Shown one piece after another: positions 1 through 44,031 of a DNA stretch of 44,031 nt. Source of the DNA: Macrostomum lignano (Eukaryota); the NCBI GenBank assembly GCA_002269645.1, contig NIVC01004500.1, positions 1-44,031 of the forward strand, in the 5' to 3' direction. Numbering within the stretch: position 1 is the stretch's first letter; each line of letters begins with the position of its first letter. The translations under genes and the position numbers were made by a program. The notes beneath the pieces are model-generated. The model had not been told where the DNA came from, made no database searches, and saw nothing but the letters and a program-made list of their open reading frames with translations.

Positions 1-149
1 CACTTGATCGCAGACAATAAGCCAATTAAGTAAATAAAAAGTTATTCAAGTAGACAACTTAATAAATATCAGCACCAGATGTAGAAATACTTGCCGGAAT
101 ACCTGCTCTGAATTCTCTACTTAGTTGTCTTTTAGCCAGAAAGAGTTTT

Positions 150-412
150 CTATGGTCGAGAGTGCAAGGCTTTGTTGTCTATGGTCGAGAGCATGGCTTT
201 GTTGTTCATAGTCGAGAGTGCAAGGCTTTGTTGTCTATGGTCGAGAGCATGGCTTTGTTGTTCATAGTCGAGAGCGCAAGGCTTTGTTGTCTATGGTCGA
301 GAGCATGGCTTTGTTGTCTATGGTCGAGAGCATGGCTTTGTTGTTCATGGTCGAGAGTGCAAGGCTTTGTTGTCTATGGTCGAGAGCATGGCTTTGTTGT
401 CCATGGTCGAGT
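150..412. repeat. Minisatellite, about 9 units of 28-29 bp in two alternating variants
   Basis: Units ATGGTCGAGAGTGCAAGGCTTTGTTGTCT and ATGGTCGAGAGCATGGCTTTGTTGTTCAT read directly. They explain ORFs 162..446 and 218..439. Confidence 0.92.
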
Positions 413-1245
413 GCAGTTCTATGGCAGTGGCTGCTGTAAAGTCTGAAGACTGCGGTTTAAGCTGAGCGAGAATAATACGCGAGGCCTAAACTGGCCAAGT
501 TAGCGATTATATATTTGAGGTTCTAAAAGTGAACAATACGATGTACATGAATTATGCAAACCAAGATGTACATTTATGCTAGAATATAACTCACTCACTC
601 AGAACAAATCGATAACAATATTGCGAGGCACTTACAGCTGCATCGAGTGAGAATTCTCAACTTGATCGGGTTAATTATCGCCTACTACAGTTTGGTGCAC
701 CGAAACAACGAGGCAACCTCTTAAGTAAGTCACCGAGTGGCATGCGGACCTTTTAAGATATTTTTAGCTGCTGTGGCCATTTACGGCATGAGCAGCCCAC
801 CCATTTCAATCGAATCGTTGAGCACACTATTCTAAAGCTTGAAATTTGTTACGAAAGAAAGCGAGAATTTTTTTATTTATAAAAGGGCGGATCTTTATCT
901 GATTGGCAGCGTGAAACCCGAGTGACCCATGGCGGATGCGAAGATCAGTGGCCTCTTTCTACGTCTTTTTCTCAGAAATCCGACACCGTTCCTAACTATC
1001 TTGCGTATACGGGATTCGAGCAGGCAAATTTCCTTTTTGTATCCGGGCTTTTAGATAATATCATCCCCATGCGGCGCTTGGGATTTGAGACATAGCTCGG
1101 CTATAATATCGCTTCTGTTTGCGTTTCGATAATTCCGTGCGTGTGCTGAAGTACTGCTGCGAGTCAAAGCGCTTTTAAGTTAGAGAACTGGCCTTTGAGG
1201 CAACGGTTGTGGCCTTGTAGAAATAATACTAGGTTCTTCTGACTG

Positions 1246-1468
<223 letters not shown>

Positions 1469-2090
1469 GAGCATTATCTTATGTGTTTATCAGCCTGTTT
1501 TGCTGACCATCCTTGAAACCGGTTGTCAATGAATTGCACCAGCGCTTTATTTACCAATGACGATATTATCAGGGGCGGAAAATTCCACGGGAGGCCCTCG
1601 AAAGAGAATTAGGCTTGACCAAAGCGACAAAAATATTCCTTGGTCAGCACTTTTAGGCAGCTTTCAGCATTGAAGGCACTAAGTTTTCTGTTTAGAAAGA
1701 AGCCGTGGGTTAATCGAGAATGTACACGAAGATGTACGCTGGACTGACGACCCTCCCCTAGCCGCGAGGCCGCGCAGTTATATAGCATAAACGTGAAAAT
1801 TTTCAAGCCACGAAGTGTTCGGGCCAGTAATCTTATCTATCGCCTTTTAAACATTCGCCGTTCGCCTTGTTGTGGCTTTTGCTTCACCAGTAACTATAGG
1901 CAGTCTTCTGGCTTCAGTGCAGCTCAGTTCATTGGTAAGAAAAGTTTAAAATGTATTATTTCACACTCTTGGATTGCTAAACTTTCAAGAGCGCAATACG
2001 GTGTTAAATGGCGCTCAGTTCTATATCGATACGACATCAAAGAGCGCCTATTAGGCCATCGTTAGCGTTGATGCCATGTTTGAAGCACCG

Positions 2091-2733
2091 AGGGAGTTGT
2101 AACCTCGTTAGGGGGTTGTAGCCTAGTTAGTGGGTTGTAGCCTAGTTAGGGGGTTGTAGCCTAGTTAGTGGGTTGTAGCCTAGTTAGGGGTTGTAGCCTA
2201 GTTAGTGGGTTGTAGCCTAGTTAGGGGGTTGTAGCCTCGTTAGGGGGTTGTAGCCTAGTTAGTGGGCTGTAGCCTAGTTAGGGGGTTGTAGCCTAGTTAG
2301 TGGGTTGTAGCCTAGTTAGGGGGTTGTAGCCTAGTTAGTGGGTTGTAGCCTAGTTAGGGGGTTGTAGCCTCGTTAGGGGGTTGTAGCCTAGTTAGTGGGC
2401 TGTAGCCTCGTTAGGGGGTTGTAGCCTAGTTAGTGGGCTGTAGCCTAGTTAGGGGGTTGTAGCCTAGTTAGGGGATTGTAGCCTAGTTAGGGGGTTGTAG
2501 CCTAGTTAGTGGGCTGTAGCCTAGTTAGGGGGTTGTAGCCTAGTTAGTGGGCTGTAGCCTCGTTAGGGGGTTGTAGCCTAGTTAGTGGGCTGTAGCCTAG
2601 TTAGGGGGTTGTAGCCTAGTTAGGGGGTTGTAGCCTAGTTAGTGGGCTGTAGCCTAGTTAGGGGGTTGTAGCCTAGTTAGGGGGTTGTAGCCTAGTTAGG
2701 GGATTATAGCCTTGTTAGGGGGTTGTAGCCAAG
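2091..2733 (+). repeat. 19-bp minisatellite (AGGGGGTTGTAGCCTAGTT / AGTGGGCTGTAGCCTAGTT), about 34 units
   Basis: Direct read. The last unit runs straight into the tRNA-like head of the SINE at 2718. Confidence 0.95.
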
Positions 2734-2997
2734 TGCTTAGTTAGAGCGTTGTTACAACTTGAAGGTCGGGGGTTCGATTACCGATCCCACTGGAACAATT
2801 TGTGTCCTTGAGCAAGACACTTAACTCTGCATTGCTTCAGTCCACCCAGCTGTAAAATGGGTGCCAGCATTAGCTGGGGTAATTGAGGCTGTGTGTGGCG
2901 ACCCCACAGTCCTTGGATTGAACAGCCATACCCAGCCCTCAGATGCGCCGCGCAATAGCTGTGGCTGAGCTGTCGGTTGCACAATTGTCCATTAGGG
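2718..2997 (+). mobile_element. tRNA-derived SINE, copy 1, with CORE/V-like central domain
   Basis: A-box-like TAGCCAAGTGC and B-box GGTTCGATTACC (2771). Core GTGTCCTTGAGCAAGACACTTAAC...CAGCTGTAAAATGGG. A second, inverted copy lies at 7564-7846. Confidence 0.85.
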
Positions 2998-3078
2998 TAC
3001 AAGTACCGGCAAGGATAAAACTAGCAATTGAAGTTCTGCACAATTTTTCCCATCCCTCGCAGCCAATTCAATCCCGGC

Positions 3079-6000
3079 ATGCGGCTGAGCGAGTCCGTCC
3101 AGCGCTGCCTGGGCCAGTTCGCCAAGTCCCAGTCGCGCCTCACCGCCTACTGTAACGGCGCCATCGGCGAGATCCAAAGCGGCCTCAAAGGCTGCCTTCT
3201 GCTGGAGCGCGGCCTCTGCCGGCAGGCGGCCCAGTCAGCGGAGGCCTCGCAAGCGGCCTCAGCCGAGCTGGCGAACCGCCGGCCGGGCCTCTTATTCAGC
3301 GGCCGAGGGGCGGTCGTCGACCTGGCCGCTTGCTTCTCTGGCGAGATTGGCGAATCGCTGGAGGCGCTGCGCAGCCGGCGAGTGCCAGCGAACGGCGGCC
3401 TGCTGTGGCTGGAGCACGACCCCGCTCTGCCTGACGACGGCCGCGTCGCCGTGGTGAAACGCCGTCGACTTCACCGGCAGCGGCCAGGCGATGCGGGCGA
3501 CCTGCGGCAGCGAAGCTTCATCGACTGGGTGGCCGCCCTGCAGTGGCTGGCCGAGGCCCAGACTGCCAGCAGCGACGAAGACGAATCGGACACCGGAGAC
3601 TGCGTCGAATACGATGACGTGTTTGACGACTGGGAGCTGCGGGCGAACTGCCCCGGCCTAGACAGCCTGCGGCTGGTGCTGGCGCCGCTTCTGACGCCGT
3701 ACACACGCCGCCGACTGCGCCGATTCATGCCAAGCTGCGCGATCTTCCTGCAGCGCCTGTCCTCTGACGAAGACGCCGGCGAGGCGGAGAGCGAGATCGG
3801 GGAGGCCGTTGAGCACGGCGTACTGCTGCACTTGGATGACACCCAGGCGACTGTCGCGCTGAAGCAGAGCCAGCTGCGGTTCGCCATCGACGCCAGGGTC
3901 TGTCCGGACTTCATCGAGACGAGCCGCGGCCTGGTTGACGCGGCTCTACGCGACTTTGTGAAAGACTCGGAGGAGCGACGGCATCGCCTTTTAGTCGATG
4001 GCGATTGGCAGCTGGACGGCCTGCTGAGCGAGCAGCTGAGCCAGCTGCAGCGAGACAGCCTGCGGCAGCTGGTGAAGAGCCTCACCGCGCTCAACGCAGT
4101 GACGCGGGGAATCCTCGTCAAGCGGCGCTCAAATGACTTCTCCGGCCAGGAGCAGCGCCGGCCGCAGCGCAGCTTCTTCGGCGACTTGCAGCGACTGCAG
4201 GAGTCGGCGGGCAAAGCGGCGAGCAGCTTTCAGCGCTCGTTTGAAAGCCGCCTTGGCAAACTGTCAGAGCAGATCCAGGCCCACCTGCGCCAGCAGGAGG
4301 TCAAAGACCGTCTCGCTTCGGCCTATGTTGCGCACAGCCTGCGGCACCCGCAGCTGAGCAAGGAGCAGCTACAGCGGTCCCTCATGGAAATGGTATCAGC
4401 GGAACTGCACGGCTGGAACCGGCACACCCGGATTCTGAGTGAGCTGGACCGCTGCATCGCCGAGTCACGAGTTCAGCACCTTCGGGCCCTGCGGCAGCAG
4501 GCGCAGTGCATCCCTGAGCTGCTTTTCTGCGTCCCCTCCGACTCGTTTTGCGCGCCGCCGCCCCCGTCTCCGACGCAGTCGTCCTCGGCTTCAACTTCCG
4601 GTGCCGCCTTCGAGATGGTCGGCGGTGGCGAGGATTTTGAGGGGAGTTTGAGCAGCCAGACGGTCATCAGCGTGGGCATCCGGCAGCTGGGCTGGCAGCC
4701 GATGCGGTCCAGTATGGCGCAGAGCTTGGCGGTGGGCATCGGCATGCCGCTGTTCGTCCCGCTGGCTGCCATCACAATGGCTATTATCTGGCCGGTGTCC
4801 GCAATCCGCCGTCAGCCGTCGAAACGACGGGCACCAAAGCGAAGGAGCGCGCACGAGTCACCCGAGAAGCTGCGCGACGACGCCTGGGACTACTTGGACA
4901 AACTCTCCAAAAACTTCATCAACAAAAACTTCTTTGTGCCCACGCGACGCTTCCTACAGCAGGACGTTGACAAGATGAGCAAGTTTGTGGACCGGTACTG
5001 CATTCTGCCGGAGAAGGCTCCGCAGCAGACTATGCAGCAGCACCAGCTTGACCCTTCAAGGCAGCTGGGGGAGCTCGAAAATCTCTACGTCCGCCTGCAG
5101 AACCTCATCGCCGATGCCAAGCTCTACGGAGCGGTGCAGCTGGGCGACGGAATGCTGCCACCGGAGAGCTGCAGACGCCTCGGCATTAGCACCGAGGTCG
5201 AGGACGCGATGCTCATTGGCGAACGAATCGGCAGCACATACTTCTCGGAAGTTTTCGCCCTGCCCCAGCAGCAGCCGCCTCTGGCACTGAAGCTGATCCG
5301 GTCGAACATGGCAGCCTCGGCGCTGCTCGAGGCAGAGATGCTCCGAGAGCTGGCCGATGACCCGCACCCGAACCTGCTGCCCGGCCTAGGCTGCCTGTAC
5401 TTTCCCAGGCTGAACCGCATCGGCCTCATGATGCCGCTGTGTAAGGGCAACCTTCGTCAACTGTTGAAGCAGCACCGGAAGCAGCTGGTGCCCGCGGTGG
5501 CGGACGACCCGGACGCCGTCTTGCCCGTCTGTCTCGGCCTCTACCAGCAGGTTCTCGCTGGCGTCCGGCACTTGCACCGGCTGCGCATCCTGCACCGCGA
5601 CCTCAAGCTGGAGAACGTGCTCGTCGACATCGGCGAGGCTACGGGCGCGCCACGCGACGCCCGGCTGCGCATCTGCGACTTCGGCTTCGCCAAGAACGAA
5701 GAGGCCATGTCCGGGGCGAGCTTCGCAGGCACGAAGGGCTACCTGGCGCCCGAGCTGGTGCCGCCCAGGCCGCAGTACTCCATCAAGTCGGACGTGTTTG
5801 CCCTGGGAGTGATGCTGTGGGAGTGCTACTACGGCACCTCCGCGCCTGCTGGCTCGCCGGAGTTCGCGCCGGCTCTGCTGGACGGCAACAAGAGCGTGGA
5901 TTTTCTCATCCGGCAGATGACGCACCACGCAGTGCTGGTGAGTGAGGCGGGGGGTGGTGCGTTTCCTACGCCTGTGTGCTCATGCTTATGTTCTCTTCCC

Positions 6001-6248
6001 TCTCTCCTCACTGCTTTCTGATTGGCTCTCATCTCTTCTTTTCTAAGTCATGTTTGACTGCATCTTGTACTCTCTACTCATGGACAACTCATGCAAAGGA
6101 AACATAGCTCAATCCCACATTGTCTTGGTAACTACAGGAGAGGCCACACGTGGAGCAGTGCATCGCCATGCTGAAGGTGCGGGATTGGGTGAACGGCAGC
6201 TGTGGAGATGCCTGCCTGGTCAACTACTCAGACAGTCTGCATGCTTGA
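3079..6248 (+). CDS. DSTYK (RIPK5)-like protein kinase, about 989 aa; exons 3079-5937 and 6138-6248
   Basis: Kinase motifs ALK, alphaC Glu (LEAE), HRDLKLENVL, DFGFAK, YLAPE, SDVFALG. GTGAGT donor at 5938 and TACAG acceptor at 6137 join ...MTHHAVL|ERPHVEQCIAML..., supplying the subdomain XI Arg; TGA at 6246-6248. HRDLKL.NVL, DFGF.K.E.MSG and the long helical N-terminus (PGLLFSGR vs DSTYK PCILILGQ) recall DSTYK. Acceptor CTCGCAG at 3062 precedes the ATG at 3079. Confidence 0.85.
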
Positions 6249-7563
6249 CAATGAGTAACTCGTGCTCACCATGCTCACAAATCTCCCAATATGAGGTATT
6301 TTATTCTCTATAAGAAGTACAATGCGCTATTATATGATGAATTAAGATGAATCCTACTAGATTGATAGCATATTCCTATAAGTTCTCATGTTTTTTGGCG
6401 ATCCTACTATCTTTGAGGTGTATTTCCCCCATATGCGTTATCGCGGCCATTCCTGTTGCTTCATGTCCTCATTATCTGCATCGGACTGATCAATCAAGTT
6501 GGAAATCAACTCCGAGGCCAATACAAATGAGGGCACGATGTCATTTTGCCAATATGGATTTTACTCTTCTAATAACAGCAGTGACCAGAGCAGTTCAATA
6601 TATTTGTGGGGGGGAGTGTGTAAACTGGACCCCAACTAGTTGAGCATAGCAAAGCAAAGAGCAAGCAAAACAAGTGAATTAACCAATAAAAAAGAGTCTG
6701 GGAAAAGCAGAGAAAATCGAAAGTAATTTTTTTCATCAGCAGCTGGCAGCCGAACAACACCTGGAGAAACTCGGCAAAGAAAGGCAGACGATTACGGCGA
6801 AAAAAAAAGAGAAAAAAGAGGCTGACCAAATTTCTGCAAATTCACCCCACATTTGACAAGCGCCTCAATGCAAAAAATTATTCAAAGGAAAGACAAAAAG
6901 CATATCTTAAAGAGAAAAGCATTGCGTGAAGGCCGACCACTATATGGCGCTTAGGGCCCCCTGCTCCCGCTGCGCTAGCGTGAGCGGAAATGGCAAGCCC
7001 TGCATCCGGTATTTGCCTGACTGGGCAACACTGCACGAGCCAGATCTAACCTTCCCCGTGCACTCAACTCAGGCTGGGAGCAGCTGCTACCAACTAAGAT
7101 TTGCAAACACCTCGGGCTGCATTGATGAGTATCTGTTGACCATTTTAAAAGTACGCCATTGTAGGTAGTTGAATGCAAAAATGCATTTAGCGATATACAA
7201 GCTGAAGTTTTCAGTTAATTATTGGCACTAAATTTCCATTCAAAGTTCAAGGACTACTCAACTAGAAGGACGGGAAAGTACGTTTCTTTTAAAATTTAAG
7301 AGGCAGGTTATACCGAGAAATTTTTTTACATAAATAGGCTTTCATTTTTTCAGTACAAAACATTGTCATTGCTTTTGATAGGAGGCAGACCCAATGATCA
7401 TCTTTTGATCTGTCTTGTCTTTCTTAAAGCTTTATTGATATTCATGAAGCTGTTCGTCCATGAAATTAGGATTCTACGTTATTTTATATCCTACGTACAA
7501 GTGCACTGTGCCTGAAAATAAAAAAATGGCATTGTTTTATGAGTTCATTCTATAATTCTTACC

Positions 7564-7846
7564 TTAATAATAATAACCTGCCCTAATGGCCAGATGTGCA
7601 ACCGACAGCTCAGCCGCAGCTATTGCACGGCGCATCTGAAGGCTGCGTACGGCTGTTCAGTCCAAGGACTGGGGGGTCGCCACACACAGCCTCAATTACC
7701 CCAGCTAATGCTGGCACCCATTTTACAGCTGGGTGAACTGAAGCAATGCAGAGTTAAGTGTCTCTTGCTCAATGACACAAATTGTTCCGAGTGGGTCAAG
7801 AATCGAACCCCCGACCTTTAAGTCGTGAGTTCTAGGCTACAAAGCC
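7564..7846 (-). mobile_element. tRNA-derived SINE, copy 2, inverted relative to copy 1
   Basis: Reverse complement aligns to 2718-2997 over about 260 bp. B-box GGTTCGATT; (TTA)n tail at 7564-7576; shortened D-arm region. Confidence 0.85.
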
Positions 7847-8639
7847 TTAATAAATGTGCAACAAAAGGTGTAGCAGAATGATAAAATAGGTTAATAAATC
7901 CCATATGAGTCGAGTTCTGCTATTTTTTATGATTTTTTTAGGCATATGACATGCACGTAAGATATAAATTTAACACAGAATCCTAATTTTACAAACGAAA
8001 AGCTCCATGAATATCAATAGAGCCATACTCGTAAGAAAGGCAAGGCATATCAAAAGATAAACATCGAGTCCTCCTCCCATCAAAAGCAGTAACATTCTTT
8101 GTGCTGATGAAATGATAACTTTCATTCTCCGTAATGCTTTTTTTTAGTAAAACCTGCCTACTAAAATGTTCTCTCTTCATTTTCAGCCAAGGACCACTGT
8201 AGTATAACAGGACGTAGATAACAAAATCCCTGATTGCATTTCATTTGGAGCAGTGGGGATTGCCATTATTTTAATTTAACATGCACAATATGCTATTTTT
8301 TCTTATCTCCGCAGGGTACTCGTATTTTTCTAAGAAATAGGCCTCTAAAATGTACACGATCTTTGAGTTTTGCGCCCCGTTAAACTATAATGGTGCCTGT
8401 TTTAAACCTTGCGCATAACTTACAATGCAATATGAACTATTTGCACCAAAATCCGATCTGCAGCGATATTTGCACAATTTACCAAGTGCAACGAGGGTGA
8501 GAACAGTGAACTTGAGCTCACTCAAACGATCACTCAAATTAGAAGAATGGGACGGTCTTGGAAAACTTTAGCAGGACTCCCGGAGCGAATTCAAATTACT
8601 GCATGGGAGCAGAAATGTCGAACGGCTACCAGAGGGCGG

Positions 8640-21226
<12,587 letters not shown>

Positions 21227-21513
21227 AGTTCCTTTTCAAACCTTTTTAATCAATGTAATATATTTCTATTGCATCCACAAAAACCGGCGGCACGTCGCTG
21301 ACCCTCCAAATTAAAAAAATGTTTGCAGAAATTTCTTGTCAAAATTTATTTACACTAGCAGCACCGTAAAACAAAAACACTTTTGAAAACGAACTATTTA
21401 TGGCTTTAAAAGGTTTGTAATTGCAAATAGCTTTTCAAAACTTTTTTAATTGCATTTAATGATATTTTAGGTTATTTTACTCTTTGACAAATATCTGTTT
21501 TAAATTGCTTTAA

Positions 21514-23020
21514 TGTAAAAAAATGAAGGGCCGAGACTAACATTTGAACTTTCAGCCGTCGAGAGTGCCAAGTCAGAGCGCGAACTCTTATTAACAATCG
21601 ATGATTTATATTTATATTGGTTACTTATCAGTCATTAAAACAAAAGTTTCATTATAAAATTATCTTGCAAAATAACATAAATTACATACAGTAAAAAGTA
21701 CAGTGAGATAAATACTATATAAATACTATAATACCAATACAACCTGATAAGAGTAAATACGAAATTATTTACTTTTAAATTACATACGCAGATATGTTAC
21801 ATTATCCTCCTCTTAGAAAAGACAATGTCCACATTGTCAAAAGTACAATTAACAAAAGAGTAGAATACAAAGTATAGAAAATAACTATTAAATATACAGT
21901 ACATGCTAAATTTTGAGCAAAAAAAAGATTGAACTCGCATTCCCAACTAGACATCGCAATGAGGTGACAGAACACATTTCAAAACAATGGTCTGGACCAA
22001 AAGAGAAGCTAGTTAACCAACACAAAAACCAGAACCCAACAGGGTTAGCAGAGCCCTGGGTTCTCCCCACCACAACCAGTGCAGAGCACAGCATGAATGA
22101 AGCAAAAAACACTTTATTAATAAAAGGAATTTGCCTGTGCACACTATTGTGATACACTGCCATTGGGTGAAACCTTACAAAACACAGAAGAAAATACAGT
22201 ACAACATTGAAAAATTATTTGAAAAGTAAAGTACATCATGGCAATTGCCAAAATTCAGTATAAAGTACATATGAAGGAATTACAGTAAGTATATAAATTA
22301 ACAATTAAGTACAGTTACATTAAAATCAATCAACAAAGCATAGGAATTGGAAAATGCAGCTTCCTGGTTCTGGACTTTAGAACAGCATAATTACAAATTT
22401 AAAAACAAAATTTTGCTCTGAACTGGGTACACATCTACATGTACATTCTACAGCTAGTATTGTATTTGAACATAGATGCTTTTAAGAAAACAAATATAAT
22501 ATTCGAAATCACTCAGCGACTGACAGTATCTGCAGCACCTGTCCTTTGGCAGCATCTTCGGCACCTGTGATTTTGTTGGCCTGGCTCGCGGCTGGCTGAC
22601 ATACTGGTTGGCGTCGGCTAGCTGGACGCGCGCTGCATGCTGATGTGATTGGCTGCGTTGCTGTACATTTGCGGTCGATCAGAAGATTCAGCGGAGTCCT
22701 TCATGGAATCCGAGTTCTGGTGTGGTCGCCATTGTAAAAAAATGAAGGGCCGAGACTAACATTTGAACTTTCAGCCGTCGAGAGTGCCAAGTCAGAGCGC
22801 GAACTCTTATTAACAATCGATGATTTATATTTATATTGGTTACTTATCAGTCATTAAAACAAAAGTTTCATTATAAAATTATCTTGCAAAATAACATAAA
22901 TTACATACAGTAAAAAGTACAGTGAGATAAATACTATATAAATACTATAATACCAATACAACCTGATAAGAGTAAATACGAAATTATTTACTTTTAAATT
23001 ACATACGCAGATATGTTACA
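21514..23020 (-). mobile_element. Non-autonomous LTR retroelement (TRIM-like), 1507 bp, with identical 288-bp LTRs
   Basis: 21514-21801 and 22733-23020 are identical and bounded TGT...ACA. On the minus strand, PBS TGGCGACCAC (22731-22722) sits 1 nt after the 5' LTR and PPT AAGAGGAGGATAA (21814-21802) abuts the 3' LTR. The 931-bp interior has no gag/pol ORF. The TSD is not clean (TTAA vs TTAT). Confidence 0.85.
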
Positions 23021-23254
23021 TTATCCTTGCAAATGAAATTTTGCTCTCTAAAATGACGAAAACAACCTTTTCTGCTTTCTTTCATTCTATTGCTAATCGA
23101 CTGCCTCATTACTTATTATTCACTGTTTTACTGGGGTGTAATTTTTCTATATTTTTACAGCAAGCTGTTTTTTATTTATAGATTGATTTTCTATTTCTTT
23201 TAAAGATAAAGCTTTTTCCTAGGCCGATTCTCAATGAATTCACCCTAAAGTCTA

Positions 23255-24911
23255 CAGTCATGCACAAAAGTAAGTACACCCCAAGCAAAAATTGAGAAAA
23301 ACTGTTAAAATTTCTGAACCGTCAGCTGTATTACAACTAAACTGAATCACAATGTTCCTTATTGACTGGCATTTATTTTGACACATCAAGCTTTGAAAAA
23401 CTCTTTGTGACTACGGAGCTATGGCCAAAAATGCTCAAACACACCTGTGCAAAAGTAAGTACACCCTGTCTTAATACTTTGTAGCTCCGCCTCATGCAGC
23501 CACCACAGCCAAGAGCCGCTTGCGGTAGCCATTCACCAGGGCAGCGCACCTTTCAGCGGGCACTTTCCGCCACTCCTCAATGCAGAATTCGGCCAATTCC
23601 CGCAGATTCTTCGGCTTCCTTGCGTGAACCATCTTCTTGAGATCCGTCCACAGCATCTCGATCGGGTTCAGGTCAGGGCTCTGGCTTGGCCACTCCATGA
23701 CCTTGATGCGCCTCTGCTGCAGCCATCGCCAAGTTGCAGCGCTCGTGTGCTTGGGGTCATTGTCCTGCTGCAGTGTCCAAGCTCGTCTAAGACCGAGGTC
23801 ATGCACTGATGGCTGCAGGTTTTCGTCAAGGATCTGCTGATACACAGCCGAATTCATCTTCTCGGTGATGTGCATCAGCCTGCCGGTGCCAGCAGCTGCA
23901 AAGCAGCCCCACAGCATGATGCTGCTGCCTCCGTGCTTGACTGTTGGCTTTAGGTGTTTCTGCTCAAATGAGGTGTTTGGCTTGCGCCACACGCGCTGCT
24001 TCTCATTCCTGCCGAACAGCTCAATCTTGGTTTCATCAGTCCAAAGCACTGACTGCCAGTAGCTGTCCGGCTTGCTCAGCATCGCATTAGCGAACTGCAG
24101 CCTAGCATCGCGATGTCGCTGCTGCAGCAGAGGCTTTTTTCTTGGAATGCAGCTGCGGAGGCCCACGCGGTTTAGGGCTCGGCGAACAGTAGTCCTGTGC
24201 GGCAATAAGCCAGCTGCATTCAGCATCTGCTGCAGCTTGCATGATGTTGCATTTGGGTTTTGGCTGACTTCTTGCGTGAGTTTGCGCAGCGCGCGAGCTG
24301 AAATTTTGCTCAGCCGGCCACTGCGAGGCAGAGATACTGTGGTGCCGTGCTGCTTGTACTTTGCGATGATGCGCCTAACCGTTGATACATGCACATTGAA
24401 GGCAGTCGATATCCACTTGTAGCCATCGCCACTATCGTGAGCTGCTACAATGCAATTTCTTAACTGAACTGACAGCTCCTGGCCTCTTGGCATTGTCCTG
24501 GCGTGTATCAAGTCAATGACGAAGCAGCTGCATTGCACATGAGCTTTATAGTAGCATGAAAACCAGTAGCTGAGCCGATTGAGAGCAGGGGCAAGCAGGA
24601 CTAAAGTCGCTGGTGACGTAACAGGCAGTGAGGCGGCTGGCAATGTACTTATGGTGGCTCGCATCTGCACAGAGGAGGTTATACTGGTAGTAAAGGGCAG
24701 GGTGTACTTACTTTTGCACAGGTGTTTTTGAGCATTTTTGGCCATAGCTCCGTAGCCACAAAGAGTTTTTCAAAGCTTGATGTGTCAAAATAAATGCCAG
24801 TCAATAAGGAACATTGTGATGCAGTTTTGTTGTAATACAGCTGACGGTTCAGAAATTTTAACAGTTTTTCTCAATTTTTGCTTGGGGTGTACTTACTTTT
24901 GTGCATGACTG
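23255..24911 (-). mobile_element. Tc1-family DNA transposon, IR/DR type, 1657 bp
   Basis: 214-bp TIRs (23255-23468, 24698-24911) with about 4 differences. Each TIR carries outer and inner direct repeats GCA(C)AAAAGTAAGTACACC. TA duplication at 23253-54 and 24912-13. Confidence 0.97.
23492..24493 (-). CDS. Tc1 transposase (DD34E), 333 aa, truncated by a TGA seven codons before the ancestral stop
   Basis: MPRGQELS HTH start at 24493; WTDETK, QQDNDPKH, SPDLNPIE with D-34-E spacing. After ...AVVAA-TGA the frame continues GGC GGA GCT ACA AAG TAT TAA (GGATKY*), the usual Tc1 C-terminus. Confidence 0.93.
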   Translation of the reverse strand: MPRGQELSVQLRNCIVAAHDSGDGYKWISTAFNVHVSTVRRIIAKYKQHGTTVSLPRSGRLSKISARALRKLTQEVSQNPNATSCKLQQMLNAAGLLPHRTTVRRALNRVGLRSCIPRKKPLLQQRHRDARLQFANAMLSKPDSYWQSVLWTDETKIELFGRNEKQRVWRKPNTSFEQKHLKPTVKHGGSSIMLWGCFAAAGTGRLMHITEKMNSAVYQQILDENLQPSVHDLGLRRAWTLQQDNDPKHTSAATWRWLQQRRIKVMEWPSQSPDLNPIEMLWTDLKKMVHARKPKNLRELAEFCIEEWRKVPAERCAALVNGYRKRLLAVVAA

Positions 24912-25188
24912 TATGCTTAGACAAGCTATTTGATCATGCAATATAAGAATTGCCAATAGTTTTTTTTCTCCTCATATACATAGCTCTGATATATATGGGA
25001 AGCTAGTATACATATATGTGATGTATATAAGAAAAGATGTTTATTTATTTAGACTTAGAGCAATTGATACTTATAATTGATTAAGTTGATTTGCAAAAAA
25101 CTATAGTCAGCCTAGGCTATGTGGCTAAACTAAACTATAAGATACAAGCTACATTGTACAATTTTCAAAATATTCATATGATGGCAAT

Positions 25189-25290
25189 CTTTTGTTATAC
25201 AATCATTTGTACTATTCTATTTTGTTATGCAATCATTTGTACTACTCCATTTTGTTATGCAATCATTTGTACTACTCTATTTTGTTATGT
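25189..25290. repeat. 30-bp tandem repeat, about 3 units
   Basis: TTTTGTTATGCAATCATTTGTACTACTC(C/T)A read directly. Confidence 0.85.
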
Positions 25291-25406
25291 AATTCCTTTT
25301 AGTATTAGGAATGCCAAAAACTATGCTTATTTGATTGACTGGTTAACTGTTTTTAAAAACAGTATTTTTCAGGAAATTGATTTTTAAGAACCAGTTTGTG
25401 TATCAA

Positions 25407-27818
25407 TTTTATAAAGGCAGTGCTTATCCCCACGGTACCGTAGAAATAATTTCTGTCTTATTCCAACAGTACCATGAGGATAATTTTCTGCTTATCCGCA
25501 CGGCACACTGACAAGATAGGGCGAATTGTTGAAGCAATACAATAATCTATACAAACAAATTAAGAATTTACATGTCTAATAAAAGTCTATAAAAGTGGCA
25601 ATGGACTTTTTGGGGATCTCGCGGATTAGACTAGTTGCTAAAAATAAAATTATAAACAATTACTAGAGCAATTTACCTTAAATCATACGTCATAATTACA
25701 AAAAGTGTTTTTTGCATAAAAAGGCCATTAAATCTTTTTTAATACTAAAGCTGACACAATGTTTGTGTGTATGTGTGTTGTAAGTGAACTCCTACAATTC
25801 TGCCAAGTCAGTGTCAAAACTTATATGGGAAAACTGCAAATTTTCCAAAGCAGGCTTTAGGCTATTTTAATTTTTAATTTTCACATTTTAACATCCCTAA
25901 AAAAGCAGCAAACTGCTTTTTTAACCCCCAATAACCTTCTTTGGCCACTCTGCCTAGGGCTGCAGCCAGTTTGTAAAAATAGCCACCCTAACCTCCGCCT
26001 GCGGGCCACTGTGTATTGAGGGGTAGTGGGTGCGCGTGTTCTGGGTTCAATGCAAATAAACCCCCGCGTGTTGGGGGGTTGAGTTAAATTTAATGCTTCC
26101 CCCAGAACGGGGGTTGGGATTGGGCTAAGTGTACATAGCAGTTGTACAGTATAAACAGATAGACTGTGTCGAGATTCAATTGGTTTTATTATTGGCGCCT
26201 TTTTTCTATAGGCAGCCCTGTGTATTAGTTTGGCAGTGAAATTCAATGAATAAACTTGCGAGCTTCTCTAGCAAGCAGTCCGGAAATTGGTAAATTTCAA
26301 ACGCTAACTGTTCCTCGAGTTTTAAACTTTGAGAGGAGAAACTTATATTGCTGGAATCTCTCTTAATACTAAAAGTAGTGCGATGTTTGTCTGTTTGTCT
26401 GTTTGTCTGTTTGTCTGTGTGTTGCAATTTTTCTCCTAGAATACTGGCAAGTCAGCGTTGAAACATATGGTGAAACTGCAAATTTTCCGGGTCGGGCTAT
26501 AGGCTATTTTAATATTTTATTTTCGATTGTTAAGATCCTTAAAAAAGCAGAAAACTGCAATCTTGACCTTTGATAATCTTATTTGTCCCCTCTTTCTGCT
26601 CGGAGCTGATAAAATGCATCAATTTTAATTGCTTGCGCCATAACTTTCTCCTATCTTGCCAGTGCATTTCTCTCCAGTTTGGGGATGGGGCGTTCTAAGT
26701 GGCTGCGTGTATACACTTAGACCCTGGCTCACTGGCGCACTGTATAGATGATTGTGCAATGATTTGGCTACTGTTAAGTTGTTCTGCCTTTCAATATGAA
26801 GCCCTGTGTATTGTAGGACAGTGAAATTCATTGCATAACTTGCAAGTCGCTTTAACAGGTGGTAAGCGTACACTCGATATTTCAATGCTTTAAATTGGAA
26901 AGTTGTAAACACTAACTGCTCTTTGAGTTCTAAACTTTAAGAGAAGAGACTTATATTGCCGGAAAGAGCTTGCAACACTGAGTTTGGAGGTATAAGTTGT
27001 TTGCTTTAAATATGAAAACAAAAAGGACAGCATTCAAAAACTATTTCCAATCTTTTAACTTTCTGCAAAGATTGTACTCATTTTCGCGAGACGTAATAGA
27101 TAAAGTCGGGGGGAGGATTCAACTTCTTACTGCCACTGTGTATTGGAGGGTTGATTTAGATTGTGCAATCATTTTGTTAACTTTACCTGAGCCTGATACT
27201 GACTAAATGAGAAATTGGTTGCGCAATAAATTGATTCAATTAGTTTAATATTCTTATTGACGCCTTTCAACCCGCAGCTATGTGCAGCTCTAACCCTAAA
27301 CCTAACCACTGATGGCACTGAACCCTGAGAGTTGAGTTCTTTTTGACGGAGAAAATTTCAATTTAGTCCAGTTTTACGGAAAGGATTTCGATGGTTTTCA
27401 GTTTCACAGAGAGGATTTCTGTTTCGTGGAGCGGATTTTATTGGTGTTCAGTTTCACGGAGAGGATTTTTTGTCTTCAAAGAGGAGTTGGATAATGGGAT
27501 TCGGGTCATGGGATTCAGCTGATGGATTTCAGGGAATGGAATTCTGGTGATGGGAGTTCTTCCCCTTTCTCCTCCATCGGAGGAGTTGGCCTCGTAATTC
27601 TATAAAACTAATGGCCAAGCAAAGTTATGTTGTTATATTGCACTTAAACCATAAGTACTAAACTCTAAATTATGAACCCACAGCATATGTAAAAAATAGG
27701 GCAGCTATCTCGTCAGTGTGCCATGCAGATAAGCAGAAAATTATCCCCATGGTACTGTTGGAATAAGACAGAAATTATTCCTACGGTACCGTGGGGATAA
27801 GCACTGCCTTTTATAAAA
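25407..27818. mobile_element. Non-autonomous TIR element, about 2.4 kb, with about 113-bp inverted termini
   Basis: 25407-25519 is the reverse complement of 27705-27818 (about 5 substitutions and 1 indel), beginning TTTTATAAAGGCAGTGCTTATCCCCACGGTACCGTAG. No transposase ORF; superfamily undetermined. Confidence 0.75.
25741..26990. mobile_element. Two diverged tandem units of about 624 bp resembling Lep1/DINE-like non-autonomous Helitron heads
   Basis: Both units (25741, 26365) start AATACTAAA followed by a TGTT/TGTC microsatellite. They share blocks such as AAACTGCAAATTTTCC, AAAAAAGCAG, GCCCTGTGTATT and CTTATATTGC. Family assignment is from memory. Confidence 0.5.
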
Positions 27819-28788
27819 CAAATAACAAATGAACTTATGCCTTTAAGATTGAGATTGCACTTTAAATACAAAAGATCCACTTGTAGAAAATGCATGTTTA
27901 GCCTTGATACTTATAGGCCTAGGTAGAATTAGCTAAAGTCCTTGGCTTGGTATAGTTGCATAAGCAGAGTACATTTTTGCTATGCAATATAGAGGAACTC
28001 TGTCTCGTAGCCAAGGCAATTAGACTTTCTAATATCATGCTTTGGTTTTGACTTTAAGACTATTCATTCTTCTATTATAAAAATAACTTCAGCTAGTCTT
28101 CTAGGCCTATGCAGACCTCTTGCTGATTTGCCTAATTGCTGTTGATTGCTTTAGTTGGTCTTGAACATATAGCTACTAACTATAGCTACTAACTATAGCT
28201 ACTTGAACATATAGCTGCTGGTAAATATGATGTTGCCAACTCATCTAAACATAAATGAACAATTCCAGATTCATGTTAAGACTTATTGCAGCTGCTCCAC
28301 TTTCATTAGCAGTTTGATTGACATTGTCTTTAGGCTGTGCACATGCACATAGTTCTAGTTTTTTGGTAAGAAAAATTAAAGTTTATTTAATGGCATTGAG
28401 CTTATATCTTGAGTTAGTAGGTCATTATTAGAAGAGAAACTTGGCTACAGTCACTATGGGTCTGCTATATTCTTGAATATGCCCCTTAAGGCTTAAGTGA
28501 GCTGGAAAGATCCTATGCAAGGTCATTTTCTTGGCTTGATGGCTTCAATATGGCTAGGGATATTGACCCTGGGGAGTGCTCCCCGGGGCCCCGGGGAGCT
28601 TGTTGGGGAATTCTCCCTGGGGAATTGAACCAAGGACCCCGGGGAGAAAAAAAAGCATTTTTAACTTAATTTTTGCCATTTTAAATAAGAAAATCATTCA
28701 CAGAAAGCTGATTGAAACTCTGTCTATGCTTTTTTTACCGCAAAACTGCTTTTTTCAATGTATTATTTCAAACACAACACGTTTGAAT

Positions 28789-29004
28789 TGGGGGGGGGTC
28801 ATAAGACCAAAAATTCATAACGCCGAAACGCTATACTTCACAAGACCGAAACTTCATAAGACCAAAATTTCACATTGTAGAAAACTTAATACAATAAGGA
28901 GCATGCAGAATTTTTGGCGTCGTGAAATTCTGGTCTTATGAAGTTTTGGTCTTGTAAAGGGTAGTGCTTTTCGGCGTTGAAATTTCGGTCTTATGAAAGC
29001 GACC
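28789..29004. mobile_element. Small palindromic MITE, about 216 bp
   Basis: Repeated CATAAGACC(A/G)AAA at the left, inverted as TT(T/C)GGTCTTATG at the right; ACGCCGAAA/TTTCGGCGT pair. GTTTGAAT directly repeated on both flanks (28781, 29006) is a candidate 8-9 bp TSD. Confidence 0.6.
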
Positions 29005-29665
29005 TGTTTGAATGTTTTTTTTCACTATGAGTCTTTCAAACAAGCAAATTGAACGTATGAGCGTAGAAACCCGTCAGGAAAAAGAAGCCTTACTGACTAT
29101 TGTGTTGGTCTGCGTTGACGGCTTGACGCATTTGACGCAGGCACAGCGCTGTCACTTAACTAACTCCTAATCCTGAGTCCTGAGTCCTCTTTTGAGTAAA
29201 GAGAATGCTAAGCTAATGGCAATGGCAATGCTACCAGTGCCAACCAGTGATATAGAAACCTATATAGCAATCCAACATTGGCAACTTTTTAAATGTTGAC
29301 CAATGTTGTAATAACATTATTGCTTTTTCTATCTCCTCCTGACCACCAACCAACATTCAACATTAAGATGTCTGCTAGATGTTGGGGGATAGGAAAAGTG
29401 GTAATATTGCAGCAATGTTGGCTGACATTGAAAAGTGTTAACATTAGATTGTTGTACATGTTTTTATATCTAGTTTGTATTCCATTTTAGAATTTTAATA
29501 AGCATGTAAAAAACTAAAAAACTGGTTAACTAGAGTTGGCATCCCTAATCCCCATTAAAAGTTAAGGCACAATCAGTTTTCATTTTTCATACCATTATAA
29601 AAATTATAGTCATAGCTATTGCAAAAGTCTACTTGTACAATTTAACAAAAATATTTACTATATAT

Positions 29666-30597
29666 CCCGATGGGAAAAGGGCAGCCTCTAATTTTTACCC
29701 TAGCCTCAAATGCAGCCTCGAATGAACCTCAAAGTGGATTTTTTTGAGGCTGGTTTGATGCTAGCCTCAAAAATAATCTTTAACCTCAAAAGAGATTGTA
29801 TTTGATGCTGGATTTGAGGCTAGAGTAGAGGTTCAAATTAGAGTCTGAGATAGAGGCTAGATTCGAGGCTGGATTAGAGGCTTTTTTGAGCCTGGATTTG
29901 ACGTTTAATTTAGAGGCTAAATTTGAGGCTGGATTAGAGGCTTTTTTTGAGCCTGGATTTGATGTTTAATTTAGAAGCTAAATTCGAGGCTGGATTAGAG
30001 GCTTTTTTTGAGCCTGGATTCGACGATTAATTTAGAGGCTAAATTCAAGGCTGGATTAGAGGCTTTATTTGAGCCTGGATTTGACGTTTAATTTAGAGGC
30101 TAAATTCGAGGCTGGATTAGAGGCTGGATTAGAGACTGAATTAGAGGCTAGATTAGAGACTGAATTAGAGGCTGGATTAGAGACTGGATTCGAGGCTGGA
30201 TTAGAGACTGGATTCAAGGCTCAATTAGAGGCTGGATTAGAGGCTGTATTAGAGACTGAATTAGAGGCTGGATTAGAGACTGGATTCGAGGCTGGATTAG
30301 AGACTGGATTTGAGGCTCAATTAGAGGCTGGATTAGAGGCTGGATTAGAGACTGAATTAGAGGCTGGATTAGAGACTGGATTCGAGGCTGGATTAGAGAC
30401 TGGATTTGAGGCTCAATTAGAGGCTGGATTAGAGGCTGGATTTGAGGCTAAATTTGAGGCTGGATTAGAGACTGGATTCGAGGCTAAATTTGAGGCTGGA
30501 TTAGAGGCTGGATTTAAGGCTAAATTTGAGGCAGGATTCGAGGCTAAATTTGAGGCTGTATTAGAGACTGGGTTAGAGGCTGGAATATCCCGCTGGG
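29666..30597 (+). mobile_element. CCC-ended element A with expanded 12-bp subterminal repeats (TTAGAGGCTGGA)
   Basis: Left end CCCGATGGGAAAAGGGCAGCCTCTAA; right end reverse complement CCCAGCGGGATATTCCAGCCTCTAA. Dozens of GAGGCT motifs. Resembles CMC/EnSpm-type non-autonomous elements (inference). Confidence 0.6.
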
Positions 30598-31610
30598 ACC
30601 CGTCGCCTGATGTCATGCGCCTGATGGAGGATCCTTTCTGCAGCGACGATGAATCGGACGCTGCTGCATACACAGTCGGCACCGACAAAATCCTGGGCAC
30701 GTGCCTTGTGAGCAGAACGCATATTGCTCTGATGCCGTTCTCGCAGCTGAATTATTTGTAGGCTAGTGGTCTTTTTATCTTTCTCGCTTTCTTTCTCCAT
30801 TTTTCTTTCTCACTTTTGAGACAATTAAAAAGTTATCAAGGTTTGGAGGTCTACTGTGTAAGTAGTGCCAAATTATATGAAAATTCACTACTCCAATTCC
30901 CAACATGTATTCACTGAAGTGCTGAAGTGAAGTGAAGTGAACTGAAGTGAACTGAACTGAAGTGAAGAAAGATACAGGATTTTCTGTCTTATATGAAGGC
31001 TAGAAGTAATATTTTCCATAGACATAACTGTCATGAGCCCTAGAGTCCTAGGCTAAAGTATAAACTCCAGTAAAAAAATACAAAAGAAACTAGAGATGTT
31101 TGTCAGTGGATTTATGACACATCCCTCGTAAAAAGAAACGTGGTAGAGTTGCTTGCCTAATTATAGTGCACAGGCCTGGCTTATTGTGCACTGCGTAGAT
31201 TATTGGGCACAGGCCCGGATTATTGAGCACAGGCCCGGATTATTGTGCAGTGCCTGGATTATTGGATTGTATTCTACCAGTTTATTAGTGCATTAAATTC
31301 ACATGTTTATAACATTTTTACAAGGTTATTTCGTAGTCTTTGTGCTGTCATCTCCCCTTAAGCTGCCAATATTTTGTACCGATAAACTAAACTGCTCAAC
31401 TGTGCTCAAATTCTGATCTATTTGATCTTATTGATTTTTAGTCCTTAATTCACTTTTTATTGTAAATATACTGTCTTTGCTCCAATAACTGCATGCTTAA
31501 TTACTGCTGTTACTGTTATTACTGTTCTCAATGAGCGCGGCCGTTGCTGTGCTGTACAAATTTTTGATTCTTCCATTTTTTTTAGTAAATTTTACTCTAC
31601 TAGCCAGATC

Positions 31611-32431
31611 CCCAGTTGCTGGGTCAGCCTCTCATTGACAATCTCGAAATTGCCAGCCTTTAATCCAGCCTCTAACTGAGCATCAAATTGCCAGCCTCTA
31701 ATTCAGCCTCTAATTCAGCCTCTAATTGAGCCTCTAACTGAGCATCAAATCGCCAGCCTCTAATTGAGCCTCTAATTCAGCCTCTAACTGAGCATCAAAT
31801 CGCCAGCCTCTAATTGAGCCTCTAATTCAGCCTCTAATTGAGCCTCTAACTGAGCATCAAATCGCCAGCCTCTAATTGAGCCTCTAATTGAGCCTCTAAT
31901 TCAGCCTCTAACTGAGCATCAAATCGCCAGCCTCTAATTGAGCCTCTAATTCAGCCTCTAACTGAGCATCAAATCGCCAGCCTCTAATTGAGCCTCTAAT
32001 TCAGCCTCTAATTCAGCCTCTAACTAAGCATCAAATCGCCAGCCTCTAATTCAGCCTCTAATTCAGCCTCTAACTGAGCGTCAAATCGCCAGCCTCTAAT
32101 TGAGCCTCTAATTCAGCCTCTAATTGAGCCTCTAACTGAGCATCAAATCGCCAGCCTCTAATTGAGCCTCCAATACGAGCCTCAAATTGCCAGCCTCTAA
32201 TTGAGCCTCCAATATGAGCCTCAAATTGCCAGCCTCTAATTGAGCCTCCAATACGAGCCTCAAATTGCAAGCATCAAATCTGGGTCATTTTTAGAGGCTG
32301 CGACACCCAAGAGTCGAGCCTCTAACCCAGCCTCTAGCCTCCCATTGGTTTAGTGTAACCAAATAAAAAAAATCATTAGAGGCTAGCGCCAAAAAGTGAG
32401 CCTCCAACACCCCTCCAGATTTTCCATCGGG
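31611..32431 (-). mobile_element. CCC-ended element B, an inverted relative of element A (CAGCCTCTAATT repeats)
   Basis: Starts CCCAGTTGCTGGGTCAGCCTCT and ends TTTTCCATCGGG, the reverse complement of A's left end. 12-bp repeats run in the opposite orientation to A. Confidence 0.6.
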
Positions 32432-33527
32432 GTATACACTTTAGTAATATAATCCTTCAAATAGTAAATTTGTTTCAAATTGTATTAGTTAGATTGGATA
32501 ATGGATAAAGTGGAATGCATCTTAGAATGATCTTAGCCCTAAGTGACACAATTCACACCATGTCTACAGGCTTGTATGGGCTGATTTTGCAATCAAGCTG
32601 ATATGAAGAAAAAAGCTGACATTAGTGTATTGTCAATGATAATATTAAGAGTTAAATCAATTAATTAATTCCTTCATTCATTATTCAACTGATGAACAAT
32701 TCATCAGTTGACCACTGGCTTTGGAGTAGAAACTTTTCACATGTTGCTGAGTGTATATTAAATATATATTGTATGTGACCATAGTCTATAATAGTGCAAT
32801 ATTAATTTGCATATATATGTTTGGTAATATGCATTCTTTAACATGTTGCTGAGTATATTTACATTTGCATTTGTCATTTGCAAGTTACATTTAGTACATA
32901 TATTACAGAGAATACATATAGAATAATAAAATTGGTATTTCCAAGAGCTTTGCAAACTGCAAGAATGCCAAATTAATTCCTTTTTTAGTTTGAAGTTATT
33001 CTGATTTCCTAAAATATGTTCACTTAAATGAATCAATAAACTTGCTTGAATAAAAAGTAATTGAAAAGCAAGATTTCATGCTAAAAGTGTTACTTGAGCC
33101 TCCATTATTCTTGGAAGTATAAATAAAATGAAAAATAGAAACTTTAATGCAAAAATATGACAATCAAGCAAGGTTGGGGTTTGAAATTCATTAACTACCA
33201 AACTTTCATTACATTCAACTACTTGACAAGACTTGACTCAAATACTCGCCTTGAACCCCAAAGTATGGTCAAGTTCATGACTCAATCAAAATCTGGAGTT
33301 TGTGCAGGGTCTAGTATTATGCATATTGTGCATATTGTATTGGCCAAAACTTCACATTGCCAAAACGGCTAGCACACTCACGAGTTTTGGCCTAGTGAAA
33401 GAGGCTGCTAAAATGATTTTTGTCATTATGAACTTCTTGCCTAGTAAAATTTTATTTATCTATGATATAAGTAGCAGTCTTCATTTAATTGAAATTTATC
33501 TTAAGCCTTATAAAAATGATATTTTGC

Positions 33528-34019
33528 ATGGCCACCCTTGAGCTTGAACGAGCCGTGTTCTTCTACCCTCACCTGAGGGCTGCCCTGCACCGCCTGCCGA
33601 TGCACTTTAGGAAGCGGTACATGGAAAACAAAGCATTCAGAAGGCCGGCCGTGCACATGAAGCCGTTCTCCGAGGAGCATCCCGACCAGCCGTTTGTGCT
33701 GCACAGTGACGGTCGGGTTTATCCCAGCCGGCACTTTGATCTGCCGCCGCAGATTTTCTATCCCGCCGAGTCTCAGCGGTGCCTGTGGGCTAACGAGGGC
33801 ATCGTCTATGGATTCCGGCAGCGAAAGAAGGAGAGTCCGGTGGGTTTTGCTGCGCTTGCAATGCTGAGATCTCGCTCAGATATGTTTACAATGATAGATA
33901 GATGGTTGAGATAGGTACGTAGGTAGGTAGATAGATAGATAGATAGATAGGCAGGTAGATAGATAGATAGATAGGTAGATAGATAGATAGATAGGCAGGT
34001 AGATAGGTAGATAGATAGG

Positions 34020-34050
<31 letters not shown>

Positions 34051-34586
34051 GTAGATAGATAGATAAATAGATAGATAGACAGGTAGATAGATAGATTGGT
34101 TGCTTAATTGATTGATGAATTGATAGATCCGCTTAATTCGCTACGATTCCCTAGATTCACCCGCGCTTCTGGAGGCCTCACCTGTACCGGATCCCCTTCC
34201 ACTCGGAGCTGTTGAACCGCTGGATGTACATCATTGTGAGCCATCGCGCCCTGACCCTGATCGAGCAGGCTGGCTCGCTCGATCAGTACATCCTGGCATC
34301 CTCTGACGGGGAGCTGAACTCGCGCCTGGGCACGCATCTGAAGCGGGACATGCTGCTGGCGCTGGCCCGCCTACCGCCAGACAGTGAGCTGTTCCAGCGC
34401 TACGCCAAGTACGCCGTGCCGCCGGAGGAGGCTGAATGGATCGGGCTCAGCCTTGCCGAGGCCTGCAAGAAGCAGCTCAAATTGGAGTCAGATGCCAAGA
34501 AGCAGGCGGCCGCCGTGCCTAAGAAGATTGAACTGATGCGCCGGCTGCGGGAGCCGCAGAATTCAGCCGAGGCTCCAGTTGCTTAG
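33528..34586 (+). CDS. MRPL28: Mitochondrial ribosomal protein bL28m, 247 aa; exons 33528-33839 and 34155-34586
   Basis: [70 protein letters not shown] match the MRPL28 family. Phase-0 intron GTGGGT...CCCTAG. Confidence 0.93.
33905..34095. repeat. (GATA/GGTA)n microsatellite in the MRPL28 intron
   Basis: Direct read. Confidence 0.95.
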
Positions 34587-34979
34587 TTACCTGGCCTTAA
34601 ACTTGGCCTAATAATCGCCTTTATCATTGCCACTGAGGGCCATGTAGCTTTGCAGAGATATATCAACTTTTTTCTGTTTAATGTAGTTAACAAATTTGGT
34701 GATCGCATGCATGCTAGCCTCAGTAGCATCATTCATTGGATAACCAAATTCTACTATATGTACAAATGCTAGTTTAATGTTCTTTGTTTGTTATCAACTG
34801 ATAGTACAGTGAAGTCTGTCCTTTCTTTGTCTTAATTACTTGCATTTTTGCGGTTTAGTTTCTCTATAGAAAATTTTCAGATTTAGTTATTCATATATAG
34901 ACTTGTATTTTAGTGTCAGAAGAAGAGTGATGTGTAGTTTAAAGGGATCCAGGATTTATGGTTGAAGGGCAAAATCATT

Positions 34980-36592
34980 AGAGATGTAGTATTAAGGATA
35001 AGAGATGTGGGATTAGGGATAAGAGATGTAGGGTTGAGGATAAGAGATGTAGGATTATGGATAAGAGATGTAGGATTATGGATAAGAGATGTAGGATTAT
35101 GGATAAGAGATGTAGGATTATGGATAAGAGATGTAGGATTATGGATAAGAGATGTAGCATTGGGGATAAGAGATGTAGCATTGGGGATAAGAGATGTAGG
35201 GTTGAGGATAAGAGATGTAGGATTATGGATAAGAGATGTAGCATTGGGGATAAGAGATGTAGGGTTGAGGATAGGAGATGTAGGGTTGAGGATAAGAGAT
35301 GTAGGATTATGGATAAGTGATATAGGATTATGGATAAGAGATGTAGGATTATGGATAAGAGATGTAGGATTATGGATAAGAGATGTAGCATTGGGGAAAG
35401 AGATGTAGGGTTGGGGATAAGAGATGTAGGGTTGAGGATAAGAGATGTAGGATTATGGATAAGAGATGTAGGGTTGGGGATAAGAGATGTAGCATTGGGG
35501 ATAAGAGATGTAGCATTGGGGATAAGAGATGTAGCATTGGGGATAAGAGATGTAGGATTATGGATAAGAGATGTAGCATTGGGGAAAGAGATGTAGGGTT
35601 GGGGATAAGAGATGTAGGGTTGAGGATAAGAGATGTAGGATTATGGATAAGAGATGTAGGGTTGGGGATAAGAGATGTAGCATTGGGGATAAGAGATGTA
35701 GCATTGGGGATAAGAGATGTAGCATTGGGGATAAGAGATGTAGCATTGGGGATAAGAGATGTAGGATTATGGATAAGAGATGTAGGGTTGGGGATAAGAG
35801 ATGTAGGGTTGAGGATAGGAGATGTAGGGTTGAGGATAAGAGATGTAGGATTATGGATAAGAGATGTAGGATTATGGATAAGAGATGTAGGATTATGGAT
35901 AAGAGATGTAGGATTATGGATAAGAGATGTAGGATTATGGATAAGAGATGTAGCATTGGGGAAAGAGATGTAGGGTTGGGGATAAGAGATGTAGGGTTGA
36001 GGATAAGAGATATAGGATTATGGATAAGAGATGTAGGGTTGGGGATAAGAGATGTAGCATTGGGGATAAGAGATGTAGCATTGGGGATAAGAGATGTAGC
36101 ATTGGGGATAAGAGATGTAGGATTATGGATAAGAGATGTAGCATTGGGAAAGAGATGTAGGGTTGGGATAAGAGATGTAGGTTGAGGATAAGAGATGTAG
36201 GATTATGGATAAGAGATGTAGGGTTGGGATAAGAGATGTAGCATTGGGATAAGAGATGTAGCATTGGGATAAGAGATGTAGCATTGGGGATAAGAGATGT
36301 AGGATTATGGATAAGAGATGTAGGGTTGGGGATAAGAGATGTAGCATTGGGGATAAGAGATGTAAGGTTGGGGATAAGAGATGTAGCATTGGGGATAAGA
36401 GATGTAGGGTTGAAGATAAGAGATGTAGGGTTGAGGATAAGAGATGTAGGATTAGGGATAAGAGATGTAGCATTGAGGATAAGATATGTAGGGTTGAGTA
36501 TAAGAGATGTAGGGTTAAAGATAAGAGATGTAGGATTGAGGATAAGAGATGTAGGATTACGGATAATGCATGCAGGATAACGGATCAGAGAT
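34980..36592. repeat. 21-bp minisatellite (GGATAAGAGATGTAGGATTAT and variants), about 76 units
   Basis: Direct read. It explains the IRDVGLW / MDKRCRI / LHLLSII ORFs. Confidence 0.97.
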
Positions 36593-36799
36593 GAAGGATT
36601 AAGAAGTAAAATAAGTAGAATTTGCTTTTGTGTTGCATTCTGATCAGTAGAAGTGCAGCAATCCAGTCAAAAGCTTTACTCGCACTACTCTATCCTGCCC
36701 CAATTCATGTTAAAGCATCAAGAATTGCCTATCCCTCATCCGGTTAGCAACTGAGCTGTTCTGTTTACTTGTGCACTCACCCAGTGTTCTCAGCGACCG

Positions 36800-38423
36800 A
36801 TGCCCTGCTGGTACTGGGAGGCGGAGGAGTTGCTCAACACGCCCTCTTATCGGGACGGCGTGGAGCGACAGACTGAGTCGAAATACCGTTGCGAAGGCGC
36901 CAAGTTTATCCTGCAATGCGGCCAAGACCTGGGCTCACGTACAACACCATAGCCACCGGCATCGTGTTCTTTCACCGCTTCTACATGGCGCACAGCTTCA
37001 AGAAATACGATCGCTACGTGGTTGCCGCCTGCGCCCTGTTCCTGGCCGGCAAAGTTGAAGAGACGCCCAAACTGTGCCGCGATCTGGTCCGCTCGTTCAG
37101 AAGCATCTGGACGAGCGAACATTTGCTGCTCATTTTGCTTCCCAGACTCAGGGCCGCAGCCCTGCCGAGCTGGTCATGCAAACTGAGCGGCTTATGCTTC
37201 GAACTCTGAAATTCGATTTCATAGTTGAGCACCCGTACAAACACCTGCTGGAGATGGGCCGGAGGCTGCGCGCTCCCAGGAGGAAATCAGCACGATTGTT
37301 CGCCACGCCTGGGCATTCGTTAATGACAGTCTGTACACAACCCTGTGCCTGCAGTGGGAGCCCGAGATCATCGCCTGCTCCGTGCTGTACCTCGGCAGTC
37401 TGTGCAGCAGCTTCCCTATTCGGGATTGGGAGGGCCGCTCCGGTCCCAACGACAAGTGGTGGAGCAGTTCGTGCCCGGGCTCGGCTTTCCCCTCATCGAG
37501 CGCATCTGCCATCGCATCCTGGACATGTACCAGAGCAATAACAGCGCCGGCAGCGTGCCAGCCGCCGTTGCCAATAGCAACAGTAACAATAATAATAGCA
37601 ATAGTATTGGCAATGGCAGGAGCGGCGGAGGAGCTGATCAGGACAGCTGGGCCAAGCCCTCCTCCGACCAGGCCGCCAAGCAGGCCGCACCGCAGCAGGT
37701 TCCTGCGCCTGCACCTGCACAAGCCGCATCAATCCCTGCAGCGACTACAGTCTCCGCTTCAACCTCGCTGTCCGCTGCCGCCGCCGCCGCCCAAGCGGTG
37801 GTGAATCAGGTGCACTTCCAGCACCATCAGCAGCTTCACACCCTGCCAGGCTCGGTGTCTCACGTCTCTATGCAGATGCCGAACTCTGTGCTCACTGGCA
37901 GCTGGCACCAGTACGCGTCCGTCACGAATGCCGCTCCGCCGCCTCCCCCGCCACCGCCGCCTCCTCCGCCGCTCATGGCATTCGAGTATCAACAGCAGCA
38001 GCAGCAGCAGGGCATGTCAACCATTCCCACTTCGCTTCCTTTGCCGCCTCCGCCTCCGCCGCCACCTCCGCCATCGCATCTGGGCGGCGGATTTGTGCCT
38101 CCGCCGCCGCCGCCCCGCCACCGCCGCCGCACCACCTCGGCCAGGTCCAGATGCAGCCGAACCATCTTCAGCACCAGCACCAGCTGTCAACCAATCACGC
38201 ATCGATGCCCATGCCTATTGGCCAATCTGTCCAGGCCAATCATCATCTGCCACTGCCTCCGCCAATGTCCATGCCGATGCCAATGTCCACCGCGGCTGGC
38301 CAGATGCAGCCGCAGATGCAGCAGCCCCAGCAGTTTCCCAGAATGCCGATCGCAACTTCACTGGCCAGACAGGCAACCCACGCGCAGCATCCAGCAGCAT
38401 CCAATAAAATCTTCACTCGCTGA
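36800..38423 (+). CDS. CCNK: Cyclin K, no introns seen, about 542 aa after restoring five single-base losses
   Basis: MPCWYW...EGAKFI...[14 protein letters not shown]...[11 protein letters not shown]...[10 protein letters not shown]...[23 protein letters not shown]...KWWEQFV...ICHRILDMY, then a Pro/Gln-rich tail. The frame steps by -1 at about 36932, 37095, 37276, 37461 and 38114; 1624+5 nt = 543 codons. Confidence 0.9.
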
Positions 38424-39271
38424 CTTGATAACAAAACGGGGTCACTGATCACTAGCTAGTGTAATTTAAGCAGGATCGTGTTGCAGTAGAGGTTCTTAGG
38501 CTAGGCAGAATTAAGCTAATCCTATTAATCATGTAATCGGATTAAAGCTTATCTTGGGTTCAGGTTCAGTTTACAATTATTATTCAGAACATTAAAAAGC
38601 TCCATGCATTTATTTGTGTTTTGTTTTTAAACTGTTCTGTACCGGTATACGAGGCTATTCCAGTTTGTGTCCCTGTTGAGTATGGTTAGTTAAACTTCAA
38701 TCACATAACTCACACATGATCCCATTGTCTCACCTTTTCTGCGTAAACTTTTCAATCCGCCATAAAAGCACAATATGCGTTTTGCTAATGCGTAAAGTAG
38801 TTATCGTTAATGATATACTGCTTTCTCAATGTCCGATGAATAAATTGTTTTTATCAAATTGCTTCTTATACTACTACTGCAATGCCCAGTCAGTAGTATT
38901 GCTTGCTGGTCTTCTCTGCCTCCCCCCCTCAATTTTCTTATTTGTGTTGTTGATTGTTCTCAATTCCTAAACGCCACGTGCAAGCGTAAAAAAAAGAATG
39001 GACTCTATTTTATCTATTGAGAGTAGAACGATTTTGTTATTACAGTGGCAATTCAACCCGTGTTAGTCTGAACTGATTTATTTAAGCTATATATATTATA
39101 TTGCTGTATATGTGAACTTTATAATTAGTAATAATATTTAATAATAATAATAACAAAAATAATAACTTCAACCATTTCTGCCCATTTTTAAACCTTTCTT
39201 GTTTTGCTTCAATTGTTTTTAGTAAATAGGATTTTCTACTTTTCAATTGATCCTGTCAGGAAAAAGAGTAG

Positions 39272-39902
39272 TTATGTCAGACTAATCATGTCAGGAAGCA
39301 GACTAGTCATGTCAGGAAGCAGACTAATCATGTCAGGAAGCAGACTAGTCATGTCAGGAAGCAGACTAGTCATGTCAGGAAGCAGACTAGTCATGTCAGG
39401 ATGCAGACTAATAATGTCAGGAAGCAGACTAGTCATGTCAGGAAGCAGACTAGTCATGTCAGGAAGCAGACTAATCATGTCAGGAAGCAGACTAATCATG
39501 TCAGGAAGCAGACTAATCATGTCAGGAAACAGACTAATCATGTCAGGAAGCAGACTAATCATGTCAGGAAACAGACTAATCATGTCAGGAAGCAGACTAG
39601 TCATGTCAGGAAGCAGACTAATCATGTCAGGAAGCAGACTAATCATGTCAGGAAGCAGACTAGTCATGTCAGGATGCAGACTAGTCATGTCAGGAAGCAG
39701 ACTAATCATGCCAGGAACCAGACTAATCATGCCAGGAACCAGACTAATCATGCCAGGAACCAGACTAGTCATGTCAGGAACCAGACTAATCATGTCAGGA
39801 AACAGACTAATCATGCCAGGATGCAGACTAATCATGTCAGGATGCAGACTAGTCATGTCAGGAACCAGACTAATCATGTCAGGAAGCAGACTAATCATGT
39901 CT
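39272..39902. repeat. 21-bp minisatellite (ATCATGTCAGGAAGCAGACTA), about 30 units
   Basis: Direct read. It ends about 60 bp upstream of the RPS8 ATG. Confidence 0.96.
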
Positions 39903-39960
39903 AGGCTACTGAGCTTAGTAATAAAAATCGTCATATTCTCCCGCACTGACATCCGATGCA

Positions 39961-40670
39961 ATGGGCATCACCCGCGATCGCACCCACAAGCGCCGCAAGA
40001 CCGGCGGACGCCGCGAGCAGCTGCGCAAGAAGCGCAAGTTCGAGCTGGGCCGGCCGCCAGCCCTGACCAGGATCGCCCTGCCTGCACGGCCAAGCGAGTT
40101 CATACGGTTCGAGTTCGAGGCGGCGGTCTCAAGCTTCGAGGCCTGCGCCTGGACACGGGCAATTTTAGCTGGCCATCGCGCGGAGTCGCCCGCAAGACTC
40201 GCATCATCGACACCGTGTACAATGCCAGCAACAATGAGCTGGTGCGCACCAAGACTCTGGTGAAGAATGCCATCGTGCTCATCGATGCCACACCGTTCCG
40301 TCAGTGGTTCGAGTCGCACTACCTGCTGCCGCTGGCCCGCAAGAAGGAGAAGAAGTCCAAGGCCGCCGCCGATGCCGCTGCTGCAGCCGCGTCGGACGCT
40401 GCCGGCAAGGCGGAAGGCGACGCCGCTGGCAAGTCGGCCGGCGACGCTCCGCTGTCGTTCACCCGCAGCAAGAAGACCATGAAGAAGTACCTGGAGCGTC
40501 AGAAGAAGGCCGAGGTGCCCCAGGCCCTGCTGGAGCAGTTTGCCGGCGGCCGTCTGTACGCCTGCATCACCTCCAGGCCTGGCCAGTGCGGCCGCGCCGA
40601 CGGCTACATCCTGGAGGGCAAGGAGCTGGACTTCTACCTGAGGAAGATCCGCGCCAAGAAGGCCAAGTAG
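39961..40670 (+). CDS. RPS8: 40S ribosomal protein S8 (eS8), no introns in the CDS, 236 aa after restoring one base near 40077
   Basis: [14 protein letters not shown]...[63 protein letters not shown]. 710+1 nt = 237 codons. Confidence 0.95.
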
Positions 40671-40924
40671 TTGCCCCGGCGGCTCTGTGTATCTGAATAA
40701 TTCTGTACCTTTGTTGATGTTGCAGTGACCATTTGGGACGTTTTTAGACTGGTTTAGCTGGTGTGCGCTCAGACCTTTGCTGCTGTGTGTAGCAACTGCA
40801 TCGCTGAATTATGAAAAAATAAAAAGTTGTGTCGATGAATTGGATTGAAAAATACTCTTGTTTTCTTTGGAATTTTTTCTCTTGTCTGCCGTATTGTAGG
40901 CAAGTTAAGGAATTAAAGAACACA

Positions 40925-41590
40925 GGAGCGGACAAGCAGGTAAAGGGAGTAGAAGGGAAGCGGACAGGCAGACTCAGGGAGCAGGAGGGGAGCGGACAGG
41001 CAGATTCAGGGAGTAGGAGGGAGCGGACAGGCAGATTCAAAGAGTAGGAGGGGAGCGGACAGGCAGATTCAGGGAGCAGGAGGGGAGCGGACAGGCAGAC
41101 TCGGAGTAGGAGAGGAGTGGACAAGCAGACTCAGGGAGTAGGAGGGGAGTGGACAGGCATACTCAGGGAGTAGGAGGGGAGCGGACAGGCAGACTCAGGG
41201 AGTAGGAGGGGAGCGGACAGGCAGACTCAGGGAGTAGGAGGGGAGCGGACAGGCAGACTCAGGGAGTAGGAGGGGAGCGGACAGGCAGACTCAGGGAGTA
41301 GGAGGGGAGCGGACAGGCAGGTACAGGGAGTAGGAGGGGAGCGGACAGGCAGGTACAGGGAGTAGGAGGGGAGCGGACAGGCAGGTACAGGGAGTAGGAG
41401 GGGAGCGGACAGGCAGACTCAGGGAGTAGGAGAGGAGCGGACATGCAGGCAGATTCAGGGAGTAGGGGGGGGAGCGGACAGGCAGACTCAGGGAGTAGGG
41501 GGGGAGTGAACAGGCAGGTAAAGGGAGTAGGGGAGTGACAGGCAGGTAAAGCGAGTAGGAGGGGAGTAGGGGAGGGGGGACGGACAGGCA
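40925..41590. repeat. 32-bp G-rich minisatellite (GGGAGTAGGAGGGGAGCGGACAGGCAGACTCA), about 20 units
   Basis: Direct read; degenerate at both ends. Confidence 0.94.
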
Positions 41591-41596
41591 GTTTCA

Positions 41597-44031
41597 ATGC
41601 AGGTAAAGTCGGGATACTCATGCTTATTGCATTTATTAAACGGGCCATTCAATTCCAGCTTTCCCAGCTGCCCCTGGTTGCCACGCTGTTGGCATGGGCG
41701 GCGGCCGCCGCGGCAGATTCGCCAGGCTGCGAGTTCAACTCCACCAGCCTGCCGTCGTCCGCGAAGCCGCCGCGCACCTCCTTTTGCTGACATCGTCGGC
41801 TTCAACAGACTCGGCGGCATCGACATCGCTGCAGGCGCCGCTGGGCGCCTGCTGTCCTACGGCTGCCCCGGCTTCACCGAGCGTCGCTACGCCGTCTGCC
41901 TGCCCGGCTTTGGCTGGCATCCGACGTGAGCTGCCCGAAGTCGCCCGCTCCGATCCCCGACGAGCTGCCTTGGGGCGTCTGCCGCGTCCCCGGCGTGCGG
42001 CCCCGGCCGAGGCGGACCTGGCGCCCGTCTGGTCCAACCTCACCGCCTCTCCCGGGCAGAGCGTCTACGTGGATTGCATCGGCGCCGACTCGGTGCTGGG
42101 CCCGGCTCGGTGGACTTGTCTGCCGGTGCAGCTGATCCTTCCGGCTCGTCCACCGCTGCGGCCGCTACTGACAAGCCGGCGCCAGCCGTTGGTCGCTGGG
42201 ATCGCAACAGCCTGCCGAGATGCGTTCGACAGTCGGTTCGCTGCTGCGACCCGCTGCTGCCACGGCCGAGAGGTGCCTCAATCCGGCCTGCAATTTCTAC
42301 TTTGCAGACTCGGTGGCCGTGTTCACGTGAGTGACAGTGAGGACTTGTGGCGCAGACAGTAAGGCTGAAAGTGCCTCAGCGTTAGTACTAGCTCCTTACT
42401 CAATGCCAGCTCTCTGTGCTTCAGACTGGCACTGAGGTACTAAGAGACTGGCACTGCGGTACTAAGAGACTGGCACTGAGGCACTAAGAGACTGACACTG
42501 AGGCACTAAGAGACTGGCACTGAGGCACTAAGAGACTGGCACTGAGGCACTAAGAACTGGCACTGAGGCACTAAGAGACTGCACTGAGGCACTAAGAGAC
42601 TGGCACTGCGGTACTAAGAGACTGGCACTGAGGCACTAAGAGACTGCACTGCGGTACTAAGATACTGGCACTGCGGTACTAAGAGACTGGCACTGAAGTA
42701 CTAAGAGACTGGCACTGAGGTCTAAGAGACTGGCACTGAGGTCTAAGAGACTGGCACTGAGGTACTACATGTAGGAGACTGGCACTGAGGCACTAAGAGA
42801 CTGGCACTGAGGTACTAAGAGACTGGCACTGAGGTACTACATGTAGGAGACTGGCACTGAGGCACTAAGAGACTGGCACTGAGGCACTAAGAGACTGCAC
42901 TGAGGTACCAAGAGACTGGCACTGATAAGCCATTGAGCTGATACTAAAACTCTAAGATTCCCTAGGATGCGCTGCTATTTTACAACAGAATCCACCTTCG
43001 CTTTCACAATGCTTTCAACTTGAATCCTTTTCCCCATATGCGCAGTTGCGGCGTCGCCAAACCGCACACCTGTGCCAGGCCAACGCACCTGGTATCCCGG
43101 CACGGAGTCCCCTGTGCGCCACTGCACCGCCAACAGTCGGGGCAGGCCGGCTCGCCCAACCTGATGACCACCCTGGCCTGGGTGCTGGGCCCGTGCGCCG
43201 TGCTGGCCCTGCTGCTGCTGGCCGTGCTCTCGCTCTGCTCGCCTACGCCGGCGAGATTTCTGCGCCGGCGCCGGCGCGTCACAATCCGCCGCTGGCTGCC
43301 ATAGTTGCCGCGGCCGCGGCTCAACTGCTTCCCTGGGGCCGCTGCCGCGCCTCTGACCCCGTCGCTGCAGTCGCGACGCCGCCTACTTTGACGAATTCGA
43401 CTACTCAGTTATGCCAGCGGCGGCTACTACTATGAACGACTTGGCGCATCGACCTGCTGCTCGACCTCGTCCGTCGGCGGCGCAGCTTCCCTCGGGCCTC
43501 GTCCGGCCGCCTACGACGACGACGGCGTCGGGGGTGTGACGGCAGCGGCGCGCTGCGGAGGCGATCTGGTGCGCCTGCTGTCAGCCGCCAAGGCCGCGCC
43601 AGCTACGATGAGGCGGTGGCCGCCGACAACCCGGCTGCGCTGTTCCGGCCGTCGATCCGCTGTCCGCGTGGCCGCGGACGGCCGCACCAACGGCTTCGGC
43701 CTCGGCGGCTGCCGGCGCCGCTCCTGCTCTGCAACGGGCAACCCGGCGTCGCGCAGCCTCTCGGGCGCCCAGTCGCGTCGACGGCCGCGCCCGCTGCAGT
43801 CGACTGGACCTCTCGCCGGCGGCGGTCTGTGCGACGGGGACACTCTGTCAACTTCACCGCGTCAGCCTGCCGGCCCAGCTGTCTCCATTGCCGGGGCGCC
43901 GCGTCGCCGCAGCAGCAGCAGCAGCAGCAGTCCCAGTGTCGCAGCTCCCTGGAACGATGGCCTCAGCGACGGCACTTCGGTGACGCTGCCGACTCTGAAA
44001 GCACCAGCAGCCGCAGCCTGGCCAGCAACCG
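41597..44031 (+). CDS. Predicted type I membrane protein with 2-3 sushi/CCP-like modules; frameshift-ridden and incomplete at the window end
   Basis: Tentative micro-exon ATG CAG|GTAAAG (41597-41602), 56-bp intron, then signal peptide [19 protein letters not shown]. Cys/Trp patterns SYGCPGF..VCLPGFGWHP..SC, VDC..SVLG..RWTC..GRWD..LPRC and HLCQANA.WYPG..SP. Donor GTGAGT near 42328, acceptor CGCAG at 43045. TM LAWVLGPCAVLALLLLAVLSLC followed by RRRRR, then a low-complexity tail. Confidence 0.55.
42423..42925. repeat. 22-bp minisatellite (AGACTGGCACTGAGGCACTAAG), about 22 units, in the intron of the sushi-like gene
   Basis: Direct read. Confidence 0.94.

What the first reader, a model, noticed from the sequence alone, without database searches (positions are those of the whole stretch)
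21514..23020. Very young TRIM-like retroelement with identical LTRs, a tRNA-Arg-type PBS and no coding capacity
Seen: 288/288 identical LTRs with TG..CA ends, PBS TGGCGACCAC, PPT AAGAGGAGGATAA and a 931-bp non-coding interior with a GC-richer leader after the PBS. Established: TRIMs are mobilised in trans; in flatworms Ta-TRIM of taeniid tapeworms is strongly expressed in stem cells. The PBS is complementary to tRNAs ending GUGGUCGCCA (Arg-UCG type, from memory). Inference: a possibly undescribed, currently active free-living flatworm TRIM family. Oddity: identity extends 7 nt (TTATCCT) beyond the right LTR, matching the PPT, and no clean TSD is present. This could reflect a former tandem TRIM array or recombination.
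Basis: partly seen in the sequence, partly recalled or inferred. Interest (0 to 1): 0.7.

Follow-up and report, generated by a model that had tools for sequence, protein, structure and literature searches.

The report
Young non-coding LTR retrotransposon insertion
A 1.5-kb non-coding LTR retrotransposon inserted recently just upstream of a gene in the flatworm Macrostomum lignano; a sister contig of the same assembly still has the empty site, so the insertion is real but of an ordinary kind.

Summary
Window 21514-21808 and 22733-23027 are 295/295 identical. They contain two 288-nt LTRs (TGTAA...TTACA) around a 931-nt interior with no coding signal. The element lies on the minus strand: 5' LTR 22733-23020, PBS TGGCGACCAC(A) one base after it, PPT AAGAGGAGGATAA before the 3' LTR.

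The window is the whole contig NIVC01004500.1 of the Macrostomum lignano assembly Mlig_3_7. A sister contig, NIVC01000148.1, is about 99.5% identical in the flanks and carries the empty site GCAAGG-TTAA-AGC.

The filled site reads GCAAGG-ATAA-[1507 nt]-TTAA-AGC. This is a point insertion with a 4-bp target duplication whose upstream copy differs by one base. No tandem array or recombination is needed.

tRNA genes ending GTGGTCG in a metagenome sample were 80% tRNA-Arg, mostly anticodon UCG, so the PBS call is reasonable.

Not testable here: copy number, solo LTRs, the autonomous partner, and expression. No second copy lies in the ~103 kb of M. lignano DNA I could reach. Published M. lignano LTR surveys would have missed this element by design.

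Verdict: a genuine, recent, TRIM-like non-autonomous LTR element; a new member of a known kind, of modest interest.

The parts
23021..23024 (-). Upstream copy of the 4-bp target-site duplication. It reads ATAA on the element strand, where the empty site has TTAA.
   Evidence: Empty site GCAAGG-TTAA-AGC against filled 5' junction GCAAGG-ATAA-TGTAAC.
22733..23020 (-). 5' LTR, 288 nt, TGTAA...TTACA, 27.8% GC.
   Evidence: It is 100% identical to the 3' LTR.
22823..22839 (-). CCAAT plus TATA-like motif (CCAATATAAATATAAAT) at LTR positions 182-198 of the 5' LTR. This is the inferred promoter. The same motif lies at 21604-21620 in the 3' LTR.
   Evidence: motif scan. The promoter function is inferred, not shown.
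22714..22731 (-). Primer-binding site. The core TGGCGACCAC is at 22722-22731. The 11th base (A, 22721) also matches many tRNA-Arg(UCG). A possible extension runs to 22714 (TGGCGACCACACCAGAAC). A single spacer base A sits at 22732.
22521..22720 (-). GC-richer leader (55-57% GC). Its fold is no more stable than shuffled sequence, and it has no coding or RNA-family signal.
   Evidence: (z = -0.13).
21815..22520 (-). Rest of the non-coding interior. The longest sense ATG ORF is 85 aa (21906-22163), with no homologue and no Pfam domain.
21802..21814 (-). Polypurine tract AAGAGGAGGATAA, directly upstream of the 3' LTR.
21514..21801 (-). 3' LTR, 288 nt, identical to the 5' LTR. It ends 287 nt upstream of the start codon of the KATNAL2-like gene (ATG at 21226, same strand).
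21510..21513 (-). Downstream copy of the target-site duplication, TTAA, identical to the empty site.

Best explanation
This is a 1,507-bp non-autonomous LTR retrotransposon on the minus strand of a Macrostomum lignano contig. It is TRIM-like and has no gag or pol.

Shown: two identical 288-nt LTRs with TG...CA ends, and a tRNA-type primer-binding site one base after the 5' LTR. Shown: a polypurine tract abutting the 3' LTR, and no coding capacity. Shown: a precise point insertion at a TTAA that is still unoccupied in a ~99.5%-identical sister contig of the same assembly.

Inferred mechanism: an RNA was transcribed from an LTR promoter of a source copy elsewhere in the genome and packaged by the Gag/Pol of an autonomous LTR element. 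M. lignano has many such elements, mostly Ty3/Mdg4. Minus-strand synthesis was primed by a tRNA ending ...GUGGUCGCCA, most likely tRNA-Arg(UCG), and plus-strand synthesis by the PPT. An integrase that makes 4-bp staggered cuts then inserted the cDNA.

The insertion happened after the two copies of this locus diverged. It lies 287 bp upstream of the ATG of a KATNAL2-like gene, in the same orientation, so the 3' LTR could feed transcripts into that gene. That last point is inference only.

The upstream TSD copy reads ATAA instead of TTAA, which equals the four bases preceding the 3' LTR. Candidate causes are: (a) retention of a 4-nt PPT-derived 5' flap of the cDNA that annealed in the integration gap; (b) a short gene-conversion tract or point change; (c) a Pilon polishing artefact from reads of the PPT-LTR junction.
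For: - Repeat and anatomy.
- Organism and contig identity: 100% match to BOX15_Mlig018162g1; the window is all of NIVC01004500.1, 44,031 bp.
- Empty site: (window 27000-23021 aligns to L002 5739-9717, and window 21513-20000 to L002 9714-11227), junction sequences, and the three-way alignment.
- Flank divergence: 10 mismatches plus 2 gaps in 1,500 nt upstream, and 2 mismatches in 1,500 nt downstream.
- No coding or RNA-family signal.
- PBS type: of 85 tRNA genes ending GTGGTCG, 68 are tRNA-Arg (54 with anticodon TCG) and none is Trp. 35 of the 54 match an 11th base.
- Availability of autonomous partners: 137 LTR-RT families in M. lignano, mostly Ty3/Mdg4.
- Assembly redundancy that explains the sister contig: 180 Mb of duplicated blocks at >=95% identity, assembled with Canu and polished with Pilon.
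Against: - No second copy, solo LTR or same-PBS element was found in the window, L002 or L003, about 103 kb in all. The existence of a family is therefore inferred only from the fact of transposition.
- The TSD is imperfect (3 of 4).
- The target heptamer AGGTTAA resembles the PPT end AGGATAA at 6 of 7 positions. Only 0.1-0.2% of positions in local sequence do so. This hints that something other than random integrase targeting shaped the left junction.
- The host tRNA set was not available, so the PBS-tRNA match is to tRNAs of other organisms.
- The same PBS core has been labelled both Arg and Trp in the HERV literature.
- Zero LTR differences is only weakly informative on age. About 1 difference would be expected even at the age of the contig split.
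Confidence: 0.8

Rival explanations
1. A one-off internally deleted copy of an annotated autonomous M. lignano LTR family. The deletion would have arisen by template switching during reverse transcription. On this reading it is not an independently spreading TRIM family.
For: No other copy was found in the DNA I could reach. At 1,507 bp with a 931-nt interior, it is larger than classic 0.5-1 kb TRIMs (definition quoted). The GC-rich 200-nt stretch after the PBS resembles the GC-rich coding DNA of this genome and could be a relic of a parent's leader or gag start.
Against: No trace of Gag, protease, RT, RNase H or integrase appears in any frame. The sample searched is only ~0.013% of a 764-Mb assembly, so absence of a second copy says almost nothing.
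Confidence: 0.25
2. The cDNA was not inserted by concerted integrase action. It was captured at a double-strand break, or was a one-ended integration. The left end would have been joined by microhomology (AGG) between the target and a cDNA that still carried PPT-derived bases. On this reading there is no TSD at all: the insert is ATAA + LTR-interior-LTR placed between GG and TT.
For: The filled site equals the empty site plus exactly ATAA and the element, with no base of the target duplicated or lost. The 6-of-7 similarity of the target to the PPT end is rare by chance, at 0.1-0.2% of positions.
Against: The right end stops exactly at the LTR's CA and lacks the spacer A that a full-length cDNA would carry. 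This is what integrase 3' processing produces. The offset of the two junctions is exactly 4 bp, the TSD length typical of Ty3-type integrases and of ta-TRIM. Three of the four TSD bases match.
Confidence: 0.1
3. One reading: a remnant of a tandem LTR-interior-LTR-interior array, or a product of recombination between two elements. This would explain the 7-nt extension and the missing TSD.
For: Identity does extend 7 nt past the 5' LTR and matches the PPT end.
Against: The empty site shows that AGG is pre-existing target and that the whole unit sits at one point, flanked by (A/T)TAA. Recombination between two elements would not leave flanks that are contiguous in the empty allele.
Confidence: 0.03
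4. Assembly artefact or local segmental duplication that merely mimics LTRs.
For: Mlig_3_7 is a redundant PacBio/Canu assembly polished with Pilon. Perfect repeat identity can come from consensus collapse.
Against: A misassembly would not create TG...CA LTRs with inverted ends, a PBS at +1, a PPT at -1, and a single-point insertion with a 4-bp offset relative to an independent contig.
Confidence: 0.02

Closest known systems
ta-TRIM of taeniid tapeworms (Koziol et al. 2015, PMC4558846)
   Same: A non-autonomous LTR element of a flatworm with LTRs, PBS and PPT, no ORFs, and a 4-bp TSD (52 of 57 in E. multilocularis). It is presumed to be mobilised in trans by a Ty3-type element.
   Different: ta-TRIM uses an 8-nt PBS for tRNA-Leu, whereas this element has an Arg(UCG)-type PBS of at least 10-11 nt. 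ta-TRIM was reported as restricted to Taeniidae, with no similar sequence in other flatworms. ta-TRIM copies are old and have no recent insertions in E. multilocularis; this copy is insertion-polymorphic with identical LTRs. Expression is unknown here.
Plant and ant TRIMs (Witte 2001; Kalendar 2008 Cassandra; Zhou and Cahan 2012), as summarised
   Same: The same architecture and the same presumed parasitism of autonomous elements. It falls under the <4 kb definition.
   Different: Classic TRIMs are 0.35-1 kb, with 100-250-nt repeats and 100-300-nt interiors. This element is 1,507 bp, with 288-nt LTRs and a 931-nt interior. It sits between a classic TRIM and a small LARD (figures for classic TRIMs partly from my own knowledge).
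Autonomous M. lignano LTR retrotransposons: Ty3/Mdg4 clades Mag, CsRN1, Gmr1/Osvaldo and Mdg3, plus Copia and Bel/Pao (Ustyantsev et al. 2025, PMC12801592)
   Same: Same host. There are many young families, and the 4-bp TSD is compatible with Ty3-type integrases. These are the likely source of the proteins that moved this element.
   Different: Those families were found by seeding on reverse transcriptase, which this element lacks. No canonical three-unit heat-shock element is present in this LTR.
LTR elements with the TGGCGACCAC... PBS, such as the HERV9/HERV-W group
   Same: The same 10-nt PBS core, tggcgaccac.
   Different: Unrelated elements in an unrelated host. Beyond the core the sequences diverge (ACCAGAAC here, GAAGGGAC in HERV9), as expected for species-specific tRNA T-arms. 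The amino-acid label in that literature is disputed (Arg versus Trp). My tRNA sample supports Arg.

Membership tests
LTR retrotransposon (order LTR, class I) | Two long terminal direct repeats with 5'-TG...CA-3' ends and short terminal inverted repeats. | tested here: met
   288-nt LTRs, 100% identical, TGTAA...TTACA.
LTR retrotransposon (order LTR, class I) | [quoted passage not shown] | tested here: met
   TGGCGACCAC(A) sits one base after the LTR. It is complementary to the GTGGTCG+CCA ends carried mainly by tRNA-Arg(UCG) in a sample of 85 tRNA genes from metagenomes. The host's own tRNA was not available.
LTR retrotransposon (order LTR, class I) | [quoted passage not shown] | tested here: met
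   AAGAGGAGGATAA abuts the 3' LTR; 12 of 13 bases are purines.
LTR retrotransposon (order LTR, class I) | Target-site duplication of 4-6 bp, and an empty site in a homologous sequence. | tested here: met
   The empty site GCAAGG-TTAA-AGC is in NIVC01000148.1. The filled site has ATAA...TTAA, a 4-bp offset with one mismatch in the upstream copy.
TRIM (terminal-repeat retrotransposon in miniature) | No coding capacity for Gag or Pol. | tested here: met
   The longest sense ORF is 85 aa. There was no Pfam hit at E <= 0.01, no homologue among 5.8 billion proteins, and no Rfam family.
TRIM (terminal-repeat retrotransposon in miniature) | Small size. | tested here: inconclusive
   At 1,507 bp it meets the <4 kb definition quoted. 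It exceeds the 'typically 0.5-1 kb' range and the classic 100-250-nt repeat length.
TRIM (terminal-repeat retrotransposon in miniature) | A multi-copy family with independent insertions and solo LTRs. | not testable with these tools
   Only ~103 kb of M. lignano DNA was reachable, and it holds no second copy. No collection that can be searched by DNA holds this genome (one search found nothing).
TRIM (terminal-repeat retrotransposon in miniature) | An autonomous partner sharing LTR termini, PBS and TSD length. | not testable with these tools
   The consensus sequences of the 137 published families are not held.
ta-TRIM (Taeniidae) | PBS complementary to tRNA-Leu, shared with the lennie element. 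| tested here: not met
   The PBS here is Arg(UCG)-type. ta-TRIM uses tRNA-Leu.
ta-TRIM (Taeniidae) | Sequence similarity of LTRs to ta-TRIM. | not tested
   No ta-TRIM sequence was at hand. Koziol et al. report no similar sequences outside Taeniidae.

The most novel reading that the evidence does not exclude
The element represents an undescribed TRIM-like family that is still transposing in the laboratory DV1 line of M. lignano, mobilised in trans by one of its Ty3/Mdg4 families. The ATAA/TTAA junction would be a footprint of the reaction itself: a 4-nt PPT-derived 5' flap of the cDNA ligated into the integration gap. That would reveal where RNase H cuts the plus-strand primer. The allele-specific insertion 287 bp upstream of a KATNAL2-like gene could then act as an LTR promoter, as ta-TRIM solo LTRs do in tapeworm stem cells.
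Probability: 0.25. Interest if true: 0.5.

Novelty: new member of a known kind. Interest (0 to 1): 0.3.

Why it matters
M. lignano is a transgenesis-capable model for stem cells and regeneration, and LTR retrotransposons make up about 21% of its genome. Published surveys could not have seen elements like this one. One survey seeded on reverse transcriptase. The other required a TSD of at least 5 bp and dropped unclassified hits. Non-autonomous LTR elements are therefore a blind spot of the current annotation.

A copy that is present in one assembled copy of a locus and absent from the other is direct evidence of recent retrotransposition in this lineage. It also provides a ready PCR marker. 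If the family proves abundant or expressed, it would be the first TRIM-like family described in a free-living flatworm and a useful comparison with the stem-cell-expressed ta-TRIMs of tapeworms. On its own, a single young non-autonomous LTR insertion in a TE-rich genome is unsurprising.

Tried and rejected
1. Exact look-ups of the two longest interior ORFs in the gene-position index found nothing on record.
2. A homology search used a concatenate of all stop-free translations of at least 28 aa from the LTR and interior. It gave no hit at E <= 0.001, so protein collections cannot be used to find other copies.
3. A JGI metagenome scan for the LTR-end plus PBS 22-mer found 0 matches.
4. Look-ups of the neighbouring Tc1 transposase, meant to sample random M. 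lignano loci, found nothing on record for either the 417-aa or the 333-aa form.
5. The homeologous contig L003 has an upstream region that is not alignable, so it says nothing about the site. Its partial RT fragment has no LTR pair.
6. Rfam, Pfam and an RNA fold of the leader (z = -0.13) gave no signal.
7. [quoted passage not shown]
8. ARAGORN found no tRNA gene in the window, L002 or L003, so the host's priming tRNA could not be checked.
9. The bacterial-type promoter and terminator scan is irrelevant for a eukaryote. I used it only to spot a hairpin.
10. Rejected readings: tandem array or recombination, local duplication, and misassembly. All are contradicted by the empty site.

Full report
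**What is in the sequence**

The region contains a perfect direct repeat of 295 nt, 21514-21808 and 22733-23027. A 30-nt probe from its end matches exactly these two places, where 0 matches are expected by chance. A sensitive blastn of the element against the whole window finds nothing else.

Read on the minus strand, the anatomy is that of an LTR retroelement:
- 5' LTR at 22733-23020, 288 nt, TGTAA...TTACA.
- One spacer base, A.
- PBS TGGCGACCAC at 22722-22731, continuing ACCAGAAC to 22714.
- A 931-nt interior.
- PPT AAGAGGAGGATAA at 21802-21814.
- 3' LTR at 21514-21801.

The orientation is the reverse of what its wording implies. The LTR is 28% GC and carries a CCAAT/TATA-like motif at LTR positions 182-198. 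It has no canonical AATAAA and no three-unit heat-shock element. The 200 nt after the PBS are 55-57% GC.

**No coding or structured-RNA signal**

The longest sense ATG ORF is 85 aa. The main stop-free segments have no Pfam domain at E <= 0.01. A concatenate of all LTR and interior translations has no homologue among 5.8 billion proteins. Rfam finds nothing at E <= 1. The GC-rich leader folds no better than shuffled sequence (z = -0.13).

**Where it comes from**

A 997-aa kinase ORF in the window is 100% identical over the aligned half of the query to a Macrostomum lignano protein. The window is the complete contig NIVC01004500.1 of assembly Mlig_3_7.

**The decisive result: an empty site**

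The KATNAL2-like protein encoded next to the element (P0004) is annotated on two contigs. The second contig, NIVC01000148.1 (locus L002), aligns with the window on both sides of the element. Window 27000-23021 aligns to L002 5739-9717, and window 21513-20000 to L002 9714-11227. No element lies between them.

The junctions, read:
- Empty site: GCAAGG TTAA AGCAATTT
- Filled 5' junction: GCAAGG ATAA | TGTAACAT...
- Filled 3' junction: ...TTTTTTTACA | TTAA AGCAATTT

The whole LTR-interior-LTR unit is therefore a single-point insertion. The two junctions are offset by 4 bp. This is a 4-bp target-site duplication of TTAA whose upstream copy reads ATAA.

The flanks of the two contigs differ by 10 mismatches plus 2 gaps in 1,500 nt upstream, and by 2 mismatches in 1,500 nt downstream. 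The adjacent Tc1 element is present in both contigs. The insertion thus post-dates both the Tc1 insertion and the split of the two locus copies.

Mlig_3_7 is known to be redundant, with 180 Mb in duplicated blocks of at least 95% identity attributed to the DV1 karyotype. I cannot say whether the two contigs are alleles or recent duplicates. A third, homeologous contig (L003) is too diverged upstream to be informative.

**The 7-nt oddity**

Of the seven bases AGGATAA that precede both LTRs, AGG is already present in the empty target. ATAA is the TSD position with a single T-to-A difference. A tandem array or inter-element recombination is not needed. Both are contradicted by flanks that are contiguous in the empty contig.

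Two things still need explaining: the single mismatch, and the fact that the target heptamer AGGTTAA matches the PPT end at 6 of 7 positions. Only 0.1-0.2% of positions in this DNA do that. All of the following are inferences.

- (a) Flap retention. If RNase H cuts the plus-strand primer after ...GAGG, the cDNA starts with ATAA before TG. After integrase processing and strand transfer, this 4-nt 5' flap could pair with 3 of the 4 bases of the TTAA gap. It would then be ligated rather than removed, leaving an A/A mismatch that resolves to ATAA.
- (b) A point change, or a short LTR-LTR gene-conversion tract running into the similar flank.
- (c) A Pilon artefact. Short reads from PPT-LTR junctions could mis-map onto the 5' junction, which differs at only that one base within reach. 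The assembly was polished with Pilon.
- (d) Non-canonical end joining using AGG microhomology, with no TSD at all. Against (d): the right end stops exactly at CA, without the spacer A that an unprocessed cDNA would carry. The offset also equals a typical integrase stagger.

**PBS**

No tRNA gene lies in the M. lignano DNA I could reach. As a proxy, I scanned metagenome contigs for tRNA-like 3' halves ending GTGGTCG and typed them with ARAGORN.
- Of 85 tRNA genes, 68 are tRNA-Arg (54 with anticodon TCG), 14 are tRNA-Asp, 3 are other types, and none is Trp.
- 35 of the 54 Arg(TCG) genes also match an 11th base.

It also bears on a labelling dispute for the same PBS core in HERV9, Arg versus Trp, described in PMC4724089. 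Whether the complementarity runs to 18 nt depends on the host tRNA's T-arm, which is untested.

**How it most likely works**

The element is a non-autonomous LTR retrotransposon. Transcription would start downstream of the TATA-like motif in the 5' LTR of a source copy. The RNA would be packaged by the Gag/Pol of an autonomous element, primed by tRNA-Arg on the minus strand and by the PPT on the plus strand, and integrated with a 4-bp stagger. Only the end product and the empty site are shown. The intermediate steps follow from established LTR-retrotransposon biology.

M. lignano has at least 137 LTR-RT families, mostly Ty3/Mdg4 (Mag 78, Gmr1/Osvaldo 40, CsRN1 9), and some are strongly transcribed. 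Partners are therefore plentiful, but I could not identify which one.

The element lies 287 nt upstream of the start codon of the KATNAL2-like gene (ATG at 21226) and in the same orientation. On this copy of the locus, the 3' LTR could act as an upstream promoter or disturb the native one. This is speculation without RNA data.

**Comparison with known elements**

By the definition quoted in Koziol et al. (TRIM <4 kb, typically 0.5-1 kb) it qualifies as a TRIM, though a large one. It is not a ta-TRIM, which uses a tRNA-Leu PBS and was reported as restricted to taeniids.

A full-text search found TRIMs discussed for flatworms only in parasitic species. The two M. lignano LTR surveys would have missed this element by design. 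One was seeded on reverse transcriptase. The other used LTRharvest with a minimum TSD of 5 bp and discarded unclassified elements. Wudarski et al. mention in passing a '2-kb long LTR retrotransposon' at a transgene site, so short LTR elements exist in this genome. I could not check Repbase or Dfam.

**Limits**

These tools cannot search the M. lignano genome by DNA. Attempts to reach other copies through predicted proteins, the gene-position index, a metagenome scan or the neighbouring Tc1 transposase all failed. Copy number, solo LTRs, the autonomous partner, present-day activity and expression therefore remain open. Finding no second copy in ~103 kb says almost nothing for a 764-Mb assembly.

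**Verdict**

The tandem-array idea is rejected. The claim of an active family is untested. This is a new member of a known kind, of modest interest.

Noticed in passing
window 23248-24918: A Tc1/mariner element lies 227 bp from the LTR element. It has 221-nt terminal inverted repeats (97%) and an intact 417-aa ORF (23492-24745, minus strand) with HTH_SB, HTH_Tnp_Tc3_2 and DDE_3 domains. It is also present in the sister contig, so it is older than the LTR insertion.
   Followed up: partly
window 10621-17595: A 71-nt satellite of 98 copies at 99% matches fills an intron of the KATNAL2-like gene. The annotated gene span is 12,587 nt here against 11,246 nt in the sister contig, probably because of a difference in satellite copy number.
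   Followed up: no
window 2815-2997 and 7581-7763: 183-nt inverted repeats (94%) bracket the single-exon 997-aa protein-kinase ORF (3028-6021). It is unclear whether this is a transposon carrying a gene or a coincidence.
   Followed up: no
window 25413-25519 and 27705-27811: 107-nt inverted repeats (95%), 2,185 nt apart, look like a small DNA transposon or MITE. A 114-nt match lies at L002 4922-5035.
   Followed up: no
window 21821-21838 (minus strand): A perfect 7-bp hairpin, GACAATG-TGGA-CATTGTC, sits 6 nt upstream of the PPT inside the element. Its function is unknown.
   Followed up: no
window 23021-23027 versus L002 9711-9717: The target heptamer AGGTTAA matches the element's PPT end AGGATAA at 6 of 7 positions. 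Such heptamers occur at only 0.1-0.2% of positions. This could be coincidence or a microhomology effect on integration.
   Followed up: partly
L003 15260-16093: An ORF with a partial reverse-transcriptase (RVT_1) match (E 1.3e-5, below Pfam's cut-off) lies in an intron of the homeologous KATNAL2-like gene. There is no LTR pair around it.
   Followed up: partly
window 145-415, 2091-2734, 9922-10240, 19758-20149, 29800-30584, 31654-32267, 34980-36600, 39278-39901, 40925-41566, 42423-42925: Minisatellites are unusually dense, with units of 19-41 nt and up to 78 copies, and several fall within or next to genes. This is consistent with the reported 15% simple and tandem repeats in this genome.
   Followed up: no
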